DNA from: Naegleria gruberi
Taxonomy: Eukaryota
Assembly (NCBI GenBank): GCA_000004985.1
Contig: GG738852.1
Direction: 5' to 3' (one strand)
DNA: 64,000 bases
In this document: piece after piece, positions 1 to 64,000 of the stretch
Numbering within the stretch: position 1 is the stretch's first letter
Layout: each line of letters begins with the position of its first letter
Notes under the pieces: model-generated
Told to the model about the DNA's origin: nothing
Seen by the model: the letters and a program-made list of their open reading frames with translations, nothing else
The model's database searches: none
Made by a program: the position numbers and the translations under genes

Positions 1-647
1 AATTTAAATTGTAATTGGTCAACTACAATTTTAGATTCAAAAACATGTTTACAAAATTCAATTCCACTCACAAGCGACACTAATGTCATTACATTCTTTG
101 TATTATCTACACAAACCATGAAAGGATAATAAACAGCAAATTGAACAGATGTTTGATTAATAAAATTATTCGAATCTAATTTGAAATTCAACTTATTGGA
201 AATATAAAATTGCTTAATTGATCCCATTGCCTCTCTTTGATAAGGAATAAACTCACATTCCTTATTGAGTGTAATTAATTTTCTTTTTCTATTATTTTTC
301 TTTTTACATTCCTTTTTTAAAAGTTGATGAAATAAATTTCCATTTTTAGAATCATCACGAATAAAATCCAATTTAATTTCATCAAATTGAGAATAAATTG
401 AATCGTCGGACCCGAATAATTCTCTATATTGTTCATTCAAGTTTAATCTTCCACTTGTCGAATTTAAATAACAAATTTTAATTAATGCATGATGAAATGA
501 TGAAGTTGATGAAAAGAAAGTTGAATTCCAATAATTGCATACAAGCGAACACGATTTAAAAAGTGTGCTGACATCCAAGTGAGAAAATATGATCAATAAC
601 ACATAGGGATCATCAATGTGTGAAATTGATATGGTCAATTTGTGCAT
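1..647 (-). CDS. F-box domain protein, 5' part only (ATG at 647-645; ORF stays open to position 1 and continues beyond the window)
   Basis: Manual minus-strand translation gives MHKLTISISHIDDPYVLLIIFSHLDVSTLFKSCSLVCNYWNS..., an F-box-like motif, followed by about 200 aa with no stop. It is absent from the ORF track because there is no in-window stop. Confidence 0.5.
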   Translation of the reverse strand, partial: MHKLTISISHIDDPYVLLIIFSHLDVSTLFKSCSLVCNYWNSTFFSSTSSFHHALIKICYLNSTSGRLNLNEQYRELFGSDDSIYSQFDEIKLDFIRDDSKNGNLFHQLLKKECKKKNNRKRKLITLNKECEFIPYQREAMGSIKQFYISNKLNFKLDSNNFINQTSVQFAVYYPFMVCVDNTKNVMTLVSLVSGIEFCKHVFESKIVVDQLQFK

Positions 648-751
648 TTTTTTGAAATAGTTTTTATCTAGATGGTATTCGAAGAAATTATAAGATAATG
701 CAGTTCATACGAATCCAATTGATATTTCAATCCACATTGTTACTTCTTTAT

Positions 752-1470
752 TTATCTAATCAAAAGCAAACTCATAACAAAACCAACAGTAATATAAATA
801 ATCATTACTAAGGAGAAAGTAGATGAAGATTCACTTTCCTTTCTATCCATATAATCATAATAATTGGATGGAAGTGGAGTAATGTAATCTGGAATTTTTC
901 CAATCATTTCAACAGTCTTACTACATGAGCTAGGTGCAAAAAAGTCAACCTTCATAATCTTGGCGTCATTATGTCTACACATATCATCCAATCCAGCTGG
1001 TCTTGGAGATTTAAAGTTGGTTTTGGCAAATAATATACTACTCTTATCTCCTTGTTTGAAATTGTAATACTTTTCGTATCCAGTTCCAGACATAACCAAT
1101 GGTCTTTCAAAGACAATATTAATATTGGATGAGGTATTAGTGGTTCTCGAATATCCTGCTCCTTTGAGTTGAGGAACAAGCTTATCAGGAATAGCATCGG
1201 AACCAGCAATGTATTCATGGAAGTAATGATTATAGTAGACATCTCTGTATCCAACATAGATTAAGCTGTTTAGCATTTTGGAATTATCTACACCTCCATC
1301 AACTGGAACTGGATCTAAATACTCATATCCCTATTTAATAATAGTAATATTTAAATATTAAAATTGAAGAAATTAATAATCTAAATAATTAATTATAAAC
1401 GTACACTTCTGAATCCGATGCCAGCCCACCCATTAGCAGCATCAGTAAAAACAGCTCTTCCATCTATCCA
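752..1470 (-). CDS. Hypothetical secreted/membrane protein (C-terminal TM). Terminal exon 752..1331; upstream exon about 1395..1470 joined through a 61-nt GTACGT...AAATAG intron. Further 5' exons (signal-peptide-like MMSLRLGFAAVVIVLLL around 1680) are unresolved.
   Basis: ORF 752..1276 stays open upstream to the acceptor AAATAG|GGATATGAG at 1331. The phase-0 join gives ...TDAANGWAGIGFRS|GYEYLDPVPVDGG.... There is a hydrophobic C-terminus. Confidence 0.4.
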
Positions 1471-2206
1471 TCATTTAATAATAATATATTAATTTCCAAT
1501 CTTTAAATACCATCAAATATTAAACCTACAAATCTTTGAATCCTTAATCGTCCAGAAGAAGTAATTATTATTGTACTCCACACAATTCTCATACACAACA
1601 TCAGCATCAACAAACAAAATACTTCCGAGCAGGAGGACTATCACCACAGCTGCAAATCCCAATCTAAGGCTCATCATCAACAGCTAAGATTTTTTCTAAA
1701 TAAAAGAACAATATTTTCAGAGGGGAAATCAAGATAAGGTGATCAGTCTGATCTTACGGCGTTTTGAAACGCCCTTAAACATAACTAACTGTTGTATCGG
1801 AGGTTTTTGAGAAGATCCTCGAAATGAAATATTTCTTCAGGTGGTTATGATCTGACATCTAATCCATTATAATAGATAATACTTGTACGGTAACAATTCC
1901 ATTAAACCTGATATTGTTTCTAATAATTTTTCAGTTTGTTGAAGTTCGAATAAACTTATCCTTTAGAGGAAAACAAACACTCAAATTCCGAGCCAATGAG
2001 TAGCCCACAAATAGATGAATCTTATAAATGTTGTGAAATATTCACACAACCCATTCGATATCTCAACATCAGTAATGTAACATTCTTTGAAGATTCCTCC
2101 AAATTGACAACTTTTTTTGCATGAAACACCTTCAACCTCGCAGGGATCTAGCCGCAAACTGGATTTGGCGCGGTTTTGAAAACCAATTAAAATCCTCCTC
2201 GAAAAA

Positions 2207-3380
2207 ATGTCCAAAAAGCAAAGAATGGATCCACAAGGTTATCTCTTGGCCACTGATGAAATATCCGTTGTCCTATCATTCATCAATGATCACAAGACAT
2301 TAAATAATTTATCATTGTGTAACAAGGCCATACACAGTCAAATCGATCACATTGTGAATGGTTTGGTAGAAAGTCCACAGAAATTAATAGATTTTTGGAG
2401 AAGTAAATCGATTGATCCTGTTCTTGCATTCACCTATTTGAAGGAGACAAAAATCAAGTTACCATCCTATTCAGAAACTTTATTGAAATCATGCAATATG
2501 CATGTTGATTTGTTTTACAAAGCTTTCAAGTAAGTAGTTGTAGTATTGTTAATCATTATTTCACACATTTTAAAACCAAAACCTACTAAAATCATGATAA
2601 TGAAACAGTCGTTGTCCAGGAGGAAATGTTGATGCATTTATTCTAATGTGGAGACTTTTATTCACACATGATGAAGGACTCAAAGTTTGGCGTTGTTCTG
2701 CAAGAAACTGGGATGGCTCTTATTATGCATATAATCCATTTTGGAGTGAAGAAAAGAAGCCAAATTGGCCACAACTTTTGAAATGTATTATGAAGCAATC
2801 CATCAAGCATAAATCAGTTCTTTTCACCGAATTGATTCCTGAATTTGATAGTGATGAGTATGATACTGATTGGGCTCAAGTTCAAGCTCAAGTTTTTGTT
2901 AATAATGCCAAATTACTTGATTTTAAAAAGAAACTTGTAACAAACAAGAAGGAAAATACTAATCCAATCAAGACAGCTAAGAAATCTAAAAAGTCTAAAA
3001 AATCTGATACACCAACCTTAATTGACCACTCCAATCCATTAACTCTTCTAGATGAAATCAAAGAATTTTGTCAAGTCAAACTTCCTGTAAATGAATCAGA
3101 TGATTTTGAAGATGAGTATGGATCCATGTCAAAATCTGGAAAGGAGTTCAGAAGAGGTGCAAAATCAACTAGTCTTGCTGAAAATGATGGTGATTGTGAT
3201 GACGATTATCATGATGTTTTTGCATCTCATTTGGAAAATATTATTGAGAGAATTAAAAAGATTGAACCAGTTCCACCTAAACAAGTATTGAATCAAGATG
3301 ATGATGATCTAATGATAATGAAGACAATGATGAAGAACAAGATGAAGAGGAAGAGGATGAGGATGAATAAATCATCTTGA
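2207..3380 (+). CDS. F-box-like protein with a K/D/E-rich tail; 2 exons (2207..2529, 2609..3380; intron 2530..2608)
   Basis: N-terminus ...LATDEISVVLSFINDHKTLNNLSLCNKAIHSQI resembles an F-box. The donor TTCAA|GTAAGT places TAA inside the intron consensus. The acceptor AAACAG| restores the frame of ORF 2646..3380. Confidence 0.5.
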
Positions 3381-3475
3381 ATTTTACTGTATTTCCAATA
3401 AATACAAATTCAAACAACATTGATCTTGCAACAATTAAGTGGTTGTCAATTTTCTTTCAAGTTATTATTAAAAAA

Positions 3476-6400
3476 ATGAATAAATTGCGTTCTGTTGTGT
3501 CAAAGAAGAAACAACGTTACCAAAAGGAAGGTTTTGACCTCGACTTGACGTACATTAGTGATCGTGTCATTAGGTAAGTTTCTACTCGAAAGACAATAGT
3601 TTCGAATAAAGAATAGTATGGGTTTCCCTTCAACAGGTGCAGAAAGTTTGTACAGAAATCCTTTGGAAGAAGTAAAATCCTTTTTCCAGTCCAAACACGA
3701 CGACCACTACAAGATTTATAATTTGTGTTCGGAGAAGAATTATGATCCTAGTGTATTTTCGAATCGTGTTGCTAGGTAAGTTTCGAATAGAATAATAATA
3801 GTAACACCTTTTATAGATTCCCATTTGATGACCACAATGCTCCACATTTTTCATTAATTTTGGATTTTTGTGAAGGTGAGTTTAAAGTTTCGAATTGTTT
3901 GATGGAATTGTATAGATGCTTGTCGTTACTTGATGGAAGATAAACAAAATACTCTTGCTGTTCACTGTAAAGGTAAGTCTAAATTGCTATGAATTCATTC
4001 CATTGACATGTGACTTTAGCCGGCAAAGGAAGAACTGTATGTTTTTCTAATAGTATTTGAAAATTAATGTTTTAACAACAAAAAATATCCATTAACAATT
4101 ATCATCAACACACAACCGATATTTCATCATCAATCATACCAATTATGTCATTGCACAAATTTCTCTCTCAAATAGGGTACTATGGTTTCATCTTTGATGA
4201 TTTATACTGGTTTCTGCTCAACTGCATCCGAAGCTATGGAATTATTTGGTAGAATCAGATGTAATGATTCTAAAGGTGTGACTATTCCTTCTCAGAAGAG
4301 GTAAGTTTTGATGCATTTTTCTTCATTTACTAAAGATTTTCAATGTTAATCATTCGATCATTGTGAAATCTCTGAAATAGATATGTTCAATATTTTGAGG
4401 AATGTGTTGTTCATAGAGGAATGAGATTTCCAACAAAAGATGCGAAAATTACACTCAAAGCTGTTCATATGAATTCAGTTCCACACTTTGATAGAGATGA
4501 AGGAAGTGATCCATACTTTGTCATTCATCAACCTTTCTATGATAAGGAAACAAGAGATAATTATCGTATGGAAAAGTTATTTGATTATTCGGTAAGTTGA
4601 TCATTTTACATAATTTGCTGAAATTCACACAATTTGTAGCAAAATGAAAAAGTTAAACATTTAAAGAAGGGAGAGGAAGTTTGGATTAAAAATTTGAATA
4701 TTGACCTTTCTGGTGACTTTAGAATGATTTTCTATGATATGGATAAAGTCAAGAAGGATGAAAAAATGTTCATGCTTTGGTTGAATACAAACTTTTTACA
4801 CTTGCACCAACCTTACAATTCTTCCAATTCAATTCCACATAGAAAATTTTTGGGTCCTAATGATATTGTTGTTAGAATTCCAAAAGTTGAATTGGATAAA
4901 GCTGTAAAAGACAAGAAGAATCAAGCATTTGATGCTGATTTTTATGTTGACTTGATTATTGAAGTGAAGGAACCAAGTCAATATTCTGAACCACACAAAT
5001 TTGTGTACAATACACCAGACAGTGGAAAGGAATTGTTTGGAGAAATTCAACAATACGCTAAAACTGAAGCTTCAAGCAAGGAAAAGGAAAAAGCCAGAAA
5101 ACAATACGAACAAGGTAGAGAATTCTTTGCATTGAAACAATATTCCAATGCTGTTACATCTTTCTCGAATGCTATTTTGATTGATAGTGGATTTGAGGAA
5201 GCTTACATGTCAAGAGGTTTAGCTAACATGAATTTGAAACGTTTCCCTGAAGCAATTTACGATTTCACAACTGTTTTGAATATTCTGGCTAAGGGAACTA
5301 CAAGTTTGGGTGAAGATATTCCAATTCAAGATAGTATTACAATTACTTTAAGAGCATATCACTCCAGAGGTAAATGTCATACTAAAATGAAGGAATATGA
5401 ATTTGCCATCAAGGATTATGATAGTGCCACTTCAATTTTAGAACATGCTCAACATATTGGAAACGATGGATGTTCTACCACTACTGTATCCAACAATAAT
5501 CACTCTACATCTCCTTTCACTGATTCACTCTTCCAAACATTCTTTAGAGTTTATCTCGATAGAGGTCTCATTAACGATGCTCTTCAAAAATACTCTGACT
5601 GTATTATTGATTATACTAACTTTATCAAATATATGGATCCACTCTCTGAATCTCTAGTTGTTAAATTGAGAGAAGGTAAAATAACTGCAAACAAGTATGA
5701 ACAATACTTGTTTGAATTGTTCCAAGCCTTTTACAATAAGGCAATTGCTATTGGAAAGGTCGATAATTATCCTAACAAGGAAACTCAAGTATTCCATGAC
5801 TTGAACAAGGCAGTTGATTATATTGAAAAGATGTCTGACCCAATTAACAGTCCAGATGCTCTAGTATTTGGTCAAGTCTACCTTGCCAGAGGTGATAGAC
5901 AAACAGATAAGGAAGCTGCCATTAACGATTTCCTTAAATGTCTCTTATATGATAAGACTAACAGGATAGCTACAAAGAGATTGGCTGTTTTACTCTATGA
6001 ACAAAAGCAGTACAAGAGAGCTGTTCTCTATTTTTCAAAACTCATCAAGGATGAACCACAAAATGTCAAAATGCTTACCAATAGAGCTATTTGTTATTTA
6101 AAATTGGAACTTTATGAAAATGCCATTGTTGATTTTAAGGCAGCTCAGAATTTATCACCTGATACTATGAATTTATATGTACAATGTGCCAGATGCTACA
6201 GAAGAAAACACGAACTCTCAGACCCAGCTCAAATACCTCAAAAAGAATTGGAAGATTGTGAAATTCAATATTCAACAGCTATTGATTATCTTCAAAAGAG
6301 AAAGAAGGCAGCTACTCCATCCACTCCAAGCACACCAACTCTCTCTTCATCCTCAACTATTAAGGACGATGATCTTAAAACTCTCTACTTTGAACGTGGT

Positions 6401-6724
6401 ATGACTAGATTCGCTCTGAAAAAATACGAAAGTGCTATTCTCGATTATAGTCATTGTCTTGAACTCGACCCAAATCATTCCCTAGCTCTCTACAATAGAG
6501 CTTACACTCGTCAAAAATTCTTGAAACAATACGACAAGGCCATCACTGACTATGAACAAGTTCTGACCTTCAATTCATCTGATCTAAAGGCACGTCTTGA
6601 AAAGGGATGTTGCCTCTACTATTTAAAGAAAGATGAAGAAGCAATTATGGAATGGCAATTAGTATTGAAAAAAGATCCAAACAATGAAGCTGCCAAAGTG
6701 TATCTTTCCCAATTAGCTAAATAA
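3476..6724 (+). CDS. PTEN-like lipid/protein phosphatase (phosphatase + C2 domain) fused to a C-terminal TPR-repeat domain of roughly 480 aa. 8 exons: 3476..3573, 3617..3775, 3817..3875, 3916..3972, 4020..4036, 4176..4300, 4381..4591, 4640..6724.
   Basis: The spliced product reads KKQRYQKEGFDLDLTYISDRVIS|MGFPSTGAESLYRNP...HYKIYNLCSEKNYD...FPFDDHNAPHFSLILDFCE|DACRYLMEDKQNTLAVHCKAGKGRTGTMVSSLMIYTGF...KGVTIPSQKRYVQYFEE.... This is collinear with human PTEN including the HCKAGKGRTG P-loop, followed by a C2-like region (MFMLWLNTNF). Exon 8 continues into many TPR-like 34-aa repeats (AYMSRGLANMNLKRFPEAIYDF...). Confidence 0.85.
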
Positions 6725-6808
6725 ATATTCACTCCATTTTAACTCAATTCAACAAAGTTTTTAAAAAAAAAATCAACAAATTTTCTCGCTTTTTAAAAAT
6801 AGAAAAAA

Positions 6809-9800
6809 ATGAATAAACGACTAGAGGAATTTTCTCCTAAGCCAGTTGTTCGGAGCAGTAGAACAGCTGCTGCATCATCAAGTAATAGTAATATGGATGC
6901 TGATGATGATCAATTAATGGTAATTGATGAAAAAATCCTTCAAGAATTTAAACAATTTCACTCATCAGAAATGATTGAATATAATTCTAAAAAGTTTATT
7001 GAAAAGTATTGGAGCAATACACAAGAGAAGAACGAAAAGACCATGTATTTGGTAACCTTTTTACGTGATGTGATATATAAAGTACCAGAACATGAAGAAA
7101 AGGAATTACAAGTTTCGGAGAGGACACAAACAAACAGACAAAGATTAGAAGATTTGTTGGGAGGCTTGACCGGAGGAAATACTCCTACCATTAACAATTT
7201 TATGCAGCTATTGTCTGGATTGAGAGATCAACCAATGCCCATCACTACTTATTCTGAAGTTATAGTAAATCCTGATGAAACGGTAGAGATTGGATCCGAT
7301 TGGTTGTCTTGCTTGTTATGTTATGGACAAATGCAAAAGGAAGCACAGTACAAGAGAATATTAACAACAAATAGAGGAGTTTGTGGTAAAACTTGGACAG
7401 TTGGACAAATTGCATTCAAATGTAAAACTTGTCAGATGGATCCAACTTGTGCTATTTGTGAAGAATGTTTCAAGAAGGGAAATCATGAAGGACATGATTA
7501 TTCCATGACTAGAAATTCTAATGGTATGTGTGATTGTGGTGATGTTGAAGCTTGGAGTGTATCAGGTTTTTGTTGTGATCATACTGGAAGAAGTGATCCT
7601 CTGGCCCACTTGACCCCTGATTATTTGGAACTTTTGAAAGCCATCACCAAAGGATTATTCTCTAAAGAGGGTGTCATTAATAATTACATTCGAGAAATTA
7701 CAACCAAGTACAAATCGTTAAAAGATGAAGGTTCCAGAAAAAAGTCATTCCAACTGCAAACTCTCTACCAAAATTTCAAACAAGTTCTAGAAACTGTTTT
7801 GGAAAATTTTGATTCATCACCTTGTCTCAAAAAGTTAGCATATTTGGAACTTAAAGAGTTGAAAAAGGGATCGACGTCTCTAGATGAAATATTACTGAGC
7901 ATACCATCAATGACTCAACCAATCAAGTATTTGTATTCTGATATCTTTATGTCTTTCATAACAGACATTGATTTTAAAACATTTTTCTCGGAGAGATTTA
8001 TTGCTCATTACTCCATAATTATTGAAGACTACAAGGAATATTTGAAAACAAAAAATAAGGAAAATCGTGAAGATGATGAGAGAAAGTCAGTCCACATCTC
8101 TTCTCTTTCTGTTCAGCTATTAACTACTCCAACCGTAGCTGCCCACTTGATAGAAAATTGCAACTTGGTCTCAGTTCTTTTAGATACGTTAATAGAAACT
8201 GTAGAGGATGAATCTATAATGGATGAGACTAGAAATAATAGATTAGTTTATAATCCTGAAGCCAATTCTAAAAAAGTAGAAGCTCTGTATCATATCATTT
8301 TTGATATTAACTATTGTGTTATGCATCAAAAATTCAGTGATCATGTTTTACTCAATGAAGATTGCTACCACAAATTTTTAACATTCCTCTCCTATCTTCA
8401 AGCAACAATTGATATTAATAGAAAAGATAGCGATGACTCTCAATGGTATACGGCCTTCAATTTGGAGATGGGTACTTTACCTAAAATCATTAGATCCATT
8501 ACCAGTTTTATCGAAGGATATGCTAATGATTCAAAATATAAGACTATCCTCCGTCAATTAATTATGAATCTCAGCAAGATCATTTTGGATGATAACTTTG
8601 AAATTGAAACAGATGGTACTGTAAAAGTTAATCCATTCAATATTCCAATTACATACAACTTACCATTGCACAGGTTTGCAACAACCATATTCAAACAATT
8701 AATGTCAATATTCCCAACTGTTTCTCTCAAGTCATCTATTTCTGAAATTTTAGAACAAACATCACCAAACTCGCCACAAGTAACAAATCAATTCTTAATA
8801 CAGTTACTTGAACAGCCACTCAAAATTTTTGTTACTTCAGCCCAAATTACTGCTAGACTTTGGCAAAGAAATCATGAACATAGTAAGTAATTTAAATTTG
8901 AAAATCTTAAGATCAATTTTTCCAGTTCTTGAGCAATCTTATAATTATAATTCTGAAGCTTTTGGTGATTACACCTATTGTAATGACATATTCTTGATTC
9001 AAATTATTAGTGGACTCATGGATAATCATGATTTAATATTTAGAACACTTATCAAAAAGTTCAACAACTCCTTGGATGAATTGAAATTGTTTACCAAGGA
9101 AAAGCTAAAAGAAGATGAAGATAAAAGATCCATTTTGGAAGAAGAGTTTGCAAGACTCTTAGTTTGCATAAGTACCAACAGAGTATTTATGGATTCAATG
9201 AGCAACTTTGATATTTGTAGAAAATATGTTCTTCATTACTTGTTTACTGAGGAAAAATGCAAATTTTCAGATATTGTTTCGGCAGTTCCAAAATCCTTCA
9301 GAGCAGCTGGTATTGATCTCAAAGTTATTGTAAACGAAGTTGCTAATTTCCACAAGCCAAAAGGATCTCACGATCAGGGTTATTTTACTGTAAAATCAAA
9401 TTATTGGGATGAATTGGATCCATACTTTATTGGTATGAGCTCTCAATTATTTTATCAAGCTACAGAACAATACAAGACACAAACAGGGCTAAAACAACCT
9501 CCACCAATTTGTCTGGAAAAGCCAATATTTGCTGCCAATCAACAACTTGAAAGTGGGCTTACAGGATTAATGCTCAGTAATTCACTTTACAAGATAATTT
9601 TCTTTATCATGTATAGAACGATAATTTGGAGAAAGGATTCTAGCCAAGAACAGTTACCAGCTTTTGTTCTTCATTTACTCTTACTCTCACTGAATCATGT
9701 TCCTACTGGTACAGCAGAAGTTTCCCAAATAACTGTTCCTTCTAAACAATCCTTGCTCTCACCAATTAATAGTTATTTGGACATTCCATTTAAAGATGGT

Positions 9801-12080
9801 GAATCTCCAGTCAAGCTCATTCTTCGACCAATAGAAGATAGTGAAGGCAATGAATATTCTATCATTAGAATGCTTTTCGAATTTGGAAATCAAGGTGAAC
9901 TTGTTAATAAGATTTTCAATAGATTGATTGAATTGAACGAAGCTTGTGATAAAATTGTTGTTGAGGCTAGATTAAAGAAAGAAAACACCAGTAATAAGGA
10001 AGAGAAGGAAGCCAAGAAGAAGAGAGCTTTAGCCAATCGTCAAAAATTGTTGGAAAAGATGAATGCCAGTCAGAAAATGTTTGCCCAGAGCTTGGAAGAA
10101 GAGGAAGACACTGTTGACGATTCCGACAAATTGAAATGTGCCCTCTGTCATGACCACAAGTCACCAGAAGGAAACGAGTCTCTTTCTCTCCTCTGCCAAA
10201 TTGTTAACAACCCATTCCCTCAAATCACTAGAAACAAGGAAAATGTATCCCTCTTTGGAAATATTAGAAACAAACCAATTGTTGATATTGGAGAATTAAC
10301 AGAAGCATTTGCTGATGTCAATAAGGAACACAATGTTCAAATTAATTTCTGCTCTCATGCTTGCCATGCCGATTGTTTTGATAGATACTATACAAATCTT
10401 GTTCAAGAAGAATCTAGACGAAGAAGATTTAAAGGTTTTGGTCAAATAGATTTGGAAAGTATGGAAATACTCTGTCCAATTTGTTCTAGAGTGGCAAATT
10501 GTCTCTGCCCAATTGTTTCAAATCATGCCAATTTGCTCCAATCATCCAATTCTGTATCAACAGAATTACCATCACTTGAAACAATCGCTTCATTCATGAA
10601 GGATATTAAGGTTAAGGACAAGGCAGAAGATGTGAAAACTTCCACTACTCTTTCAACTATTTGTGAGAAAATTATTAATAAGAAGAAAGAAGACTTGGGT
10701 GATACTCTCGATCCAATGCCAGTTGATATTGAACCTTTTGAGTTGATTGATTCGGCATACTTTTCCAATACGTTTAGTTCGGAGATCGCTGTAGAGGAAA
10801 TACTTCAAAGAAGTCAACCACATTTACAAGTATTGCCTGAAGCAGTCAGAAAATCCCTCAGCCACGTATTTGGTCTTCTCATTTCATTCCAACAACTTAA
10901 TGAAAAGAATAGAGGAAAGACTCTTCAAGAAATTAATGCAGTAGTTGGTTCAATGATGGGCTTGAAATCCTATGCAAATTTGAGCCTTTATGATGAAGGA
11001 TTTAGAGAAAGAAAGATGTATCTTCCATTCTTGAGTGGAGACATGTTTACACTATTTGTGAGGTTAACAACCTTGCTTTTCTCATCTGAAAGAAAGATGG
11101 ATTCAGCAATGTTCAGAGATTTGTTAATGGTATTCTATACATCACATATCATTCAGATAATTATGCAATGCAACTTGAGACTTCAACAATCATTTAGTAC
11201 AGGCATTCCATCTATTGATAAGGAAATCTCCACAATAGAGAATATTCCAATATTTGAAAGATTTGAACTCAGAACCCTTGAAACTGACATTATTTTATCT
11301 GAAGATGAAATTGCTAAAATGTCCTGCGGTTTCTTAAGAAGAGTTGCTCTGTATTATTCGTTACTTTTCCCAGAAGAAGAAATTCCAACCTCAAGCTCTG
11401 AACATGTAAATTTGACGAATTATCTCCACCTTCCAACAGTAGATAACCTTTTGGTAATGATTAGAGAATCTAACCCTTATTCTGAGTTGATAACTAAATG
11501 GATTGATCAAGTTAAATTGTCCATGCAAAGTCTTTCAAAAGCCCTCAATGAAGAAACACAAGATGAAGATGATGAAGATTTGTATGCTAGTCAAGCTGAT
11601 TCTTTGATACCTTGCTTTGCAACTCCAAAACCTTTCAGCTTTATTGAGCTACCAAGATTATACGAAGATCTCATTCTCAAGCATAACAATGAAAGATGCC
11701 CACTCTGTTCCAAGAAATTGGAAAATCCTGCCATTTGTTTAATCACTGGAGAATTAGTATGGCTGAAGCAATGCACATGTGAGAAGCACATTTGTGGTAA
11801 GCTTACAAGATATACCAGGGAGAAATATTCTGGATTTGGACTCTTCCTTGTTATTAAATCATCGAGAATTTTGCTTATGCACGAAAGTAGATCAGGAATT
11901 TTGCATTCCCCATACCTAGATAGTCATGGAGAAGAAGATAAGAACCTTAAAAGAGGTGTTCCTTTATTCTTCCACAAAGAAAGACTCGATGAAAACATTC
12001 AAAAGTTAGGAAGAATGAATTGGGATCATGATACCATCATTTTGGAAAAATGTTCTAATTTGCAAACTCATGTTTTGTAA
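6809..12080 (+). CDS. UBR1: UBR-box N-recognin E3 ubiquitin ligase (UBR1 family); 2 exons joined by a 43-nt intron (8883..8925)
   Basis: UBR box CGKTWTVGQIAFKCKTCQMDPTCAICEECFKKGNHEGHDYSMTRNSNGMCDCGD at about 7380-7560. RING-like cluster CALCHDHK...CSHACHADCF...CPICSRVANCLCP. C-terminal CPLCSKKLENPAICLITGE. The donor CATA|GTAAGT and acceptor TTTTCCAG| join the 693-aa and 1090-aa ORFs in frame (...EHILEQSYNYN...). Confidence 0.85.
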
Positions 12081-12101
12081 ATCTAATTTATTTTCGATAA
12101 A

Positions 12102-13832
12102 TTAATTATATTTTGTTCCTTTGAACTCTTCTTCATTTTGAGTGCTACTTTGAATATTTCCATACTTTCTCTCATAAACTCTAAAGACTGCAACAATAGG
12201 AACAATGTAAATTGTTCTCATCAAGAAGAAGAGATAAACCAAAAGGTAACCAGCTGTAATTCCACCTCTTACACCAAGATCACTAATGTCAAGAATTTTG
12301 AGGGTAGCACTCCAAAGAATGAAAACAACTGGAGCCATAATAACAACAAGCAATACCTTAACCCAGAATAATTTTGGTCTAAAGTTGGCAACCTTTGCAA
12401 GTGGATGTTCTTCACCTGATTTGGAGATGAATGGCTTTTGTTCTTTCTTAGTCTTTTTCTTGGCATCTTGGCTTTCCAAATCGACAGCATCATCGTCACT
12501 TTCTTCATCACTAACCATTTCTACTGAATTAGTGGAAGCTTGTTGCTTATTACTCAAGTCAAGAGTTATTTCAGCAATAATAAACTTGTAGAAGAATAAA
12601 AGTACAACTGAAACAGTTGATGTCACCCAAGCATAACAAATAGTCCATCTGAGGAGAATGTCCCATTCATTTGATTGAATGGCATTGAAGAATAAAACTG
12701 AAATAAATGAAGTTAATGCCATCAAAATACAAGATATATATCCGATTCCTCTAATCTTTGAAGAAGTATTCATATTTGAGAAAAAAACTCTTCTCAAAAA
12801 GTTTCCACAAAAACCACAAGTGAAATCGTAAAGAGCAGACTTGTTGAAAAAGCTTTGTCTTCCAATAAAGTTGAAACATAGAGCAGCAACAATAATTGGC
12901 AAGATCAAGAGGAAGAATGGTGTAAAGTCAGGTGTGATTGATTGAACTGGCAATCTATTAAAGTAAGAAACCCATTCTTGACTCAAACCAAGGAATGGAT
13001 AAGAGTACCAATCCCAAGGTTTGACATACAAGTTATAGTTAATGATTCTCATACCTTGATTAACCATGTAATCCCAACTTGGCCTGTATGTATAATAAAG
13101 AGGTTCAAATCCATTCCAGTGAACTGGTAATCTAACAAGACCATCTGCCTTGGTATTACCCTCTTCAAGCATTGTATCATCAGCATATTCCGCAATTCTC
13201 CAATTATAATAAGTATTCAAGAAAGCTTGAGCGTTTCTATCGTAGGCCTTCTTGAGAACCTCTTCTTCTCTAGCAATCATATCATCAAAAGTAGCAATAC
13301 TTGGTTTAATAGCCATAAAGAAGGTATCCAAGTCATCAGGAATGGTCATTGAATTTGTTCCGCAAACCTTTCCTTTACACTTGAATAAACTATCAATATT
13401 ACGTTTAACTAGAACGTCTGTACTCAAGAAGATGACATTGTTAAAGCCATACTTTTCCAAATACCACAAAAAGATGTATGGGTAAATTTGTCCCTTTGAT
13501 GAAGGAATTTCATGAATAATAGTAATCTTGTCCTCCTTAAGAACTTTCTTACTTCTCTCGCTAACTCTATCTGTTACGATTGCAACAAATGGATGGGTTG
13601 ATTTAGTCTCTCGTACGCTTTTATGAATAACACGTACAGCAGCTAAATGTGAATCATCATCAAGTATTGTTACAAAGGCTTCTGATGATTTTTCTGTTGG
13701 TAAATTATCAATTGGATAAAGTAAACTAGATTGAGTATTTGCTCTCACAAATCCCGAATTTAAAACTACCACTACAAGAGCAAGACACAATAAAATTGTA
13801 TATAAAATCGATGAAGTTCTGGGTATTATCAT
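12102..13832 (-). CDS. GT8 (glycogenin-like) glycosyltransferase with a C-terminal multi-TM domain (PGSIP6/IPUT1-like architecture)
   Basis: N-terminal signal anchor. FVTILDDDSHLAAVRVIHKS...VAIVTD... and LSTDVLVKRNIDSLF (DxD-type) motifs typical of GT8. The C-terminal third has six or more hydrophobic helices. Confidence 0.6.
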   Translation of the reverse strand: MIIPRTSSILYTILLCLALVVVVLNSGFVRANTQSSLLYPIDNLPTEKSSEAFVTILDDDSHLAAVRVIHKSVRETKSTHPFVAIVTDRVSERSKKVLKEDKITIIHEIPSSKGQIYPYIFLWYLEKYGFNNVIFLSTDVLVKRNIDSLFKCKGKVCGTNSMTIPDDLDTFFMAIKPSIATFDDMIAREEEVLKKAYDRNAQAFLNTYYNWRIAEYADDTMLEEGNTKADGLVRLPVHWNGFEPLYYTYRPSWDYMVNQGMRIINYNLYVKPWDWYSYPFLGLSQEWVSYFNRLPVQSITPDFTPFFLLILPIIVAALCFNFIGRQSFFNKSALYDFTCGFCGNFLRRVFFSNMNTSSKIRGIGYISCILMALTSFISVLFFNAIQSNEWDILLRWTICYAWVTSTVSVVLLFFYKFIIAEITLDLSNKQQASTNSVEMVSDEESDDDAVDLESQDAKKKTKKEQKPFISKSGEEHPLAKVANFRPKLFWVKVLLVVIMAPVVFILWSATLKILDISDLGVRGGITAGYLLVYLFFLMRTIYIVPIVAVFRVYERKYGNIQSSTQNEEEFKGTKYN

Positions 13833-14122
13833 TTTCCCACTATACTAATTAATAAAAAATTATTAATGGCCAAGTTGTTCGTATTGTTGTTGTTTTTAAA
13901 CGTTTCTCTCGTTTCCGTTGTTGTTATCTGTTAGCAATCGAACAAATTTTCCTTTACCAACTTGGCGCAATTTTTTTTTTAAAGTATTTTGGAACGTTGG
14001 CTTGCAAACGTTCATAATCCTAATCCAACTCAGCAAGTTGATGACGAATGGAAAAGTGCAACGTTCGAATTGGATATGGATTAATGAGCGAAGGAAATGT
14101 TTAAAAACTATGGGCTGTATGG

Positions 14123-15298
14123 TCAATCACGATTATGGTGTGTTTTATGGTGTTGATGATGGTCAAGTACTTTTTCATTCATGGATTGGAAATTCATTTG
14201 GATGGAATGAAGGAGAGCTAGTTGTGCTCTTGTTCTGATGAGATTGTGTTGTGGATAGGTAGTTTTGTAATAGGTATCACCGTTGATGTAATCTGTTAGA
14301 AATCTCAATGCCTGCTCAAAGGTAATATACTTGGCACTGAAAGCTAGATATTCAATTTCGATATCTGTGAGGAATTTGTAACCCTCAGAGAGATATCCAT
14401 TGGTAAAGCTTTCGAATATGTCCATTTTGAGATGAATGTTTTGAGTATTTGGATCATCTTCTGTAGATGTGTTACAATACGAACGAATGGCATCTCCAAA
14501 ATCATTCAATACTGTACTGCACATTACAGTGTCAAGGTCAATTAAGCAACATGCCTTATTGGTCTCAGTATCGAATAAAATATTACTTAATTTCGTATCG
14601 TTATGAGTAATTCTCAGTGGAATTTTGTTACTTTCTACCAATTCCCAAAAATCAATCATTTCCTTTCTATAATTTTCCACAATTCCAATTTCATCTTTCA
14701 CTTCCTCCAATCTGTTAACAATATTCCTTTCAATGGCTTGATCAAATTGTTCAAATCTGAATTTAATATTGTGAAATCCAGGTAACACATCCTTAATAAT
14801 GCATTCTCTATTTTCATAGGTGATATTTCCATGGCTCTCAGAAACCAAATCAGAAAGCATATTCTGGAATTTTCCAATCATTTTACCTCCTTCAAACGCC
14901 AACTCTTCCGAATCAGCCTTTTCATGAGTAGTGGTATTTTCTATAAACTTAAACATGGTCCAATATTGAGAGTTTTCCGAATCTTGATTCTCAATCAATT
15001 TGTAAAATAATTTTCCATCATTGATGGTAGGAACAATAGAAAGAGTCTCCCTATCCGGATTTCCTCCCAATTTTGCAATTTTCCCTCTCAAATGTTCAAT
15101 CACGAGGGAAATATTATTCATCATGAGTTGAATGTTTTTAAATATTTTGTGATTCTTTCGTTGGAGAATGTATTTATTGTTCGGAGAGGGAATGTTAAGT
15201 TCTACCAGATAGGTATCATTGATGAGTCCACTCGGAATTGGTTCGATATTTATATTTCCAAGATTTGGACCTAAAAATTGGCTTACGATTTCATTCAT
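14123..15298 (-). CDS. Aminoglycoside-phosphotransferase / choline-kinase-like (APH family) small-molecule kinase
   Basis: N-terminal GLINDTYLV nucleotide-binding-like motif. HNDTKLSNILFD...CLIDLDTV catalytic (Brenner) motif. Confidence 0.55.
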   Translation of the reverse strand: MNEIVSQFLGPNLGNINIEPIPSGLINDTYLVELNIPSPNNKYILQRKNHKIFKNIQLMMNNISLVIEHLRGKIAKLGGNPDRETLSIVPTINDGKLFYKLIENQDSENSQYWTMFKFIENTTTHEKADSEELAFEGGKMIGKFQNMLSDLVSESHGNITYENRECIIKDVLPGFHNIKFRFEQFDQAIERNIVNRLEEVKDEIGIVENYRKEMIDFWELVESNKIPLRITHNDTKLSNILFDTETNKACCLIDLDTVMCSTVLNDFGDAIRSYCNTSTEDDPNTQNIHLKMDIFESFTNGYLSEGYKFLTDIEIEYLAFSAKYITFEQALRFLTDYINGDTYYKTTYPQHNLIRTRAQLALLHSIQMNFQSMNEKVLDHHQHHKTHHNRD

Positions 15299-15340
15299 TT
15301 TTTTTTGTTGAAATACTTTACAATGACTATTATTTAATAA

Positions 15341-16516
15341 TTATTCTTGATCATCTTCTGCTTGATAATTTTCATCATTAGCATCTTCCTCTTCGTAATA
15401 TTCATCATCTTCATCAATATCTTCCTCATAATCCTCATCATCATCTTCCTCATCTTCTTCCTCATCATCGTCATCATCCATGTAAAGTGAAATTGGTCTT
15501 CTAATTCCAATGAGAACTGTTTTCATTTGAGTGACAAAGGCAACATTATTGGCCTCATCTCCCTCAATGCAGAATGCAAGTGTGAAATCATCCGTCTTGT
15601 CTGAGATAAATTGATTCGTTTCAAAGGTATTTCTTTGTAAAATCAAATTGATAGAGTGTTTCTTTTCCTGCTCTGAAACATATTCCTGTAATTTGCTGAC
15701 ATAGAGACAAATTTCAATTATCTTTTCTTTGAGTTCCTTTTTAATGTTTGCATGATTGGCTTCAATACTGTCCATGAAACTTAAATATGATCTCGATGTC
15801 AAGTACCAAATCATTTTTGGAGTTGAAGTTGTAACATCATGTTTCGAATAGGAAGCACTCATACCAAGATTTGGAATATTTTGCTTTGGAATAATTGAAA
15901 AACTCAATGTAAATGTTGAGCTTTGTCCCATTCCCAAATCTTTTGTAACTTGTTGACCTTTAAATGTTGAGAGAAATCTGTTTTGAAACCAATTCACATG
16001 TTTGACTTGTTCCAAAGGATAATACCTCGATGCCAATTCAAATGCCTTGCTCACTCTCATCATTTGAATGATTTCTCTCAATGTAAGAAATGGAAATATG
16101 TGATTATTAATAATTTTGAATGGAATTTGCTTTTTACAAATAGAATACTTTAACTTTTCAAGATCGGACCTGAAAGATTCATGATTTTGTGTTTTCTTTC
16201 TTTCCTTGATGAGTGATGATCTCATCTGACGAGCAAATTCTTCAATTTTTCCAATATTTAATTTTCTGTCTTCTGATGATGAGGTTTCGTCTGTTGGATT
16301 TTCGTTTTCTTGTTGAGGAGGATTGGCTGCCTCTTCATTATCGTCATCATTGGTTGATTCGTCATCTCGGGATTTAGTTTTCAACATGTCGTTGAATAGT
16401 TTCTCCTTCTCATGATATTCCTTTAGTCTTTGTTCAGTTTCTCCTAACAAATCACTATCGAATAAATTTTCAAAATTACCCAGAAGAGAAAGGTTCTTAA
16501 ATTGTTGTGGAAGCAT
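15341..16516 (-). CDS. Hypothetical protein with an F-box-like motif and a poly-acidic (D/E) C-terminal tail
   Basis: IPFKIINNHIFPFLTLREIIQMMRVSKAFELASRY; C-terminus DDDDDEEEDEEDDDEDYEEDIDEDDEYYEEE. Confidence 0.4.
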   Translation of the reverse strand: MLPQQFKNLSLLGNFENLFDSDLLGETEQRLKEYHEKEKLFNDMLKTKSRDDESTNDDDNEEAANPPQQENENPTDETSSSEDRKLNIGKIEEFARQMRSSLIKERKKTQNHESFRSDLEKLKYSICKKQIPFKIINNHIFPFLTLREIIQMMRVSKAFELASRYYPLEQVKHVNWFQNRFLSTFKGQQVTKDLGMGQSSTFTLSFSIIPKQNIPNLGMSASYSKHDVTTSTPKMIWYLTSRSYLSFMDSIEANHANIKKELKEKIIEICLYVSKLQEYVSEQEKKHSINLILQRNTFETNQFISDKTDDFTLAFCIEGDEANNVAFVTQMKTVLIGIRRPISLYMDDDDDEEEDEEDDDEDYEEDIDEDDEYYEEEDANDENYQAEDDQE

Positions 16517-16677
16517 TTTTTTGTAATTGGTTAATTGGTTTTTGATGTGAAATATCCAGTTAGTTTATTATTGAAATAGAGCTTCATTTTGAGTTAATTG
16601 CTTTCACATCAAATGTTTAGTCTTCAAATGCCTCAATTTTGTTGATGTCTTAAATTTCTTAATATATCATCTTGTTA

Positions 16678-18483
16678 TTAGTAATCATTCCATAATCCAA
16701 TATCCAATTTTTTCTCATTAAGTTCAAATCTTGCACTGTTGTGTCCACAAAGACATTTGCAAATATCATTGAAACAGAATGATTGAATTCCATCAAACAT
16801 ATCTCTTGGAATGATTGGGGAATGATTGGCAATTCCTAGTAAATTTGGAATATCAAAATGCTTTGGAATATTGATATTTAGTGGAGAATCTCTTTCAAGG
16901 TATAAACTAATAATTTGAAGAGCTGTTTCTTTTGTAATTGGTAATTTTCCTGTTTTGAATAGCTCAATATCATACCAAGCTAACATTTGCTCTGGATGGT
17001 AACCTCTTCTTGCAATATCCAAAATTTCTGCATACGCATCTCCTTCTTTTAGTTTGATTGCAACCTCCATTGAAATTTCTTCGCTATTCTTTGAGTCATA
17101 TCTCACAGAATACAAGACAGGAAGGAATATTGTAACAAATTGTTCAATGGTACAATAGAATAACATGCAAGTACCAAAAGGAAAGAAATAGTCAACCAAT
17201 TGGACTATAATATCAATTTGACTAGTAATAATATAAATAAGACAAAAGATGAGTTGGACAACCACTACAGCTAGAGTTTCTTTCTTAATATACCAAATAT
17301 CCTTATCAGTCCTAATAGAAAGAATGACAAATATTGTCTCAATAATTATATAAATAACGGCCTCACATGTAACCAAAATAGAGGTATTCTTCTCCACAGA
17401 ACATCCTCTATCAAATAAAAAGGTTCCTCCATCTACAAAGAAAAGTTTTGTTTCCACAAGCTCATCCGAAACTCCAACTGAGACCCAAAGAGCTACATGT
17501 ATAAAAACAATCAAAATAAGTGCCGGTATTAAGAATTTTGAGCTCAAAAGAAATGAGTAAATTTTGATAAACCTCTTCTTGCGTTCAATGTCCCTGTTTG
17601 ATATTGCAGATGCATTTGTTGTTTTGTTTTCCGAATAAATACTTTGATCATGCATTTCATGTTCATTGCCTAATTCTTTCTGCAATGTAAACAGTTCAAT
17701 TTTTTTCTTACAGAGCTTAAATTTAAAGAAGAGTCTAAAGCATTTGTAAATGGTAGGAAGAAAAATACTTGCAGGAAATAAAAAGTAAATGCTCGAGTAC
17801 AAAATGCATGGAAATGCAGATCTCCCAACTATGAATCTAATACTAAGAATTGATTCAAATATCACATTTCCAGTTAGTGAAAATAATAGAGACAATGGAT
17901 GCCTCTCCTTAATGTGCCTACTCTTCCATTTCCACACTAGGCCAATAAAAGTCAAGAATGTTATCAGTAAATAGATCAAGTAAAATATTGCAGATAGAAT
18001 TGGTGTGAAAATAGTGTCAGGACACAGCCCATAAATCTCTGTAGGCCTCTCCTCTCTCGAATAGCCTCCATTAAACAGAAAAGGATCGCAACTCGTCGCT
18101 ACAGATGCATTATAATTTGGAGTTGTTGAGAGTATGGTATGAAATATTTGGTCCATGTATTCCTTAACTACATGGTCATGCAAGCCTAGATGTTGTGCTA
18201 TTGATTGCACAAACGTATTTTCATTTACAGACGATGATGAAGATGTCAATTCCAAATCATGTTCCGAACAAGTCACAACATTTATCAAAGTACTCATCAA
18301 GGCCACCATTATCAATGTATTTAGAAAAAGCCAGTTAGTTTGTTTCATCTTTTTAAAGCCAAAGTTTATGTTATATTGATGTTGCTGTTGATGTTGTTCT
18401 TCTTTTCGTTGGTGAGTTGATGAAATTGCTTTTGATGTCATTGTGCGTTCATTCTTTTTTTTATGGGATTCAAAAATGTTCAT
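16678..18483 (-). CDS. Seven-transmembrane receptor-like protein with a C-terminal RGS (regulator of G-protein signalling) domain
   Basis: Seven hydrophobic helices between about residues 150-460. The C-terminal ~130 aa (ISMEVAIKLKEG...MLAWYDIELFKTGK...LQIISLYLERDSPLNINIP...MFDGIQSFCFNDI) matches the RGS-box pattern (xFWxxVExFK ... IYxxYL...INI...). Confidence 0.55.
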   Translation of the reverse strand: MNIFESHKKKNERTMTSKAISSTHQRKEEQHQQQHQYNINFGFKKMKQTNWLFLNTLIMVALMSTLINVVTCSEHDLELTSSSSSVNENTFVQSIAQHLGLHDHVVKEYMDQIFHTILSTTPNYNASVATSCDPFLFNGGYSREERPTEIYGLCPDTIFTPILSAIFYLIYLLITFLTFIGLVWKWKSRHIKERHPLSLLFSLTGNVIFESILSIRFIVGRSAFPCILYSSIYFLFPASIFLPTIYKCFRLFFKFKLCKKKIELFTLQKELGNEHEMHDQSIYSENKTTNASAISNRDIERKKRFIKIYSFLLSSKFLIPALILIVFIHVALWVSVGVSDELVETKLFFVDGGTFLFDRGCSVEKNTSILVTCEAVIYIIIETIFVILSIRTDKDIWYIKKETLAVVVVQLIFCLIYIITSQIDIIVQLVDYFFPFGTCMLFYCTIEQFVTIFLPVLYSVRYDSKNSEEISMEVAIKLKEGDAYAEILDIARRGYHPEQMLAWYDIELFKTGKLPITKETALQIISLYLERDSPLNINIPKHFDIPNLLGIANHSPIIPRDMFDGIQSFCFNDICKCLCGHNSARFELNEKKLDIGLWNDY

Positions 18484-18935
18484 AACAATTTACTAATAAA
18501 TAAACTGAAGCACCGTATTGTGGATTTCTTAAATAGTCCTTCAGTGATGAAAATGGTAAAATGAACGATTTTCTTGTTACTTTGTGTTGGCATTTATAAC
18601 ACACTAGTTGAGAAAGTAAACAAGTGATTAAAAATCATTTCAACAATATTGCCAGTTCTCAGCCCGTAAAGAGTTACCTTAATGGAACAGTTTACAAGCA
18701 ACTCAGTAATTGTTTGCGTAAACAACTTTATTCTCTGATTTTCACGTGAGGATGGCTTACATGAACCTGTGTTTTATCTTCGTGTTGCTTCAACAGGCTC
18801 ACAATTTTTGTGTGCCCTTCTGTTAGTGCTATTTCCATTGGTGACTGAATTGTTAATGCTGACCAGAGCTGGCAGACAACTTACCAGCTTTTGGTTGTTT
18901 AAAAAAAGTGTTTCAGAGCCAATAATTTTAAATAG

Positions 18936-19694
18936 TACTTACTTCATCCTTATTTTGTTATAATGGCTTGTAAGGTGGAGAATACATACATTTTTAAAAA
19001 CCCACTACATAATAGAGCTTTAACATGCTTTGTGTTCCTCAACTTACATCCTTAAATAATCGTAAACATCATGTTGATGTGATTATCACATACGAAACTT
19101 ACAGTCTGCATGTTGTTAAACATCATCACACATGCCAGAAACTTACAAACTTTAGGACGTAAAAACAACATTTAACGGAAAATGGACTTACTTGCTTAAT
19201 AATATCACACAACATTATTTACATCAACATCTTAAATACATACTCCTCTTTTAACATCAACTCCTACAACATTCACTAATAATTGAGGAGTCTTCATCAA
19301 TGCATCCATGTTCAATGTTAAAAAAAGCTTACCTCCTATTACATCTTTCAAATGTAAATATTACAAGAAATACTTACATACTAATAATCAAGGTCATTAA
19401 AATTGATTCTTGAAAGCATGTAAAACATACAATCTATGTACATTTAGAAAATCAAATAAGCTGATCACTTACATCCTACATGGAGTGAGATCACTAATTC
19501 ATACTGCATACTTACATACTGGATGGCAAGTGAGTATTCAAATAACGAACATACGTACAGACTTGAATCATTCAAATAATAAGACTATATACATCGAAAG
19601 GTACTCACATACTATCGGATTATTTAAGTGGAGAAAATGGGAGTAACTTACACTCTGACAAATTGTAAAACAAGTTCAAAAGAAGCTCACTTAC
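18936..19694 (-). other. Array of closely spaced consensus 5' splice-site motifs (GTAAGT on minus strand) at roughly 45-nt periodicity, mostly in the configuration YAG-NNT-GTAAGT. Putative 3-nt micro-exon chain or recursive-splice/decoy tract downstream of the ankyrin exons.
   Basis: Plus-strand ACTTAC occurrences at about 18937, 19042, 19097, 19141, 19187, 19328, 19373, 19467, 19510, 19551, 19601, 19646, 19689. The reverse complement reads e.g. cag|AGT|gtaagt, atag|TAT|gtgagt, ccag|TAT|gtaagt, gtag|GAT|gtaagt, ttag|TAT|gtaagt, aaag|TTT|gtaagt, gcag|ACT|gtaagt, taag|GAT|gtaagt. Confidence 0.5.
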
Positions 19695-20491
19695 TCCTTT
19701 GTTGACATCAATCCTTTTTGATTTTAACAATATTTCTACAATGGCTAAATTTTCACTCTTACATGCAACATGAAGGGGACTCTTTTGATCTGTTAGAATG
19801 TCTTCAATCCATGCTACATACATACTAAACAAAAGGAAGAGACAATGGAACAATACGAATTGGAAATGAAACTTACGTAGTTCTATTAGATTGAAAGTCA
19901 ATTTTCCTTGTCAAAAAATTGAAATTGCTTACATTCTTATTACAATAATATTACAGAATAACAAGGATTGAATCTTACATTTTCCTATTTGGAATACTTC
20001 ATGTAATCTTGATTCTGAACTTACATACTAACATTATTATTTCTGATATATTGTTCAAATGCCTAAGACAACTTACTCCTCTATTTACATCAACTTCATC
20101 CCTTTCCACCAATAGTTTTACTATATTGACATGCCCGAACGTACATGCTGTATGTAAGGGAGACTTTTGAGAGATTAATTTCTGGTCTTTCCTCAAACTA
20201 CACTTACATTCTAATCACGCCAAATTCAATTCCTCAGATTATTGATAACTACGTACAGCCTTTTTAATAGAATCCAGTAAATTTTGATATCCACAAACTT
20301 ACTCCTTTATTTACATCAATTCCTTTTATTCCCAACAGAAATTGTACATAATCTGTATCACCTCTCTCACAAGCCTCAATCAATAATGTTTTCCCTTCAA
20401 CTTCATCATTGATAAAGCTTTCAAAATTCCGAATCTGACAAAATTGATGAAAGTTTCCGCTTCTAAGAATATTGAATGCCTTTTGAGCCAT
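19695..20491 (-). CDS. Ankyrin-repeat protein. Three recognisable coding exons (A 20303..20491; C 20077..20163; D 19695..19781), each ending ...DVN(K/R)G|GTAAGT. Exons C and D are exactly 87 nt and start after YAAAAG|.
   Basis: MAQKAF...GKTLLIEACERGDTDYVQFLLGIKGIDVNKG; SPLHTACTFGHVNIVKLLVERDEVDVNRG; SPLHVACKSENLAIVEILLKSKRIDVNKG. The spacers between them can be parsed as 40-100-nt introns separated by 3- or 6-nt in-frame segments (AAT; TAT, GAAAAT, AACTAC). Confidence 0.6.
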
Positions 20492-20582
20492 TTTTTAAGA
20501 GATGATTCATCTCCTCTATTGAGGCTCATCATTATATTTTCAAATGTAATGTAATTCAGTAGTGACAGATGGAAATTACATT

Positions 20583-21185
20583 CTATTCAATTTCGCTCTT
20601 CAATTTTTCATAGATTGTCAAGGCTACTGAATCAGAGTCAATCTTATCCTTTCCCTTGCAGAGTGATTTGGCCATTTCCTTATCAACCTCCACGAGAAGA
20701 AGTTTATGTCTCGATTTACCTCCTCTATCTAAAGTTACTCTTGATTTTGAAACTCCCAAAACACCTGATACGTAATCACATAATTCCTTGTTGGCTTCTC
20801 CTTCTTTTGGTGGTGCAGCAATGTGTACTCCAATTTCTTCATCATTAATATTAGCTATTTGACTTGATGAGCTGTTAGGCTTAGCCAATATTGTCAATCG
20901 GATTGAATAGGGTAAATTTGCAGAGGCAATACTAATTGATTTTGGAATGGCAGTGCTGCTGCTACTTGATGAATTGCTACTACTGGCACTGCTGCTACTT
21001 GTTTCCGTCTTTTTCTTAGGAGCCATGATGGTAGTGAATGACGATGAATTAAATCTTTGATATGAACAGTGAGTGTGATATTCTGAGAGTGAACTAATCG
21101 GTGGTGAATAGATTAATGATGATGAGCCAATAATAATATTGTTATGTTTCTGATGAAGATGTCTTATCAAGCCTCTCTTCAACAT
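20583..21185 (-). CDS. DUF167 / YggU-family protein with an S-rich N-terminal extension
   Basis: [47 protein letters not shown] matches the conserved core of UPF0235 (DUF167). Confidence 0.55.
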
Positions 21186-21676
21186 GAATTATTTTTTCCA
21201 ATTTCTATCAATTAATAAACAATCACGATGAACAATAATTTCATCTTCATCATTTAAAATTCAGTCCAATATATGAGAGTATTAAACCATTTGATTCAGA
21301 AATTAGAATGAGAATAATATTCATCTTTTGATCCGACTAATCGCAATAGAAGACATTAGATTGTAGCACATTTGCAGCGCTGCAATCTTTCGCATCCAAC
21401 GGCTAACAAAAAAACAAGGGAAAATCAAACTCTATCTTCATCAAGTAAATCGGAAATACATCAAAGCCTCCATTAAGAATATTATCATCACCAACAACAA
21501 TTAATTGGATGAATAATAATTAAATAGAATAGTATTAATGAATATTCCTTCCTGGTAATAATATAATTATACAATGCCACCAAATATACCAATAGTTACA
21601 GTCACAACATCGACTACTTTAATTCCCAAACACAGATCATCAGCTGCTGTTCATAATACAAGTGGAGAAGGCTCGG

Positions 21677-23214
21677 ATGAATCACCAATTCCTCATCTCG
21701 ATCACAAGATATCTTCACCATTCCGTACGGATGACGTCGAACAGACAACAACAATTGAATAATAATAACAATGGTCAACAATCATCCTCTCCTAACATGA
21801 TGAATTCGAATAATTCTATATTCTTTGTAATTTGCTTTTGTTATTCATTCTTTTGTTCTGGATTGTCTATTAGCATGATTGGACCTCTATTGCCATCCTT
21901 TGTTGCTCAAATTAATTTATCAAAGTATAGAGAAGGTGACATGACAAAAGTCTCATTAGAGGATTTAGGATTGGTATTTCCGAGCAGAGGTTTAGGAACA
22001 ATGTTGGGAAGCTTGTTAGGAGGATTCTTATTGAATTATTCAATCAAACATTGCTCGAGACAACAACATTTAATTCCACTCTTATTTAGTACTACTGGAG
22101 CTATTTTCATGTTATGTGCAAAAGTTTCATTACTTTTGGCTTCACAAGTTCAAGTTTTTGCAATTATTTACTTTGTAGTTGGTTTTTGTAAGTGATTTAT
22201 TTTACAATTATTGAAATAATCCCAACAATTACAGCACATGGATTAATTAATGTCAGTTCTAGTAGTTATATTTTGGCCAAATTCCCTAAAGAGAAGGTTA
22301 CTTTTTATTTTCAATTATTGAATGCATTGTTTGGATTGGGAGCTGTATTTGGACCATTCTTGACAGCCATAACAAAAAAGTATTATTCTAAATCTATTCA
22401 AACCAATGTAGTTGCAGTAGCTATTCTTTCAGATAGTGCCACTACAAAGGCAATTATTATTACATTAATGCTATTATCTATTTCTATTTTCCTTTATATT
22501 TCCGAGATTAAAAAGACCAAGCCAATCAATTCATCATCACCACAAAAAGAGTCCAATAGTGTCACTAATTGGAGTTCTAGAAATATCAAGATTATTGTAT
22601 TTATTTGTTTGGGAATTGTTTGCGTGACAGGTGTTGAACATGGAGTTGGTGGTACTTTGTATTCTTTTATTCATACAAAGAATTTAACAACAGAATCAGA
22701 GGCCAGTATGATAAATTCATCCTTCTGGCTTTCATTTACATTGGGAAGAATTATTAGCATTTTCCTTTCCTACCACATGAGATCATCATCAATTTTGGTT
22801 ATGGACCTTGTTGGTTCATTATTGAGCTCAGTCCTCTTTTTACTTTTCAATGATAATGTTTCAGCAATATGGGCAGCTACTGTGCTTCTTGGTCTTTCAC
22901 TTTCTTCTCAATATCCAACATTGCTTTCATTCCCTTCCTCATACTTAGACATCAAAGTTTCGAGCATTATCACATCATTATTTATTGTGTGTGGAGGTGT
23001 TGGATCAATGGTATTGCCTTACATTATGATTTCACTTTTCAAGTTGAAGGGACCTGAGAGCATGTTTTATGTCTTGTTCTTTACCCTCATCGTGGTTTCA
23101 TTTATTTATTCATATCTGATTCTTGGTTTCAAAAAGAAGATTCTTGACCCATATTTAGGAGGTATTATTAGCGATACAGTCTATGAAGATGATTCATTAA
23201 AGAGAAGAAAATAA
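21677..23214 (+). CDS. Major facilitator superfamily transporter (MFSD4-like); 2 exons (..22187, 22235..23214; 47-nt intron)
   Basis: Twelve hydrophobic segments across ORFs 21662..22195 and 22192..23214. These are joined in frame by GTAAGTGATTT...ATTACAG. GPLLPSF-type MFS motif. Confidence 0.7.
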
Positions 23215-23244
23215 CACGTAATTTTTCACAATTTTAAGAATTGT

Positions 23245-24648
23245 TTAAATGGATGATCTAGAGGATACACTCTTTCTTGATGTTTGATTTTCCATCATGG
23301 CTTCAATAGCTTGCTTTACCTTATTGTATTGATCTGGATTCTTTTCAAAGTACATTTCCAAAACTCTTGGTTCAGTTTTAGTACCTGGCTTAAAGGTGCA
23401 TGTGAGAATTAATGTTTGATTGAGTGTATCTTCTTCAAGTTCCAAAGTATCAGTGGATGAATTATCATCTTTAGAATGTGGAGCAAAAATAAATTCTTGC
23501 TTGGACAAAAATCCAGATCTTCTATTCAAGAGCAAGAGATCTGTGAAAACGTATAAATCTAAAATACCAGTCTTTCCATTTGATCTCTTATAGTTGACTT
23601 CATTGTCTCCCTCAAAATAATAGAGTAATCTTCTGGTTGGAATGAAAAAGTCCTTCAATTTGAAAGTTTCTCCCAATTCCAAGCTCTTATGAATGTTAGA
23701 ATATTCAAGTTGTCTATTATTCAATTCTGATGCAATTTCCTTAATGAGACTCAATGCATTCTCAATCAATACAAATGATTCATCATTATGATCAGTAAAT
23801 TCTTTCAATTGTTGTAATAAGAGTTGATATCTTGGAATTCTCTGAAGTGGCAATACAAGATGTCCATCAATGGTAAAATCTGATGATACAGTAGCCTCAT
23901 CACTCAATTTCTCTGCAATTTTATCCAACATTTTTCTCAATTTTCCATTCTTTTTCTTTTCCTCTTCAAGTGTTGAAACAGCAATTCCATAATTTCCAAT
24001 AAATCTCGTATAAAGTTTAAAAGAGTGAGCATAATGTAACATTAACTTGGCAACAGCTAGACAGGACAATCCATCAACTCCAAAATAAATCTTTTTCAAT
24101 TCTTGGAGGAAATTCTCATTAACACCCTTAATAATAGCAATATCATTAAATATTAAATCAAATGTTTCCTTTTGAAGAATTTCCTTGATTGGTTTCAAAT
24201 AATTTTCTTCCAAAGTTCTCAAACCTTTAACATAGCTCTCTTCAGTGGTCAAAATTTCTTCCAAAATTCGATCTCTTTTCTTTTCGATTGGTGACTTTTC
24301 AATAACCATTTTAATGTCATCAACCATTTCATCATCATTAATTGTTGTATTCATAATTTCATCAAAAATACTTTCATTACTCTTGACTGTTAAACTATCT
24401 TCTCTGGAGTGTTTCTTTGCAGGTGATGATAAATCTTCCTTGATCAAATTGTCAGTTGACATTTTGACTGGCATCTCCTTCTTCACAACTTCGGCTTCTT
24501 GTTCATCAAATAAATTATTATCAGCTTGTTGATTATTGGTTGATGATGTCTCGCTGGCTTGCTTGTAATACATCAAGACACCAGTCACTATCAACACCAG
24601 CACGTAGAATAATACTTCGAGTAATAACATTTTTTTCTTCTGCGCCAA
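23245..24648 (-). CDS. RhoGEF (Dbl-homology domain followed by a PH-like region) with an N-terminal membrane anchor
   Basis: DH signature RDRILEEILTTEESYVKGLRTLEENYLKPIKE...; downstream PH-like region; N-terminal hydrophobic LLLEVLFYVLVLIVTGVLMYY. Confidence 0.75.
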   Translation of the reverse strand: MAQKKKMLLLEVLFYVLVLIVTGVLMYYKQASETSSTNNQQADNNLFDEQEAEVVKKEMPVKMSTDNLIKEDLSSPAKKHSREDSLTVKSNESIFDEIMNTTINDDEMVDDIKMVIEKSPIEKKRDRILEEILTTEESYVKGLRTLEENYLKPIKEILQKETFDLIFNDIAIIKGVNENFLQELKKIYFGVDGLSCLAVAKLMLHYAHSFKLYTRFIGNYGIAVSTLEEEKKKNGKLRKMLDKIAEKLSDEATVSSDFTIDGHLVLPLQRIPRYQLLLQQLKEFTDHNDESFVLIENALSLIKEIASELNNRQLEYSNIHKSLELGETFKLKDFFIPTRRLLYYFEGDNEVNYKRSNGKTGILDLYVFTDLLLLNRRSGFLSKQEFIFAPHSKDDNSSTDTLELEEDTLNQTLILTCTFKPGTKTEPRVLEMYFEKNPDQYNKVKQAIEAMMENQTSRKSVSSRSSI

Positions 24649-24752
24649 TTTAATATCCTAAATTTACTTTTAAAGGAAGAAACTTGTCAGCATTCGAATA
24701 ATTGTTATCTGCTTAACCTACCACACGAGTTTGAACTATTTTGGTTATTGAA

Positions 24753-26078
24753 TCAATTTTGAATAAAATTCAAGACACCAGTCATGCATCTCTTGAAATG
24801 TTGTGGAAGAATGTCAGAAATGAGGTGGAATGCATGGATTGGGATTTTTTCTACATGTTTGGAGAGTTTTACGCCACTATTGTTGAGCTTGTTGATGAAT
24901 GATTCAATTTCATCGACAAATCTTTCCCTCTCACTATATGAAATGAATATTCCCTTAGAAATGGTTTGGTTTACAATTTGATTGACACGTTCTTGACTCC
25001 AATAGAATGGAGAGAGATTTCTAGCTCTTTCTTGTTGGTTTAAACCACATGGTACTCCATTGGATTTCCAAGTACGAATTAATTTGTTAGAGATGGCTCT
25101 ATCTTGGTGATCGAGATCCATAATTGAGGAAGTTCCTTTCAGAGTTAAATCCAACCATGGTGAGAAGAGAATGGCTCCTTTCAAAATGGATTTGTAATTC
25201 ATTTCCTGCTCTCCTGTCAAGTTGGCAATCTTTTCACAAAGTAAAAGTCCCAAATTACCTCCAGATGATTCTCCAATAATGTAAATTTCATCCATTTTCT
25301 TTTCATTAACCAACCATTCAAAAGCACGAAATGCTTCCTCAACAATATCTTCAATTTGTGCATGTGGATAGAGTGAATATTCCAATCCTAATAAATTAAT
25401 TCCATTCCTCTTACAAAACTTTTCATAAATGTGACAAGTCCTGGCATTTCCCACAATATAGGCTCCTCCATGTAAATGCAAAAAACAACTTGTACTCTCG
25501 GATTTGTTCTTCTTTTTAAAATTGAAATATAACGACTTGTTTCCTTTCAATAAAACAGGTTGTTCAATCATTGTTTTGAAATTCACCTCCTCACTTGGTA
25601 CATAGAATGGACCAGCAAGCAGTACATGAGGAGAGGCAGGAGATTGTTGCTGAATTTCCAACAAGTCATGAATAATTAATTCCTTTGATTTTGTCTTATC
25701 AATAAAGTAATCATCTACATCGGGATGAGGTTGTGGCTTTCCATTCAATAATTCAAACCACCTCAGGCAAGCCAATTCTCTCGAATCCAATCCTTGCAAG
25801 GCAGCTTTCTTTTTATAAAGTGGTGTATCCTCATCCTCTTCATCATCATCCTCTCCTTCAGTATTATCCATCATCATGATTGGATCTACTCGAGTCTTGT
25901 AAATATTCCTCTCTACAAAATAAAAGGCTTTGAATAAGAGTTGGAGAATTGTGGCTGGAATGGATAATCTAAATAATAACCATGACATGGCAAAGAAAAT
26001 TGCCCAAAATATTATACTGAAAAGAATTAACCATTTAAGCCACCACGGAATTAATTGTACAATATAATTCATTTCCAA
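24753..26078 (-). CDS. Alpha/beta-hydrolase fold esterase/lipase (Abhydrolase_3 / HSL-like family) with an N-terminal TM
   Basis: Oxyanion-hole HLHGGAY and nucleophile elbow IGESSGGNL. Confidence 0.7.
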   Translation of the reverse strand: MEMNYIVQLIPWWLKWLILFSIIFWAIFFAMSWLLFRLSIPATILQLLFKAFYFVERNIYKTRVDPIMMMDNTEGEDDDEEDEDTPLYKKKAALQGLDSRELACLRWFELLNGKPQPHPDVDDYFIDKTKSKELIIHDLLEIQQQSPASPHVLLAGPFYVPSEEVNFKTMIEQPVLLKGNKSLYFNFKKKNKSESTSCFLHLHGGAYIVGNARTCHIYEKFCKRNGINLLGLEYSLYPHAQIEDIVEEAFRAFEWLVNEKKMDEIYIIGESSGGNLGLLLCEKIANLTGEQEMNYKSILKGAILFSPWLDLTLKGTSSIMDLDHQDRAISNKLIRTWKSNGVPCGLNQQERARNLSPFYWSQERVNQIVNQTISKGIFISYSERERFVDEIESFINKLNNSGVKLSKHVEKIPIHAFHLISDILPQHFKRCMTGVLNFIQN

Positions 26079-26549
26079 ATGTATTAATTAATAATTATTG
26101 TGATGATGAATTTTTTGTTTTTTTTAAAAAAAATGAATGAACATTATTTTCAACATTTTGTTTTTCATATTGGAGAATGGAGTGATAATTTTGGTGTTAT
26201 TTTAATATTTTTGGAGAATATTGTTAATAATAATTTACAATTTTATCAATTTTTATTTTTTAAACTTTCTTTTTTTGAGGATATGGAAATGAAATATTAT
26301 AATAACTTCCAAATCTTACTAGAATTTTTGAAAACCTGTCATCTAATTCAAATTCACGTAGGTAGCTTATGATACATTTTCAATATTATTGTATCACCAA
26401 CTTTATGGTTATATCTAATCTCCTTGATGATACTTAGATCCTAATGTTTACCAGTGAAATCCTCATCAGCGGATTCCTTATTAGAGTCTTCATCAAGTTG
26501 ATTAGCTTGTTGCAGAATAGATGAAACAGCTTCAAGATGCTTTATTCTC

Positions 26550-26909
26550 TCACCCAAAGAAGTGATGTTGAGCTACCATTATCAGTAACTGGGATGTAAC
26601 TTGACTTGTAGAAGTTGAAGACTTGTTTGCTGAAACTCTTTGACGATGCTTGTGACTATTGGAATGGTATGAGTGATATAGGATAAAGTGGTTAGATTTT
26701 TGATTAAATCTTCTCTTTTGAAAGTTGCCACTACTTTTCTTTGGTCTTTCTTCTCTCAATTTCTCACCTTTCTTAATGGCCTTTTGTTGTTGCTTGGATA
26801 TAATATCATTGATTGTGCCATCAGATTTATAAGTATTGATAAATTCTTTTGCAGCTTCAAAACCACCAGAACCGGCACTCAATTTAATGGCAATACAATT
26901 TAAGTCAGC
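26550..26909 (-). CDS. Small lysine/arginine-rich protein (terminal exon; ORF open upstream of the listed Met to the acceptor TAACAG|AATATTGCT)
   Basis: NIADLNCIAIKLSAGSGGFEAAKEFINTYKSDGTINDIISKQQQKAIKKGEKLREERPKK.... No confident family assignment. Confidence 0.3.
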   Translation of the reverse strand, partial: ADLNCIAIKLSAGSGGFEAAKEFINTYKSDGTINDIISKQQQKAIKKGEKLREERPKKSSGNFQKRRFNQKSNHFILYHSYHSNSHKHRQRVSANKSSTSTSQVTSQLLIMVAQHHFFG

Positions 26910-27620
26910 AATATTCTGTTACATTGTAAATTAATAAAAACAAGATTGAGAACAAGTAATTATACTAATGAATATTAAAGCTCAAAGACTGTTTCACTTT
27001 TATTGATGAAGAATAAGTATGAAAAAATATTCAACTTATATTAAGTTTACAATAAAAACAAATCCATTCTTTACTTCGCTCAGAATTAGACATTATATCC
27101 TCAAATACTACTGCTCTCACTAATTCTTAATCTTAAACAATCTGATTCATCATTTGAGAGATATATCATTATACTCTCGTAAAATACAAGTTGAAAAAAT
27201 TGTAACACTTTAATTATGAGTTAATCAATAATTCAAGAAACCATTGTCTACATATGGAAGAACTAGTGTATTATTATAACAAAATTATTAAAATATTTTA
27301 AAAATTATCCTCAAAAAATAAGTCTCAACATCATGTCTTCATCATTATTAAGACAAAAAAAACCACTACTCCACCCTAAATCGAAAATATCTGTAAGTAT
27401 TGTATTTGCTTAATAAATTGGCTGGATGGTTGAATGAAAAGAGGATAAAATGTATACAATTTGTGTAGTAGAAAAATAAATTCACTGTTTTCAAAATCTG
27501 TTGTCCCATTGTTTTTACAAAAAAATTGATTATTTCAAAAGATTCATTCAAACTATCAATATGAAATACCAAATCAATATTACACATTTTTTTTAATTTT
27601 AAAAAAAAAACAAAATTATC

Positions 27621-29960
27621 ATGTTATCATTTACTTCTATTCAATTACAAAAGAATTTTAATTCCATCCAAGAAAATTTAATGACAAGGAATATACTATT
27701 AACTCCTGGAGAGACGATTCAAATTAATTCTCAAGTATTTTCAGTGAATTTATATTCATCATCGGATCAAAATAATTTAAATGATGAATTTCAAAAATCA
27801 ATTAGTGGACAAGTAGAAAACACAGAATTTATTCAATGTAAAGATCATTTGTTTACAATTGATAATTTATTACACGCTGATGAGTGTAGAGAAATTTTAC
27901 GCATGGAAGATTCCATTTACTTTACACCAATTTCGTCCGAATATCCTGAAGAGTATAGAAATAGCAAACGAATTGTTTATAATGATAAAGAACTTTCACA
28001 GAGATTATGGCGACGATTGAAAAAGTTTCTAGTTGATTGCAATTTCATGAAACCGTATGGTTTAGACACGGATGGATATTGGATTCCAATTGGTGTGAAT
28101 GAATGTTTGAGATTGAGTAAATATGAACCAGGGAATTATTTCAAACCTCACACAGATGGTCAATTTCTCAGAAATGATAATGAGAGAAGTATTTATACTT
28201 TACTAATCTATTTGAACGATGATTTTAAAGGAGGAGAAACCGAATTCTTACAAAGAGTAGATCCAACAGAGGAGTCTATCACCAAATTCAAACATATTTG
28301 TGCAATTAATCCAAGAATGGGATCTGCTGCAATATTTAATCATGAATTGTATCATCAGGGATGTATGGTCACTTCAGGGATCAAGTATATTTTGAGAACT
28401 GAGATAATGTTCAAGAGAATTGATTCAACAGAACAATTGGTGAATAAGAAGAATGATTTGCTTCACAATCAAATTATGAATCTCTTGAAAACAAGTGATG
28501 ATCTAGAAAAGAAAGGTGAAGTGATGGAATCTACCTATTACTATAGAAAAGCACAAGAGCTGTTAATTCAATATGGACATTCCACCTCATTATTGCTGGT
28601 ACCTACCTTTTCCAAGTCAAAAATCAGTTCCGAAGATTATTCTCTGAAAAGTACATTTTCTCAATTACCTGATGAGCTACTCATTCACATTTTCAAATAT
28701 TTGATGGATTGGGAAATTTGCCAACTCATTCTTCCACTCGATAGGTATTTCAATTATATTGGCAGAGACTTACAATTATGGGAATGGATGTATATGAACA
28801 AATGGGGAAATTCTATCACAAATTTATTGAAACAATTTAATGCAAGAAATACTGAGGAACTAAGAGAATTCAATTCACAAGACAATACGAGCTCACTTGA
28901 GGAAACACCAGCTGAGGAACAAGATTGGTTTCATATCTATATTATGAAACGTTATTTTGAAAAGGAATTTGAGCCAGTCTTTATTGATTATGGAAGTAAC
29001 CTATATGCAAACACCTATTTTTCATCAATTGATGGTCCTGTTCAAACTACTTTAACTAAAGTTCTTAGACCTCCAGCCTCTCAGTAAGTATTTCTATAGT
29101 TCATCTAGTTGATGACCATTATTTCAGCTTTTCACTTCCAAGATTTTCTTCTTATGGATTAATGGGAGATAATATTGATAGAGGACGTACTATAGATATG
29201 TTTGATGGTAATGGATTTAAAAAGCATATTCAAGTATTCACCTTTTTAATATACAAGAAAATGAAAAAGAGTTGTCAACGAAATCCACTTGTTGTCAGCT
29301 TGAATTCTAGAGCAATGGTTGACTTTGCAAAGGTCAAGGAAAGTATTTTGAATTTTTTGGTAAGTAGTATTGAAAATTCAACTATTAAATAATGTGAAAT
29401 AGTTCAGAATTCGTATTCCAGCCGTTTGCATTCTTCCAAGATGTTATCTATTGTCAATTTATTATAATCTTCCAACTTGCATAGTAGTGGATATTGGCAA
29501 ATATGATATTTATGTTCATACAGTTATTCAACATGATAAGGATCAAATAGGTACATTACATGCTGAATTTGATATTTATGGATCAAGTATCAACTTGTTC
29601 GAAACAGCTCAATCTACTGAAGAAAAAATCAAGTACATTGAAAATTGTGAAATTACTAAAGCCATTAATCAATTATTAGATCAGCATCCAAAAGAACTGA
29701 GAGCAGAATTGTTGGATAATATTATTTTCTCTGGAAATCTTGTGGAAATGGAATCATTATCAGACGTTCAACATGAAAGGAATCAAATTCTTAACATGTT
29801 CAATTCACCACATTCCACCTATCGAGTGAAACATCAAACGAGTGGTGAGGAGGCCATTCAGTCAGCCATTAATTTCTCAAAACTTCCAAACTTTAAAGAT
29901 TATTGCTCTTTCTGGTTTGATTGTGAAAAGATTGTTGAGTCAAAAGACACATTTATTTAA
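27621..29960 (+). CDS. Tri-domain protein: prolyl-4-hydroxylase-like 2OG/Fe(II) oxygenase, then an F-box, then a divergent actin-related protein. Exons 27621(or 27658)..29083, 29128..29359, 29403..29960; possible 5' exon 27334..27392.
   Basis: P4Hc motifs YEPGNYFKPHTDG...LLIYLNDDFKGGETEF...HELYHQG...KYILRTEIMF. F-box LPDELLIHIFKYLMDWEICQLILPLDRYFNYIGRDLQLWEW. Actin-fold start EPVFIDYGSNLYANTYF...VLRPPAS (compare actin VVDNGSG...IVGRPRHQG). The 488-aa ORF 'ends' at TAA 29085-29087, which lies inside the donor TCTCA|GTAAGT. The acceptor CCATTATTTCAG| at 29127 is in frame with ORF 29162..29392 (..H FSLPRFSSYGLMGDNIDRGRT...). A second 43-nt intron, 29360..29402, joins to ORF 29451..29960 (TCIVVDIGKYDIYVHTV..., LLDNIIFSGNLVEMESL..., C-terminus ...FWFDCEKIVESKDTFI). 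Confidence 0.6.
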
Positions 29961-30138
29961 TTTGGATATTTGAAAGTGGAACTGTGTTTATTTCAGTAAG
30001 GATGAACAGTTTCTTTAGTCTTTTTTCAACATTCGTCTCACTAATTTTAACAGCGCTTAATTTGGTAAACAGTAAAAAACCTGCCCTTAGAGATACAATT
30101 AGAGCAGAGCACTACTTATATGCATATACAAGAAAAAT

Positions 30139-31540
30139 ATGTCTCAACTCATGGTTCGAAGCTATTCATTCCTCCTGTTGATGATGCTCTTGAGTGCAGT
30201 ATTGATGATGTTCATCTCAGCAGCATCACCAATGAATGCTCAATCCACCAGAGCATCCAATGTTCTTTCATTATTGAATGAAAAGAAGGAACAATTAGAG
30301 AAGGTAAATAATGGCTTGTCGGAAACGAGCTTGTTGATGATTGCAAGCAAGAGGGAACAATCTTCCCCTCTCTACACTGCCTACAGTGAGGAAAAGAATA
30401 GAATTTATAATGTATTGGTAGCAACAAAGGCAGAATTGGAATATGAAGTTCAACTTCCTTCAAAAATTATACAATTCATCGATCAATGAATCAACAACCT
30501 CAACAACAAGTGAAGCAGATTTGAAAAAGCAGATGAAACTTGAGCAAGAAGCTGCTGCTGTCAAGAAAGTAGAACAAGAAAGAAAATTGAAAGAGGAACA
30601 GGAAAAGAAGATTAAGGAAGAACAAGAAAAGAAACTGAAATTAGAACAAGAAGCTACTGTTGTTGCTGCCAAGAAAGCAGAACAAGAAAAGAAGATTAAG
30701 GAAGAACAAGAGAGAAAACTCAAAGCTGCTGAAGAAGAAGAAAGAAAGTTGAAAGAAGAAGCTGCTAAAAAAGCTGAACAAGAGAAAAAACTGAAAGAAG
30801 AACAAGAAAAGAAATTGAAATTAGAACAAGAAGCTGCTGCTGTCAAGAAAGCAGAACAAGAAAGAATTCAAAAGGAAGAGCAAGCGAGAAAAGCACTCGA
30901 ACTTGAAAGAAAGGCAGAACAAGAAAGAAAGGCCAAGGAAGAAAAAAGAATCCAAGAAGAAAGAGATAGATTAATCCCAACTATTGGTGAATTGGTCGAT
31001 TCTGATTTATTGACACCTTCTCAATCTGAAAGATTTATGAAAGAAATCATGAAAGGAGTCAACCAACAATTACCTCACAGAATTTGGAAAGCCAAGAAGC
31101 ACGGCTCATCAATTGCTAATTTCCATGCTACATGTGATAACATGGGACCAACCATTGTGTTGGCCAAGACTAGAAATGGAGCTGTATTTGGAGCCTATTC
31201 AAAGATTTCATATTCCCTATCAGGTGATTATGTTTCTGATCCAGCTGCTTTTATGTTTAGTTTGATTTCGGCTGAGGGAGAACAAAGATTTGTCAAGTTG
31301 ACCCAAACACCACAAATTGTTGATGGAAAACAAACTTATCCAACTTCAAAGATTCATAACGCAAATCATTTGATTACTTTTGGAGGTGGTTATGACTTGC
31401 TCATATCAGACAATACTGTTAGCTTGAGTTCTTCCCTTGTTTGTCATACTTATTGTGCTCCACAAGTTACAAATCCAAAGACTTACCTTGCTGGTGAAAG
31501 AACATTTATGATTGACGATTTTGAAGTTTATAGAGTTTAA
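30139..31540 (+). CDS. Protein with a signal-peptide-like N-terminus, a K/E-rich tandem-repeat coiled-coil and a C-terminal TLDc-like domain. Two overlapping frames (30139..30489 and 30443..31540) point to a frameshift or unusual junction.
   Basis: MSQLMVRSYSFLLLMMLLSAVLMMFISAASP. Repeats of roughly 34 aa, (KEEQEKKLKLEQEAAAVKKAEQER)n. C-terminus HGSSIANFHATCDNMGPTIVLAKTRNGAVFGAYSKISYS...FGGGYDLLI...FMIDDFEVYRV matches the TLDc pattern. Confidence 0.5.
30520..30960 (+). repeat. Coding tandem repeat (about 100-nt unit, four or more copies) encoding the K/E-rich heptads of the TLDc-domain gene
   Basis: Reiterated gaacaagaaaagaagattaaggaagaacaagaaaagaaactgaaattagaacaagaagctgctgctgtcaagaaagcagaacaagaa...; the antisense ORF 30460..30846 is its mirror image. 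Confidence 0.7.
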
Positions 31541-31596
31541 ATTAATACACATTCGAAATATCTTTGTGAAATTTTGTTTGTATTATAGAATGTAAT

Positions 31597-32019
31597 TTAA
31601 GGTCTTCCTCTTCCACTAGTTCGCAAGCATTCACATGTTGGACAACCATGTCTATCTCTCTCAAATCCATTTTCACAAAACATTGTACAAGTGGCACGAT
31701 TACACTTCTTCACTCTCAATGGACGAATAAAATTACATTTACAAATTGGACAACCATTTCTTCTGTTCACTCTGAGTCCATATCGACACTTCTTTACAGT
31801 ACAAGAGGTACTTTGACCATAGCATTTGATGAATTGAAATCTAATCCAACGAACGAAATCATTGAGATCACCCTTGTGTCTTCTGTAGAGGAAACGATCT
31901 TTAGGATAACCAAAGAGTTTTTGATGAGTTTCGGCTTTCTCTTCTTGGAAACTGAATTGAATAAAGAGGCAGAGAATGATAGCAAGCAATGAAAGGGCAA
32001 TGATTTGTTTTGATTTCAT
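31597..32019 (-). CDS. Secreted cysteine-rich protein with two antistasin-like domains
   Basis: Signal peptide MKSKQIIALSLLAIILCLF; ...CRYGLRVNRRNGCPICKC... and ...CENGFERDRHGCPTCEC (CxxGFxxDxxGCPxCxC). Confidence 0.55.
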   Translation of the reverse strand: MKSKQIIALSLLAIILCLFIQFSFQEEKAETHQKLFGYPKDRFLYRRHKGDLNDFVRWIRFQFIKCYGQSTSCTVKKCRYGLRVNRRNGCPICKCNFIRPLRVKKCNRATCTMFCENGFERDRHGCPTCECLRTSGRGRP

Positions 32020-32203
32020 TTTTTAAGCTAAATTGATGATGATCTGAATCTAGAAGTTTCTATTTATGATAAAAGAAATGAGGAATTCGAATTAGAACCG
32101 AATGAATGAAGAAAATTTCTTTTTCTGAAAGGACGAAAAGAGAAATTAACTAAACTCGATGGGAATTCACAACGTTTAAAAAGATATCACTCATAACTTT
32201 GAA
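32020..32203. promoter_or_regulatory. Shared ~180-bp divergent (head-to-head) promoter region of the two antistasin-like genes
   Basis: The two start codons face away from each other and are separated only by this AT-rich spacer. Confidence 0.4.
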
Positions 32204-32623
32204 TTGACAACTTTCCAATTAAAAATGAAATCAAATCGTTTGGTTATTATTGCACTTCTCATGGTTCTGGTTGGCTTGATGATTGCAACGACAATTGTAA
32301 GCTGCCAAGAAGCTAGTGATACTACTATAATTGCTGAAGACAGTTCTGGTCAATCAGGAGAACAACAAGGTGGTGATTCTGATAGTGCAGATACATTGAG
32401 TCCAGGTGATGTAGAAGATTCAGATACTACCGACATTCCAGTTGACATTAACGTTGGTAGAGGAGGAAATACAAGAGATGTTAATAGTTTAAGGGGATTT
32501 AATATACTTCACGAACATTTAGATTGTAAGCCAAGTTCCAAAATGTTATTGGCTTGTAGTAAGTGTGCAGAAAAAGTATTAAGCTTTGACAGAAATGGGT
32601 GTTTGGTCTGTTCTTGTAATTAA
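32204..32623 (+). CDS. Secreted protein with one C-terminal antistasin-like domain; divergent paralogue of 31597..32019
   Basis: Signal/TM LVIIALLMVLVGLMIATTIVSC; acidic S/D/E-rich middle; C-terminus CSKCAEKVLSFDRNGCLVCSCN. Confidence 0.5.
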   Translation: MTTFQLKMKSNRLVIIALLMVLVGLMIATTIVSCQEASDTTIIAEDSSGQSGEQQGGDSDSADTLSPGDVEDSDTTDIPVDINVGRGGNTRDVNSLRGFNILHEHLDCKPSSKMLLACSKCAEKVLSFDRNGCLVCSCN

Positions 32624-32635
32624 ACAACTAATAAA

Positions 32636-34129
32636 TTAATTGAGCAAATTGAGAGCTTCAATCAAATTCTTTCTGGCAGTATCTACATCTTCAAATTGAA
32701 GTGAACTAATTGCAAATTTACATAATTTTTGTGCCTTCATCATATCATCGAGAGAGACTTCTCTCTTTGGTCCATTAGTATTGAGAACTGGTTGAGTAGT
32801 AGTGGTGGAATATGTTGGAGTTACAGGAGATGAGCTAATTGGAGTAGATGATGAGCTTGCTGGTTTTGGAATTGTTGAAACAGATTTTGGTTGTTGAAGT
32901 GGTTGTTGAGGTGGTTGAGTAAAAACAGGAGGTTGTACAAATTGTTGTTGTTGAGGTGGTTGAGGAGGAGGTTGATTAAATGTTGGTTGTTGTTGTTGAG
33001 GAGGAGGTTGTACAAATTGTTGTTGTTGTTGAGGTGGTTGTTGATATTGTGGTGGAACAAATGAAGGAGGTGAAACTTGTCTTGGAGGTTCATAAACAGT
33101 TGGTGAAGTGTTAAATGCAGATCTATTATTTGTTGGTGGAATAGGAGGTTGATTCCATGATGGGAAAGATTGTTCTTCTGTTGTTGTTGGAGAAATTTTC
33201 ATGGCATCATGATTAGTGTCAAAACTCCATGATGAAGGTTGTGGAATATTATTGTTGATATTAACTGAAGATGTTTGTTGTGAAGTTGACAAATTGAGTA
33301 ATCGTTGTTGTTCCATCAAATATTTAGTAACTTCATCTTCGTCATTGGAAGCATCATTGTTAATAGTATTTGCTGTTTGAGTTGGCATGTATTGCAATTG
33401 ATCATCTTCCTCTTCAGCTGTTTCTTCACTTGTAACTGGAGTAACAGGTTGACCTGTTCTAACTGATTTTTGAATTTCAGCAGCTCTCCACTTGGCATAC
33501 TTTTGTTTTTCCATCATCTATTAGTAATAATTAAATATGTTATTATATAATATGAAATTATTCAATGGAACCGAATGATAATAAAACACATACATCCGAA
33601 CTTAAATCACCAAATTGTTTGGTAACTTCAATCAAAATAGAGGCAGCATAATATAATTTAGCAATTTGACTATTTTCCAATGTTTTTAAACAATGATTGG
33701 TTGTTAATCAATTTAAATTATTATTATTATCATCATCATATTCATAAATATGTTTAATTAATATTATTAAATATATAAATAACAATAATAATAATAAACT
33801 TACGTATCGTGTCTTCCTGCACGATCGGCATCATCAGCCTTTTTAAAAACCTTCAAAGCAAAAACTTCAACAACACCCTTGGCTTCATCTTCTTGTGCTT
33901 CAATATTCAATTGTTCCTTATCTTGTTCCAATTGATCCATCAATCCAGTAAGTAAATTAGTAGCTTCATCATCGGCCTGATCTTGCGATTGAATAATTGA
34001 AATTCCCAATTGTGCAGCATAGGTTCTACAATAAAAACTCACAATAGGAGCTCTCTTTTCAAATTCATTGGCTCTTTGAATATAGGGAACGAGCGGCTTC
34101 AAGGAGGCTGGGTAATCATTGAGGGACAT
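32636..34129 (-). CDS. VTA1: Vta1/LIP5 (Vps4-associated ESCRT regulator); 3 exons: 33804..34129, 33594..33669, 32636..33517
   Basis: Exon 1 LKPLVPYIQRANEFEKRAPIVSFYCRTYAAQLGI...LMDQLEQDKEQL...EVFALKVFKKADDADRAGRH is collinear with the human LIP5 N-terminal MIT domain. The 76-nt middle exon, missed by the ORF track, reads TQIAKLYYAASILIEVTKQFGDLSSD. Exon 3 reads MMEKQKYAKWRAAEIQKS..., then a Q/P-rich linker, then the C-terminal VSL motif MMKAQKLCKFAISSLQFEDVDTARKNLIEALNLLN. Confidence 0.8.
32800..33120 (-). repeat. CAA/CCA-rich low-complexity coding tract (Q/P-rich linker of Vta1)
   Basis: QQPPQQQQQFVQPPPQQQQPTFNQPPPQPPQQQQF... encoded by a reiterated ttgttgttgaggtgg minus-strand pattern. Confidence 0.7.
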
Positions 34130-34985
34130 TTTTTTTTAATAATTTTAATGGGAAGAAATTGTTGTATTTTAATGTTCCTCTATGAACATCTTCCTCTTCT
34201 AATTGAAAAACATTAAAATTTTATAAAAAAAAAATGAAAAGAAGCGCGGAGATTTGAATTGGAAGGTTAATTGGAAGATGGAGTAGGGATTTGATGATCT
34301 TAATGCAATTACTTTGTAAGAAATATCGCTCCTCTAAAATTAAGCAACTTATGTTCATGAATTAAATTATTATTTGAGTAAACTAATCTCGAATGATTGA
34401 TGGAATTAGGTTGGATTTGAAATTGGCATTGGTACGTTAAATACTTAATATTTTGGATGATGATTTATATAGTAAGAAATCTTATCCTAAAACAATGACT
34501 GGCTTTTTGAATCAAAGTTAGTTTCACTTAAGCTTTGTTGTCAATAATTCACAAGTCAACTAACCTGTATATGGGGAAGATAACTCTAGTTTTCTGAATT
34601 GATTCTTGATTATTTGGTAATTGTAAGTTATTTGAATAATTCAATGCATTCACACAACCTAAATTGTTAGCGTTTATTCTTGTAATTTGAAACTTGATAG
34701 TTAGTGTCAGTTCATTCCAGAACTTGTAAAATTTCAATAAAGTTGAACTGTAAATTTGATACCTTGTTTATTGAAAATTGAGTACCATTTCATAAAAAAC
34801 AAGGGTAATAGATTAGTAGAAATTGGTGTATTGTTGGATAAAACAATTTTTAACCAAGCCAGACCTAAATCCATCACAGTAAGTGTGTTTTGAAATAAAC
34901 AAGAGACCTTCTTTCATTACCATTGAAAATGATTTAGAGAATATCAAGAGTTTAATGAACTAGAGCTCAAGTTGAAAATGATTCT

Positions 34986-35381
34986 TTATTTACAATCATC
35001 CATAATTTCCTTACTGATCTGTTCAACGATTTTGGCTTCCTTTGCTGCTGTTTCATTATCAGAATCAATCATTCCTATTAATTGAGTTGGTAACATCGTT
35101 GTCATCTTTAATGGTCCACCTTTTACTTCAGAATAGATCATTACTCTACAAGGAAGTGCCAAAGCAATCATTCTGTTCGATTTCACAACAGACGAAGCAA
35201 TCACAGGATTACAAATCTCGCACACTATACATTCCTCATCATATTCAATTTGTTTTTCATTGAATTTTTGCTTGAAATTATGAGAAATCAAAACTCCGAA
35301 CTGTCTCTTCTGACAAGATTGTTTGAAACGTTCGATGAGAATTGATGGCTCAGTTTCACTAGTTTCAACAGTGTAATACAT
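34986..35381 (-). CDS. DUF302-family protein (bacterial-type small conserved protein)
   Basis: 131 aa, ...FGVLISHNFKQKF...CNPVIASSVVKSNRMIALALPCRVMIYSEVKGGPLKMTTMLP..., typical DUF302 pattern. Confidence 0.5.
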   Translation of the reverse strand: MYYTVETSETEPSILIERFKQSCQKRQFGVLISHNFKQKFNEKQIEYDEECIVCEICNPVIASSVVKSNRMIALALPCRVMIYSEVKGGPLKMTTMLPTQLIGMIDSDNETAAKEAKIVEQISKEIMDDCK

Positions 35382-35511
35382 TTTTTTGAGTTGTTTTTAT
35401 ATGAAACTGTTCGTGTTGATCTCAAACCTTAAATAGATTTGAATAGGACGGCAGATTTGGTCGGCGAAAATTGAGGGGAAATTTGTGTTGTAAAAACTGA
35501 AATTCTTTCCA

Positions 35512-36471
35512 TCAATCAGCATCACAACCACAACTGCCACACGAGCCATCTGAATAATAATCATAGGTGTAGGTATCAGAAGTGGAGGTATTGTCAATTG
35601 GTGGGTCATCTTTTTTGTTGTTAACTTTCTCTGTTTTAGATGCCCAACAAAAAATCAAAACAATTACAACAATTCCACCTACGATGATAAAGGGTGGAAT
35701 GCTTGATGGAGTGCATAATTCAATTGTTGAACTCTTTACAATTCCTTTCAAATTAATACTCATGACACTTTGTGGAGAAAGTTGTCTGAAATGTTCTTCA
35801 ATTCTATGCATTCCTTTTTCAATAACCTTTGGAGAAACATCATCGTTCAGTCGATACAATTTTGAAGGATATTCAATTCTGAAAGTAGCTTTGTCAACAT
35901 ATCCCTTTTTAAATTTCATATTCCATCCCAATTCGAAAGTCTTTCGTTCACCATCTTGATAGCCAGCCAGTGGTCCTTTAATTAAATAGGTGAAAGTGAA
36001 TTTGACATAGGTAGTTTGATCTGTTGGTGTTCTTTCTTTTAGGAAAGCAATTATGGAAAAACAGGATTTTTTCTGAGATAGATCTGTTTCAGTTTTGAAC
36101 ACTTTCGAATAATTGGAAGAAACCATCAAATCTTCAACAATAAACTGCCCTGCATTAAAAGGTAAATTAGAATGACAAATAGCTCTCTCAACTCTTCCAA
36201 AATCTCCCTCAAAACCAAACACTATTTCTTCCTGCACATTGATCATACATGAACTGCCCAATCTCAGAGTTGACATTACAGAAGAAACCCAATAATACTT
36301 TTTTGATTTTGAATTGAAAAACCATGCCTCTACCAATGAACCCCCAACAATCATCAACACGATCACGAACACTCCCATTACAAGAGGCAGCAATGATCCT
36401 TTTCTAAGTAGTTGAGCCATTTTGTTTTTGAAGAATTTTTGTTTTCTCGCAGAGATGGAAATTGCAACCAA
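35512..36471 (-). CDS. Hypothetical type-I-like membrane protein (N-terminal signal/TM, C-terminal TM, tail ending CGSCGCDAD)
   Basis: Hydrophobic LLPLVMGVFVIVLMIVGG and IPPFIIVGGIVVIVLIFCW. No confident family. Confidence 0.35.
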   Translation of the reverse strand: MVAISISARKQKFFKNKMAQLLRKGSLLPLVMGVFVIVLMIVGGSLVEAWFFNSKSKKYYWVSSVMSTLRLGSSCMINVQEEIVFGFEGDFGRVERAICHSNLPFNAGQFIVEDLMVSSNYSKVFKTETDLSQKKSCFSIIAFLKERTPTDQTTYVKFTFTYLIKGPLAGYQDGERKTFELGWNMKFKKGYVDKATFRIEYPSKLYRLNDDVSPKVIEKGMHRIEEHFRQLSPQSVMSINLKGIVKSSTIELCTPSSIPPFIIVGGIVVIVLIFCWASKTEKVNNKKDDPPIDNTSTSDTYTYDYYSDGSCGSCGCDAD

Positions 36472-36874
36472 CTTTCAACTTGGAACATTGCTCTGCATTT
36501 ACAGCTTGAATTGATATGGAAAACACGTGTTTTTTTGAAACAAGATTCTATCAATAGCACAGTTGCAATCCAAGCTATCAGTTTGAATCATTTCCTGAAA
36601 AGAAAATCAATACTGACACTCAATACATTAAGCAGTACAACTCGATGTGAAATATCTTGGAGGAAGATCTGCGAAAAGGCGGACAAGTTGAACGTTAGGA
36701 AAAATCAAATTTCGATTTTTTTCAAAAACTTTAAAAAAACCAACAAATTAAATTTCCTTCATAGAGAGTTTGTGTGCTCCGAAGATTACTTGTTAAATGG
36801 AAGGAAGAGAATAGAGGATATTTAGATATTGAATAGAATATTATCAAAACAAAAGAATATAAATCTAATATATA

Positions 36875-37729
36875 ATGCTGCTGCGAGGAATTACCAACAT
36901 CAAGTTTAATCATACAACAACAAGAAGAAACAGCCTAACAATGACGATGATGATGATAAATATTGCTTCACTATTATTAATCATTAATATGATGATAATG
37001 GTGATACAGAGTAATGGATTGGTGGAGGCTCAAAACTTTTGTAAGACTTATACAGACTGCTCGGGATGTGTTCAATCACCAGATAATGGTTGTGTTTGGT
37101 GTTCTTCATCGAGATTGTGTGTACCAGTGACTTCTACCTTCTCACCATCGATAGGTTATACTATTGAAGCTGAGTGTCCTATTCAGAGTGAACCAATTTC
37201 ACTATTTACAGAGATGTGTACTGATCCACTTTTTGAAATTTGTGGTAATAGAGAATTGCCCAATATTGTGGAATCTAATTCATCTCTTTTCGATGCTTCT
37301 TCATCAACATTTGAAAGTACTAAATCTAATCAAAGTGTAAAGGATGTTTCATTGTGTCAGGAACATACAGATTGTGTTTCTGATAAGAATTGTGTCTATG
37401 TTTCAAGGGGTTTTTTCACAATTACTGATCCAGAGAGTTTGGAATCGAGAGTTATTCCACTTGGAGCGAATGGAACTTGTTGGAGAGCTTTACCTGTTCT
37501 TGGCTCACCTGTTTCATATAATGTTCATCGTGGAGGTTTAATTTACTCTCTCACTACACAAGAAACCTACTATGCAACATGTGTCATTAGAGAAGTGTAC
37601 TATTGGGTCATTATTGGATGCAGTTTATTGGCCATTTCATGTTGCATTTGTACTGGATGTGTTTGTTGTCTGTGTTGTTTCTGTTTCTATTGTAAGAGAG
37701 ATAGAAGATACATTTCACTCAATGGTTAA
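36875..37729 (+). CDS. PSI-domain membrane protein with a poly-cysteine C-terminal TM (candidate palmitoylation cluster)
   Basis: Signal IASLLLIINMMIMVIQS. PSI-like CKTYTDCSGCVQSPDNGCVWCSSSRLCV. C-terminus IIGCSLLAISCCICTGCVCCLCCFCFYCKRD. Confidence 0.5.
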   Translation: MLLRGITNIKFNHTTTRRNSLTMTMMMINIASLLLIINMMIMVIQSNGLVEAQNFCKTYTDCSGCVQSPDNGCVWCSSSRLCVPVTSTFSPSIGYTIEAECPIQSEPISLFTEMCTDPLFEICGNRELPNIVESNSSLFDASSSTFESTKSNQSVKDVSLCQEHTDCVSDKNCVYVSRGFFTITDPESLESRVIPLGANGTCWRALPVLGSPVSYNVHRGGLIYSLTTQETYYATCVIREVYYWVIIGCSLLAISCCICTGCVCCLCCFCFYCKRDRRYISLNG

Positions 37730-37881
37730 TTTATTTTTCAATATTGTGAAACACTCAACTTGTTGATTAAATATAACATTACTTTTGAAACATTCTATTC
37801 AATTATTTAATATTATTTAATATTATTTATAAGATTTAAAATTTCCCCTTTTTTAGAAATTTAAAATTTGAATAGAAAAAA

Positions 37882-39891
37882 ATGTTATCACAAACTGCTG
37901 CTACTATCAGCACACCCTCCGAAGAACCGTCATCAAATTCTTCTTCTGCTTGTACAAGTGGTGGTTGTGGTGGTGCAACTTTGAAATATAACTTCCAAAA
38001 ACCTAAAGATGAAAGCCTTCCGACTTGTTGTCTCTTCATTACCAATCTTCCATCACTTGGAGAAACATTGTCATCAAAGGAAGAAAATCGTAAAATTTAT
38101 CAAGATTGGTTACATGAAGAATTATCGGAAAATGTTCAAGAGATTGAAATTGAAGCCATTCTTGCACATGAACAAAAATTGAATAAGAAAAAGAAGGATA
38201 AATTGGAAAAGAAGAAAGAATTGGAAGGAGGTGTTGTTGAGCATCCTACCATGCAATTATATGCAGTTTTTGGAAGTGATGATGACTCTGTAAAGGTAAA
38301 GAGTTATCTTTCGGAAAAGTATAGAAGTATGCACATTTCATTTGCTGAACTTGCTGCTGAATCAAAGGAACAACGTAAGAAGAAACATGTTAAAGGATGG
38401 AATATTGATTGTACTTCATCTACTGATCATGTTTCAATTCCTGGATTGTATGTGATTGAAAATTTCATTACAGAAGAGGAAGAAGCTAAAATTATGGAAC
38501 AAGTGGAACCTAAGAATTGGGTTATTGAATTACAAAGACGTGTTCAACATTATGGATTTAAATTTGATTATGATATTAGATCTATTGATTTTAATACTCA
38601 AGTTGAACCAATTCCAGAATATACCACTAATATTATGAATAGAATGAAAGAAGCAATGAAAAAGAAAAAGGAAGAAAATGATTCAACTATTATGAGTGAT
38701 GAATTTATTTCTACTTTTGATTTTGAGACATACAATCCAGATCAATTGACCATTAATGAATATCAACCTGGACAAGGAATTAGACCGCATATTGATGTTC
38801 ACACTCCATTCAATGATGGTCTATTCATTGTTTCTATGCTCGGTAGTGCTGTCATGTACTTTTCTAAATGTGTAGGAGAGGAGGTTGTTGAAAAGAAGTA
38901 TGTCGATCTTCCAAGAAGGTCATTACTTATCCTCGTTGGAGAAGCAAGGTATTTGTGGAGACACGCCATTATGTGTAGAGAACTCGATAGAGTGAATGGA
39001 AAAATCAGAAAGAGACAACGAAGAGTTTCATTGACCATCAGATCAGTTAGAAAGGAAGGATTGTGCACATGCAAGTATACTGATGTTTGTGACTCTCAAC
39101 AAAATAATGAAATTGCTCACAATCTTCCATATTCTCAACAATTGGGAACTACCAATCTAGAAATTGAATACGTTCAAAAGACCTACAATCAAATTGCCTC
39201 TCATTGGGATAAAACAAGACATACACCATGGCCTAGAGTTCACGAATATATTAAGAGTCTATCTGACTATACATTAATTGGAGACATTGGATGTGGAAAG
39301 TAAGTAGTTTATTTCTAAAATGTTGTTGGATATAATAATAATTCAAATAATAGTGGAAAGTATATTAACCTGAATCCAAAATGTATTTGGGTAGCAACTG
39401 ATAGAAGTGAAAAATTATGTGAAATTTGTGTTGAGAAGGGATATGATGTCTCAGTTTCAGATGCTCTCAATCTTCCTTACAAGTCCAACCTTTTCGATGT
39501 CACTCTCAATATTGCCGTTCTCCATCACATTAGCTCTGTTGCCAGAAGAATCAGATTACTAAAGGAATTGGTTAGAGTTACGAGACCAGGAGGTGAAATT
39601 TTAATCTATGCCTGGAGTTATGAGCAAGAAAATTCATCCAAGAGAAAGTTCCAAAGTCAAGATGTGTTTGTACCTTGGAAACTCCAAGCTAAATACTTGA
39701 ATGGTGAGGATGATCAACCATCTCCTGCACTTATTGAAGAAAATGAAGTTACCATCAAGAGATATTGTCACGTTTACAGAAAAGGAGAATTGGATGAGTT
39801 GGTGACAACTAAGGTTAAGGGAGTGGATATTTTGGATTCTTACTTTGATGTTGGAAATTGGTGTTTATTGTTACGTAAGCACAGCAACTAA
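37882..39891 (+). CDS. ALKBH8: ALKBH8-like tRNA-modifying enzyme: AlkB 2OG-dioxygenase domain plus Trm9-type SAM methyltransferase; 2 exons (37882..39299, 39354..39891)
   Basis: AlkB core YQPGQGIRPHIDVHTPFNDGLFIVSMLGSAVMYF...RRSLLILVGEARYLWRHAI. The methyltransferase motif I is split by the 54-nt intron: IGDIGCGN|GKYINLNPKC.... Motif ...VTRPGGEILIYAW. Confidence 0.8.
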
Positions 39892-41730
39892 GTAAAGTTT
39901 GATTTTCTCTTCAATGATAGTAAGGTAGCTGCCAGGAATTTCTTTTTCACACCAATAGAACTGACATAGATTGGTTCTTTGAAGGAATCAACTTTCATGC
40001 CACTATTTGATTTCAATTGAGAATTATTGGCCAAATCATCGATATACAAACTTCCTCCATCTCCAACAAACATAAGGAAAGTATCCTCTACTTGAGGTTT
40101 ATCTAAGGTTGTCATTGTCATTGATAAATCATCCAAAATAACATTGGATTCTGTAATTTGCAATTGTCTATTAATAAAATAAAAGCAATTCAATTTGCTG
40201 CCACATTTCATAACAGTACAGCTAGATTGCTCAAATTTTGGTTTGAAAACCTTTCCATAGGTAGCCACAAGTGCAAAATAGTTATTCTCATCCGTATTGG
40301 AAATGTTAGATTTTTCAGAGATGGTAAATTTGAAACTGCAATTAATTGATCCAGCACGAACATTAGGAATATTGTAAACCTGACCTTTCACTGGAATGAA
40401 AGGTAAAATTGTTGTAATATTTGAATTGTCAGAGTTGGTTCTTGTTATCACTCGTTCTCCTCTCGATATCTTATTAAATGAGGAAGAAGGATTAGAAACG
40501 ACTGGTTTCGAATTTCCTTTGATCGTTGGATTATAGGTTCCCACTGATTGACCATTCTTATGAATACCACTTCCAGATGTATAAAATCCAAATCCACTCG
40601 ATGCTCCTAAAATGGTTGTGTTATAAGTTTTGGATACAGATTGTTGAAATTGTAAACTATTCCAATAAGGTGGGAAATTAACCCACCAACTTGAAAATAC
40701 CACTCCATCAACTTTTTCATCAAAAATCAAATTCTTGAATGGAGATTCGAATACAATATCAAAACAAATAATTAATCCAAATTTCATTCCAAAATCTGTT
40801 GTGAAATAAACTGGTTTACCATCTCCTCTATCTATTCCATCTTCAAAATACTATTTTCATATTTCAATCCACTATTTACTTATCAAATAACTTACCAAAT
40901 GAGTTTTGTGATATTTGGTAACAAACTATTACAGTAATTAATATGAAAATTCCAAATATTATTATACTTACATTTCCATTCCTATCAAACACAACATTTG
41001 TATTATAAAGATACCTCCTATCTATTAATATGTGCATTAGAAAATTCCACCAAATCACAAACATACCACTTGGACATTGAGAATCAACACTTGGATCACA
41101 ATACTGCACATCTCCCATATTAATCACCAAATAAGTGTGATACTTCTTGGCAATGCAACTTGCCCTCTTCAAAACCAAATACTCATTCGGATCACTACAA
41201 AGATCATTCACTGACTCATTCGGCACTTGTTCAAAAAACATGCTCAATCGAGTTCTATTAACCAAACCAGGTCCAAACAATCCATATTCTATTTTCCTCA
41301 ATAACTATTTCCAAAAAACCATTAGAAACCTACCTGGAAAGACAACAATATCCAATGGCGACTGCAATCCCGAAACAATCTTTTCATATTCATCCAAATT
41401 TGCATTCAAAATCTTGTTCGCTTCCTGTTGATTCAAATTTGGATAAAACACATGCATAGCTACAGGTGCATAATCCACCACAGCTGCTCTATATTCCTTC
41501 TCTTCATTCTTTCCTATTGATGATGATATTATTATACGAGATGACAAAATTGTAGAAGGGATTGGCAAGGCTTGTTTTCCATCATTATTATTCTTAATAT
41601 TATTGTTATTATTATTTACAATGTGTCCATTCACTACGACACCTATCCATGAAATCAAACTCAACACCACCACCATCAGCATCACTCCGAGTAAGTTCGA
41701 GTGAGAATCATCAATCAATTTTCTTGCCAT
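39888..41730 (-). CDS. Biotinidase/vanin (pantetheinase)-like carbon-nitrogen hydrolase, secreted; 4 exons: 41334..41730, 41067..41288, 40972..41021, 39888..40850
   Basis: Signal peptide. YRAAVVDYAPV...DIVVFPE|YGLFGPG...; CPSD|RRYLYNTNVVFDRNGN|YFEDGIDRGDGKPVYFTTDFGMKFGLIICFDIVF... is collinear with biotinidase (CPSDGRYQFNTNVVF, CFDILF). Intron 2 (41022..41066) is 45 nt with no stop, which is why the ORF track reads through it. Confidence 0.75.
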
Positions 41731-42105
41731 TGAAAGTTTGTTTTTTTTTTAAGTTTTTTGGATTTTTGGTTTTTCTGTGTTTTTAAAAGAACGAAGGAGA
41801 ATTTTGAGGTTCGGACCTTAATGATTAAAGTGCTTGTGTGTGTTGAGAATGATAATTGAAGGTTCTGGGAGGAGAGGAGTTGAAATAGCCGTTCAGAGAT
41901 GTTAGATTCTTCAAGAATAAAGGTTCAATTTGACTGATTCAATTATTCGAAAGTAAATCAAAATCAAAACTATCCAATTCGAATAGTGATTATATTCGAA
42001 ACTCAATCCTAGTACTAGTTTTAAACTGTTCAACTTGGAATGATATGCTCTTTACTAGTTTGTTTGGAGATAATAAAAAGATGCTTCTCCATTCACTTGT
42101 CCTTT

Positions 42106-42909
42106 TCATTGAGTTTTATTCATCTTCCATTGAGAGGAATTGTTAAAACTCATGAAATAGCCCAATATAGCAGATATGAAATAGGTAATGGTAGCAAACA
42201 AGGCATGTCCTGGAGCAAATACTTCACCATCCTCGACAAGATCTGCCATTTTGGAAGTATCCTGTCCATAGAAAATGGCTCTGGTCATGAAAATTCCCAT
42301 TCCAATATATAAACTCAATGCAATCCAAAAACTCTTGAAAATTCTTTCATTTCCATATTTAGTGGCAATGATAAATATTGCACCAATCCAATGGAATGCA
42401 ATTTCCAATAAGCAATTCTCAAATCTTGACCAATTTTCCCAAGTGGCAAATCCAATCTTTTGGGAGGTGAATGGCGGAAGGATGGCCACATCATTTCTTC
42501 TCACAATCACATCCAACAACCAATGAGAGGCAATGGCCATGAAGAATACTCCATATATTGATAGAAAGGAACGATTCTTTGGTCTATTGATTGCACAATA
42601 AAGCAATGACATGCACAATGTCCAAATTACTGAACCAGTCAAACTGTATGAAATGTCATTATGAGGTTCGAATGGGAAAATCTTATTTTCTCTCATGGCT
42701 TTCACATTATATCTACCATATTCCAAACAAAATACATTCTCACATCTTGCATTCGATTCAATTTTCATTTCACATGCCAAATGACAAGTCCAAGAAAATG
42801 AATAAAACATGACATCTATGACTTGAGTAGCAACCATCAACCATGCCAAGGATATATCTCGGAAAAAGTAATGAAGCACTCCTGCAGGGCCGTAATGTCC
42901 TTGAAACAT
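42106..42909 (-). CDS. Hypothetical multi-pass membrane protein (six or more TM helices)
   Basis: Hydrophobic profile only; no confident family. Confidence 0.35.
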   Translation of the reverse strand: MFQGHYGPAGVLHYFFRDISLAWLMVATQVIDVMFYSFSWTCHLACEMKIESNARCENVFCLEYGRYNVKAMRENKIFPFEPHNDISYSLTGSVIWTLCMSLLYCAINRPKNRSFLSIYGVFFMAIASHWLLDVIVRRNDVAILPPFTSQKIGFATWENWSRFENCLLEIAFHWIGAIFIIATKYGNERIFKSFWIALSLYIGMGIFMTRAIFYGQDTSKMADLVEDGEVFAPGHALFATITYFISAILGYFMSFNNSSQWKMNKTQ

Positions 42910-43290
42910 TTTTTTTAATCAACTTTTTCACATACCCAACCAGTAGGTCGGACAAATAAACGCTAACAAAGATTCATCTTTGGAAATGAACATGTGATTC
43001 AACGAAAATGCATCTAAACACATGTTTACACTTTGAAAATGAGGATTTCAGATGTTTGGTTAGCTTACCGAGACTTGCTTTCTCTATTATTAATAAAGTT
43101 TGCTGAGTTTGGTTATTAAGCAAGTAACTTGTTTGGGATTTTGTGTAAAAAGTATTGTAAAGGGAAAGTAGCAACAAACGTCCCAAATGATGAATCAAAT
43201 TTACAATACTTTTGCTGCTAGCTATTTATCCGTGATCATTTTGAAAGGTCGACTCTTTTGCCATTTCTTCCACTTTAGTTACTTAAAAAA

Positions 43291-45258
43291 ATGTCGAAAC
43301 ACAATTTGCTACTGTTATTACTATTAATACTGCTATTTATCCATGTCTATCACAGTGACTTGGTTACATGTCAAAGCAGTATCGATGTCAAGTATAAAAT
43401 AACAACTTTAGTGAGTGGAATTTCAGCTGATGGTAGAATTGACCAAGGATTAAATGGCGATATTTACTTTACTGAAAAAGTTGATAATTACATATCCAAG
43501 GCCAATATCAAAACAGGAATAGTTACACGACTCATTGGCACAGGTATTGGTGGATTCAATGGAGATGGATTATTAGCCAATTTGACACAAGTCAACTCGC
43601 CAAAAGGAGTTTCAATTTCTCAAATAAGTGGTGACATTTATTTTGCAGATTCGTCTAATAATTTGATCAGAGTAATGAATGCTGCAACGAATATTGTATC
43701 CACCATTGCTGGAACTGGTTCTTTTGGTTTCAGTGAAGGAAATGCCACATCCAGCAAGTTAAATAAGCCAACTGAACCAGTTTATTGGAATGGTCAATTG
43801 TTGTTTGCTGATTCGTTGAATTATAGAATTAGAAAGGTGGATCTTTCGAATGGAATGATTTCTACCTTGACAGGAACTGGAATTTCTGAATTTAATGGTG
43901 ATGGATTGGCATTGATTGTTTCAATTACTGAAATTCAGGCATTGACAGCAACTTTGAATGGAGATTTATATTTTGCAGATTCGGATAGTTTTAGAATTAG
44001 AAAATATATTCAATCGACAAAATCTGTAATTACATTGGTTGGCTCCACCAATAATTATAGAGATGGATTGGTCAACCAATCACTTTTGAGTTATCCAGAA
44101 GGTGTTTCAGTAGCTTCAAATGGAGATGTCATATTTAGTGATAATTCTAATCATGTTATTCGAAAGATTTCCATTTCTAAGGGTATGGTATCAACCATTG
44201 CAGGTACTGGAAGTGCAGGAGCTGCAATTGACAATGTGGATGCTACCAATTCTCCAATGCAGTTTCCTTCAGGTGTTTTGGTCAACTCACAAGGAATTAT
44301 TTATGTGAATGATAATGATAATAATCGAATTAGAGTATTGACACCGTATTGCAGTGATTCGAATTATGAATTGATTGATGGAGTTGTTTGTAGAATGAAA
44401 AATTGTTTTGGAATTGCAATTAATGAGTCAACTGTGTGTTCTGGACATGGAAAATGTAATTCGGATAATAATTGCACGTGTTCTTTTGGATATTCTGGTA
44501 ATGATTGCTCAATATTGGATGCGTGCTCACTTTTTACTAGTAATTATGCATGCTCATCAAGTTTTAACACGAGTGAGACTAAATTGCTTACAGTTTCGAA
44601 TATTACACAACTAGATTCGTCGATTATTCAATTTTCATCCACTAGTTCAATTTCAATTTCACTTCCTTCCTCAATTTCACAATATTTACAAGCCACAGAT
44701 ACAAACTTATCCAATGAAACCATTTCAGTACTGAGTTTACTTTCTGCTAACAATGCCAAAGATTCCAACTTGGTTTCTCCAATAGTTTCGTTAACTTTAT
44801 ACAAATCCAGCACAAAATCTGAAATCCAAATTCAAAATCTCAAAGATCCAATTTCAATCCAATTCCAAATCAACACAACTGTACCATCCATCTCATCATT
44901 GAATATCACATGCTCGTATTTCAATGAAATTCAAAAACTTTGGATTTCAGATTCGACCATCAAAACAATAATTTCCAAAATTGATACAATTAACACTCTC
45001 TCAGATGGAAATGTAACAATTTCTGTTTCATTGAATTGTGAAACGAGTCACTTGACTTCATTTGGAATAATCGATCAGAATTATAAGAAAGCAAATAAGG
45101 AATCTCAAACCAAAGATGATTCAGTCATGTTACAAGATAATACTACTGTATTAATTGCTGCAATTGTTGGAAGTGTTGGTGGATGTTGTGTTTTGGTAAC
45201 TATTCTCGTGATCATTATTTCAGTTATCATTCTATTAAGAAGAAGACATAAACATTAA
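43291..45258 (+). CDS. Secreted/type-I membrane protein with NHL repeats, an EGF-like module, an S/T-rich stalk and a C-terminal TM
   Basis: Signal peptide. Repeated NHL-type blades (GDIYFADSSNNLIRVMN, LLFADSLNYRIRKVD, DLYFADSDSFRIRKY, IIYVNDNDNNRIRVL). EGF-like CSGHGKCNSDNNCTCSFGYSGNDCS. TM LIAAIVGSVGGCCVLVTILVIIISVIILL followed by RRRHKH. Confidence 0.65.
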   Translation: MSKHNLLLLLLLILLFIHVYHSDLVTCQSSIDVKYKITTLVSGISADGRIDQGLNGDIYFTEKVDNYISKANIKTGIVTRLIGTGIGGFNGDGLLANLTQVNSPKGVSISQISGDIYFADSSNNLIRVMNAATNIVSTIAGTGSFGFSEGNATSSKLNKPTEPVYWNGQLLFADSLNYRIRKVDLSNGMISTLTGTGISEFNGDGLALIVSITEIQALTATLNGDLYFADSDSFRIRKYIQSTKSVITLVGSTNNYRDGLVNQSLLSYPEGVSVASNGDVIFSDNSNHVIRKISISKGMVSTIAGTGSAGAAIDNVDATNSPMQFPSGVLVNSQGIIYVNDNDNNRIRVLTPYCSDSNYELIDGVVCRMKNCFGIAINESTVCSGHGKCNSDNNCTCSFGYSGNDCSILDACSLFTSNYACSSSFNTSETKLLTVSNITQLDSSIIQFSSTSSISISLPSSISQYLQATDTNLSNETISVLSLLSANNAKDSNLVSPIVSLTLYKSSTKSEIQIQNLKDPISIQFQINTTVPSISSLNITCSYFNEIQKLWISDSTIKTIISKIDTINTLSDGNVTISVSLNCETSHLTSFGIIDQNYKKANKESQTKDDSVMLQDNTTVLIAAIVGSVGGCCVLVTILVIIISVIILLRRRHKH

Positions 45259-45302
45259 ATCTTAAATTCATTACAAAACGAAATTCTGGTTGACTTGGAA
45301 AA

Positions 45303-45743
45303 TTATTTACTTGGAATGAATTTCAATATCATTCCAAGCATATATCCTGCACTGTAAACAGCTCCCTTAATTATTGAAAAAACAATATGAAAAGCCGTTG
45401 GGGAAAAGTACCACAAGGCACAGGAAGCAATTACAAAAGCAGCTATTCCTAATTTGAATGAAAGTGGAATTGATTTTGGTGGAGAGGAAGAAGAATCGTC
45501 TGTTTCGTCTTGTTGTGGAATGTTGGAAGGAAAATTCGATTCTATTTTGTCATTGACATACTTGTTGATATCTTGCTCGATTTTATCTGCTTGTTCATTC
45601 AATTCTTTGGAAAGTTTATCTGAAATTTGAGTCGTATCTATATTGGAAAGGTTAGAGATTCGGAACGTTTGGAAGGGATTCCTGTAATTTATCAAAGAGT
45701 GATTTTTCAGAAGGGGAAGACTCGGAATTGGCATTCTTTTCAT
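45303..45743 (-). CDS. Small protein with a C-terminal pair of hydrophobic helices (possible tail-anchored/organellar membrane protein)
   Basis: GIAAFVIASCALWYFSPTAFHIVFSIIKGAVYSAGYMLGMIL; no confident family. Confidence 0.3.
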   Translation of the reverse strand: MKRMPIPSLPLLKNHSLINYRNPFQTFRISNLSNIDTTQISDKLSKELNEQADKIEQDINKYVNDKIESNFPSNIPQQDETDDSSSSPPKSIPLSFKLGIAAFVIASCALWYFSPTAFHIVFSIIKGAVYSAGYMLGMILKFIPSK

Positions 45744-46111
45744 CTAATTGTTGATTTTCATCTTTTTGCAAAGAAATCAAATTTATGTGAAAAGTTTGTT
45801 TTTGAAAGTGTTGAATTTTAAAAGAAAATAATTGTCGATGATTCGAGTGGAACATGCTGCAGGGAGGTCTAGCTCTGTGACCAATACAATGAATTGATTT
45901 TATCATTTTTTTAAAATTGATTAGTTTCTCTGAATGCAACCAATCATTTTGGAACTCCAATAACTGGAACAATGAAATGGTCTGTACAATTGTAATTAGG
46001 TGTCACCTGTTTCTTCAAGATCACTTTTCTGAATATCAGTTGAGAGCTGTGGCCACTAATGAATGAAATAATAATCTTTTTAATAATTTAATAAATTCCC
46101 TAGTTATTAAC

Positions 46112-47401
46112 CTAGAAAAGTGACTTGATGGCGTCCCAAGCTCCAGAGAAAACGTCAGAAACCTTTTCAGCAACCTTAAGGTAGGTTTCACTTTGTTGCA
46201 TCTTGAAAGCAAAGATTGAAAGTCCATACAGAGCACTCAAATGAATCAATGATCCAAAGAATAATTTTGTGGCATTGTCATAATCAACATTCTTCTTGAA
46301 AACAATGGATGGTTTGACAAGATAATACCAATTGATTGGAGTAGAAACAACAGCAAACCACCATGGAACAACTCCAAATGCAGGGAGAGCCCAACAAATT
46401 GGGAATAAGGCAAGTGAGTGAATTAATGATTGAGTTGCAGCAGCTTCTGGATTAGAAATTGAAAGCATCTTATAACCAGCTTTACCATAATCTCCTCTAC
46501 ATTTATATGAAATTGCCATAAAGTGAGAAATTTGCCACAAATACATGGATCCGAACATGAACAATCCTGTCACCAAGAGTTTTGTATTATAATCGGAAGT
46601 AGAAGGAAGTAAACCATCAAGAGGAGAAGGTTTTGGAGAAAGATGTTGTGTTAGAGAAAGTGGTAACATGGCTGCAGTGACACCCATAAGTGGAGGTAAA
46701 CTACCATTCAATGTTCCTACCCAAGTATTAATCCAATGGAGTGGTTTTGTTGGTGTATAAACACAAACATAGAGTAATAAATTAGCAAGACCAAGTAAAG
46801 CAGTCTCCTTGTTTGTATACTTGTTTAAAATATAGGTACCAGCAGCACCAGTAATAACGGCTTGAGTAATAGCATGAGTTACACTAATTTTGTTTCTTGG
46901 GAGTGGTCTATTGAATGTTCTACTCATCAATTTATCCCTCTCAATTTCAATAATTTCATTAAAACTATTAGCAGAAGCAGACTGTAAGAATGTTCCGACA
47001 CATAATCCGATCACACTTGTTGATGATGAAGATGACGCATTAATGAGTTGGAGTATCTCATCTCGTTCCGCCGAAATTAAATGGATTTTGTTTGCAGCAT
47101 AATAACCACCAGCTGCTGTGAAAACAACAAGAGCACTCAATCTAGTCTTCCACAATTCATAGTAACATCTCATATAGTGTCTGAAGGCTCCGACCTTCTT
47201 TTCCTCTATGATTGGTTTTTCAATTGGATTTTCAATAGCTGGTTCTACAATAGCAGCCTCACTTTTCTTCATTTTAATTTCGTGGAGAGATTCTTCAACT
47301 GGACAAACATCCTTTGTAGCCAATGAAAAATTAGCCTCGGAGGCTGGTGTTTCAGGCGATAAAGATTTGTTATCTTGTTGTGTTGCCATTTTTTTATGCA
47401 A
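46112..47401 (-). CDS. COX10: Protoheme IX farnesyltransferase (heme O synthase), UbiA prenyltransferase family
   Basis: NEIIEIERDKLMSRTFNRPLPRNKISVTHA...LANLLLYVCVYTPTKP...NTWVGTLNGSLPPLMG is collinear with COX10/CyoE conserved motifs. Multiple TM helices. Confidence 0.8.
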   Translation of the reverse strand: MHKKMATQQDNKSLSPETPASEANFSLATKDVCPVEESLHEIKMKKSEAAIVEPAIENPIEKPIIEEKKVGAFRHYMRCYYELWKTRLSALVVFTAAGGYYAANKIHLISAERDEILQLINASSSSSTSVIGLCVGTFLQSASANSFNEIIEIERDKLMSRTFNRPLPRNKISVTHAITQAVITGAAGTYILNKYTNKETALLGLANLLLYVCVYTPTKPLHWINTWVGTLNGSLPPLMGVTAAMLPLSLTQHLSPKPSPLDGLLPSTSDYNTKLLVTGLFMFGSMYLWQISHFMAISYKCRGDYGKAGYKMLSISNPEAAATQSLIHSLALFPICWALPAFGVVPWWFAVVSTPINWYYLVKPSIVFKKNVDYDNATKLFFGSLIHLSALYGLSIFAFKMQQSETYLKVAEKVSDVFSGAWDAIKSLF

Positions 47402-47560
47402 TTTTTTTGACCTTTTTAAATTCTTTCAAGCAAATTTAGTAATTTTGGTTGCTGACTGAATTTTCATTCGTTACTACTGGATTCTTCTGAAATGGCGTCA
47501 TTAATAATGATTGTTTCGAATTATGCTTCAGTCAATTAAAATAATCAACATTTAGAGGCT

Positions 47561-49428
47561 TTATTCTTTGGATTGATCGGCTAGATCAGGAAGTTTGTGT
47601 GTTTCTACTTGATTGGAGAGTGGCGAAATTATTTCAAATGAAAAATCAACAGGGAATGAATGTGGATTGAAACAGGTACAACCTTCGACTTTTGTATTGA
47701 ATGGTTGGCATCTATCGGCTAGAATGAGTGAATGTGGAGATGGGAATAGACTCAATGAGTGATCTTGTTCCCAGAATACAGGTTGTAAATGCATGGCGAA
47801 GGGACTCAAATGAGATTGTGCAAGAACTGTTTCACACATCTATTTTTTTCAATATTAATAAAAAGAAAGAATTGTAAACTTACTGATTGATAAATTTGAG
47901 TTTCCTCCTTGTGTTCTATCACAGTGTGTCTTCTCATTTGTTGTTGTAAATCTTGTCTGAATACAACAAGCTCTTGAGTGTAGAACCGTATTCTGCATGG
48001 ATTTGTGGCAAAGAAGCTGTTTGGAATTCTTGATTTAAAGGTTCTGCTGATACTATCTAAAATTGGAGATCTTGGAAGTACGCCATTTGGAGAGAATGTT
48101 GGATCATTTGGACCTGGTACAAATACAAACGTTGGAGCATTTTCATTTTCTTTGGAATTGTAAATGAAATTAGGGAATCGTTCTTCAATCATCTTGGCAA
48201 GCTTTTCAAAATTCTTTTGATATAAAACACGATCAGAGGTTGTTGAACTAGAGGAGGAAGAGGAATAGAATTGGAATGGTCTAGATATGAAATTACCAAT
48301 AAATAAAAACATTGCTGGCATCAATTCGTATGAGTCCTCAGAAGTTCTATTGTGTTGATTCCACTTGATATATTCAAATAAGAGAGCTAGCTTTTCAAAT
48401 ACTAAAGGCTTATCAAGGCAAACATCTGAAACAACCACAATGAAGGCATTCTTGTTGATATCTTCCTTATTTTTGAGCTCTTTTAACTTTTCTGGTGAAG
48501 ATGAACCAAACATGTCCAACATGCTGCTTCTTCCCACAGATAAGAATCTTTCACTATCATCTCTATCTTCACAAGTTGGTAAAACAATAGCAGATGCTTT
48601 GAATACCTTTGTCACACTATCATAAACACCTGAAGCAATAACAAAAGATCCTTCCAAAATCGTTCCTCTATTATTAGTTGTCTATTTCAGCGTTCAATGA
48701 TTCAAATAAAATTGATGAGAAACTTACTGACTCAGAAATATCAACCTGTGTGACACCATTCAAATCTTCAATTTGATAAATGTCTGCAGACTTTCTTGTA
48801 ATTAATCCCATAATATATTTTGATCCTCTACTTCCTAAAAGTGAATCAATACTAGTTAAAGAGATTGCATTAGGGTCTGTTGGATTGAATTGTTTTCCTC
48901 TCATTACTTTTTGATAAATCATTTTATATCTGTCACGGAATACTTCAACCTTTTGTTGAACCTCTGAGAAGAAGGTAGTATCTCTTTGTTCAGGTTCAAA
49001 AACCTTTCTTGACATGTTATAGGAATAGAATGGTTTATCCTCAGCATTAATTATTTGAATGGCATCTCTGTGTCCAAGAACTGCTGTATTATCATCCACT
49101 AAATCATCTGATGTATCCATTCTCTTGGATTGGAACTCTTTTAATTTCTCTTCTATTAATTCGCCCGATAAATTTTTATCTATTCATCACACAATTGTAG
49201 CATCACATATTATTATTCAATAATCGGGATCATTCCACACAATCACTCACCTTTAACATTCTTATCCTGCAAAAATTTAAAAAATTCTGGTAAAAATTCA
49301 TTGATTTCATCCTTGCTCATTAATTTATTTACACAATAATCAGGAAGTGCCGAATTTGACAAGGTAAATTGGTACTTTTTAGCTGCCGTCACGCAGAGCT
49401 TTGATGCGATGGCTTTATTTGCACTCAT
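47561..49428 (-). CDS. DNA polymerase alpha/epsilon subunit-B family, most like Pol epsilon subunit 2 (Dpb2/POLE2); 4 exons: 49251..49428, 48729..49179, 47884..48681, 47561..47839
   Basis: C-terminal block ...APTFVFVPGPNDP...ATNPCRIRFYTQELVVFRQDL... and last exon ...VFWEQDHSLSLFPSPHSLILADRC...CTCFNPHSF match the phosphoesterase-like domain of B-subunits. All three donors are consensus (GTGAGT, GTAAGT, GTAAGT). Two of them produce the in-frame stops seen in the track. Confidence 0.65.
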
Positions 49429-49922
49429 TTTTTTTTAAATTAATTAATTTGAATCACTTTTGGCGGGAAGAATTTTTGGAGGGAAATTCAGATCGAAAGA
49501 AAATATGAGAAACAAGTTGATTTCCTTCACAAACAACATTAAGATTTTACAATTCAAATAATTTTTATTACAAAAATTCTTTTAAAGTTAAACTCAAAAC
49601 CACTGTTTATCCAAAAATTTAAATGGCAACTCTCCTTTCCTTCTTCATGTGAATCAACAACAGAATATATTGACTTGAGAAAATCCAAGAGATTATAATG
49701 AATATGCACTCCTCACCATCAACAACCACCAACAGCTACACTTCACATGAACAGTAAGAGTCTAGGCCACATTTTCGTTGTGGGTTTTCCGCAAAATTAT
49801 GCGCTCCTCATCCTAGAGGGCAAACACTTCTACTTTTGAAACAAAACTAACACATTGTTATCAATCACAAGCTCCTTTGTGCTCACAAATCACCATCACC
49901 ATCATTATAATATCGAAAAAAA

Positions 49923-52139
49923 ATGTTTCTTCGTCGTATGATTAATGCCATCTCACAATCATCAGAGTCTGGCAAATCTGATAATTCGGCCTATGCTCTC
50001 AATATTGACCATATGGAAATACCTATAGAGGAGTGGAGTCATAAAGTGGTCACATGTTTTTTGTATAAGGAACAATTTTTCGAATTAATTCCCAAAGTTA
50101 CGAAACTGAAATATGAAGGTGTTGATTTTCTGACAAAAAACAAGGAACAATTGACTGCCGAGTTGAAAGTACATGAAGACGAAATTACTGAGTTGATGGC
50201 TAGAATCGAAAGTGTAAAAGTGAAACAAAAGTATTATTCGAAGGCTAATAGATTGACACTTTCAGAGACAGATACAGCAGATATTAATTCTCAACCAGCA
50301 GTTGGAGACCCATCATCGCCAAACAATACTTCAAACGGAATTGCCATCAAAAACAAACCAATCGATTCAACAAGAAATATGTCAGGCTCGCCGAGTGCAC
50401 AAACTTTATCTGCATCACCAATGAATGGAAGTAGAGTTCCTCCACCTGGCCTCACTGAATTGGATAGACAGAGGAGAGGCACTGGGTTGGAGAGGGGCAA
50501 ACTTCCAAGCTCTCCAACAGGAGCAACCTCTCCTTCGAGCTCATCAATTTCACCACCAGCATCATCATCAGGAGAAGCACATTTAAATATTAGTAATATT
50601 CAACTTTTGAAAATTGTGGAATCATTTAAGAGACAACTCAAGGAAAATGATCTTCTCGCAGAAAGATCATACCGACTCAATAAGTATAAGAATACATTTA
50701 CTGGAAGCGATGCAACCACATTATTGCATAAATTGATGAGAGATGTGGCAAAATCTGCAACGAGATTCGATGCCATTGATTTGGGAAATGCAATGATAAG
50801 AGATGGATTCATAAAACATGTTGCCGAAGATGAAGACTTTAAAGATGAGCCAGGTCAATTGTACTTTATTTCCGACGATCCTAGAGCAAGAGACAGTTTG
50901 AACTTGAATAATAAGAAGGGAAGTTCTGCATTCTTTGCCGAAGAGGACAGATCCATCACCAAAGATATAATGACACCTGCAGCTACTGATTTAATTTATA
51001 GAGGTGATTGTGCCTCCAAGATGATTGTACTGATTAAGAATACAGACACTTTGCTCGAGTCTTTAATTTTCCAAGCAGGAATGCTCAATGATAAGGAGAA
51101 GAAGACATTGGAAGCCGTTACTAAAAAGCTCAAAAACTTGAACTATCCTGTCCCAGAGGTTCAAATTAGTTTGGTAGCTCAAGATTTGAGTTTGTCAGAG
51201 AGATACTTGTACAGTTATTTGAATCCAAACAGAATTCCAAGAGCTAAGAAGACTCTTTTGCAAGAAAAATCATGTGGAAAACAATTTATGGATATTGGAT
51301 TGGCCTTGACATGTACAGAAGGATTGGCTGGAGAATTTTACACTTTCGCATTAATTGTAGGAACATTTATTGTGGAATTTTCGGATAGATGTCATTTGGC
51401 ATTGGTAAGAGAAAAGGATTCGAGCTTTGTCAACTTTTTCCATATCACAACTATCAATGATAAGGAAAATATCGAATTGTGCTTAAAAACAGTTAGTAAG
51501 TGCTGTGTAAAGTGGAATGAAAAACCAGTTGCAAAGAATATCAACTCTAAAACTTTTGTAACTGAACTTTTCAGATGGATTGACATTCCTGAAAGTGTGA
51601 TTGAAACTGTTGCCTCAGATATGGACTTTATATCAAACTATCCAATCAACTCAAAATCACTCTTCTTACAAAAGGGACAACTGGAAGAAATTTACAAAGT
51701 ATCCGAGACTGTAGAAATTACTTCATCACTTCAAACACTTCTCAGTCAAATTACCAATCAAACCATTACATTCTACAAACATTCTGATTTGGCTGAATTC
51801 TACTTGATTGCATCCCACCTTTTGAATCCTGTTCAAAAACTTCTCATTTCCTCCTTTGCCAAGACATTTATGAGACAATTCAATGAGGGTATTAATTTAC
51901 CAAACTCTGAACCAATGTCCTACAAGGCAGCAAAGAAAATAACCAAAGAGAGATTATGTAAAATAGATGATGTTTTTACATGCCCATTTAAAGGTCATGG
52001 AATTTGCACAAAGAATGTAAAATATCCAAAAGCTGCAAATAGTGAAAACGAAACTCCAGTCCAATCTGAAAGCTCTCCTTCCGATTCTCTGACCTACCAA
52101 TACTTCCCTTGTAACATTTCATTACCTACCAGACAATAG
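49923..52139 (+). CDS. Signalling protein with an N-terminal SAM-like domain and a central DEP domain
   Basis: WSHKVVTCFLYKEQFFELIPKVTKLKYEGVDFL (SAM-like); RSYRLNKYKNTFTGSDATTLLHKLMRD... (DEP-like); S/P-rich linker. Confidence 0.5.
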   Translation: MFLRRMINAISQSSESGKSDNSAYALNIDHMEIPIEEWSHKVVTCFLYKEQFFELIPKVTKLKYEGVDFLTKNKEQLTAELKVHEDEITELMARIESVKVKQKYYSKANRLTLSETDTADINSQPAVGDPSSPNNTSNGIAIKNKPIDSTRNMSGSPSAQTLSASPMNGSRVPPPGLTELDRQRRGTGLERGKLPSSPTGATSPSSSSISPPASSSGEAHLNISNIQLLKIVESFKRQLKENDLLAERSYRLNKYKNTFTGSDATTLLHKLMRDVAKSATRFDAIDLGNAMIRDGFIKHVAEDEDFKDEPGQLYFISDDPRARDSLNLNNKKGSSAFFAEEDRSITKDIMTPAATDLIYRGDCASKMIVLIKNTDTLLESLIFQAGMLNDKEKKTLEAVTKKLKNLNYPVPEVQISLVAQDLSLSERYLYSYLNPNRIPRAKKTLLQEKSCGKQFMDIGLALTCTEGLAGEFYTFALIVGTFIVEFSDRCHLALVREKDSSFVNFFHITTINDKENIELCLKTVSKCCVKWNEKPVAKNINSKTFVTELFRWIDIPESVIETVASDMDFISNYPINSKSLFLQKGQLEEIYKVSETVEITSSLQTLLSQITNQTITFYKHSDLAEFYLIASHLLNPVQKLLISSFAKTFMRQFNEGINLPNSEPMSYKAAKKITKERLCKIDDVFTCPFKGHGICTKNVKYPKAANSENETPVQSESSPSDSLTYQYFPCNISLPTRQ

Positions 52140-52565
52140 TCAACCCATTTTGCCACCTTAATTTCCAATTTTGATTAAAAATAATTCTCTGTTCAATTGG
52201 AATGTTGCTATTATTCACACAAAATACAATACAATATTGAGCGAATTCAATTATCCAGCTATTGAGAATATTCCAGTATCATCAGCCAAGTATCAACGAC
52301 CTATAGAACTACTTAATACCCAGCTGTTTTTCTGATATTATCCAGATGTCGATACTTCCAAACAAGAACCAGAGAATATTCTAACATCCACACTCAGCAC
52401 TACACCCCAACAATGTTTGGCATTAATTCCTTGTTTATCTTGCGCTTGATGGTTTACAGATTGACTTGTTTGGTCTCGAGCGTTTAAAAGTGGAGCTTCT
52501 GAAAAAAACGAATCAAAAAAAAAATAACTTTAATTCTCTCCCTATTTAATAATAATAATAACAAA

Positions 52566-53737
52566 ATGAAGATTGCTGTTTTCAGTGCCAAGCCATACGA
52601 TGAAGAATACATGACCAAGACTAATGAAGTTTTGGGTCAAGGAAAGCACGAAATTAAATATATCAAGTCTCCTCTTGATGAAGCTCACGTTCCATTGGCT
52701 CAAGGCTGTGATGCTGTCTGTGTCTTTGTTAATGATCCTGTTACTGAAGTTGTTGTTGATGCTCTTGCATCATATGGAATCAAGTTGATTTTGTGTAGAT
52801 GTGCGTAAGTATCTTTTCCGAATCTATTGGATTAATAGTTCAATTTTGTATTCAAAATATCTTTCTTCCATATTTGATATTATTAATGTTTTATACAAAA
52901 CTATCTAATACAAAAAATCTAATACAACAACAACAACAACAACAATAACAACGAAACAGTGGATACAATAATGTTAATCTTGCTGCTTGTAAGAAACACG
53001 GAATTACAGTTGCTCGTGTTCCAAAATATTCACCATATGCCACTGCTGAACATTCTGTTGCCTTGATGATGACTCTCAATAGAAAGACTCATCGTGCTTA
53101 TAATCGTGTTAGAGAAGGTGATTTCAGTATTAATGGATTGATGGGATTCGATATGAATGGTAAGAAAGTTGGTGTTATCGGAACTGGTAAAATTGGATAT
53201 TTGGTCTGTAAGATCTTAAAGTGTGGATTTGGTTGTGATGTTGTTGCCTATGATGTTTACCAATCTGCTGAAGTTAAAAGCATCGGAGTTGAATATGTTG
53301 ATTTGGATACACTTTTCAGAACATGTGACATTATTTCTCTCCACTGTCCACTTTTCAATAATACCAAGTATATTATCAATGATGAAGCTTTGGAAAAGAT
53401 GAAGAAGGGTGTTATGATTATCAATGCTTCTAGAGGTGCTTTGGTTGATACTAAGGCAGTTATTAAGCATTTGAAGAATGGTAAAGTTGGATCTTTGGGT
53501 GTTGATGTTTATGAAAACGAAGCCAATACTTTCTATGAAAATCACTCATCTGATCTCTACTTGAGCGACGAATTATTGCTCCGTCTCATGTCTTTCAAGA
53601 ATGTCCTTGTTACATCTCACCAAGCTTTCTTCACACAAGAAGCCATGCAAAATATTGCTGACTCTGTTTTCCACAGTGCCACCCAATACCAAACTGAAGG
53701 TAAGGTCACTGGTGAAGAATTTGTCCCATGCGAATAA
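52566..53737 (+). CDS. ldhA: Fermentative D-lactate dehydrogenase, bacterial LdhA-type D-2-hydroxyacid dehydrogenase; 2 exons (52566..52805, 52959..53737)
   Basis: Collinear along the whole length with enterobacterial LdhA: MKIAVFSAKPYDEEY...CDAVCVFVNDPV...ILCRCA|GYNNVNLAAC...VARVPKYSPYATAEHSVALMMTLNRK...GVIGTGKIG...SLHCPL...MIINASRGALVDT...GVDVYENE...SHQAFFT. It is interrupted by a 153-nt GTAAGT...AACAG intron carrying a (CAA)n run. Confidence 0.9.
52924..52952. repeat. (CAA)n microsatellite inside the ldhA intron
   Basis: acaacaacaacaacaacaacaataacaac read directly. Confidence 0.8.
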
Positions 53738-54203
53738 GTGCTACACACTCTAAGAAAACTGTAAATAAAAACAAATAATTATTTAATTGGTGGGCTTGCC
53801 TTAGTATCAACCTTTCTCATAAATGTCTTCTTTGGAAAGGCAATTCCAGATATTTGCAATAATTATGAGTTCAGATTGACTATTCTTTAATCTAACTGAA
53901 ATTTGAAACTGATATCGCTCAACAATCTGTTTGCTGTTTTTTCCAACAAGCTATCCTTCCTTATTTCCTTCATAATTTTGAACTGATAGTTAATATAGAC
54001 AACCGAATCGTTATTAATTTTCTTCTTTTGAGGAGCAGTACGTTGTTCTGTAACCAACACAGTGCAAAACACATTAATAAGGGAAGGAATAGAGTGTGCA
54101 AATGGTTTGAAAGAGGACAGACTGATTTGAGAAAAGTCACATATCTTGGTCATTGTAGCTGAATTTTCCCTCCTTCTCGTATTATGTTGTTACAATATAT
54201 CTT

Positions 54204-55415
54204 CTATTCCTCTTTATGTTGAGTGATAAATCCATCCTCATCCACCACTTGATTTTCAGGTTCAAATGAAGGTTTTTCAAGTGATGGAAGTAATTTCATC
54301 GAGTAGGGATGAATCTCTTGAACCGATAAATCTTCCAAATCTATCAGTATCCATTTAGTTTGTTGAGAAAATTCTTGAATATTATCGAATTTCAATCTAG
54401 ACTCAATAGATGGTGTACACAACTTGTACAGAAAGCATGTATCATTCAATCGACAATGTCCAATAATTTTCATCTTATCACTGAAATGTTTGTAGAAATT
54501 TTTAAAGTCACTTCTTGCTAACTTTCCATTCGTTTTTCCATCATCCATTACCTCGAAAGTTAATTTCCTGATGAGATGATGATTTTTCTTTGATTTCCTA
54601 TCTTCATAACTGATAATCAAATAATTATTCTCTTCACTGCTGCTACTCTGATTCAATCTTGATAAAATATTCGAATGAATAAGAAAACAGTGTGCGAATG
54701 GCATTGGAGAAATATTCACCACTTCCTTAATAAGTTTTGAAGAATCATTTGGTGCTTGTTTCAAAAAGGTTGGTTCAATTTGTAAAGTGTCTCGATGATG
54801 CTCCTCAAACATTAGAAACATGTCATGTTTGATGAAAGGCGTAGGAATAAGGTAATTCAAATGAGTAAAATGATCATTATTTGAAAATATAGGCAAGATG
54901 GGAGTCACTTCAAGCTTTGATCTTTCAATATCTTTCTGATCCAGCTCAATTGTAAACCTTTGAGCATAATATCCACAATAATAATCAAAAACCTTTAAAG
55001 TACCATTCCTTGTACTAGGATGTCCATTAATCAATGCTTGTTTAAACACATAATCATATCTATCATATTCCAATACTGTTTGTTTCCCACAAAAATCAAA
55101 AAAGTATTTTCTTGTTAAATTTCCATCATTTTCATTATGCAACAACAAGGAATTTAATCTCAACATTTTCACCTTCATATTCACTGTAACTCCTTCATTA
55201 TATTTTCCCTCTCGTTCCGATCTCTTCACCAAACACACTGCATGGGAAATGTTCGGATCATGTTTTGAAGGAAGATTTAAATGATTGGTTTCATCATTTT
55301 GATTTTCCAAAAAGTAATAACGAGAATGTAAATTATTGGTTAATGGGGGTGAGGAACAAACAAAAGCAATGGGAATGGTGGCATATTCTTCCTCCCTAAA
55401 ATCTAAATGCGCCAT
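54204..55415 (-). CDS. Hypothetical protein (403 aa), no recognisable domain
   Basis: Long uninterrupted ORF with a codon bias matching the neighbouring genes. Confidence 0.35.
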   Translation of the reverse strand: MAHLDFREEEYATIPIAFVCSSPPLTNNLHSRYYFLENQNDETNHLNLPSKHDPNISHAVCLVKRSEREGKYNEGVTVNMKVKMLRLNSLLLHNENDGNLTRKYFFDFCGKQTVLEYDRYDYVFKQALINGHPSTRNGTLKVFDYYCGYYAQRFTIELDQKDIERSKLEVTPILPIFSNNDHFTHLNYLIPTPFIKHDMFLMFEEHHRDTLQIEPTFLKQAPNDSSKLIKEVVNISPMPFAHCFLIHSNILSRLNQSSSSEENNYLIISYEDRKSKKNHHLIRKLTFEVMDDGKTNGKLARSDFKNFYKHFSDKMKIIGHCRLNDTCFLYKLCTPSIESRLKFDNIQEFSQQTKWILIDLEDLSVQEIHPYSMKLLPSLEKPSFEPENQVVDEDGFITQHKEE

Positions 55416-55784
55416 TTTTTTTTAAAAGATTTTGAAATTTCAATTTTAAGAGTTTACAATAAATAGGTGAAGTATTCAAAGTCAATTTAATTAATATCTG
55501 AAAAGTACTTGTTTAGTTCAGATTGGTTCTCCAGTAGTGAATTAGTTCTGAAAAAGATTCACACACAAAAAGGTTCTTATTGACTTGGTCTTTCCCATTG
55601 AATGTTATTTTCATGCATGTGTTTTAACAATGCAAGGAGAAAAGAAATTACATTTTTCAATTCAGAAACAAATTGAGAAACAACTTGATTGTGATGAACA
55701 AGTGAAGAAAGTACTGATTGAATCACTCATTACAATGATTCAAAGAGATTCAACAAAGAGACTGAATTCACTTACAAATTAATT

Positions 55785-56228
55785 ATGGAAAATTTAATCA
55801 AATTTTTGAAAGGTGAAATTGCTGATTGTTCTCAAGGAATTTCCTCTTACATGCCCAAATTCGATCGCCTTACAGAAAACAAAGGAAATATCTCTGCACT
55901 TACCACTCACAAATACGAATTGACCAAGAAAAACAAGTTACTAATGGAAGAAATTGAACAGTTACGATCCCAAGAAGGTACTTTGGATGTTTCTGTATTG
56001 GTTAATGATCTTGAGACTAGACAAGCATCTCTTAATGAAGAAATAGAACAAGTCAACCTTTCAAAACAAATGATTCTGGAGGAACAGTTAGAAATTAACG
56101 GGCAGAGCAATGCATTGACCATGTTAAACCTTGCTCAACAAGAAGAAATTGAAGAATTGAAGAAGGAATTAGCAAAACTAATTTTTCAATGTTTGAGTAT
56201 TGACATTCTTGTAGTTTACCTTCTCTAG
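55785..56228 (+). CDS. Small coiled-coil protein with a C-terminal hydrophobic tail (tail-anchored, SNARE-like topology). The adjacent upstream ORF 55630..55782 may belong to the same gene.
   Basis: Heptad-rich ...LETRQASLNEEIEQVNLSKQMILEEQLEINGQSNALTMLNLAQQEEIEELKKELAKL followed by IFQCLSIDILVVYLL. Confidence 0.3.
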   Translation: MENLIKFLKGEIADCSQGISSYMPKFDRLTENKGNISALTTHKYELTKKNKLLMEEIEQLRSQEGTLDVSVLVNDLETRQASLNEEIEQVNLSKQMILEEQLEINGQSNALTMLNLAQQEEIEELKKELAKLIFQCLSIDILVVYLL

Positions 56229-56295
56229 TTTTCATAAAAGCGCCATTATTTCCTATTAATATTCTCCAAAATGTTAAAATTTTCTTATTGCTAAT

Positions 56296-58272
56296 TTACT
56301 GAGCTGGAGTGGTTTGAGTCTGTTGCTGATTTCTGGCAAGTTGATAAGCTGCTCTATGAGCTTGAATCTTTTTTCTAATCAAAAATTCATTATAAACAAA
56401 GCATACAACTAGAATGATAAGAACAAGATAGAATACTGGCTTATCAAACATGTCATCCCAAATAGTGTCTTCATCTCTAGAATTCTTTGAGTGATAATCA
56501 GAATTGAAATAGCTTCCATAGGTAGATCCCTTTCTATCAGAGTCGAGAGAAGTTACATCATAAACAGAAATGGAGCCATCATCCAACATTACTGCCAAGT
56601 TATTATCTGAAATAAAGGTAAGTGATTGAATTGGAGCAGAGTAGTACTTTAAATGACTTCCTTCTCTTTCTATTCTCAAGTTTAACATGGACTTGAGAGC
56701 GAGTCCTTTTCCTTCAATCTTGAACACAAATCCTACAATTTGATGAACAACCACAATGTAAGAACCATCATGATTAATGGCTATAAAATCAGGATGGTTA
56801 TATCTTTCCAATCGTTTCTTAAGAGACTCGAAAACTGCCAAAGTTAATTGATCTTGAGAATAGTATCTCTCCTGTAATGATCTGACATCGTACAAGCCAA
56901 ATCCTGTACCAACAAAACTGTAATAGGTTGTCTTGTCAACACTGAGGTTCTCTCCAGAAGGTCTGTAAATGTACATGCAACCACCGTGAGCTGGGAAAAC
57001 AGTTGTCCTGCCATCTCCACTTTGATAGGAAATCTCCTTTCCTCTATAGTAAACATCATATAAACGATGAGCACTTCTTGAAAGAATTCCTGTAAGAGCT
57101 CCTGGAAGATTATTGTCAATTCTGCTCTTTTCCCACGTGCCATTAATAAGCTTGTATGTGTTGGATTCTACTAATGGACCATGTTTGAAATCATTATCAT
57201 ACATGGAGTGGAATTGTTGATTTCTTACATCTATAACATCAGCATTCTCCTTTAAACTCAAAACTGAGAATTGATTGTCTGGAAGCTTAACCTCATGAAG
57301 AGCTAAAACATTGTGAAGATCTTTCATTCTTGGAATTCTTGGATTTGTCTTGTCCATTTTGAGAAGAGGTGGTCCATTCTGTAATAATGTTCCATTTGCA
57401 CAAATGATTCGATATTCATAAAAATCATTAACGAACGAAGCCATTACACAATCCTCATCCAATGAAGTATCAGAAATACTAGTAACTTCCGGTCCATATT
57501 CATACAAATTAAAAATTCTATTCCTTTCCTTCTGTGGACATATTTTCCTTGCCTCCACATAGGTTTTCACTCTATCACTTTCATGAATATCAACACGTTC
57601 TGTCACCATAAATATGCAATCTCTATTTCTATAGTGTGCAGAACCCTTCTTTGTAAAATAAACTTTAGAATTTTCAATTAGTTGATCATCAGCAAGTTCC
57701 CATCTCAGAATATTAGCTTCCTCCAATTTCATCAACATTTCCGTATCAACTCTCGATAATTCATTCTTCAAATTAAAAAGCTGTAATCTAATAATAGATC
57801 CCACAAATTCAAATGTTGAATTCAAAGCTGTATCCTCATGAATAACCAACTTGGAAATATCAGCAGCTGCTTTTCCAATATTATTAATATTATTATTATT
57901 ATTAATATTACTATTTAATTCCTTCTCTTGATGAGATGATGGTGATAACAATAAATAGGTTGAAAAGTAATTACTCTGTCTAGAATCCATCGCTGAAGGT
58001 GAAACCTTATATTTGTATAATTGACGAGTATTGGGAATGGAAAATACTTTTCGTGGCAAATTTAATATTCTCGAATCGAATTGATTCTCAGAGTAGGCTG
58101 ATAAATCTCTCCTATAATGATCACTGCCAGCACTGTTGTATGATGATGATGATGAATCATTGGGTCCTCCCGAATAGAAATCCAAAATTTGATTAAAGAA
58201 TTGAAAAAAGATAAATAATCCAATGAAAAAGATGGTTACCCTCGGGCTTCCTCCAATGAATATAACGGGCAT
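56296..58272 (-). CDS. Bitopic membrane protein (N-terminal signal anchor, large lumenal domain with beta-propeller-like repeats, C-terminal TM)
   Basis: VIFIGGSPRVTIFFIGLFIFFQFF near the N-terminus; FYLVLIILVVCFVYNEF near the C-terminus. Family not assigned. Confidence 0.4.
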   Translation of the reverse strand: MPVIFIGGSPRVTIFFIGLFIFFQFFNQILDFYSGGPNDSSSSSYNSAGSDHYRRDLSAYSENQFDSRILNLPRKVFSIPNTRQLYKYKVSPSAMDSRQSNYFSTYLLLSPSSHQEKELNSNINNNNNINNIGKAAADISKLVIHEDTALNSTFEFVGSIIRLQLFNLKNELSRVDTEMLMKLEEANILRWELADDQLIENSKVYFTKKGSAHYRNRDCIFMVTERVDIHESDRVKTYVEARKICPQKERNRIFNLYEYGPEVTSISDTSLDEDCVMASFVNDFYEYRIICANGTLLQNGPPLLKMDKTNPRIPRMKDLHNVLALHEVKLPDNQFSVLSLKENADVIDVRNQQFHSMYDNDFKHGPLVESNTYKLINGTWEKSRIDNNLPGALTGILSRSAHRLYDVYYRGKEISYQSGDGRTTVFPAHGGCMYIYRPSGENLSVDKTTYYSFVGTGFGLYDVRSLQERYYSQDQLTLAVFESLKKRLERYNHPDFIAINHDGSYIVVVHQIVGFVFKIEGKGLALKSMLNLRIEREGSHLKYYSAPIQSLTFISDNNLAVMLDDGSISVYDVTSLDSDRKGSTYGSYFNSDYHSKNSRDEDTIWDDMFDKPVFYLVLIILVVCFVYNEFLIRKKIQAHRAAYQLARNQQQTQTTPAQ

Positions 58273-58681
58273 TTTGTTTTTTTCTATTATTATTATTAAA
58301 ATTATTAAAATTATGTAATATTTGTATTGATGATGTTATTGTTGTTGGACGGAGGAGAAAAAATCAAGTCCGATAGACACGTTTTTTTTGTAAAGTTTTT
58401 GCATTAGTTATTGCGCTTGGAAGAGTTTCTAATATCAAAATATTGAAAAGATCTTTTATTCGACATGAATATTGAAAATAGTATGAAATGGAATTTCTTA
58501 TTAAGCTTCAATTTCCAAGCATGTGAAAGATTAGTTTGAAAAATTACCATTTGTTCAACTTGCATTACATTAATAACTATAAAAAGGTCATTCTCGTATA
58601 TCTCCAAACTTTTGTAATAATATTAAATCAATGAAACAAAACAGCTGTTAATATTGTTTTGATTTTTTAAATTACAAAAAA

Positions 58682-59537
58682 ATGGTCAAACGTAAATTAT
58701 TGCTCATTTCCAATTCGACAAATTTCGGAGGAGAATATTTGGAACATTGTGCTAGTCAGTGCAGAGATTTCTTATCGGGATGTAAAACTGTTTGTTTTGT
58801 TCCGTATGCCTTGACTGATACTGAAGGCTATTTTAATAAGGTGGAAAATGGTATGAATTTAATATGAATTTTAGGAATTTAATTATTATTAATATTTGGA
58901 AAATATTTGGAAAATATTCGGAATGGAATATTAATTGTTATTATTATTATTTTAAATATTTGATGTAGCCTTTAAAAAGTATAATATTTGTGAACAAGTT
59001 ACAAATGTTGCTCAAAAGGGTGGAAATCCAAAGGAAATTATTCAATCGGCTGATGCTGTTTTTGTTGGAGGTGGAAATACATTTAGATTGTTGAAGAAAC
59101 TTTATGATAATGATTTAATTTCATTGATTAGAAAGAGAGTTTTTGAGGAAAATATGAGATACATGTCTGCTTCAGCTGGCACAAATGTTTCCTGCCCAAC
59201 TATAAGAACTACAAATGATATGCCAATCCTCTTCCCTCCATCTTTCAATGCTCTTCAACTTGTTCCATTCCAAATTAATCCTCACTTTATTGACAAGCAC
59301 ACTTTGGAATCATTAAAACATAATGGAGAAACTCGTGAACAAAGAATTCAAGAGTTCCACGAAGAATTGGAAAATCAACATGTTCCAGTAATTGGCCTCA
59401 GAGAAGGAGCCATGTTATTGGTCGAAGATGATACCATGACTTTGTGTGGAGCTAACGGGGCCAAAATATTTGCAAATTCACAAGAAATTGAAAAGGTAAC
59501 AGGAGATGATTTATCATCCTATTTGAAATCCAATTAA
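58682..59537 (+). CDS. pepE: Peptidase E (alpha-aspartyl dipeptidase, MEROPS S51), bacterial PepE-type; 2 exons (58682..58849, 58970..59537)
   Basis: LLLISNSTNFGGEYLEHC...VCFVPYA...; second exon ...ADAVFVGGGNTFRLLKKL...MSASAGTNVSCPTIRTTNDMPI...LQLVPFQINPHFID...NGETREQRIQEF... is near-collinear with E. coli PepE, including the Ser nucleophile context. Confidence 0.85.
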
Positions 59538-59674
59538 AAGAATTTCAAATACTAGTAATTTCAATAATTTCAATTGAGTTTACAATTTGATCTTAACATT
59601 CAATGCCAGAACTAAAATAGAAGTCGTACCTATTAAACGCTTTATCTCTCTGCTTTTAAAGATCACAAGAAAAA

Positions 59675-60691
59675 ATGCACGCACTCAGTCTAATAACAAT
59701 TCTTGATCATTTGATTTGTTATTCAGATGATGAATCAATATATAAATTATCACAATGTTCAAAAGATTGTCATGAATCAATTCATCAAATTAAAAGACGT
59801 CAATTATTTAAATTAATCAAGGATGGAAATATTCTTCATAATCAACACTTGAGATCAATTGAAAATATTGAATCAGTACATAATGAAGAAACGTTAAAAT
59901 TGTTAGAAATGATTAAAAGGAAAGAAGACGAATTGAAAATTATTTTGCCTTCCTATTTGAAGGAATTTATTTTAATTTGTGGAGATTTAGATTGTAGATT
60001 TACTCCACATTTAAATGGATATTATTCCTCACATCCTTGTTACAGTTTTATTCCCTTCCAAGAATGGGAATTTTTAAAAACTCATTTTCTGAAAATTCCA
60101 TCAAGAACAGAAATTGAAAAGAAATTTAAAGCTCACCAAAGAGATTCTTTAGTTATTGTTGGATATGATCCAATTACTCATTGTTGTTTATTATTAGAAT
60201 CTAATAGTGGTTTATTGTACGAATTTGGAAGGAACGAATTAACTAAATTTGGAAGTTTATTTGAATGGTATACAAAATTAAATAGTAACAAAACATTTAA
60301 ACATTCTATAAATAATAATCATCATTTGAATCAATTACAACATCCTGTTACAACAGTGGAATCAGCAATTAAATTATTAAAATTCAAATCAGGAGATTAC
60401 TCACAAATTTATAAATATTTACCAATTGATTTTAAAAAGAATGAACAACTAATTATGGAAGTAATGAAATCTGGATATGTAGAAAAATATATTCCTTTCA
60501 AATATAAAGATAATGCAGATTTCATGTTACAATACATTAAACAAAATTTAGATGCTTTCCAAATTTGTTCAGCCAGATTAAGATATGATATTGACTTTGT
60601 AAAGAGAGTTTTTGAAATTAATCCAAAAATTATTTATCAAAATAATTCAAGAGAATGGAATTTCAAAGTTAAACCTTTTATTGATGTATAA
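59675..60691 (+). CDS. Protein with C-terminal DUF4116-like repeats
   Basis: Repeated ~25-aa units MEVMKSGYVEKYIPFKYKDNADFMLQYIKQNLDAFQICSARLRYDIDFVKRVFEINPKIIYQ. Confidence 0.45.
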   Translation: MHALSLITILDHLICYSDDESIYKLSQCSKDCHESIHQIKRRQLFKLIKDGNILHNQHLRSIENIESVHNEETLKLLEMIKRKEDELKIILPSYLKEFILICGDLDCRFTPHLNGYYSSHPCYSFIPFQEWEFLKTHFLKIPSRTEIEKKFKAHQRDSLVIVGYDPITHCCLLLESNSGLLYEFGRNELTKFGSLFEWYTKLNSNKTFKHSINNNHHLNQLQHPVTTVESAIKLLKFKSGDYSQIYKYLPIDFKKNEQLIMEVMKSGYVEKYIPFKYKDNADFMLQYIKQNLDAFQICSARLRYDIDFVKRVFEINPKIIYQNNSREWNFKVKPFIDV

Positions 60692-60740
60692 ATAAACAAC
60701 ATTTTAAAAAAGTTGAAAATTCAAGTTTAATTACAAAAGT

Positions 60741-61559
60741 TTATTTGCAAATCAATTGAAGAATCTTTTCCCTTAGATCTCTAACTTCCTCCTCGGAATA
60801 TCTCTGATAGAGACCATCCACATTCGGTGGACTACTCTCCCTACAATAGAATTCTCCTGGATAACTCTCTGGCACAACATCTGGATATTGTTGCAGGAAG
60901 AGAACTGTTGGCTCCTTTTCACTCACTTGGATGGTATGAATTTCATTCGGTGAAAGATCATAACTCTCGCCCACCTCACAATGATCAATATGATTCAAAT
61001 GAAGCAAGACCTTATTCAATCTCTCAAATTGATGTGTATGATGAAAATAAGCATACTTCCAATAGAGATCTGAATGATCTTCCTGAGCTTGTCTCTCCTC
61101 AAATACCAAATTCTTTAAACTTCCATTCAATACAGTTGTTTTAAAGTGATACCTGTGATTGTGTGGATTGGCAACATATCCCTTTCCATGCTCAACAGGA
61201 TCCAACAAGTAGACCTTCGTAGTAATATTACAACTTCTCTCCAAACATAAATAATTGACTCCCCTCACATGATAATCTTTAAATGAGTGTTCACACAACT
61301 TTTTCAATGGTAATTGCCTCAGCGACCTCTCCACATACAAACCATCCATCTGAAATACTCGATTTATCAATGTTGACATTTTTTTGTTATTGCTTTCATC
61401 AATCTCTAATTTGAATTCAAGCATCAAGGAACTTTGAAATTCGAACACGTCTTCTGATTGAAAATCAAAGATGATCAATAAATTCTTGCACATATTAATG
61501 TTTTCCTCATCATCGTGGTCTCTTCGGTTTTTGTTCCGTAACCACCAGCCAGCAGCCAC
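60741..61559 (-). CDS. Hypothetical His-rich protein (possible cupin/dioxygenase-like)
   Basis: PHNHRYH...HHTHQFERL...HLNHIDH motifs; assignment tentative. Confidence 0.3.
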   Translation of the reverse strand: MAAGWWLRNKNRRDHDDEENINMCKNLLIIFDFQSEDVFEFQSSLMLEFKLEIDESNNKKMSTLINRVFQMDGLYVERSLRQLPLKKLCEHSFKDYHVRGVNYLCLERSCNITTKVYLLDPVEHGKGYVANPHNHRYHFKTTVLNGSLKNLVFEERQAQEDHSDLYWKYAYFHHTHQFERLNKVLLHLNHIDHCEVGESYDLSPNEIHTIQVSEKEPTVLFLQQYPDVVPESYPGEFYCRESSPPNVDGLYQRYSEEEVRDLREKILQLICK

Positions 61560-62119
61560 TTAGAAAGCCTTCATCATCACTTCTGCCAACTATTCAATGG
61601 ATTGTTTTTTTGCGGCAAAGTGCAAAATGCAAAGACGTGTTCTTAACGTTGATGAAAAAGTAGGTGCAAAAAAAATTCTCTCTTCTACACCTACCTCATA
61701 GTTTTTCAAACTTTTTTGACAAGTTCTTGTTGTTGTTTTGTGGTTTTCCTCTAAATTCCTACTACTATTACTACTCCTTTTTTAAATTATTATCAACTAT
61801 AAACCTTCCGCTCTTCATCAATATATTGACGCGAAAGGACCTACAAACTCTATCTATTTTTTAATTCTTTCAAATACAACAATTTTGTTACGTGTGCTCG
61901 TAAACTCGATACAAATTCATAATCACTAATTAGAGCCGAGTTTAGATCATTATTTACCTATAATTTCTCTCAGACTCTACTGTAGATGCCTTAACTTATT
62001 TAATATGACAATCAATTATAATTCAAACCACCATCACAAAACAACAACACCATCATCACATCTTTCTTCATCTTAAAACACCTTTTGAACAAATTTACAA
62101 TAACAATAATAATTTCAAT

Positions 62120-64000
62120 ATGGCACCAAAACATAAACCAAAGAATAATAACAAACCTAAAAACACACCGAGTAATAACACCAAGAGGCAGGATCACTCT
62201 GATCCTTCTCAGACAGGTGTTAACAAAACCAGTAATAATAACGCAATGTCAGGTATGTAATATTATACTTTTCACTGTTGATTAACCATTCTGTTTAGAA
62301 CCTAATGTACAGGGAAGATCTTTTAATTCTAATAATCAAGCCAATAGTAATAATGGTAATAACAATATTAGGAGAAATACAAGCACTTCTTCTATCACAA
62401 GTACTGACAGCAATTCGAGTAATGATGGATCTAATTCTCCACTTCCTAGAAGGAACAATACAAATTCTTTGAAGAAGAATAATCTATCAAACAACAACAA
62501 CATATCACCAACTTCTCCTAGTACTCATCAAATTAAGAGAAAACAACACGTTCCACCTCCTTTGAATACTAATTTAACACCAAAACCTAGTGAGAGGATT
62601 GAACTTGTATGGAACTGTTTAAAATCACCACTTAAACCACCAGTAAGAGGGTTTCACTCTTGTACACTAGTGGGCGATAAACTTTATATTATTGGAGGTG
62701 ATAATAGAGTGGAACACTTTAAGGATGTTTGCATTTATGATTTGAGTAAGTTTGTTCTTTTTGAAAAACAAATTGATTAACAAATTTTGATAGAAACCAA
62801 TTATTGGATTAAACTATCAGAAAATTCAAATCTTCCAATGCCTAGAACAGGCCACTCAGCAGTACTGTATCAAGATAAATTGTATTTATTTGGTGGAAAA
62901 AACGAAAACTATTACACCTCTGATCTATTTATTTACGATCTGAGGGAAAAACTATGGGACAAAGACGTACAACCCCACAATAAGAAAGTAAGTCTGACAC
63001 CAAGAGCAGCACATAGCTGCTGTTGTGTAGACGATAAAATGTATATATTCGGAGGTATCACATCATATCAAGCTAATGACGGCAGAAAAGCAAGTGAATA
63101 TATTGATGTATTATCTATGTATGATATTAGTCAAAGAAGGTGGAAAAAACCAAAAAATAAGGGTGCAGCACCTTCTGCACGTGCCGGTCATTCTTGTTGT
63201 GTTATCAACAGAGACATTTACATTTTTGGAGGAAGACAAGGAACAATTCTTTTCAATGATTTGTACAAGTATAATGTAGATTCTGAAAAATGGTCTAAAA
63301 TACAAACTAAAGGTGAGGCTCCTCAACCAAGTGCTGGACATACAATGAGTGCTTACATGGATAAGATTGTAATTCTAGGAGGTTCTGATTGGAAGAAATA
63401 TCCAACAGAAATTTATGTATTCCACATTCCAAGTAAGGTTTGGGTAAAATGCGCCTCACTCGGAATTACCACTGGTAGATTTTGGCATACAGCCACTGTC
63501 TATGAGGACAATCTTTATGTTTACGGAGGTGGTACAGTTGAACTCATTGACGATATTTATTCAATCAACTTGAGATCATTGAATGCCATTTCTGAAGCTA
63601 CTGCACTGACACCTCAAAGTTCAGCGTCTCCTGTTCCACTACCAGAAATGCCACTTCAAACATTCGCATCAGCGCTCAAATTTAAAACTATTTATAAGGC
63701 TGAGATGAGAGTGTTTGCAAAAGTTCCAAGAGATGTCACCTACTTGGAATTAAAAGAAACCATCAGCAAATCATATGGTTTCCCAGTTGTACTCAAGTAT
63801 GTAGAGCTGGATGACGAAAAAGACGAAATAACCATTGGATCAGACCGAGAATTAAGAGATTTTATCGAATGCTTTGAAGAAATGGGTAAGGGTCTGAGAT
63901 TAGAGCTTAGCGAGGAAAGAGTTGAATCTGATAGTGATTCAGAAATTGATCAAGAAGAGGAAATTCAAGCAACCACTAACGGCACAGGCATAATGTGGAG
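62120..64000 (+). CDS. Kelch-repeat (six blades) plus PB1-domain protein, 3' partial; exons 62120..62252, 62299..62745, 62794..>64000
   Basis: Kelch blades RGFHSCTLVGDKLYIIGG, RTGHSAVLYQDKLYLFGG, RAAHSCCCVDDKMYIFGG, RAGHSCCVINRDIYIFGG, SAGHTMSAYMDKIVILGG, FWHTATVYEDNLYVYGG. PB1/OPCA FKTIYKAEMRVFAKVPRDVTYLELKETISKSYGFPVVLKYVELDDEKDEITIGSDRELRDFIE. The last exon has no stop before the window end, hence it is absent from the ORF track. Confidence 0.7.

What the first reader, a model, noticed from the sequence alone, without database searches (positions are those of the whole stretch)
3476..6724. PTEN phosphatase-C2 module continuous with a ~480-aa TPR-repeat domain
After hand-splicing seven short introns the product is collinear with PTEN through the catalytic P-loop (HCKAGKGRTG) and the C2 domain. 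The last exon then continues without interruption into many TPR-like repeats (ARKQYEQGREFFALKQYSNAVTSFSNAI...; YFERGMTRFALKKYESAILDYSHCLELDP...). Canonical PTENs end in a short tail with a PDZ-binding motif. A TPR scaffold on a PIP3 phosphatase suggests recruitment to a protein complex instead.
Basis: partly seen in the sequence, partly recalled or inferred. Interest (0 to 1): 0.55.

Follow-up and report, generated by a model that had tools for sequence, protein, structure and literature searches.

The report
Naegleria PTEN lipid phosphatase fused to TPRs
This is one real gene of the amoeba Naegleria gruberi that joins an apparently active PTEN-type lipid phosphatase to a long protein-binding TPR domain; the layout is found only in Naegleria and probably its relative Willaertia, sits in databases as an uncharacterised protein, and is a modest variation on a well-known enzyme.

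Summary
Window 3476-6724 (+) holds one 8-exon gene with seven GT..AG introns of 40-139 nt, one of them flanking a 17-nt microexon. It encodes 936 aa.

- Residues 1-350 are a complete PTEN module. They match human PTEN at E 6e-67, every catalytic and PIP3-pocket residue is kept, and PTEN_C2 scores E 2e-19.
- Exon 8 runs without a stop from the second half of C2, through a conserved linker, into about 545 aa of TPR (Pfam TPR_1 E 7e-35). AlphaFold gives 27 helices, about 12 hairpins, at pLDDT 86.
- The window is Naegleria gruberi NEG-M.
- The annotated N. fowleri protein FDP41_005778 (943 aa) is collinear with my model from end to end. N. lovaniensis and two environmental Naegleria taxa share the uninterrupted C2-TPR reading frame, and the linker is under purifying selection.
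- Willaertia magna has the same gene order, but it is annotated as two genes, and the break falls inside the TPR array.
- Of 230 PTEN homologues checked, only these heterolobosean proteins carry TPRs.
- The TPR part has no standalone orthologue and lacks an intact Hsp70/Hsp90 clamp.

The TPR domain's function as a targeting or regulatory module replacing the PTEN tail is inferred, not shown. Verdict: a new variant of a known kind, of moderate interest.

The parts
3476..6724 (+). Whole PTEN-TPR gene: start codon to stop codon, 8 exons, 936 aa
   Evidence: Splice model. Collinear with N. fowleri FDP41_005778.
3476..3573 (+). Exon 1 (aa 1-33). It holds the N-terminal polybasic PIP2-binding motif RSVVSKKKQR (3488-3517).
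   Evidence: The N-terminus is identical in N. fowleri and N. lovaniensis.
3617..3775 (+). Exon 2 (aa 33-86)
   Evidence: The intron is absent in L003.
3817..3875 (+). Exon 3 (aa 86-106). It holds the WPD-like loop FDDHNAP with catalytic Asp91 and His92 (3821-3841).
3916..3972 (+). Exon 4 (aa 106-125). It ends within the P-loop (..AVHCK).
4020..4036 (+). Exon 5: a 17-nt microexon that encodes the core of the catalytic P-loop, (A)GKGRT
   Evidence: The microexon and its splice sites are conserved in L001 and L003, with only synonymous changes.
4176..4300 (+). Exon 6 (aa 131-172). It holds the TI loop VTIPSQKR.
4381..4591 (+). Exon 7 (aa 172-242): the end of the phosphatase domain and the first half of C2
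4640..6724 (+). Exon 8 (aa 243-936): the second half of C2, the linker and the whole TPR domain in one open frame
   Evidence: The same uninterrupted ORF is present in P0002, P0003 and P0004.
4421..4963 (+). PTEN-type C2 domain (aa 186-350; intron 4592-4639 lies inside this range). It includes the basic CBR3-like loop DMDKVKKDEK (4736-4765).
   Evidence: Pfam PF10409 at E 2.4e-19. Alignment to PDB PTEN.
4964..5089 (+). Conserved linker (aa 351-392). A short coil is followed by a long helix that runs directly into helix A of TPR1.
   Evidence: pN far below pS. AlphaFold helix at aa 368-406.
5090..6721 (+). TPR domain (aa 393-936). 27 predicted helices form about 12 TPR-like hairpins plus a capping helix.
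   Evidence: Pfam TPR_1, TPR_2 and TPR_11. AlphaFold mean pLDDT 85.8. Foldseek best matches are the OGT and SPINDLY TPR superhelices.
5462..5509 (+). Disordered, poorly conserved S/T/N-rich insert inside the TPR array (aa 517-532)
   Evidence: pLDDT below 50. Low identity to orthologues.
6290..6364 (+). Disordered insert (aa 793-817): a basic stretch, then S/T/P-rich sequence (KRKKAATPSTPSTPTLSSSSTIK). The first residues of the next part are acidic (DDD). It is a candidate phospho-regulatory linker.
   Evidence: pLDDT below 50. The composition, but not the sequence, is conserved in orthologues.
6365..6721 (+). C-terminal module of three TPRs plus a capping helix (aa 818-936). Together with TPR1-2 it is the best conserved part of the TPR region.
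   Evidence: 62% identity to Willaertia. Closest solved sequences are designed consensus TPRs, then the RPAP3 and SPAG1 TPR domains; the clamp residues are not intact.

Best explanation
Shown:
- The locus is a single protein-coding gene of Naegleria gruberi.
- Its 936-aa product is a complete PTEN-family module (phosphatase plus C2). All residues that human PTEN uses for catalysis and for fitting PI(3,4,5)P3 are kept, as are the N-terminal polybasic motif and the basic C2 loops used for membrane binding.
- This module is joined through a conserved linker helix to a TPR domain of about 545 aa and about 12 repeats, predicted to form a superhelix. The TPR domain takes the place of the short regulatory tail and PDZ-binding motif of animal PTEN.
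- The fusion is conserved and under purifying selection across the genus Naegleria. It is probably present in Willaertia too.

Inferred:
- The enzyme removes the 3-phosphate of PI(3,4,5)P3 at the plasma membrane. It would oppose the class I PI3Ks that Naegleria is reported to have.
- The TPR superhelix acts as a protein-binding platform. It would either dock the enzyme on a partner or cortical complex, or fold back to regulate the catalytic and C2 face.
- The disordered S/T-P-rich insert next to an acidic patch is a likely phosphorylation switch, in the way the phosphorylated tail works in animal PTEN.
- The TPRs are not Hsp70/Hsp90 EEVD receptors.
For: Gene model and frame.

PTEN identity:
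- E 6e-67 to human PTEN structures over aa 4-360.
- PTEN_C2 above the Pfam cut-off.
- D91, H92, H122, C123, K124, K127, G128, R129, T166, I167 and Q170 are all conserved. So are the basic residues at positions 5, 10, 12 and 14, and K278, K281, K284, K329, K332 and K334.

TPR identity:
- TPR_1 at E 7e-35, with 8 stretches.
- AlphaFold model at pLDDT 85.8 and pTM 0.70, all helical.
- Foldseek hits to the OGT and SPINDLY TPR domains, E 1e-12.

One gene, not two:
- The single ORF carrying C2 plus TPR recurs in P0002, P0003 and P0004.
- The PTEN exons lie just upstream in L001 and L003.
- Every segment of exon 8, including the linker, has pN 0.09-0.25 against pS 0.52-0.88.
- N. fowleri XP_044559738.1 (943 aa) is collinear with the model.
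- N. lovaniensis XP_044554468.1 is also a fused model.

Taxonomic restriction: only 5 of 230 PTEN-domain hits carry TPRs, and all five are heterolobosean.

Conservation: TPR1-2 and TPR10-12 are as conserved between Naegleria and Willaertia as the C2 domain, 62% against 63%.

Substrate supply: class I PI3K is reported in Naegleria (PMC9928731; PMC3823935).
Against: - No transcript, protein or enzymatic data were available, so an internal polyadenylation site or an alternative isoform cannot be excluded.
- The Willaertia magna annotation splits the orthologue into two genes.
- No partner of the TPR domain is known.
- AlphaFold on full-length N. lovaniensis gives pTM 0.52. The tool returns no inter-domain error estimates, so there is neither support for nor evidence against an intramolecular contact.
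- The TPR similarity to known proteins is generic, 12-15% identity in fold matches. It gives no specific functional lead.
- No N. gruberi annotated protein covering this locus appeared in the searches. The reference annotation therefore gives no support for N. gruberi itself.
Confidence: 0.8

Rival explanations
1. Two proteins rather than one. The PTEN module and the TPR array would be expressed separately, through an internal polyadenylation site, an unrecognised intron with a stop, or an internal promoter. The continuous frame would then be a read-through that is rarely or never translated as a whole.
For: The Willaertia magna annotation has two adjacent genes: KAL9642615.1 (550 aa) and KAL9642616.1 (467 aa). 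No cDNA evidence was available here.
Against: - No stop codon lies between C2 and the TPRs in four Naegleria taxa.
- The linker is conserved at the protein level while synonymous sites are close to saturation.
- The Willaertia break lies inside the TPR array, after TPR2, not between the domains.
- Coding similarity continues upstream of the annotated start of the second Willaertia gene.
- One extra A in an A5 run, or a 71-nt GT..AG intron, restores a single frame there.
- The N. fowleri and N. lovaniensis gene models are fused.
Confidence: 0.06
2. The TPR domain is mainly an intramolecular autoinhibitor, as in protein phosphatase 5 or the phosphorylated tail of animal PTEN. It would not be a recruitment scaffold. 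It would cover the catalytic and C2 membrane face until a signal releases it, for example phosphorylation of the S/T-P insert or binding of a ligand.
For: - The TPR domain occupies exactly the position of the autoinhibitory tail of animal PTEN.
- A conserved-in-kind disordered S/T-P-rich insert flanked by basic and acidic residues lies at aa 793-820.
- TPR1-2, next to C2, is highly conserved.
Against: No contact prediction could be obtained: pTM is 0.52 and no inter-domain error map is returned. Twelve repeats is far more than a lid needs. This rival is compatible with the scaffold role rather than exclusive of it.
Confidence: 0.25
3. The TPR domain is an Hsp70/Hsp90 co-chaperone type receptor that binds C-terminal EEVD peptides. 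That would tie the phosphatase to chaperones, as in PP5, CHIP, Hop and RPAP3.
For: After designed consensus TPR proteins, the best natural sequence matches of the C-terminal 3-TPR module in the PDB are SPAG1, RPAP3, DNAJC3, SGTA, STI1, PP5 and CHIP TPR domains, E 1e-15 to 1e-5.
Against: In the alignments to the RPAP3 and SPAG1 TPRs, the five clamp positions K/N/N/K/R read R/M/N/K/E in this protein. By eye, the first and middle modules also lack the Lys and Asn of helix A1 (read directly from the sequence). The matches are no better than matches to designed consensus TPRs.
Confidence: 0.04
4. The catalytic module acts mainly on another substrate, not PI(3,4,5)P3. Candidates are protein phospho-Ser/Thr/Tyr, with the TPR superhelix selecting protein substrates as it does in OGT and SPINDLY, or PI(3,4)P2.
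For: The best fold matches of the TPR domain are the substrate-selecting TPRs of OGT and SPINDLY. Established knowledge (not tested here): human PTEN has weak protein phosphatase activity and PI(3,4)P2 activity.
Against: All the pocket residues that adapt PTEN to PIP3 are intact: K124, K127, the TI loop and G128. So are the membrane-binding motifs. The OGT match is generic, at 14% identity. An Asn at the TPR ladder position is present in only two repeats (read directly from the sequence).
Confidence: 0.08

Closest known systems
Human PTEN (and Dictyostelium PTEN): PI(3,4,5)P3 3-phosphatase
   Same: The phosphatase plus C2 module is collinear over aa 4-360, E 6e-67. The P-loop HCKAGKGRTG is identical. 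The WPD-like Asp, the TI loop, the N-terminal polybasic motif and the basic C2 loops are all kept.
   Different: There is no acidic phosphorylated tail of about 50 aa and no PDZ-binding motif. A 545-aa TPR superhelix follows C2 instead. The internal C2 loop is shorter.
Naegleria fowleri FDP41_005778 (XP_044559738.1, UniProt A0A6A5BN74) and N. lovaniensis C9374_011299 (XP_044554468.1)
   Same: These are orthologues with the same PTEN-TPR architecture. The N. fowleri protein is 77% identical and collinear from end to end.
   Different: Both are database entries labelled hypothetical or uncharacterised, or auto-named as a PIP3 3-phosphatase. No paper found here mentions them. The N. lovaniensis model lacks about 60 aa of the TPR region. 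This is probably a falsely predicted intron, and that stretch folds poorly in AlphaFold.
Other PTEN-module fusions: voltage-sensing phosphatases (Ci-VSP, TPTE), PTEN-formins, and protist PTENs with PH, kinase, RGS, DEP, EF-hand or TH1 domains
   Same: They follow the same principle: the phosphatase-C2 cassette is reused with an accessory targeting or regulatory domain. Many such hits appear, and PTEN-formins in Naegleria are described in PMC8296547.
   Different: The accessory domain here is a TPR array placed C-terminal to C2. None of the other 225 PTEN-domain hits examined carries TPRs.
Protein phosphatase 5 (a TPR-phosphatase fusion)
   Same: A phosphatase is covalently joined to a TPR domain. 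In PP5 the TPR both autoinhibits the enzyme and recruits it to Hsp90 (established knowledge).
   Different: PP5 is a PPP-family Ser/Thr phosphatase with three N-terminal clamp-type TPRs. This protein is a Cys-based PTP-fold lipid phosphatase with about 12 C-terminal TPRs, and its clamp is not intact.
TPR superhelices of OGT and SPINDLY; TTC7 in the PI4KIIIalpha complex
   Same: These are the closest solved folds to the TPR domain: 1w3b and 7y4i at E 1e-12, with TTC7B (5dse) and the PI4KIIIalpha complex (6bq1) also among the hits. They are long TPR solenoids that select substrates or scaffold a phosphoinositide enzyme.
   Different: Identity is only 12-15%. The similarity is generic to TPR solenoids and does not indicate orthology.

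Membership tests
PTEN family (PTP-fold phosphoinositide 3-phosphatases) | CX5R P-loop of the PTEN type, HCKAGKGRTG, with the two Lys that accommodate PIP3 | tested here: met
   aa 122-131 are identical to human PTEN 123-132.
PTEN family (PTP-fold phosphoinositide 3-phosphatases) | General acid Asp in the WPD-like loop, and the TI loop (T167, I168, Q171) that widens the pocket | tested here: met
   D91, H92, T166, I167 and Q170 are conserved, also in N. lovaniensis and Willaertia.
PTEN family (PTP-fold phosphoinositide 3-phosphatases) | PTEN-type C2 domain directly after the phosphatase domain | tested here: met
   PF10409 at aa 193-350, 69.8 bits against a cut-off of 27.1. It aligns to the C2 of the PTEN structures.
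PTEN family (PTP-fold phosphoinositide 3-phosphatases) | N-terminal polybasic PI(4,5)P2-binding motif | tested here: met
   RSVVSKKKQRYQKEG aligns with IKEIVSRNKRRYQEDG. Four of the five basic positions are kept.
PTEN family (PTP-fold phosphoinositide 3-phosphatases) | Measured 3-phosphatase activity on PI(3,4,5)P3 | not testable with these tools
   This needs a recombinant enzyme assay.
Animal-type PTEN (regulatory tail) | Short acidic C-terminal tail with a Ser/Thr phosphorylation cluster and a PDZ-binding motif | tested here: not met
   After C2 the sequence continues into the linker and the TPR domain and ends ...YLSQLAK. The tail does not define the wider family.
TPR repeat proteins (Pfam clan TPR) | Tandem 34-residue repeats that pass the curated HMM thresholds | tested here: met
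   TPR_1 117.8 bits against 27.8, with 8 stretches. TPR_2 107.1 against 27. TPR_11 73 against 26.8.
TPR repeat proteins (Pfam clan TPR) | Antiparallel helix hairpins stacked into a solenoid | tested here: met
   The AlphaFold model has 27 helices at pLDDT 85.8. Foldseek probability is 1.00 to TPR solenoids.
Hsp70/Hsp90-binding carboxylate-clamp TPR domains (PP5, Hop, CHIP, RPAP3, SGT) | Module of three TPRs plus a capping helix | tested here: met
   aa 818-936 form six helices plus a cap.
Hsp70/Hsp90-binding carboxylate-clamp TPR domains (PP5, Hop, CHIP, RPAP3, SGT) | Five clamp residues K, N, N, K, R on the A helices | tested here: not met
   Aligned to RPAP3 TPR1/TPR2 and SPAG1, these positions read R, M, N, K, E. 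The other modules were checked by eye only and also lack the K and N.

The most novel reading that the evidence does not exclude
The TPR superhelix, with its disordered S/T-P-rich insert, is a lineage-specific replacement for the phospho-regulated PTEN tail. It would act as a switchable intramolecular lid that also docks a heterolobosean-specific cortical partner. PIP3 turnover in a discoban amoeba would then be controlled spatially by a mechanism unrelated to that of animals and Dictyostelium. A second version of this reading: the TPR selects protein substrates, as in OGT, and makes this PTEN mainly a targeted protein phosphatase.
Probability: 0.15. Interest if true: 0.55.

Novelty: new variant of a known kind. 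Interest (0 to 1): 0.33.

Why it matters
PTEN is the central brake on PI3K signalling, and its regulation through the C-terminal tail is a major research topic. Naegleria belongs to Discoba, far from animals and from Dictyostelium. It still crawls, forms macropinocytic and phagocytic cups, and is reported to have class I PI3K.

- A catalytically intact PTEN in Naegleria supports an ancient PIP3 cycle in eukaryotes.
- The best-scoring Naegleria PTEN, and the only Naegleria one among the top 120 hits, carries a large TPR platform in place of the tail. This suggests that the regulatory end of PTEN was reinvented in this lineage, and it gives a concrete handle (the TPR domain) for finding PTEN partners there.
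- The orthologue exists in the pathogen N. fowleri, where trogocytosis depends on actin and phosphoinositide signalling.
- The gene seems to be missing from the N. gruberi reference proteome, so surveys based on that proteome would miss it.

The limits are clear. PTEN cassettes are fused to many domains in protists, the fused models are already public, and no function has been shown.

Tried and rejected
I used the window's TPR region and the N. lovaniensis full-length protein instead. The latter is disturbed by that model's internal 60-aa gap, and no inter-domain confidence is returned, so domain contacts could not be judged.
2. The AlphaFold-database fold search (afdb50) was not available.
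3. A profile search with the C2-linker-TPR1-3 junction returned only 3 hits. It missed the known Naegleria orthologues, so its negative result carries no weight.
4. Reading the N. gruberi reference annotation at this locus failed, because the neighbouring protein is not in the gene-position index. The claim that the gene is unannotated rests only on the absence of any N. gruberi protein among the hits.
5. The Hsp90/Hsp70 clamp hypothesis was rejected.
6. A search for a standalone orthologue of the TPR domain outside the Naegleria clade found only generic TPR proteins, at no more than 27% identity over at least a third of the query.
7. Literature and supplement searches for Naegleria PTEN, PTEN-TPR and the locus tags found only PTEN-formins.
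8. There is no second PTEN-like or related TPR sequence elsewhere in the window.
9. Synteny is not conserved. The DEP-domain gene that lies next to the orthologue in N. fowleri is 47 kb away in the window, and the amidase neighbour shared by N. fowleri and Willaertia is absent from the window.
Full report
**What is in the sequence.** The window is AT-rich, at 33% G+C. It has short GT..AG introns and intergenic spacers of about 85-95 bp.

Starting from the ATG at 3476, seven introns give an open 2811-nt coding sequence that ends at the TAA at 6722-6724. They are 3574-3616, 3776-3816, 3876-3915, 3973-4019, 4037-4175, 4301-4380 and 4592-4639. Six start GTAAGT, GTGAGT or GTATGT, and all end in AG. 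The product is 936 aa.

Exon 5 is a 17-nt microexon (4020-4036) that encodes the centre of the catalytic loop. Only short ORFs under 80 aa lie on the opposite strand.

**Check of the observation.**
- Residues 4-360 align with human PTEN structures at E 6e-67, and with voltage-sensing phosphatases at about 1e-57.
- Pfam gives PTEN_C2 at aa 193-350 (E 2.4e-19) and several dual-specificity phosphatase models around aa 69-158.
- Several TPR families score far above their cut-offs. TPR_1 reaches 117.8 bits against 27.8, with eight separate stretches.
- The last exon (4640-6724) contains the second half of C2 and all the TPRs in one frame. The ORF listing reports 4694-6724 as one 676-aa ORF.

The only corrections are that the TPR region is about 545 aa rather than 480, and that C2 starts in exon 7.

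**Whose genome it is.** A 391-aa ORF of the window (15344-16516, minus strand) is identical to XP_002680842.1, NAEGRDRAFT_46664 of Naegleria gruberi. The window is therefore N. gruberi NEG-M.

**Is it one gene?** Five lines of evidence say yes.
1. The closest database proteins are P0002 (99% identical; a prokaryote-style ORF call on a short ENA contig), P0003 (73%) and P0004 (69%). All three are single ORFs carrying both PTEN_C2 and TPR Pfam hits.
2. On their contigs the PTEN phosphatase exons lie directly upstream, and the intron before the last exon sits at the same position, DYS|QNEK.
3. Nei-Gojobori counts between the window and two orthologous loci give pN 0.09-0.25 against pS 0.52-0.88 in every segment of exon 8. 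This includes the 42-aa linker between C2 and the first TPR (pN 0.11 and 0.22, pS 0.52). That stretch is therefore translated in this frame.
4. The cluster of P0003 contains the annotated N. fowleri protein FDP41_005778 (XP_044559738.1, 943 aa). It aligns with my model from Met1 to the last Lys at 77% identity, with no gap at any of the seven splice junctions. This is an independent gene prediction that arrives at the same structure.
5. The annotated N. lovaniensis protein C9374_011299 (875 aa) is also fused. UniRef names it phosphatidylinositol-3,4,5-trisphosphate 3-phosphatase. It lacks about 60 aa within the TPR region that are in frame and conserved in the other species, so that gap is probably a false intron. 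AlphaFold confidence collapses in that part of the N. lovaniensis model.

**Willaertia magna.**
- The next heterolobosean genus has the same order of sequences within 3.4 kb. It is annotated as two genes, of 550 aa and 467 aa, separated by 57 nt.
- The break is not between the domains. It lies after TPR2, in an AT-rich low-complexity stretch.
- Similarity to the Naegleria protein continues upstream of the second gene's annotated ATG.
- One extra A in an A5 run, or a 71-nt GT..AG intron, restores a single frame.

I regard the split as a probable annotation or assembly artefact, but this is not proven.

**The PTEN half.** Aligned with human PTEN, the following are identical in N. gruberi, N. lovaniensis and Willaertia.
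- The general acid Asp and the neighbouring His (D91, H92).
- The whole P-loop HCKAGKGRTG, including C123, K124, K127, G128 and R129.
- The TI-loop residues T166, I167 and Q170.

The N-terminal polybasic motif and most basic residues of the two membrane-facing C2 elements are kept. Nothing suggests a pseudo-phosphatase. Class I PI3Ks, which make the presumed substrate, are reported for Naegleria (PMC9928731; PMC3823935; see also PMC4617754).

**The TPR half.** AlphaFold on the window's own sequence (aa 355-936) gives mean pLDDT 85.8 and pTM 0.70, with 27 helices.
- I read these as about 12 TPR-like hairpins plus a capping helix.
- A long conserved helix (aa 368-406) leads from the C2 linker straight into TPR1.
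- Two inserts are disordered: aa 517-532 and aa 802-815.
- The second insert sits within aa 793-817, a stretch that is basic and then S/T/P-rich (KRKKAATPSTPSTPTLSSSS), and DDD follows at aa 818-820. Its composition, but not its sequence, recurs in the orthologues.
- Foldseek finds only generic TPR solenoids, at 12-15% identity. OGT and SPINDLY are best, followed by Ctr9, TTC7, Ski3, APC subunits and Tom70.
- A sequence search with the TPR half finds the Naegleria orthologues and then unrelated TPR proteins, mostly 20-29% identical (higher only over short stretches). There is no standalone orthologue elsewhere.
- After designed consensus TPR proteins, the best natural solved-structure sequence matches of the last three repeats are the Hsp70/Hsp90-binding TPR domains of SPAG1 and RPAP3. 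In those alignments the five carboxylate-clamp positions read R, M, N, K, E instead of K, N, N, K, R. I do not file it with the co-chaperone TPRs.
- Between Naegleria and Willaertia, TPR1-2 and TPR10-12 are 62% identical. That is as conserved as C2 (63%), whereas the middle repeats are 22-52% identical.

**How widespread is the architecture?**
- Among the best 120 hits of the word-indexed search, only the Naegleria and Willaertia entries carry TPR Pfam domains.
- The exhaustive HMMER search of 1.84 billion cluster representatives, queried with the N. lovaniensis protein, listed its best 150.
- I scanned all 230 PTEN-domain proteins retrieved by these searches with the TPR half. Only those five proteins have both parts.
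- The other hits show that the PTEN cassette is very promiscuous in protists. Partners include PH, protein kinase, RGS, DEP, EF-hand, myosin TH1, GPCR and ion-channel domains. PTEN-formins are described in Naegleria itself (PMC8296547).
- The check is not exhaustive. 1,543 proteins have E below 1e-30 and only the top ones were seen. The junction-profile search was uninformative.

**Annotation and literature status.**
- No paper in the searchable library mentions a PTEN-TPR protein, these locus tags, or a Naegleria PTEN other than the formin fusions.
- No N. gruberi annotated protein appears among the hits to the full model or to the TPR half, although the N. gruberi proteome is in the collection. 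The gene therefore seems to be missing from the reference proteome. Seven small introns and a 17-nt microexon would make it a hard target for gene finders. I could not inspect the annotation directly.

**Mechanism.**
- Shown: one gene; an intact PTEN catalytic and membrane-binding apparatus; a folded TPR solenoid of about 12 repeats in place of the tail; conservation of the whole under purifying selection.
- Inferred from established knowledge of PTEN and of TPR domains: the enzyme dephosphorylates PI(3,4,5)P3 at the membrane. The TPR solenoid supplies protein-protein contacts that localise the enzyme, gate it, or both. The S/T-P-rich acidic insert is a plausible phospho-switch, analogous to the animal PTEN tail.
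- I rate the scaffold and regulator reading as the most likely, with pure autoinhibition as a compatible alternative. Chaperone docking, or a switch to protein substrates, are unlikely.

**Verdict.** It is a lineage-restricted domain-architecture variant of a very well-known enzyme. It is already present but unremarked in the N. fowleri and N. lovaniensis annotations, and apparently unannotated in N. gruberi. Interest is moderate, and no function has been demonstrated.

Noticed in passing
window 4020-4036 (introns 3973-4019 and 4037-4175): A 17-nt microexon encodes the catalytic P-loop core (A)GKGRT. The microexon and both pairs of splice sites are conserved in two other Naegleria taxa (L001 3201-3217, L003 1071-1087), and all nucleotide differences are synonymous. 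Willaertia has no introns at this position.
   Followed up: yes
window 3476-6724 versus the N. gruberi reference proteome: The window is N. gruberi NEG-M, yet no annotated N. gruberi protein matched the PTEN-TPR model or its TPR half. N. fowleri and N. lovaniensis do have annotated models. The gene therefore appears to be missing from the reference annotation.
   Followed up: partly
L004 5001-8377 (Willaertia magna JBEGDK010000159.1): The orthologue is annotated as two genes, ABK040_009694 and ABK040_009695. The split falls inside the TPR array. One extra A in the A5 run at L004 6745-6749, or a GT..AG intron at 6711-6781, gives a single frame.
   Followed up: partly
P0001 (N. lovaniensis XP_044554468.1), around aa 486-487: The annotated model skips about 60 aa of TPR sequence that are in frame and conserved in N. 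gruberi, N. fowleri and the L003 taxon. AlphaFold confidence is low across that part of the model. This is probably a false intron.
   Followed up: partly
window 6809-12080 (+): Only 84 bp downstream lies a UBR-box N-recognin type E3 ligase gene, with zf-UBR, UBR1-like winged-helix and PRT6_C domains. It is read as two overlapping ORFs (6809-8890 and 8808-12080), so an intron or frame change lies near 8800-8900.
   Followed up: no
window 50151-52133 (+); L001 1-2361: The DEP-domain gene that lies immediately upstream of the PTEN-TPR gene in N. fowleri is about 47 kb away in N. gruberi. The amidase neighbour shared by N. fowleri and Willaertia is absent from the window. Local gene order has been rearranged.
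   Followed up: partly
window 14123-15298 and 15341-16516 (-): Two adjacent ORFs are each exactly 391 aa. The first is an APH-family phosphotransferase, and the second is NAEGRDRAFT_46664 with no Pfam hit. They are not similar to each other, so the equal length is a coincidence.
   Followed up: yes
P0194 (451 aa, metagenome-derived): This protein has a complete PTEN phosphatase-C2 module followed by the start of a second PTEN phosphatase domain. It is a tandem PTEN-PTEN arrangement in an unidentified organism.
   Followed up: no

What the first reader, a model, noticed from the sequence alone, without database searches (positions are those of the whole stretch)
18936..20491. A ~1.5-kb tract with about 25 consensus 5' splice sites at ~45-nt spacing, mostly as YAG-NNT-GTAAGT, surrounding one-repeat ankyrin exons
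On the minus strand GTAAGT (or GTGAGT) recurs roughly every 45 nt from 20302 down to 18937. In at least ten cases a canonical acceptor lies 3 nt upstream of the next donor. Examples include cag|AGT|gtaagt, tag|TAT|gtgagt, cag|TAT|gtaagt, tag|GAT|gtaagt, tag|TAT|gtaagt, aag|TTT|gtaagt, cag|ACT|gtaagt, aag|GAT|gtaagt and tag|AAT|gtaagt; in two cases the gap is 6 nt (GAAAAT, AACTAC). The intervening 40-100-nt units share no sequence similarity apart from splice signals, so this is not a simple satellite.

Embedded are three bona fide ankyrin exons, each ending ...DVN(K/R)G|GTAAGT. Two of them are exactly 87 nt and open with YAAAAG|TCYCC (SPLH...), which is 4 aa short of a 33-aa ANK repeat.

The 3- and 6-nt segments between exon A, C and D (N; Y, EN, NY) are all in frame and stop-free. 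Together they would supply the missing residues of the ANK beta-hairpin loops. So the tract can be read as a chain of 3-nt and 6-nt micro-exons separated by minimal introns.

Alternatives are recursive-splice (ratchet) sites, a U1-site-rich non-coding or decoy region, or a decayed cassette-exon array. Any of these would be unusual.
Basis: seen in the sequence. Interest (0 to 1): 0.85.

Follow-up and report, generated by a model that had tools for sequence, protein, structure and literature searches.

The report
Ankyrin gene chopped into single-codon exons
An unannotated ankyrin-repeat gene of the amoeba Naegleria gruberi appears to be cut by 26 minimal introns into 27 exons, 18 of them only one codon long; if transcripts confirm it, this would be the densest intron array and the first chain of 3-nt exons I can find on record.

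Summary
The window is Naegleria gruberi, a genome averaging 1.7 exons per gene. On the minus strand, 20491-18728 tiles without remainder into 27 exons and 26 GT-AG introns of 39-55 nt, close to the 43-55 nt of most ordinary introns in the window. Twenty-two exons are tiny (18 of 3 nt, 3 of 6 nt, 1 of 15 nt). All are in frame and stop-free. The result is a 204-aa ORF with four and a half ankyrin repeats, in which the tiny exons encode the inter-repeat loops.

Only the splice signals carry information; intron interiors are unrelated. The introns also show marks of real introns:
- no G at acceptor -3 (0/26);
- branch-like motifs as frequent as in ordinary introns;
- a length floor at 39-40 nt;
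- a shortage of 3n lengths.

No such chain occurs elsewhere in the window. Two adjacent intron pairs keep traces of tandem duplication.

The best reading is serial splicing of real introns in an array built by intron-plus-codon duplication. There is no transcript evidence. The gene is unannotated, absent at the syntenic site in N. fowleri and N. lovaniensis, and decayed in one environmental relative.

The parts
18728..20491 (-). Whole inferred gene: 27 exons and 26 introns, giving a 615-nt ORF of 204 aa with four and a half ankyrin repeats. Unannotated in N. gruberi.
   Evidence: Tiling and translation. Pfam Ank_2 scores 115.5 bits. No self-match among 5.8 billion proteins. Species identified by exact matches of neighbouring ORFs to N. 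gruberi proteins.
20303..20491 (-). Exon A, 189 nt: MAQKAF...GIKGIDVNKG. It holds the start codon at 20491 and the first ankyrin repeat.
   Evidence: A 92-nt stretch is 86% identical in environmental Naegleria contig L124, where it carries a frameshift and a stop.
20164..20302 (-). Chain 1. Introns I01 20302-20260 (43 nt), I02 20256-20211 (46 nt) and I03 20207-20164 (44 nt). Micro-exons GCT 20259-20257 and AAT 20210-20208.
20077..20163 (-). Exon C, 87 nt: SPLHTACTFGHVNIVKLLVERDEVDVNRG.
19782..20076 (-). Chain 2. Introns I04 20076-20028 (49), I05 20024-19985 (40), I06 19978-19936 (43), I07 19932-19883 (50), I08 19876-19825 (52) and I09 19821-19782 (40). Micro-exons TAT 20027-20025, GAAAAT 19984-19979, AAT 19935-19933, AACTAC 19882-19877 and TAT 19824-19822.
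19695..19781 (-). Exon D, 87 nt: SPLHVACKSENLAIVEILLKSKRIDVNKG.
19292..19694 (-). Chain 3. Nine introns: I10 19694-19655, I11 19651-19612, I12 19608-19562, I13 19558-19519, I14 19515-19476, I15 19472-19434, I16 19430-19381, I17 19377-19336 and I18 19332-19292. Lengths are 40, 40, 47, 40, 40, 39, 50, 42 and 41 nt. Eight 3-nt exons: AGT, TAT, TCT, TAT, GAT, ATT, TAT, GAG.
   Evidence: I12 and I13 share an exact 10-mer.
19244..19291 (-). Exon E, 48 nt: TPQLLVNVVGVDVKRG. A shortened, degenerate ankyrin exon.
   Evidence: Significant similarity to exons C and D.
18845..19243 (-). Chain 4. Eight introns: I19 19243-19195, I20 19191-19150, I21 19146-19106, I22 19102-19051, I23 19047-19005, I24 18989-18949, I25 18942-18888 and I26 18884-18845. 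Lengths are 49, 42, 41, 52, 43, 41, 55 and 40 nt. Micro-exons CAA, TTT, ACT, GAT, TGGGTTTTTAAAAAT (19004-18990), GATGAA (18948-18943) and CTG.
   Evidence: I21 and I22 align along their length and share a 10-mer.
18728..18844 (-). Terminal exon, 117 nt: SPMEIALTEGHTKIVSLLKQHEDKTQVHVSHPHVKIRE plus the stop codon.

Best explanation
The tract is the body of a real, unannotated, lineage-restricted ankyrin-repeat gene of Naegleria gruberi. Its inter-repeat loop regions are interrupted by 26 canonical U2-type GT-AG introns at the species' minimal size.

How it works (inferred). The introns are recognised one at a time by intron definition and removed serially, probably 5' to 3' as they are transcribed. 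Serial removal is expected because a 3' splice site and the next 5' splice site only 3 nt apart can hardly be occupied together. Each step leaves one codon (or two, or five) in the mRNA. The loops between repeats are therefore spelled out by 22 micro-exons: AN / YENNNYY / SYSYDIYE / QFTDWVFKNDEL.

How it arose (inferred). A unit of one intron plus one codon duplicated repeatedly in tandem, in loop positions that tolerate extra residues. Interiors then drifted to randomness and shrank to the spliceable minimum. Splice signals were kept because any unspliced unit shifts the frame or adds a stop.

Shown versus inferred. The tiling, the ORF, the signal-only conservation and the intron-like statistics are shown. 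Actual splicing, inclusion of the micro-exons, splicing order and the duplication origin are inferred.
For: 1. Intron size. Ordinary introns that restore long ORFs elsewhere in the window are GTAAGT...YAG and mostly 43-55 nt. The tract's units are 39-55 nt.
2. Complete tiling. 1,764 nt resolve into 27 exons and 26 introns with nothing left over, giving one 204-aa ORF. All micro-exon lengths are multiples of 3.
3. Information sits only in the signals. G1, T2 and G5 are invariant in the 18 donors that follow a 3-nt exon, and all 26 units were delimited as GT...AG. Sixteen of 26 donors are GTAAGT. Interiors are indistinguishable from shuffled sequence. Under neutrality the signals would have decayed along with the interiors.
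4. Independent 3' splice-site rule. Position -3 is never G (0/26, against a 16.5% background).
5. Branch-like YTRA motif is present in 19/26 units, the same rate as ordinary introns (11/15) and above the 51% seen in controls.
6. Length floor. Eight introns are 39-40 nt and none is shorter. Only 3/26 have a 3n length (binomial p = 0.011). By my own reading of the sequence, two of those three carry in-frame stops.
7. The product is a bona fide ankyrin protein. It fits Pfam Ank_2 better with the micro-exon residues than without them (115.5 versus 101.8 bits).
8. The only intron pairs that share exact words of 10 nt or more are neighbours, I12/I13 and I21/I22 (Fisher p = 0.0057). This is a trace of local tandem duplication.
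9. Nothing comparable exists elsewhere in the window.
10. Lack of annotation is not evidence against the gene. The conserved DUF167 gene next door is also missing from the N. gruberi protein set.
Against: - No transcript or protein evidence of any kind. No protein in the 5.8-billion collection matches the exons.
- 3-nt exons flanked by about 40-nt introns are sterically awkward, and no chain of them is reported in the literature I could search.
- Half of the tract introns (13/26) are shorter than the shortest ordinary intron in the window, which is 43 nt.
- AAG acceptors are over-represented: 11/26 against 1/15 in ordinary introns.
- The loops come out longer than canonical and are Tyr/Asn-rich. 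Exon E is a degenerate half-repeat.
- An out-of-frame ATG-ATG lies 38-41 nt upstream of the proposed start (20532-20527).
- In one environmental relative, the homologue of exon A carries a frameshift and a stop and is not followed by any donor chain. The gene is absent from the syntenic position in N. fowleri and N. lovaniensis. It is therefore dispensable in relatives and could be on its way out here too.
- The frame and no-stop tests are individually weak. NNT codons cannot be stops, and all large exons are phase 0-0 regardless.
Confidence: 0.55

Rival explanations
1. Only the five large exons are joined in the main mRNA, using introns of 139, 295, 403 and 398 nt. The internal donor/acceptor pairs would then be alternative, regulatory or decoy sites, used in some transcripts only. 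In the extreme version they are used combinatorially, so that loop length and sequence vary between isoforms.
For: - All large exons are phase 0-0 and all micro-exons are 3n and stop-free, so any subset keeps the frame.
- The exons-only product is still a good ankyrin protein (Ank_2 101.8 bits).
- Introns longer than 100 nt are normal for the species, whose mean intron length is 203 bp (PMC8296547).
- The steric problem of 3-nt exons disappears if they are usually skipped.
Against: - Sites that are rarely used would not keep 16/26 perfect GTAAGT donors, 26/26 AG acceptors, a -3 rule and a length floor while the interiors randomise.
- With intron definition and strong nearby sites, the nearest acceptor is expected to win.
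- Exons-only leaves DVNKG-SPLH junctions, four residues short of an ankyrin hairpin.
Confidence: 0.17
2. The locus is a dying or dead gene, or a non-coding transcript. The splice-like array is a relic that is no longer expressed or translated, and the intact ORF is a leftover.
For: - The gene is unannotated and has no homologue beyond generic ankyrin hits of 35% identity or less.
- Exon A's homologue in relative L124 is frameshifted and stopped.
- The gene is absent at the syntenic site in N. fowleri and N. lovaniensis.
- Exon E is degenerate.
- An upstream out-of-frame ATG precedes the proposed start.
Against: Fifty-two splice sites and a 204-codon frame across 27 pieces are all intact, while the intron interiors are saturated with change. 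A relic old enough to lose all interior similarity should have lost many signals too.
Confidence: 0.15
3. Recursive (ratchet-point) splicing: the internal sites serve only to remove four longer introns stepwise and leave nothing in the mRNA.
For: Many consensus donors sit inside what could be read as four introns.
Against: - Ratchet points are juxtaposed AG|GTAAGT. The tract has none (0 AGGTAAGT), and spacing 0 is not enriched.
- After each step the 3 nt stay attached to the upstream exon, and no new donor is regenerated at the junction (for example GGA|GCT). The codon therefore cannot be removed later.
- From my own knowledge, recursive splicing is described for introns of many kilobases, not 140-400 nt.
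Confidence: 0.04
4. An origin alternative: the array is a hot spot of intron insertion. Unrelated introns would have been copied in from elsewhere by reverse splicing or by an introner-like element, rather than arising by local duplication.
For: The units are unrelated to one another, yet each is a complete, typical intron.
Against: - The only detectable similarities are between neighbouring units.
- At 40 nt the units are far too small for a transposon.
- The fixed 3-nt spacing and the TAT-centred micro-exons (6 of 18 are TAT, and most others are one or two changes away) fit repeated copying of a single unit.
- No match to the window's other introns was noticed. I could not search the whole genome.
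Confidence: 0.05

Closest known systems
Micro-exon genes (MEGs) of Schistosoma mansoni
   Same: Runs of very short, symmetric (3n) exons flanked by ordinary exons, so that any subset keeps the reading frame. The exon range is given as 3-81 bp (bioRxiv 10.1101/2023.06.21.545858). Both are hard for gene predictors.
   Different: MEG introns are long (up to 5 kb), and micro-exons make up most of the coding sequence of secreted proteins. Here the introns are minimal (39-55 nt). Micro-exons are mostly a single codon and account for only 87 of 615 coding nt. They sit in the loops of an ankyrin-repeat protein in a protist that is otherwise intron-poor.
Isolated 3-nt exons in animals (MAP4K5 three-base exon, PMC8632122; the 3-bp RPS24 micro-exon, PMC12207440)
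   Same: They show that a spliceosome can include a 3-nt exon.
   Different: Those are single exons or small groups between long introns, often regulated by dedicated factors. Here there are 18 of them in series, 40-50 nt apart.
Recursive splice sites (ratchet points) of long Drosophila introns (PMC6110457)
   Same: Consensus donors placed directly after acceptors inside a region that is removed in several steps.
   Different: Ratchet points are zero-length (AG|GT), leave nothing behind, and serve introns of many kilobases. Here 3, 6 or 15 nt remain each time, and the whole region is 1.5 kb.
Intron gain by tandem genomic duplication (for example the potato RdRp case, PMC4974935)
   Same: It is a mechanism that makes a new intron next to an old one without disturbing the frame. 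Neighbouring units I21/I22 and I12/I13 still share sequence.
   Different: Known cases create one intron from a duplicated exon segment containing AGGT. Here the duplicated unit would be an intron plus one codon, repeated about twenty times.
Stwintrons of fungi (PMC8469720)
   Same: Complex intervening sequences that require consecutive splicing reactions. Some arise by intron duplication.
   Different: Stwintrons are nested, with one intron interrupting a signal of another. Here the units are strictly side by side, and each is complete.

Membership tests
U2-type spliceosomal GT-AG introns (as in N. gruberi) | GT...AG termini with the species' donor consensus GTAAGT | tested here: met
   All 26 units are GT...AG. 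Donors: 16 GTAAGT, 4 GTATGT, 2 GTACGT, 2 GTAAGC, 1 GTAAGA, 1 GTGAGT. Ordinary introns in the window use the same set.
U2-type spliceosomal GT-AG introns (as in N. gruberi) | Length within the species' working range | tested here: inconclusive
   The tract's units are 39-55 nt and ordinary window introns are 43-79 nt. Thirteen of 26 are 1-4 nt below the shortest ordinary intron, which comes from a sample of only 13-15. For N. fowleri, PMC8296547 set the minimum intron length to 30 bp for read mapping, based on an assessment of predicted genes.
U2-type spliceosomal GT-AG introns (as in N. gruberi) | 3' splice-site context (no G at -3) and a branch-like motif upstream | tested here: met
   Position -3: A 11, C 4, T 11, G 0. 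YTRA is present in 19/26 units, against 11/15 ordinary introns and 51% of controls.
U2-type spliceosomal GT-AG introns (as in N. gruberi) | Removal restores a continuous reading frame | tested here: met
   The result is a 615-nt ORF of 204 aa that hits Pfam ankyrin families.
U2-type spliceosomal GT-AG introns (as in N. gruberi) | Junctions observed in RNA | not testable with these tools
   No transcript data are reachable. No spliced product is present in the protein collection.
Ankyrin-repeat proteins | Significant match to Pfam Ank profiles over several repeats | tested here: met
   Ank_2 1.7e-33, Ank_3 2.6e-22, Ank 8.4e-22, each with 2-3 matched stretches.
Micro-exon genes (Schistosoma MEG type) | Symmetric (3n) micro-exons in series | tested here: met
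   Twenty-two exons of 3, 6 or 15 nt, all phase 0-0.
Micro-exon genes (Schistosoma MEG type) | Most of the coding sequence lies in micro-exons, separated by long introns | tested here: not met
   Micro-exons account for 87 of 615 coding nt, and the introns are 39-55 nt. I do not file it as a MEG.
Recursive splice sites (ratchet points) | Juxtaposed acceptor and donor (AG|GTAAGT, a zero-length exon) | tested here: not met
   AGGTAAGT occurs 0 times in the tract. Spacing 0 is not enriched, whereas spacing 3 is.
Tandem repeat / minisatellite | Units alike in sequence | tested here: not met
   Tandem Repeats Finder reports no array within the tract. Intron cores score like shuffled sequence.
Introners / introner-like elements | Many near-identical intron copies across the genome | not testable with these tools
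   Only 64 kb of the genome is available, and there is no similarity among the units themselves. The literature search gave no report of introners in Naegleria.
Known structured RNA families | Match to an Rfam covariance model | tested here: not met
   No match at E <= 1 in 18000-21500 on either strand.

The most novel reading that the evidence does not exclude
The micro-exons are used combinatorially. Every one is phase 0-0, 3n and stop-free, and all of them encode the hairpin-loop tips that form the binding face of ankyrin repeats. Differential inclusion could therefore generate a very large set of loop variants from one small gene. The encoded residues are rich in Tyr, Asn, Asp and Ser. This would be a splicing-based diversity generator in a single-celled eukaryote.
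Probability: 0.1. Interest if true: 0.92.

Novelty: new variant of a known kind. Interest (0 to 1): 0.72.

Why it matters
If the junctions are real, this gene sets new limits for the spliceosome. It would carry 26 introns in 1.76 kb of a genome that averages 0.7 introns per gene. It would also have eighteen consecutive-type one-codon exons whose 3' and 5' splice sites are only 3 nt apart.

That would give three things:
- a natural substrate for asking how intron definition copes when neighbouring complexes cannot coexist, and in what order the introns must be removed;
- a rare, readable example of intron gain by local duplication, with purifying selection visible only on the signals;
- a warning for annotation, because the gene and its conserved neighbour are missing from the N. 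gruberi protein set, so other genes of this kind could be hidden in protist genomes.

Tried and rejected
- Pattern scan of metagenome contigs for three chained units, GTAAGT-N(32-50)-AGNNNGTAAGT twice. All 120 loci returned were (AAGT)n microsatellites or short tandem repeats, and none was a non-repetitive analogue.
- Homologue search with the predicted protein. It returned only five generic ankyrin hits at 35% identity or less, with no self-match, paralogue or orthologue.
- Exact look-ups. These identified the species. However, contig look-ups for the neighbouring N. gruberi genes found nothing, so I could not see the official gene calls at the locus.
- Homologue search with the 601-aa downstream ORF. 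It returned nothing and cost one search.
- Synteny. It is conserved upstream of DUF167 in N. fowleri and N. lovaniensis but breaks exactly at the ankyrin gene, so no orthologous tract is available for a conservation test.
- Environmental contig L124. It holds only a decayed piece of exon A and ends too soon.
- Structure prediction and contig look-up of the spliced product.
- Decayed ankyrin exons as the source of the introns. Only exon E and the known exons score above the shuffled controls, so I rejected this.
- Known RNA families and plus-strand ORFs. Nothing was found.
- Literature searches for Naegleria micro-exons, chains of 3-nt exons, tandem introns and introners in Naegleria. I found no prior description.
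Full report
**Source.** Six of ten long ORFs in the window are exact matches to predicted proteins of Naegleria gruberi, for example EFC48098 = window 15341-16516 on the minus strand. The window has about 33% G+C and consists mostly of intronless ORFs. This fits the published figures for strain NEG-M: 41 Mb, 33% GC, 1.7 exons per gene, mean intron 203 bp (PMC8296547, read).

**The observation.**
- I read the tract on the minus strand and counted motifs.
- GTAAGT occurs 16 times between 20302 and 18884, against 10 in the other 62 kb of that strand. There are none on the opposite strand of the tract.
- AG-NNN-GTAAGT occurs 11 times in the tract and 3 times in the rest of the window, both strands together.
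- With a looser donor, spacing 3 is the only spacing enriched: 20 hits in the tract and 5 outside.
- The pattern is therefore real, strand-specific and local.
- It is not a satellite. Tandem Repeats Finder reports nothing inside the tract.

**Ordinary introns in this genome.** I searched the window for donor-acceptor pairs whose removal joins two long open frames. The convincing ones are GTAAGT...YAG and mostly 43-55 nt. Examples are + strand 8883-8925 (43 nt), + strand 22188-22234 (47 nt), - strand 47883-47840 (44 nt) and - strand 48727-48682 (46 nt).

**Tiling.**
- From the ATG at 20491, the minus strand resolves without remainder into 27 exons and 26 GT-AG introns.
- Exon lengths are 189, 3, 3, 87, 3, 6, 3, 6, 3, 87, eight of 3, 48, 3, 3, 3, 3, 15, 6, 3 and 117 nt.
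- Introns are 39-55 nt.
- The joined exons give one 615-nt ORF of 204 aa:
  - MAQKAF...IDVNKG-AN-SPLHTACTFGHVNIVKLLVERDEVDVNRG-YENNNYY-SPLHVACKSENLAIVEILLKSKRIDVNKG-SYSYDIYE-TPQLLVNVVGVDVKRG-QFTDWVFKNDEL-SPMEIALTEGHTKIVSLLKQHEDKTQVHVSHPHVKIRE.
- Pfam recognises ankyrin repeats with high significance. The version with the micro-exon residues scores higher than the version without them (Ank_2 115.5 versus 101.8 bits).
- The micro-exon residues fall in the loops between repeats.

**Are the units introns or look-alikes?** Several independent features point to real introns.
- The only informative positions are the signals: AG at -5/-4 of the next donor, G1 T2 A3 A4 G5 T6, and a T at donor -1. Interiors are as dissimilar as shuffled sequence, with mean local alignment score 11.5 versus 11.2. 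Signals that outlast total loss of interior similarity imply selection on the signals.
- Acceptor -3 is never G (0 of 26). This is the general rule for 3' splice sites, and I did not use it in the parsing.
- A branch-like YTRA motif is present in 19 of 26 units, the same proportion as in ordinary introns (11 of 15). It is present in 51% of control segments.
- Lengths pile up at a floor: eight units are 39-40 nt and none is shorter. Only 3 of 26 are multiples of three (p = 0.011), as expected if retained introns must break the frame.
- A dynamic-programming scan finds no chain of three or more such units anywhere else in the window on either strand. The tract holds chains of 9, 8 and 6 in that scan, and the tiling adds the three-intron chain after exon A. 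Shuffles of the tract mostly give 1-2, with 2 of 300 reaching 5.

**Points that weaken the case.**
- Thirteen of the 26 introns are 1-4 nt shorter than the shortest ordinary intron in my small sample.
- AAG acceptors are unusually common (11 of 26), although exons C and D, which are surely exons, also use them.
- The T at donor -1 (15 of 18, p = 1.6e-4 against overall third-position usage) is not a feature of ordinary donors.
  - It may reflect the encoded residues. Tyr, Asn and Asp use NAT codons in this AT-rich genome.
  - It may also reflect descent from a TAT unit. Six micro-exons are TAT, and most others are one or two changes away.
- Because NNT cannot be a stop and all large exons are phase 0-0, the open frame by itself is weak evidence.

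**Origin.**
- Only exon A's 3' end and exons C, D and E resemble one another. The rest of the tract is not detectably derived from ankyrin exons.
- The only two intron pairs that share exact words of 10 nt or more are neighbours, I12/I13 and I21/I22 (Fisher p = 0.0057). I21 and I22 align along their length.
- This points to tandem duplication of an intron-plus-codon unit, followed by divergence.
- Once made, each copy has to keep its signals or the frame is lost. The array could therefore persist without any benefit, a neutral ratchet.

**Comparative evidence.**
- The neighbouring DUF167 gene (20583-21185, minus strand; Pfam) is itself missing from the N. gruberi protein set. It has orthologues in N. 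fowleri, N. lovaniensis and Willaertia magna.
- In N. fowleri and N. lovaniensis the upstream neighbours are syntenic, but downstream of DUF167 lies an ABC transporter on the other strand. There is no ankyrin sequence or donor cluster within 10 kb.
- An 864-nt environmental contig from a closer relative (L124; DUF167 77% identical) has, right after DUF167, 92 nt that are 86% identical to the second half of exon A.
  - That stretch carries a 1-nt deletion and a TAG stop, and it lacks the start region.
  - No GTAAGT or chain follows in the next 260 nt.
- The gene is therefore older than N. gruberi, but it is decayed or lost in that relative. No orthologous tract was available to test conservation of the splice sites.

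**What I could not get.**
- No protein in the 5.8-billion collection matches the exons. There is therefore no annotated model and no transcript-derived product.
- A metagenome scan for chained units returned only microsatellites and short tandem repeats.
- Rfam finds nothing, and there is no plausible plus-strand gene.

**Comparison with known systems.**
- Literature searches found single 3-nt exons in animals (MAP4K5, RPS24) and micro-exon genes in schistosomes with symmetric exons of 3-81 bp and long introns.
- They also found recursive splice sites in flies, stwintrons in fungi, and intron gain by tandem duplication.
- None describes a chain of single-codon exons or anything similar in Naegleria.
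- Recursive splicing is excluded as a full explanation. There is no AG|GT junction, and each step would leave its codon behind.
- MEG membership fails on intron length and on the share of coding sequence held in micro-exons.
- I therefore class the tract as an extreme new variant of known things: minimal introns plus micro-exons.

**Verdict.**
- The most likely explanation (about 0.55) is a real ankyrin gene whose loops are encoded by 22 micro-exons, joined by serial removal of 26 minimal introns, with the array built by local duplication.
- The rivals are:
  - mainly skipped or alternatively used internal sites (0.17);
  - a dying or non-coding locus (0.15);
  - an insertion hot spot as the origin (0.05);
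  - recursive splicing (0.04).
- A single RT-PCR across the gene would decide between them.

Noticed in passing
window 16678-21185 (- strand): Three consecutive minus-strand genes are absent from the N. gruberi protein set: the DUF167 gene (20583-21185), the ankyrin gene, and a 601-aa multi-pass membrane-like ORF (16678-18483). DUF167 has clear orthologues in N. fowleri and N. lovaniensis. The 601-aa ORF has no Pfam domain and no homologue at E <= 1e-10. This looks like a local annotation gap.
   Followed up: partly
L124 517-610 versus window 20452-20357: An environmental Naegleria contig (ENA ERZ4903137) keeps 92 nt that are 86% identical to exon A, more conserved than the adjacent DUF167 coding DNA (79%). 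Even so, it carries a frameshift and a stop there, and the start region is deleted.
   Followed up: partly
L121 versus window 47845-52472: A 4.6-kb contig from ENA metagenome assembly ERZ929261 (run ERR1078381) is 98.1% identical to the window. A second N. gruberi-like strain therefore exists in public reads and could be used for a polymorphism test of the splice sites.
   Followed up: no
window 20028/20024, 19825/19821, 19612/19608, 19519/19515, 19381/19377 (- strand): Wherever the micro-exon is TAT, the G of the acceptor AG plus TATGT forms a second donor-like hexamer (GTATGT) 4 nt upstream of the main donor. The local sequence is AGTATGTAAGT, or AGTATGTGAGT at 19612/19608 and AGTATGTATGT at 19825/19821. 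Its meaning is unknown.
   Followed up: no
window 19191-19150 (- strand), intron I20: By my own reading of the sequence (not a tool result), I20 is the only tract intron that is both a multiple of 3 (42 nt) and free of in-frame stops. Its retention would add 14 residues without breaking the frame.
   Followed up: no
window 20150-20139 (- strand), inside exon C: A cag|CAT|GTACGT motif of the same AG-NNN-donor form lies inside the coding exon but out of register with the codons. It is either chance or a relic.
   Followed up: no
window 20532-20380 (- strand): An out-of-frame ATG-ATG opens a 50-codon ORF that starts 38-41 nt upstream of the proposed ankyrin start and overlaps it. It would act as an upstream ORF unless transcription starts between the two.
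   Followed up: no
window 19146-19051 (- strand), introns I21 and I22: Both introns contain short perfect palindromes or hairpin stems (GCATGT...ACATGC in I21; ATGTGATAATCACAT in I22). I did not test them for significance.
   Followed up: no
L122 10566-13263 and L123 10564-13108: Synteny between N. gruberi and N. fowleri/N. lovaniensis breaks exactly at the 3' end of DUF167. In the two other species an ABC transporter on the opposite strand follows within about 100 nt.
   Followed up: partly
L024 and other loci: The JGI contigs that matched the pattern are long imperfect (AAGT)n arrays. Any search for AG-NNN-GTAAGT chains must mask this microsatellite.
   Followed up: yes

What the first reader, a model, noticed from the sequence alone, without database searches (positions are those of the whole stretch)
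27334..29960. Rosetta-stone fusion: prolyl-4-hydroxylase domain + F-box + actin-related protein in one gene, hidden by a stop codon inside a 44-nt intron
Three lines of evidence, all read from the sequence:
- The 488-aa ORF (27621..29087) carries a P4Hc-type 2OG/Fe(II) oxygenase domain (HTD...H, KYILRT) followed by a clear F-box.
- Its last ~40 residues already begin an actin fold (EPVFIDYGSNLYANTYF... VLRPPAS, compare actin VVDNGSGMCKAGF... IVGRPRHQG).
- The terminal TAA sits exactly in a consensus donor (TCTCA|GTAAGTATTT). A polypyrimidine acceptor 44 nt downstream (CCATTATTTCAG|) continues in frame, with no stops, into ORF 29162..29392 and, via a second 43-nt intron, into ORF 29451..29960. 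These together encode the rest of a divergent Arp (TCIVVDIGKYDIYVHTV, LLDNIIFSGNLV, C-terminus ...FWFDCEKIVES).

Cytoplasmic P4H enzymes of this family (PhyA) hydroxylate Skp1, the adaptor that binds F-boxes, in amoebozoa and apicomplexans. A P4H physically fused to an F-box would be tethered to its own substrate. The additional Arp module is unexpected. I do not know of a described P4H-F-box-Arp architecture.
Basis: partly seen in the sequence, partly recalled or inferred. Interest (0 to 1): 0.85.

Follow-up and report, generated by a model that had tools for sequence, protein, structure and literature searches.

The report
Hydroxylase, F-box and actin-like fusion gene
One three-exon Naegleria gruberi gene, so far annotated only as a 244-residue fragment, encodes a 750-residue protein that joins a prolyl-hydroxylase-like enzyme, an F-box and a stripped-down actin-fold domain; the family is uncharacterised and detected only in Naegleria, Willaertia and some unassigned metagenome sequences.

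Summary
ORF 27621..29087 (488 aa) ends in a TAA that lies inside a CA|GTAAGT donor. Removing introns 29084..29127 (44 nt) and 29360..29402 (43 nt) gives an uninterrupted 750-aa product.

- **Introns.** Both sit at the same positions and phases in the annotated N. fowleri gene FDP41_009829 and in an N. gruberi-like paralogue. Their lengths differ, and exon similarity resumes after them.
- **Domains.** The 2OG/Fe(II) oxygenase domain passes Pfam and keeps its HxD...H...K site. The F-box is significant as a family profile. The C-terminus is an actin fold: longer paralogues score 50-63 bits on Pfam Actin, and a model of the N. lovaniensis relative matches only actins and Arps (E about 1e-14).
- **Degeneration.** In this subfamily the actin domain lacks most of subdomain 4 and has weakened nucleotide motifs.
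- **Source.** The window matches N. gruberi; GenBank's model here is a partial 244-aa P4H fragment (EFC47938.1).
- **Prior records.** Full-architecture models exist as unnamed proteins in N. fowleri, N. lovaniensis, Willaertia and one N. gruberi paralogue. I found no paper on them.
- **PhyA claim.** The P4H domain resembles collagen-type P4Hs, not PhyA/PHD, so "tethered to its own substrate Skp1" is unsupported.

Most likely it is an oxygenase-bearing F-box protein whose actin-like domain binds a partner.

The parts
27621..29083 (+). Exon 1: codons 1-487 plus the first two bases (CA) of His488. It encodes the oxygenase, the helical hairpin, the F-box, a helical linker and the first strands of the actin fold.
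   Evidence: ORF list. The splice model translates without stops. GenBank's partial model EFC47938.1 covers residues 21-264 at 100% identity.
27840..28415 (+). Prolyl-4-hydroxylase-like 2OG/Fe(II) dioxygenase domain, residues ~74-265. The predicted iron-binding residues are H177 (28149-51), D179 (28155-57) and H245 (28353-55). The predicted 2OG-binding residue is K255 (28383-85).
   Evidence: Pfam 2OG-FeII_Oxy_3 scores 45 bits against a cutoff of 27. These four residues are invariant in the family alignments. The nearest solved structures are B. anthracis P4H and PBCV-1 P4H. Coordinates were checked.
28416..28655 (+). Conserved two-helix hairpin (SDDLEKKGEV..YYYRKAQELL) followed by a variable spacer, between the oxygenase and the F-box.
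   Evidence: It is conserved in all family members. It is modelled as two long helices in the N. lovaniensis relative. It is also present in the Cotonvirus japonicus homologue P0061.
28656..28784 (+). F-box, residues 346-388: FSQLPDELLIHIFKYLMDWEICQLILPLDRYFNYIGRDLQLWE.
   Evidence: On this sequence alone Pfam F-box-like scores 20 bits (cutoff 24.3) and F-box 17.6 bits (cutoff 20.5). All 7 aligned members match F-box-like, best E 6e-9. The family profile hits the F-boxes of FBXL5 (9.5e-6), FBXO4, Cdc4, Skp2 and KDM2B. The region is three short helices in the model.
28974..29083 (+). Start of the actin fold: the phosphate-1 strand-loop-strand PVFIDYGSNLYANTYF and the following strands, up to the position equivalent to the actin D-loop.
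   Evidence: It aligns with actin ALVVDNGSGMCKAGF...IVGRPRH. The equivalent residues of the relative form beta-strands with pLDDT of about 90.
29084..29127 (+). Intron 1: 44 nt, phase 2, splitting a His codon (CA|C), GTAAGT...TTTCAG. It contains the apparent stop TAA at 29085-87.
   Evidence: The position and phase are the same in N. fowleri FDP41_009829 (93 nt, CA|GTAAGT..CAG|C) and in paralogue L002 (70 nt). Ungapped similarity to L002 breaks off just before this intron and is detected again only well inside exon 2. Four ORF or gene models of paralogues stop at or just after this point.
29128..29359 (+). Exon 2: last base of His488 plus codons 489-565. It covers the remnant of actin subdomain 2 and the helix/strand of subdomain 1 (..QRNPLVVSL..).
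   Evidence: It is in frame and stop-free. It aligns with actin [27 protein letters not shown]. It is identical in the 98.6%-identical contig L001.
29360..29402 (+). Intron 2: 43 nt, phase 0, GTAAGT...AATAG.
   Evidence: The alternative acceptor at 29407 breaks the frame. The position and phase are the same in N. fowleri (61 nt, ATG|GTAGGT..TAG|ATG) and in L002 (47 nt).
29403..29960 (+). Exon 3: codons 566-750 plus the stop TAA at 29958-60. It holds the rest of the actin fold: IPAVCILPRCYLLSIYYNLPTCIVVDIGKYDIYVHTV (subdomain 3, phosphate 2), a short remnant of subdomain 4, LLDNIIFSGNL (adenosine loop) and the C-terminal helices.
   Evidence: Pfam Actin is weak on this sequence (14-17 bits). 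The C-terminal profile hits only actin and Arp4 at the top of the PDB list, collinearly. A near-identical ORF, P0012, comes from a metagenome.

Best explanation
Window 27621..29960 (+) is a single three-exon gene of Naegleria gruberi. It encodes a 750-residue F-box protein with three functional modules.

- N-terminal module: a collagen-type prolyl-4-hydroxylase-like 2OG/Fe(II) dioxygenase with an intact metal- and 2OG-binding site.
- Middle module: after a conserved helical hairpin, an F-box, which in such proteins docks onto Skp1 of SCF ubiquitin ligases.
- C-terminal module: a fast-evolving, reduced actin-fold domain. It occupies the place where F-box proteins carry their target-binding domain.
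- The actin-fold domain keeps subdomains 1 and 3. It has lost most of subdomain 4, and its nucleotide-binding loops are degenerate.

Shown here: the gene structure, the three domain identities, conservation of the catalytic residues, and membership of a multi-paralogue family found in Naegleria, Willaertia and some unassigned metagenome sequences.

Inferred: the protein binds Skp1 through the F-box. The actin-like domain serves as a binding module, not a polymerising ATPase. The oxygenase hydroxylates a protein held in that complex in an O2- and 2OG-dependent way. The substrate could be the recruited target, Skp1 or the protein itself; it is unknown.
For: **Gene structure**
- The splice model is stop-free.
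- Both intron positions and phases are conserved in N. fowleri FDP41_009829 and in paralogue L002, with different intron lengths (44/93/70 nt and 43/61/47 nt).
- The 743- and 744-aa N. lovaniensis and N. fowleri proteins align across both junctions over 95-96% of the query.

**Oxygenase**
- Pfam scores 45 bits against a cutoff of 27.
- H177, D179, H245 and K255 are invariant.
- PDB profile hits to P4Hs reach 8e-8.
- dN/dS against the paralogue is 0.13.

**F-box**
- All 7 aligned members match, best E 6e-9.
- The profile hits the F-boxes of FBXL5, FBXO4, Cdc4 and Skp2.

**Actin fold**
- Longer paralogues score 50-63 bits on Pfam Actin against a cutoff of 27 and match actin end to end at 1e-7.
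- The model of the N. lovaniensis C-terminus has pLDDT 80.7 and pTM 0.82. Its top 50 PDB matches are all actins or Arps, at E about 1e-14 and TM 0.69-0.77.
- The domain aligns collinearly with human actin.

**C-terminus as the variable receptor position**
- The related proteins P0007 and Ploeotia vitrea P0008 keep the P4H and F-box but have a C-terminus that is not detectably actin-like.
Against: - No transcript data were available, so splicing rests on comparative evidence only.
- The spliced window protein could not be submitted for structure prediction. The fold evidence comes from a 28%-identical relative and from alignments.
- On the window sequence alone, the F-box and Actin Pfam scores are below their cutoffs.
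- Skp1 binding, catalysis and the substrate are all untested.
- The domain arrangement in the full-length model is uncertain (pTM 0.47).
- dS between the paralogues is saturated, so the dN/dS values for the actin part (0.17-0.52) are rough.
Confidence: 0.7

Rival explanations
1. One reading: the oxygenase is a PhyA-like Skp1 prolyl hydroxylase, and the F-box tethers it to its own substrate, Skp1.
For: The oxygenase and F-box are in one polypeptide. PhyA-type enzymes do hydroxylate Skp1 in Dictyostelium and Toxoplasma (PMC7864055, PMC9485057). Nothing tested here excludes Skp1 as a substrate.
Against: The family profile finds collagen-type P4Hs. It finds no PhyA (6T8M), PHD2, PPHD, TaPHD or OGFOD1 chain up to E = 10 (the PhyA structure's existence is confirmed). 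The 2OG-binding residue is Lys at +10 from the distal His, the collagen-type arrangement. I could not check whether N. gruberi Skp1 has the target proline, or whether a true PhyA/Gnt1 pathway exists there.
Confidence: 0.12
2. Two genes, or mainly a truncated product: the P4H/F-box protein ends at the TAA of 29087, and the downstream ORFs are a separate Arp-like gene or untranslated sequence.
For: GenBank and metagenome ORF callers stop at or before this point: EFC47938.1, EFC38457.1, EFC49496.1, EFC49721.1 and P0005. Retention of intron 1 would give exactly the 488-aa protein.
Against: The actin fold begins upstream of the intron, in exon 1, so a separate downstream gene would lack its first strands. 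ORF 29162 starts inside the domain. The intron positions are conserved in an annotated N. fowleri gene. N. gruberi paralogue EFC39264.1 is annotated spliced through the same His codon. Exons 2 and 3 remain open in the paralogue L002.
Confidence: 0.05
3. The C-terminal domain is a working actin-related protein: it binds ATP and contacts actin filaments or Arp-containing complexes. It would take the hydroxylase to the cytoskeleton or to chromatin remodellers, and the F-box would be secondary.
For: Long paralogues keep phosphate-1, phosphate-2 (DxGxxG) and GG adenosine motifs and a full-length fold. Arp4 is among the top sequence matches.
Against: In the window's subfamily most of actin residues ~180-270 (subdomain 4) are missing. 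The subdomain 2 region is modelled as disordered. The adenosine loop GG has become GN, and phosphate 2 reads DIGKYD. No specific Arp class is matched. The domain evolves faster than the rest of the protein.
Confidence: 0.13

Closest known systems
Dictyostelium JcdI/Fbxo13 and mammalian KDM2A/KDM2B (FBXL11/FBXL10): F-box proteins that carry a 2OG/Fe(II) dioxygenase domain
   Same: An O2- and 2OG-dependent dioxygenase and an F-box are in one polypeptide. JcdI binds Skp1 and shows physiological O2 dependence (PMC9485057). The family profile here also touches the KDM2B F-box.
   Different: Those enzymes are JmjC-type, whereas this one is P4H-type (Pfam 2OG-FeII_Oxy_3). In JcdI the F-box lies near the N-terminus; here the oxygenase comes first. 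None of them has an actin-fold domain.
Collagen-type prolyl 4-hydroxylases: Bacillus anthracis P4H (3ITQ/5HV0), PBCV-1 vCPH (5C5T), Chlamydomonas P4H (2JIG/3GZE), P4H-TM (6TP5)
   Same: They are the best sequence matches to the oxygenase domain. They share the HxD...H triad and the Lys at +10 from the distal His.
   Different: Those are single-domain or secretory/ER enzymes with no F-box or actin domain. Similarity is distant (E 8e-8 at best, with a profile). The substrate here is unknown.
PhyA / PHD (EGLN) cytoplasmic prolyl hydroxylases that modify Skp1 or HIF-alpha
   Same: Same enzyme superfamily, and a functional connection to SCF through Skp1 (PMC7864055).
   Different: There is no detectable specific similarity. 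PHD-type enzymes use an Arg to bind 2OG, by my own knowledge of that family. PhyA has no F-box.
Actin and actin-related proteins (Arp1-Arp10, orphan Arps)
   Same: The fold and motif order match. Long paralogues pass Pfam Actin. The model matches actin structures.
   Different: Identity to actin is 13-16%. The domain belongs to no conserved Arp class. It is fused behind an F-box. In this subfamily it lacks most of subdomain 4 and has degenerate nucleotide loops.
Database relatives: N. fowleri FDP41_009829 (744 aa), N. lovaniensis C9374_004061 (743 aa), N. gruberi EFC39264.1 (659 aa); long forms N. lovaniensis C9374_013538 and C9374_003586, N. fowleri FDP41_008733, Willaertia magna ABK040_003979
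   Same: Same three-domain order and same intron positions where checked. They are homologous over the whole length.
   Different: They are 33-37% identical to the window protein. All are annotated only as hypothetical, F-box or P4H-domain proteins, and none has been studied.

Membership tests
2OG/Fe(II) dioxygenase, P4H type (Pfam PF13640 2OG-FeII_Oxy_3) | Score above the curated family threshold | tested here: met
   45 bits against a cutoff of 27, residues 164-257. All 7 aligned members match.
2OG/Fe(II) dioxygenase, P4H type (Pfam PF13640 2OG-FeII_Oxy_3) | HxD...H iron triad and a basic residue that binds the 2OG C5 carboxylate | tested here: met
   H177, D179, H245 and K255 are invariant in alignments A1 and A8. 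They align with H-x-D, H and K of B. anthracis P4H.
2OG/Fe(II) dioxygenase, P4H type (Pfam PF13640 2OG-FeII_Oxy_3) | Prolyl hydroxylase activity | not testable with these tools
   This needs a recombinant enzyme assay.
PhyA / PHD-type Skp1 or HIF prolyl hydroxylases | Closest similarity to PhyA/PHD catalytic domains | tested here: not met
   The family profile against all PDB sequences up to E = 10 lists collagen-type P4Hs. It lists no PhyA (6T8M), PHD2, PPHD, TaPHD or OGFOD1.
PhyA / PHD-type Skp1 or HIF prolyl hydroxylases | Hydroxylation of Skp1 at the conserved proline | not testable with these tools
F-box proteins (SCF substrate receptors) | F-box motif of about 45 residues forming three helices | tested here: met
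   The window sequence alone is below cutoff: F-box-like 20 bits against 24.3, and F-box 17.6 bits against 20.5. Paralogues pass, at up to 34.9 bits. The family profile hits FBXL5 at 9.5e-6 and FBXO4, Cdc4 and Skp2 F-boxes. The region is three helices in the model.
F-box proteins (SCF substrate receptors) | Binding to Skp1 | not testable with these tools
   This needs co-immunoprecipitation or a complex model with Naegleria Skp1.
Actin / Arp superfamily (Pfam PF00022) | Score above the curated family threshold | tested here: inconclusive
   The window protein scores 14-17 bits against a cutoff of 27. Homologous long paralogues score 50-63 bits. The best E among the short-form members is 1e-5.
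Actin / Arp superfamily (Pfam PF00022) | Actin fold: two RNase-H-like halves with subdomains 1 and 3 | tested here: met
   The model of the 28%-identical N. lovaniensis C-terminus has pLDDT 80.7. Foldseek's top 50 are all actins or Arps, at E about 1e-14. The window sequence aligns collinearly with it and with human actin. The window protein itself could not be modelled.
Actin / Arp superfamily (Pfam PF00022) | All four subdomains and intact phosphate-1, phosphate-2 and adenosine nucleotide-binding loops | tested here: not met
   About 70 residues of subdomain 4 are missing. The adenosine loop reads SGN instead of SGG, and phosphate 2 reads DIGKYD instead of DSGDG. The subdomain 2 region has pLDDT below 50 in the relative. 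The long paralogues keep these features.
Actin / Arp superfamily (Pfam PF00022) | Assignment to a conserved Arp class | tested here: not met
   A long paralogue is about equally distant from actin, Arp4, Arp1 and ACTL6A.
JmjC-type dioxygenase F-box proteins (JcdI/Fbxo13, KDM2A/B) | JmjC catalytic domain | tested here: not met
   There is no JmjC hit in Pfam. The domain is 2OG-FeII_Oxy_3.

The most novel reading that the evidence does not exclude
The family is an oxygen-dependent hydroxylase and ubiquitin-ligase receptor that uses an actin mimic as bait. The retained subdomain 1/3 surface, where most actin-binding proteins dock, would capture proline-rich actin regulators such as formin, WASP/SCAR or profilin ligands. 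The collagen-type P4H, a class that acts on proline-rich sequences, would hydroxylate them. The F-box would hand them to SCF. This would couple O2 or 2OG levels to the actin cytoskeleton in an amoeba that switches between crawling and swimming.
Probability: 0.08. Interest if true: 0.8.

Novelty: new variant of a known kind. Interest (0 to 1): 0.5.

Why it matters
- **Annotation.** It corrects a gene model in a reference protist genome. The same phase-2 GTAAGT intron has truncated the models of at least three further N. gruberi paralogues.
- **A new dioxygenase / F-box combination.** After the JmjC-type KDM2 and JcdI proteins, this is a second, independent way of joining a 2OG dioxygenase to an F-box.
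- **An unusual receptor domain.** I know of no other F-box protein with an actin-fold domain in the substrate-receptor position.
- **Testable leads.** For work on oxygen sensing through SCF ligases in protists, and on the diversification of the actin fold, it offers a small, clearly delimited family with testable partners.
- **No function known.** There is no evidence yet for a specific function.

Tried and rejected
- **Exact look-ups.** Look-ups of window ORFs and of EFC47938.1 in the contig index found nothing.
- **Source organism.** It came to light only through a 100%-identical partial N. gruberi model in the third homology search. A search with the window's Vta1 ORF had wrongly suggested a species absent from the collections.
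- I used exon translations and the N. lovaniensis and N. fowleri relatives instead.
- **Fragment alignment.** Aligning the exons as separate fragments misplaced exon 2, so I dropped it.
- **Upstream mini-ORF.** The mini-ORF at 27333 as a first coding exon is rejected.
- **Donor as evidence.** GTAAGT as evidence in itself is rejected because it occurs at chance frequency.
- **Near-identical contig.** Substitution patterns against L001 were too few (12 differences) to separate exons from introns.
- **hhalign against one actin.** It gave only a weak, though collinear, match.
- **Other relatives.** P0007 and P0008 were tested for an actin-like C-terminus and none was detected.
- **AlphaFold-database fold search.** It was unavailable.
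- **Equal-length ORFs.** Two adjacent 391-aa ORFs looked like tandem duplicates but are unrelated.
- **Literature.** Six literature searches for the architecture returned nothing relevant.
Full report
**What is in the sequence.** The window is AT-rich (about 33% GC) and eukaryotic.

- ORF 27621..29087 (488 aa) and the two downstream ORFs 29162..29392 and 29451..29960 exist as described.
- The terminal TAA (29085-87) lies in CA|GTAAGT.
- Joining 27621-29083, 29128-29359 and 29403-29960 gives 2253 nt, which is 750 codons plus stop with no internal stop.
- The excised pieces are 44 and 43 nt, GTAAGT...CAG and GTAAGT...TAG. The nearby alternative acceptor at 29407 breaks the frame.
- GTAAGT occurs at chance frequency in the window, so the donor is not evidence on its own.
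- With a phase-2 intron, GTAAGT always reads xxG TAA. The 'hidden stop' is an ordinary consequence of the splice consensus.
It cannot be joined to the main frame upstream of 27621. The only in-frame acceptor (27653|27654) would remove residues that align with a paralogue's coding sequence. I take 27621 as the start.

**Are the introns real?** No transcript data were available, so the test is comparative.

- The 743- and 744-aa N. lovaniensis and N. fowleri proteins cover 95-96% of the spliced product. They align straight across both junctions (..GGH|YSF.. and ..MMM|EMRIPAAC.. against ..PASH|FSL.. and ..NFL|FRIRIPAVC..).
- Mapping the N. fowleri protein onto its genomic locus gives exactly two introns. 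One is CA|GTAAGT...CAG|C (93 nt, phase 2, in the same His codon). The other is ATG|GTAGGT...TAG|ATG (61 nt, phase 0, same position).
- A paralogue on metagenome contig L002, at least 90% identical to N. gruberi EFC38457.1, has the same two introns at 70 and 47 nt. Their sequences are unrelated to the window's introns, and the reading frame continues open to the contig end.
- Nucleotide similarity between the window and L002 is detected across exon 1 and again from within exon 2 to within exon 3, but not across intron 1.
- Four ORF or gene models of paralogues end at or just after this intron...ATRQ...SGVQ...TGGQ, and ...KFSQ followed by nine read-through residues.
- I regard the three-exon model as established short of RNA evidence.

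**Oxygenase domain.**

- Pfam 2OG-FeII_Oxy_3 passes at 45 bits against a cutoff of 27.
- H177, D179, H245 and K255 are invariant across the family. They align with the iron triad and the 2OG-binding lysine of Bacillus anthracis P4H.
- A family profile against every PDB sequence finds B. anthracis P4H (8e-8), PBCV-1 P4H (5e-4), P4H-TM, Chlamydomonas P4H and lysyl hydroxylase 3.
- The same search finds no PhyA, PHD2, PPHD, TaPHD or OGFOD1 up to E = 10, although the Dictyostelium PhyA structure 6T8M is deposited (PMC7864055).
- The domain is therefore P4H-like of the collagen/viral/bacterial kind, not of the PhyA kind.
- Close homologues of the domain plus its helical hairpin occur in Cotonvirus japonicus and in many metagenomic proteins of about 185 aa.

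**F-box.** On the window sequence alone the F-box models fall just short of their cutoffs: 20 bits against 24.3, and 17.6 against 20.5. All seven aligned members match, best E 6e-9, and several paralogues pass. The family profile hits the F-box segments of FBXL5 (9.5e-6), FBXO4, Cdc4, Skp2, FBXW7 and KDM2A/B.

**Actin-like domain.** Pfam Actin is weak on the window protein (14-17 bits). Four lines of evidence agree that it is an actin fold.

1. A profile of the C-termini has actin and Arp4 as its only top PDB hits. The two collinear segments correspond to actin residues ~93-170 and ~364-444.
2. An exhaustive profile search of 1.8 billion representatives found only 15 relatives. Five are long proteins (832-971 aa) from Willaertia magna, N. 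lovaniensis, N. fowleri and a metagenome. Their C-terminal halves pass Pfam Actin, four of them at 50-63 bits and the metagenome protein at 29.7 bits. All five also carry the oxygenase domain, three with a detectable F-box. One of them matches actin end to end at 1e-7.
3. A multiple alignment with human beta-actin is collinear from the phosphate-1 loop (PVFIDYGSNLYANTYF against ALVVDNGSGMCKAGF) to the C-terminal helices.
4. An AlphaFold model of the N. lovaniensis C-terminus, 28% identical to the window's, has pLDDT 80.7 and pTM 0.82. Its 50 best PDB matches are all actins or Arps, at E about 1e-14 and TM 0.69-0.77.

The window's subfamily is reduced, however.

- Most of subdomain 4 is missing.
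- The subdomain 2 region is predicted to be disordered.
- The adenosine loop reads SGN and phosphate 2 reads DIGKYD.
- The domain evolves faster than the rest of the protein (dN/dS 0.17-0.52 against 0.13 for the oxygenase, with saturated dS).
- It matches no particular Arp class.

**Where the window comes from and what was already known.** GenBank EFC47938.1 / XP_002680682.1, 'predicted protein, partial [Naegleria gruberi]' (244 aa), is 100% identical to residues 21-264. The window therefore matches N. gruberi, and the public model for this locus holds only the oxygenase domain.

N. gruberi has at least five further paralogues.

| Accession | Model length | State of the model |
|---|---|---|
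| EFC38457.1 | 506 aa | truncated at intron 1 |
| EFC49496.1 | 576 aa | truncated; reads into intron 1 |
| EFC49721.1 | 451 aa | truncated at intron 1 |
| EFC35281.1 | 219 aa | partial |
| EFC39264.1 | 659 aa | spliced, complete architecture |

Full-architecture models also exist for N. fowleri, N. lovaniensis and Willaertia, all as hypothetical proteins. Contig L001 from ENA sample ERZ929261 is 98.6% identical to window 28526-30885. Six literature searches found no description of the architecture.

**How it most likely works.**

- The order is oxygenase, hairpin, F-box, helical linker, then C-terminal domain. This puts the actin-like module where F-box proteins carry their target-binding domain.
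- Relatives outside the Naegleria/Willaertia group keep the oxygenase and the F-box. These are the euglenid Ploeotia vitrea P0008 and the unassigned P0007 and P0059.
- For P0007 and P0008, the C-terminus is not detectably actin-like. That is how a variable receptor domain would behave.
- My reading is an F-box protein that docks on Skp1, binds a partner through the actin-like domain, and hydroxylates a protein in that complex in an O2- and 2OG-dependent way.
- The intact catalytic site and the domain identities are shown. Skp1 binding, the substrate and any ubiquitylation are inferred.

**Comparison and verdict.**

- The nearest functional precedents are dioxygenase-bearing F-box proteins: Dictyostelium JcdI/Fbxo13 (PMC9485057) and mammalian KDM2A/B. 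Those are JmjC enzymes and have no actin domain.
- The oxygenase passes the test for P4H-type 2OG oxygenases and fails the test for PhyA/PHD.
- The C-terminus has the actin fold but fails the full actin/Arp feature set.
- I file this as a new variant of a known kind, an oxygenase-carrying F-box protein. It belongs to an unstudied family detected in Naegleria, Willaertia and unassigned metagenome sequences, and the family is already partly present in databases.
- Interest is moderate. The three-domain combination is unusual and gives clear experiments, but there is no functional evidence, and its most eye-catching element, the hidden stop, is routine.

Noticed in passing
Related records: N. gruberi EFC38457.1 (P0030), EFC49496.1 (P0002), EFC49721.1 (P0057); contig L002 1537-1606: At least three other N. 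gruberi paralogue models stop at, or read into, the same conserved phase-2 GTAAGT intron. They therefore lack the actin-like domain. This looks like a systematic annotation error across the family.
   Followed up: partly
window 27333-27392: A 20-codon ORF (MSSSLLRQKKPLLHPKSKIS) is followed directly by GTAAGT, about 230 nt upstream of the gene's ATG. It could mark a 5'-UTR intron or be chance. The only in-frame join is at 27654, and the paralogue does not support it.
   Followed up: partly
Protein P0061 (Cotonvirus japonicus QLL95_gp0387) and many ~185-aa metagenome proteins: The oxygenase with its helical hairpin has a close homologue in a giant virus of amoebae (E 3e-55). The oxygenase core alone recurs in many short proteins, some of which also match Pfam Pox_C4_C10. 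This hints that the module moves between amoebae, giant viruses and bacteria.
   Followed up: no
Loci L001 and L002 (ENA sample ERZ929261, run ERR1078381): A sample filed as a metagenome holds contigs 98.6% identical to this N. gruberi window. It also holds a paralogue at least 90% identical to EFC38457.1, so it contains an N. gruberi-like amoeba.
   Followed up: partly
window 32636-33517 (-): This 293-aa ORF has a Vta1 C-terminal domain. Its best database relatives are only 37-38% identical over its full length (an unnamed metagenome protein and N. lovaniensis), plus a 47% match to Willaertia over a fifth of its length. No N. gruberi protein appears, although the window matches N. gruberi. 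The gene may be unannotated or modelled differently there.
   Followed up: no
window 30139-31540 (+): An ORF with a signal-peptide-like start (30139-30489) overlaps a 365-aa ORF (30443-31540) that carries lysine/glutamate-rich repeats and a TLDc domain. They are probably one gene with an intron or a frame change near 30300-30450.
   Followed up: no
Protein P0017 (N. fowleri FDP41_008733, 832 aa) against CAG4713175.1 (884 aa): The 832-aa model jumps from the hairpin (LEKQGK) straight into the second half of the F-box. It probably lacks an exon that the 884-aa model of the same gene retains.
   Followed up: no
window 14123-15298 (-) and 15341-16516 (-): These two adjacent ORFs are both exactly 391 aa and looked like tandem duplicates. 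They share no similarity (BLASTP E 0.9).
   Followed up: yes

What the first reader, a model, noticed from the sequence alone, without database searches (positions are those of the whole stretch)
31597..32623. Head-to-head pair of antistasin-like cysteine-rich secreted protein genes
Both small genes encode signal peptides and the CxxGFxxDxxGCPxCxC module characteristic of antistasin-type serine-protease inhibitors. The minus-strand gene has two modules and the plus-strand gene one. They are divergently transcribed from a shared ~180-bp spacer. That arrangement suggests a tandem-inverted duplication with co-regulation. Antistasin domains are best known from metazoa (leech, Hydra), so their presence here is taxonomically informative either way.
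Basis: partly seen in the sequence, partly recalled or inferred. Interest (0 to 1): 0.5.

Follow-up and report, generated by a model that had tools for sequence, protein, structure and literature searches.

The report
Naegleria antistasin-like gene with divergent partner
This is a back-to-back pair of small secreted-protein genes in the amoeba Naegleria gruberi: one is an already published antistasin-like (protease-inhibitor-type) protein, and the other is an unannotated acidic protein carrying a worn-down copy of the same cysteine module, so the pair is mostly ordinary with one small new detail.

Summary
The window is Naegleria gruberi. The minus-strand ORF (31597-32019) is exactly XP_002680847.1 / NAEGRDRAFT_63801. 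It matches Pfam Antistasin PF02822 (49.2 bits against a cut-off of 21.2, two stretches). It is already listed in Table S3 of a 2025 mSphere paper, which reports antistasin-like domains in all Naegleria and in Willaertia, so the taxonomic point is published.

Its modules are the 26-residue, 6-Cys (Hydra-type) repeat, not the 10-Cys leech domain. The residue aligned to the leech reactive-site P1 is Thr in both modules.

The plus-strand ORF (32225-32623) looks like a real gene but appears to be unannotated. It has coding-type codon usage, a hydrophobic N-terminus and an orthologue in a diverged relative. It fails Pfam. Only targeted tests link its C-terminal 6-Cys module to the family: hhalign score reached by 1 of 400 shuffles, and BLASTP E=3e-5 to a Willaertia variant module.

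The head-to-head layout (205 bp between the ATGs) persists in that relative although both flanking genes differ. A perfect 15-nt inverted repeat sits on both start codons, which weakly supports an inverted duplication. The two mature proteins have opposite charge (+17 and -11).

Inhibitor function and co-regulation are inferred, not shown.

The parts
31597..32019 (-). CDS (with stop) of the antistasin-like secreted protein, 140 aa, identical to N. gruberi XP_002680847.1 / EFC48103.1 / NAEGRDRAFT_63801
   Evidence: Exact-sequence look-up. Pfam PF02822 at 49.2 bits with 2 stretches. Listed in Table S3 of PMC12482156.
31945..32019 (-). Approximate signal peptide (aa 1-25, MKSKQIIALSLLAIILCLFIQFSFQ); cleavage site not determined
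   Evidence: Hydropathy. SignalP 6 = YES in Table S3 of PMC12482156.
31825..31920 (-). Pre-module region KLFGYPKDRFLYRRHKGDLNDFVRWIRFQFIK. It is nearly invariant in six orthologues and has no Pfam family. A helix is predicted for aa 52-67, in a low-confidence model.
   Evidence: Family alignments. AF2 secondary structure.
31735..31824 (-). Antistasin-like module 1 (aa 66-95, CYGQSTSCTVKKCRYGLRVNRRNGCPICKC). Cys spacing is 6,4,11,2,1. The P1-equivalent residue is Thr74.
   Evidence: Second Pfam stretch. Own HMM 24.4 bits. hhalign Prob 96.9%.
31627..31704 (-). Antistasin-like module 2 (aa 106-131, CNRATCTMFCENGFERDRHGCPTCEC). Cys spacing is the canonical 4,3,10,2,1. Thr112 aligns with antistasin Arg34.
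   Evidence: Pfam best stretch 106-131 covers model positions 1-26 of 26. Alignment to 1skz. Own HMM 37.0 bits.
32020..32224 (.). 205-bp AT-rich spacer (27% GC) between the two start codons; presumed to hold the promoter(s) of both genes
   Evidence: Shortest of 10 divergent ORF pairs in a crude map of the window. More variable between strains than the CDSs: 7 differences in 205 bp against 3 in 423 bp and 3 in 399 bp.
32225..32623 (+). CDS (with stop) of the partner gene, 132 aa. It is absent from NCBI/UniProt/EukProt protein sets. It encodes an acidic, apparently secreted protein.
   Evidence: This exact sequence is not in the collection. The only near-identical cluster, P0004, comes from metagenome assemblies. 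In-frame codon-usage score is 0.28 bits per codon against -0.05 or lower in the other five frames. Orthologue P0005 lies in L001.
32225..32305 (+). Partner N-terminal hydrophobic segment (aa 1-27, MKSNRLVIIALLMVLVGLMIATTIVSC). It could be a signal peptide or a signal anchor.
   Evidence: Hydropathy maximum 3.7. No predictor was available.
32306..32431 (+). Partner acidic low-complexity linker (aa 28-69, net charge -12)
32432..32524 (+). Partner conserved middle region (aa 70-100, DIPVDINVGRGGNTRDVNSLRGFNILHEHLD)
   Evidence: Alignment with the L001 orthologue.
32525..32617 (+). Partner C-terminal 6-Cys module (aa 101-131, CKPSSKMLLACSKCAEKVLSFDRNGCLVCSC). Cys spacing is 9,2,11,2,1. It is a degenerate antistasin-like module.
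   Evidence: No Pfam hit. Own HMM scores 13.3 bits on the last 14 residues, reached by 1 of 20000 and 5 of 20000 shuffles. hhalign aligns all six Cys, and 1 of 400 shuffles reaches the score. BLASTP E=3e-5 to a Willaertia variant module.
32009..32023 (.). Left arm of a perfect 15-nt inverted repeat (AAAAATGAAATCAAA on the minus strand) covering the antistasin gene's start codon
32221..32235 (.). Right arm of the same 15-nt inverted repeat, covering the partner's start codon
31731..31761 (.). Arm of a 31-nt, 71% complementary inverted repeat, encoding RNGCPICKCN at the end of module 1
   Evidence: I1; same match at protein level.
32591..32621 (.). Other arm of the 31-nt inverted repeat, encoding RNGCLVCSCN at the end of the partner module
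   Evidence: I1.

Best explanation
The locus is a conserved divergent gene pair in Naegleria gruberi, squeezed between a TLDc gene and the Vta1 gene.

Gene 1 (minus strand) is NAEGRDRAFT_63801, a secreted, very basic protein (mature net charge +17, pI 9.8). It consists of a conserved pre-module region followed by two 26-30-residue, 6-Cys antistasin-like modules. These modules correspond to the C-terminal, reactive-loop-bearing subdomain of leech antistasin, the same repeat type as in Hydra antistasin. Gene 1 belongs to the Naegleria/Willaertia antistasin-like family described in 2025.

By inference from that family, each module most likely acts as a disulfide-locked, substrate-like (canonical) inhibitor of extracellular or phagosomal serine proteases. 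The residue after the second Cys would sit in the S1 pocket. Here that residue is Thr in both modules, which points to elastase-, chymotrypsin- or subtilisin-like targets rather than trypsin-like ones.

Gene 2 (plus strand) is a real but unannotated gene. It encodes an acidic protein with a hydrophobic N-terminus (mature net charge -11, pI 4.2), and its only cysteine module is a degenerate relative of the same repeat. It probably arose with gene 1 through an old inverted duplication and then diverged.

The two genes are presumably transcribed from the shared 205-bp spacer.

Shown here: gene identities, domain match, cysteine patterns, conservation of the arrangement, and charges. Inferred: inhibitor activity, target class, duplication origin and co-regulation.
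For: Identity of gene 1:
- Exact match to XP_002680847.1 of N. gruberi.
- PF02822 at 49.2 bits against a cut-off of 21.2, two stretches. The orthologue P0002 scores 37.5 bits.
- Best solved-structure hits are antistasin 1skz, bdellastasin and guamerin. Cys106/111/115/126/129/131 align to antistasin Cys28/33/37/48/51/53, and Thr112 aligns to Arg34.
- An HMM built from 74 heterolobosean and leech modules scores 52.8 bits.
- The protein is listed, with a SignalP-positive call, in Table S3 of PMC12482156.

Support for an inhibitor-like design:
- Leech inhibitors have the disulfide pattern 1-3, 2-4, 5-8, 6-9, 7-10, and their P1 residue sets specificity (Arg/Lys for trypsin-like targets, Met for elastase- or chymotrypsin-like) (PMC6265900).
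- The 25-26-residue Hydra repeats share the cysteine pattern of the C-terminal part of the leech domain (PMC7851590).
- Across six orthologues the scaffold (GLRVN..NGCP.C.C, ERDRHGC) is invariant. Substitutions cluster in the Cys1-Cys3 loops: TMF becomes ANE, and TVKK becomes NVRQ or RVSK.

Gene 2 is real:
- In-frame codon score is 0.28 against -0.05 or lower in the other five frames.
- It has a hydrophobic N-terminus.
- The orthologue P0005 is 50% identical over the C-terminal 63 aa.
- In a 98-99% identical strain, each CDS carries 3 substitutions (2 synonymous and 1 non-synonymous in gene 2), against 7 differences in the 205-bp spacer.

Gene 2 is related to the family:
- Each protein is the other's best non-self tblastn hit in the window.
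- BLASTP between the two gives E=0.002.
- The module HMM scores 13.3 bits, reached by 1 of 20000 free shuffles and 5 of 20000 Cys-fixed shuffles.
- hhalign aligns all six Cys (Prob 80%), and 1 of 400 column shuffles reaches the score.
- BLASTP gives E=3e-5 to a variant module of Willaertia wmagna_002042.
- The L001 orthologue has lost exactly Cys2 and Cys5, one predicted bonded pair under the 1-4, 2-5, 3-6 topology.

The pair behaves as a unit:
- The head-to-head layout is also found in L002/L003 (a near-identical strain) and in L001 (66% identical orthologue), although neither flank of L001 matches the TLDc or Vta1 genes.

Inverted duplication:
- A perfect 15-nt inverted repeat lies on both start codons. 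It occurs only twice in 64 kb, and no other ORF start matches more than 12 of 15.
- A 31-nt, 71% inverted repeat covers the ends of the modules.
Against: - No biochemical or expression data exist for either gene (one search found no paper naming the gene in its main text).
- Neither protein has the 4-Cys N-terminal subdomain of the proven leech inhibitors.
- Thr is an unusual P1 residue. The P1-equivalent is Asn or Ala in the L001 orthologue, which could mean the loop is simply unconstrained.
- Gene 2 fails Pfam at any threshold. Its L001 orthologue scores only 4.3 bits on the module HMM.
- An exhaustive profile search of 1.84 billion proteins linked the partner to no antistasin protein. It returned only its own two clusters plus WD40 and other repeat artefacts.
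- AF2 models were too poor to test the fold (pLDDT 55 and 53).
- AAAAATG is a common start context in this genome (about 14 of 42 ORFs), so only about 8 nt of the 15-nt repeat are informative.
- The spacer shows no motif conserved with L001. Short divergent spacers are expected in this compact genome.
- Conservation of the pair rests on one diverged relative.
Confidence: 0.6

Rival explanations
1. The two proteins form a cationic effector plus anionic neutraliser. On this reading, the strongly basic, disulfide-rich gene-1 protein is a defensin-like antimicrobial or membrane-active effector used against bacterial prey. The acidic partner, co-expressed from the shared spacer, binds it and keeps it harmless during secretion or storage, playing in trans the role that an anionic propiece plays in cis.
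For: - The charges are opposite and keep their sign in the diverged pair: +17 and -11 in N. gruberi, +9 and -3 in L001.
- The related gene in L004 (P0003) carries a 75-residue acidic linker (net -15) in cis, directly ahead of the basic part (+18).
- The pair stays together although both flanks differ.
- The most conserved part of gene 1 is not the modules but the basic, aromatic pre-module region, for which a helix is predicted.
Against: - This is purely correlative: there is no binding or activity data.
- Acidic low-complexity linkers are common in secreted Naegleria antistasin-like proteins generally (Table S3).
- The conserved C-terminal part of the partner is not acidic (+1 and +2).
- The L001 partner is only weakly acidic.
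- L004 is an 890-bp contig with an unreliable 3' end.
Confidence: 0.15
2. The antistasin-like modules are non-inhibitory structural or binding modules of the extracellular matrix or cyst wall, as antistasin-like repeats are in some large metazoan proteins. The neighbouring gene is just another small secreted protein.
For: - Other family members in Naegleria are large, proline-rich, multi-module proteins with up to 11 modules (Table S3).
- The PMC12482156 authors state that function is unknown and probably unrelated to blood clotting.
- The P1-equivalent residue is neither basic nor conserved here.
- A cocoon-wall antistasin-like protein of a leech appears in the reference list of PMC7851590.
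Against: - Gene 1 is small, with only two modules, like the soluble inhibitors.
- The pattern of variable loop and invariant scaffold fits a binding loop.
- 27 of 72 heterolobosean modules have Arg or Lys at the P1-equivalent position, as trypsin-type inhibitors do.
Confidence: 0.18
3. The plus-strand ORF is a chance ORF or a dead relic, and the head-to-head layout is an accident of a gene-dense genome. Only the annotated antistasin-like gene would then be meaningful.
For: - The ORF is not annotated in the reference proteome.
- It has no Pfam family and no relatives beyond two clusters among 1.84 billion representatives.
- The orthologue has lost two of six Cys.
- Divergent pairs with spacers of a few hundred bp are common in the window.
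Against: - The ORF is intact, with a hydrophobic N-terminus, in three independent assemblies and in a relative whose gene-1 orthologue is only 66% identical.
- Codon usage is coding-like in one frame only.
- Between strains it evolves as slowly as the neighbouring CDS and more slowly than the spacer.
- The two lost Cys form a predicted bonded pair rather than being a random loss.
Confidence: 0.07

Closest known systems
Naegleria/Willaertia antistasin-like domain proteins (PMC12482156, mSphere 2025, Table S3; orthogroup containing XP_002680847.1)
   Same: The minus-strand gene is literally one of the 59 listed proteins. Its orthologues in N. clarki, PL0398 and PL0403 share the FGYPKDRF pre-module region and both modules. 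Signal peptides and the reduced cysteine count match the paper's description.
   Different: The paper counts one domain in this protein, whereas two modules are detectable. The paper mentions neither the divergent partner gene, nor the conserved head-to-head arrangement, nor the opposite charges. The partner is not in its table because it has no IPR004094 match and is not annotated.
Hydra antistasin-like protein (Holstein et al. 1992, as summarised in PMC7851590)
   Same: It is built from 25-26-residue repeats with the six-cysteine pattern of the C-terminal part of the leech domain. That unit (C-x4-C-x3-C-x10-C-x2-C-x-C) is exactly what is found in module 2.
   Different: Hydra has six tandem repeats in a metazoan gland-cell protein. 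Here there are two repeats behind a lineage-specific basic region, in a heterolobosean amoeba.
Leech antistasin-type inhibitors (MEROPS I15: antistasin, hirustasin, bdellastasin, guamerin)
   Same: - They are the best solved-structure hits.
- The six cysteines and the G-[FY]-x2-D-x2-GC motif are shared.
- The CTMFC loop of module 2 resembles guamerin's CMIFC, where Met is the P1 residue (guamerin sequence from my own knowledge; P1 statement from PMC6265900).
   Different: - The leech domains have 10 Cys, with an extra 4-Cys N-terminal subdomain that is absent here.
- The proven inhibitors have Arg, Lys or Met at P1, whereas Thr is found here.
- No activity data exist for any heterolobosean member.
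Willaertia magna variant module (wmagna_002042 / 000129 / 002069, C-x4-C-x5-C-x8-C-x2-C-x-C, e.g. CKKSKCPKRTGCVYQIDRNGCKVCVC)
   Same: It is the closest sequence found to the partner's C-terminal region (17 of 51 identical, pairwise E=3e-5). Both lack the G-[FY] motif and keep D-R-N-G-C-x-V-C-x-C.
   Different: The cysteine spacing in the first half differs (9,2,11 against 4,5,8). In Willaertia the variant module sits between canonical modules in one protein, whereas here it is the only module of a separate acidic protein.

Membership tests
Antistasin family (Pfam PF02822 / InterPro IPR004094) | Score above the Pfam gathering threshold (21.2 bits): minus-strand protein | tested here: met
   49.2 bits, E=7.2e-13, 2 stretches; the best stretch, 106-131, covers model positions 1-26 of 26.
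Antistasin family (Pfam PF02822 / InterPro IPR004094) | Score above the Pfam gathering threshold: plus-strand (partner) protein | tested here: not met
   No family reported at E<=1 for the full length or at E<=10 for the C-terminal 63 or 34 residues. The L001 orthologue also gives nothing.
Antistasin family (Pfam PF02822 / InterPro IPR004094) | Six cysteines spaced C-x4-C-x3-C-x10-C-x2-C-x-C (the commonest spacing, 25 of 76 reference modules) | tested here: met
   Minus module 2 has exactly 4,3,10,2,1. Module 1 has 6,4,11,2,1, which lies outside the spacings seen in the reference set. The partner has 9,2,11,2,1, so its first half does not fit.
Antistasin family (Pfam PF02822 / InterPro IPR004094) | Partner module related to the family beyond its cysteine positions | tested here: inconclusive
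   - Own HMM: 13.3 bits over the last 14 residues only; 5 of 20000 Cys-fixed shuffles reach it.
- hhalign: score 19.5-20.9, Prob 50-80%; 1 of 400 Cys-fixed shuffles reaches it.
- BLASTP: E=3e-5 to a Willaertia variant module.
- Against this, the L001 orthologue scores 4.3 bits, and an exhaustive search found no antistasin protein.
Leech-type antistasin inhibitory domain (MEROPS I15) | Ten cysteines per domain (a 4-Cys N-terminal subdomain plus a 6-Cys C-terminal subdomain) | tested here: not met
   The mature minus protein has 12 Cys as 2 x 6, and the partner has 6. No 4-Cys subdomain precedes any module. The definition comes from PMC7851590 and PMC6265900.
Leech-type antistasin inhibitory domain (MEROPS I15) | Disulfide topology 5-8, 6-9, 7-10 (that is, 1-4, 2-5, 3-6 within the 6-Cys module) | tested here: inconclusive
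   It cannot be measured here. The AF2 models were too poor. One indirect hint: the partner orthologue in L001 has lost exactly Cys2 and Cys5. A random pair of lost cysteines would match one of the three predicted bonds 3 times in 15.
Leech-type antistasin inhibitory domain (MEROPS I15) | Arg, Lys or Met at P1, the residue after the second Cys of the 6-Cys module | tested here: not met
   Thr74 and Thr112 in N. gruberi; Asn and Ala in L001; Arg in module 1 of L004.
Leech-type antistasin inhibitory domain (MEROPS I15) | Measured inhibition of a serine protease | not testable with these tools
   This needs recombinant protein and enzyme assays. No published data were found for this gene.
Naegleria/Willaertia antistasin-like proteins (PMC12482156) | Listed member with an IPR004094 domain and an N-terminal signal peptide | tested here: met
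   XP_002680847.1: 140 aa, 1 domain, SignalP 6 YES (Table S3). The partner is not listed.
Co-regulated divergent (bidirectional-promoter) gene pair | Head-to-head orientation with a short shared spacer, conserved in relatives | tested here: met
   - The spacer is 205 bp, the shortest of 10 divergent ORF pairs in the window.
- The same layout occurs in L002/L003 and, with a 281-bp spacer, in L001, where the flanks differ.
- Only one diverged relative was available.
Co-regulated divergent (bidirectional-promoter) gene pair | Correlated expression or shared regulatory elements | not testable with these tools
   No expression data were accessible. No k-mer of 9 nt or longer is shared between the N. 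gruberi and L001 spacers.

The most novel reading that the evidence does not exclude
The locus may be a two-gene module that evolved by inverted duplication. A cationic antistasin-like effector and an anionic, degenerate-module partner would be co-expressed from one spacer and work as a complex, with the acidic protein masking, chaperoning or regulating the basic one. The L004 relative, which carries a 75-residue acidic segment fused in cis, would be the single-chain version of the same design.
Probability: 0.15. Interest if true: 0.55.

Novelty: new member of a known kind. Interest (0 to 1): 0.3.

Why it matters
The headline point, an 'animal' protease-inhibitor domain in an amoeba, is already in the literature. 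This specific protein is listed there, so the finding does not change that picture.

What this work adds is modest:
- A second, unannotated gene sits head-to-head with the known one. It is probably a decayed relative of the same module, which suggests that domain-based surveys undercount the family.
- The pair stays linked when its neighbours change, and the two products have opposite charge. That gives a concrete, testable starting point for the still unknown function of the heterolobosean antistasin-like proteins.
- The predicted non-basic P1 residue (Thr) narrows the first protease panel to try.

Tried and rejected
- **Structure prediction.** AlphaFold2 was run on both proteins with the only admissible alignments (3 sequences each). 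Mean pLDDT was 55.2 and 52.7. Foldseek against the PDB returned nothing for the minus protein and only E>1 noise for the partner. No fold evidence came from this.
- **Exhaustive profile search.** The partner's conserved C-terminal 63 residues were searched against 1.84 billion representatives. Apart from its own two clusters, the 9 further hits are WD40, ankyrin, laminin-G and other repeat proteins that add up short matches. I rejected them as artefacts.
- **Metagenome scans.** Two scans of JGI metagenome contigs, one with each family, gave no confirmed locus.
- **Shared spacer motifs.** A comparison of the N. gruberi and L001 spacers found nothing of 9 nt or longer.
- **Flank synteny.** The TLDc and Vta1 genes are not next to the pair in L001.
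- **Literature.** A search for the gene's identifiers found no paper naming it in the main text.
The TTG at 32204, which gives the ~180-bp spacer, was rejected because this is a eukaryote and an ATG lies seven codons downstream of it.
- **Antisense ORF.** The 114-aa ORF at 31648-31992 (+) was rejected as a gene. It is the mirror of the conserved, annotated CDS, and its codon score is lower than that of the true frame.
- **Horizontal transfer from animals.** I considered this origin for the domain but could not test it. The similarity is confined to 26-residue modules, as the 2025 authors also concluded.
Full report
**What the window is**

The 64-kb window is AT-rich (about 33% GC) and densely packed with mostly intron-poor ORFs. 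The minus-strand ORF of the finding is, residue for residue, the Naegleria gruberi protein EFC48103.1 / XP_002680847.1 / UniRef D2V5F2 (NAEGRDRAFT_63801, 'predicted protein'). Its neighbours are eukaryotic housekeeping genes. A TLDc-domain gene lies at 30443-31540 (+). A Vta1 gene has exons at 32636-33517 and 33800-34129 (-).

**Checking the observation**

- The minus-strand CDS is 31597-32019 (140 aa).
- The plus-strand CDS runs from ATG 32225 to 32623 (132 aa).

Measured from ATG to ATG, the spacer is 205 bp.

Both proteins start with a strongly hydrophobic segment. For the minus protein, SignalP 6 is reported positive in the literature. For the plus protein I could not run a predictor. Its hydrophobic core is 20 residues long, so a signal anchor is not excluded.

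Module 1 (CRYGLRVNRRNGCPICKC) is a close variant. The plus protein has only the second half of the motif (FDRNGCLVCSC).

**The minus-strand gene is an antistasin-domain protein**
- Pfam Antistasin PF02822 scores 49.2 bits against a gathering score of 21.2, with two matched stretches.
- The best hits among all solved structures are antistasin (1skz), bdellastasin and guamerin.
- An HMM I built from 74 modules of Naegleria, Willaertia and leech proteins scores it at 52.8 bits: 24.4 bits for residues 73-95 and 37.0 bits for residues 106-131.

Module 2 has the commonest spacing of the family, C-x4-C-x3-C-x10-C-x2-C-x-C. Module 1 has 6,4,11,2,1.

Each module has six cysteines and no module is preceded by a further four. 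This is therefore the 25-26-residue repeat first seen in Hydra, which corresponds to the C-terminal part of the leech domain (PMC7851590). The 2025 paper makes the same remark about fewer cysteines.

**This is already published**

- It notes that about 98% of InterPro entries for the domain are from eukaryotes, and that almost all of these are from animals and their unicellular relatives.
- It finds signal peptides in 86% of the 59 proteins.
- It leaves both function and origin open.

Table S3 lists XP_002680847.1 (140 aa, signal peptide YES), together with clear orthologues in N. clarki, Naegleria sp. PL0398 and PL0403.

**What gene 1 probably does**

Leech antistasin-type inhibitors are canonical serine-protease inhibitors with disulfides 1-3, 2-4, 5-8, 6-9, 7-10. 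Their P1 residue sets specificity: Arg or Lys for trypsin-like enzymes, Met in guamerin for elastase- and chymotrypsin-like enzymes (PMC6265900).

In the alignment to antistasin, the Naegleria Cys106/111/115 match Cys28/33/37, and Thr112 matches Arg34. Arg34 is the reactive-site residue according to Dunwiddie et al. 1989; this is from my own knowledge, and the paper appears in the reference lists seen.

The P1-equivalent residue is Thr in both modules. In 72 heterolobosean modules, 27 have Arg or Lys at this position and only 3 have Thr.

Across six orthologues the scaffold is invariant while the Cys1-Cys3 loops change: TMF, TIF and ANE in module 2, and TVKK, NVRQ and RVSK in module 1. A conserved frame with a variable loop is what a binding loop looks like. 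It could equally mean that the loop is unconstrained.

I therefore rate 'secreted canonical inhibitor of non-trypsin-like serine proteases' as the most likely function. It rests on family membership, not on data.

The most conserved part of the protein is actually the basic, aromatic stretch before module 1 (LFGYPKDRFLYRRHKGDLNDFVRWIRFQFIK). It has no Pfam family and no explanation.

**The plus-strand gene is real but unannotated**

The exact protein is absent from a 15-billion-sequence collection that includes NCBI, UniProt and EukProt. The only near-identical cluster (P0004, one substitution) comes from metagenome assemblies.

Four observations support it as a gene.
- Its codon usage scores +0.28 bits per codon in frame and -0.05 or lower in the five other frames. 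That is comparable to the annotated neighbour at +0.25.
- In a 98-99% identical strain (L002/L003) it carries 3 substitutions in 399 bp, of which 2 are synonymous. The spacer carries 7 differences in 205 bp.
- A diverged relative (L001) has an intact orthologue, P0005. It has a hydrophobic N-terminus, a Q- and E-rich linker, and 50% identity over the C-terminal 63 residues.
- That orthologue sits in the same head-to-head position.

**Is the partner antistasin-like?**

By the standard test it is not: Pfam reports nothing even at E<=10. An exhaustive profile search of 1.84 billion representatives found only its own two clusters plus repeat-protein artefacts.

Targeted tests give consistent but weak support.
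- Within the window, each protein is the other's best non-self tblastn hit, and both modules of gene 1 hit the same partner segment.
- BLASTP between the two gives E=0.002.
- My module HMM scores the last 14 residues at 13.3 bits. That score is reached by 1 of 20000 free shuffles and 5 of 20000 shuffles with the cysteines held in place.
- hhalign aligns all six cysteines (Prob 80% with -M first, 50% with -M 50), and 1 of 400 column shuffles reaches the observed score under either null.
- The single best match is a variant module of Willaertia wmagna_002042, CKKSKCPKRTGCVYQIDRNGCKVCVC, at E=3e-5 pairwise with 17 of 51 identical.
- The L001 orthologue has lost exactly Cys2 and Cys5, which would be one bonded pair under the family's 1-4, 2-5, 3-6 topology. 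A random pair would fit 3 times in 15.

Against this, the L001 orthologue itself scores only 4.3 bits. I put the probability that the partner module is a degenerate descendant of the antistasin-like repeat at about 0.6.

**Inverted duplication**

At the nucleotide level there are two inverted repeats in register with the genes.
- A perfect 15-mer, AAAAATGAAATCAAA, covers both start codons.
- A 31-nt, 71% match covers RNGCPICKCN and RNGCLVCSCN.

The 15-mer occurs only at these two places in the window. However, AAAAATG is the common start context here (about 14 of 42 ORFs), so only about 8 nt are informative. No other ORF start matches more than 12 of 15. The signal peptides are also alike: MKSNQIVLLALL in the PL0398 orthologue against MKSNRLVIIALL in the partner, 8 of 16 identical, compared with 3-5 of 16 for the other four N. 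gruberi family members. This is compatible with an old inverted duplication but does not prove it. Inside gene 1, a 26-nt direct repeat (85%) links the ends of modules 1 and 2.

**The pair as a unit**

The 205-bp spacer is the shortest of ten divergent ORF pairs in a crude map of the window. In L001 the two genes are again head-to-head, with a 281-bp spacer, although neither flank resembles the TLDc or Vta1 genes. That argues for linkage being kept, on the strength of one diverged relative. The spacers share no word of 9 nt or longer. Co-regulation is untested.

**An unexpected feature: opposite charge**

The mature gene-1 protein has net charge +17 (pI 9.8) and the partner -11 (pI 4.2). In L001 the values are +9 and -3.

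A third relative, P0003 on the short contig L004, has a 75-residue acidic repeat linker (net -15) fused directly in front of the basic FGYPKDRF region.

This suggests, but does not show, that the basic protein is accompanied by an acidic segment either in cis or in trans. I keep this as the most novel reading, at low probability.

**What failed**

AlphaFold2 with three-sequence alignments gave unusable models, and the fold searches gave nothing. Two metagenome scans found no further loci. No paper names the gene in its main text.

**Verdict**

- One gene is a bona fide antistasin-like protein, and it is already published.
- The other gene is unannotated, with a degenerate module that fails the standard family test.
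- The 10-Cys criterion is not met by either gene.
- The duplication idea has weak support.
- Co-regulation and function remain inferences.

Interest is low to moderate.

Noticed in passing
L004:299-811 (protein P0003): This relative of the antistasin-like gene (82% nt identity over 220 nt) has a 75-residue acidic linker between the signal peptide and the basic FGYPKDRF region. The linker is internally repeated (QDPFPMDSF x2, QPEDSSQAAT x2) and has net charge -15. After module 1 the 890-bp contig diverges into unrelated, GC-richer sequence, which may be an intron or a chimeric assembly. No partner-like ORF lies in the 298 bp upstream.
   Followed up: partly
PMC12482156 Table S3: The orthogroup labels for the two single-cell genomes look shifted. 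Naegleria_PL0398_g1626.t1, an obvious orthologue of XP_002680847.1, is labelled OG0011043. The unrelated single-module protein g7790.t1 is labelled OG0011610. The table also counts one domain in XP_002680847.1, where two modules are detectable.
   Followed up: no
window:30443-31540 (+): This TLDc-domain gene has an N-terminal half that is a long K/E/Q-rich repetitive stretch (variations on EQEKKLKEEQ), probably coiled coil. Its stop codon lies only 56 bp from the stop of the antistasin-like gene.
   Followed up: no
window:32636-34129 (-): The Vta1 gene is split by an apparent 282-bp intron (33518-33799). A long Q/P-rich low-complexity linker lies between the Vta1 N-terminal and C-terminal domains. 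Its stop codon is 12 bp from the partner gene's stop. A strain variant has a 3-nt indel in the linker.
   Followed up: partly
window:14123-15298 and 15341-16516 (-): Two adjacent ORFs of exactly 391 aa lie on the same strand, 42 bp apart. One matches the APH phosphotransferase family (PF01636) and the other has no Pfam hit at E<=0.001. They may be a diverged tandem duplicate.
   Followed up: partly
window:27621-29087 (+): This ORF combines a 2OG-Fe(II) oxygenase domain with a C-terminal F-box-like motif, an uncommon pairing.
   Followed up: no
window:31648-31992 (+): A 114-aa ORF runs antisense to the antistasin-like CDS. It is most likely a by-product of the codon composition of the true gene.
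   Followed up: partly
Willaertia magna proteins wmagna_002042, 000129, 002069/002070 (Table S3): These proteins contain a variant 6-Cys module (C-x4-C-x5-C-x8-C-x2-C-x-C, with no G-[FY]) between or beside canonical modules. From the per-protein domain counts in Table S3, the variant does not appear to be counted as an antistasin domain. It is the closest relative of the partner's module, which suggests a wider class of degenerate modules that domain-based surveys miss.
   Followed up: partly
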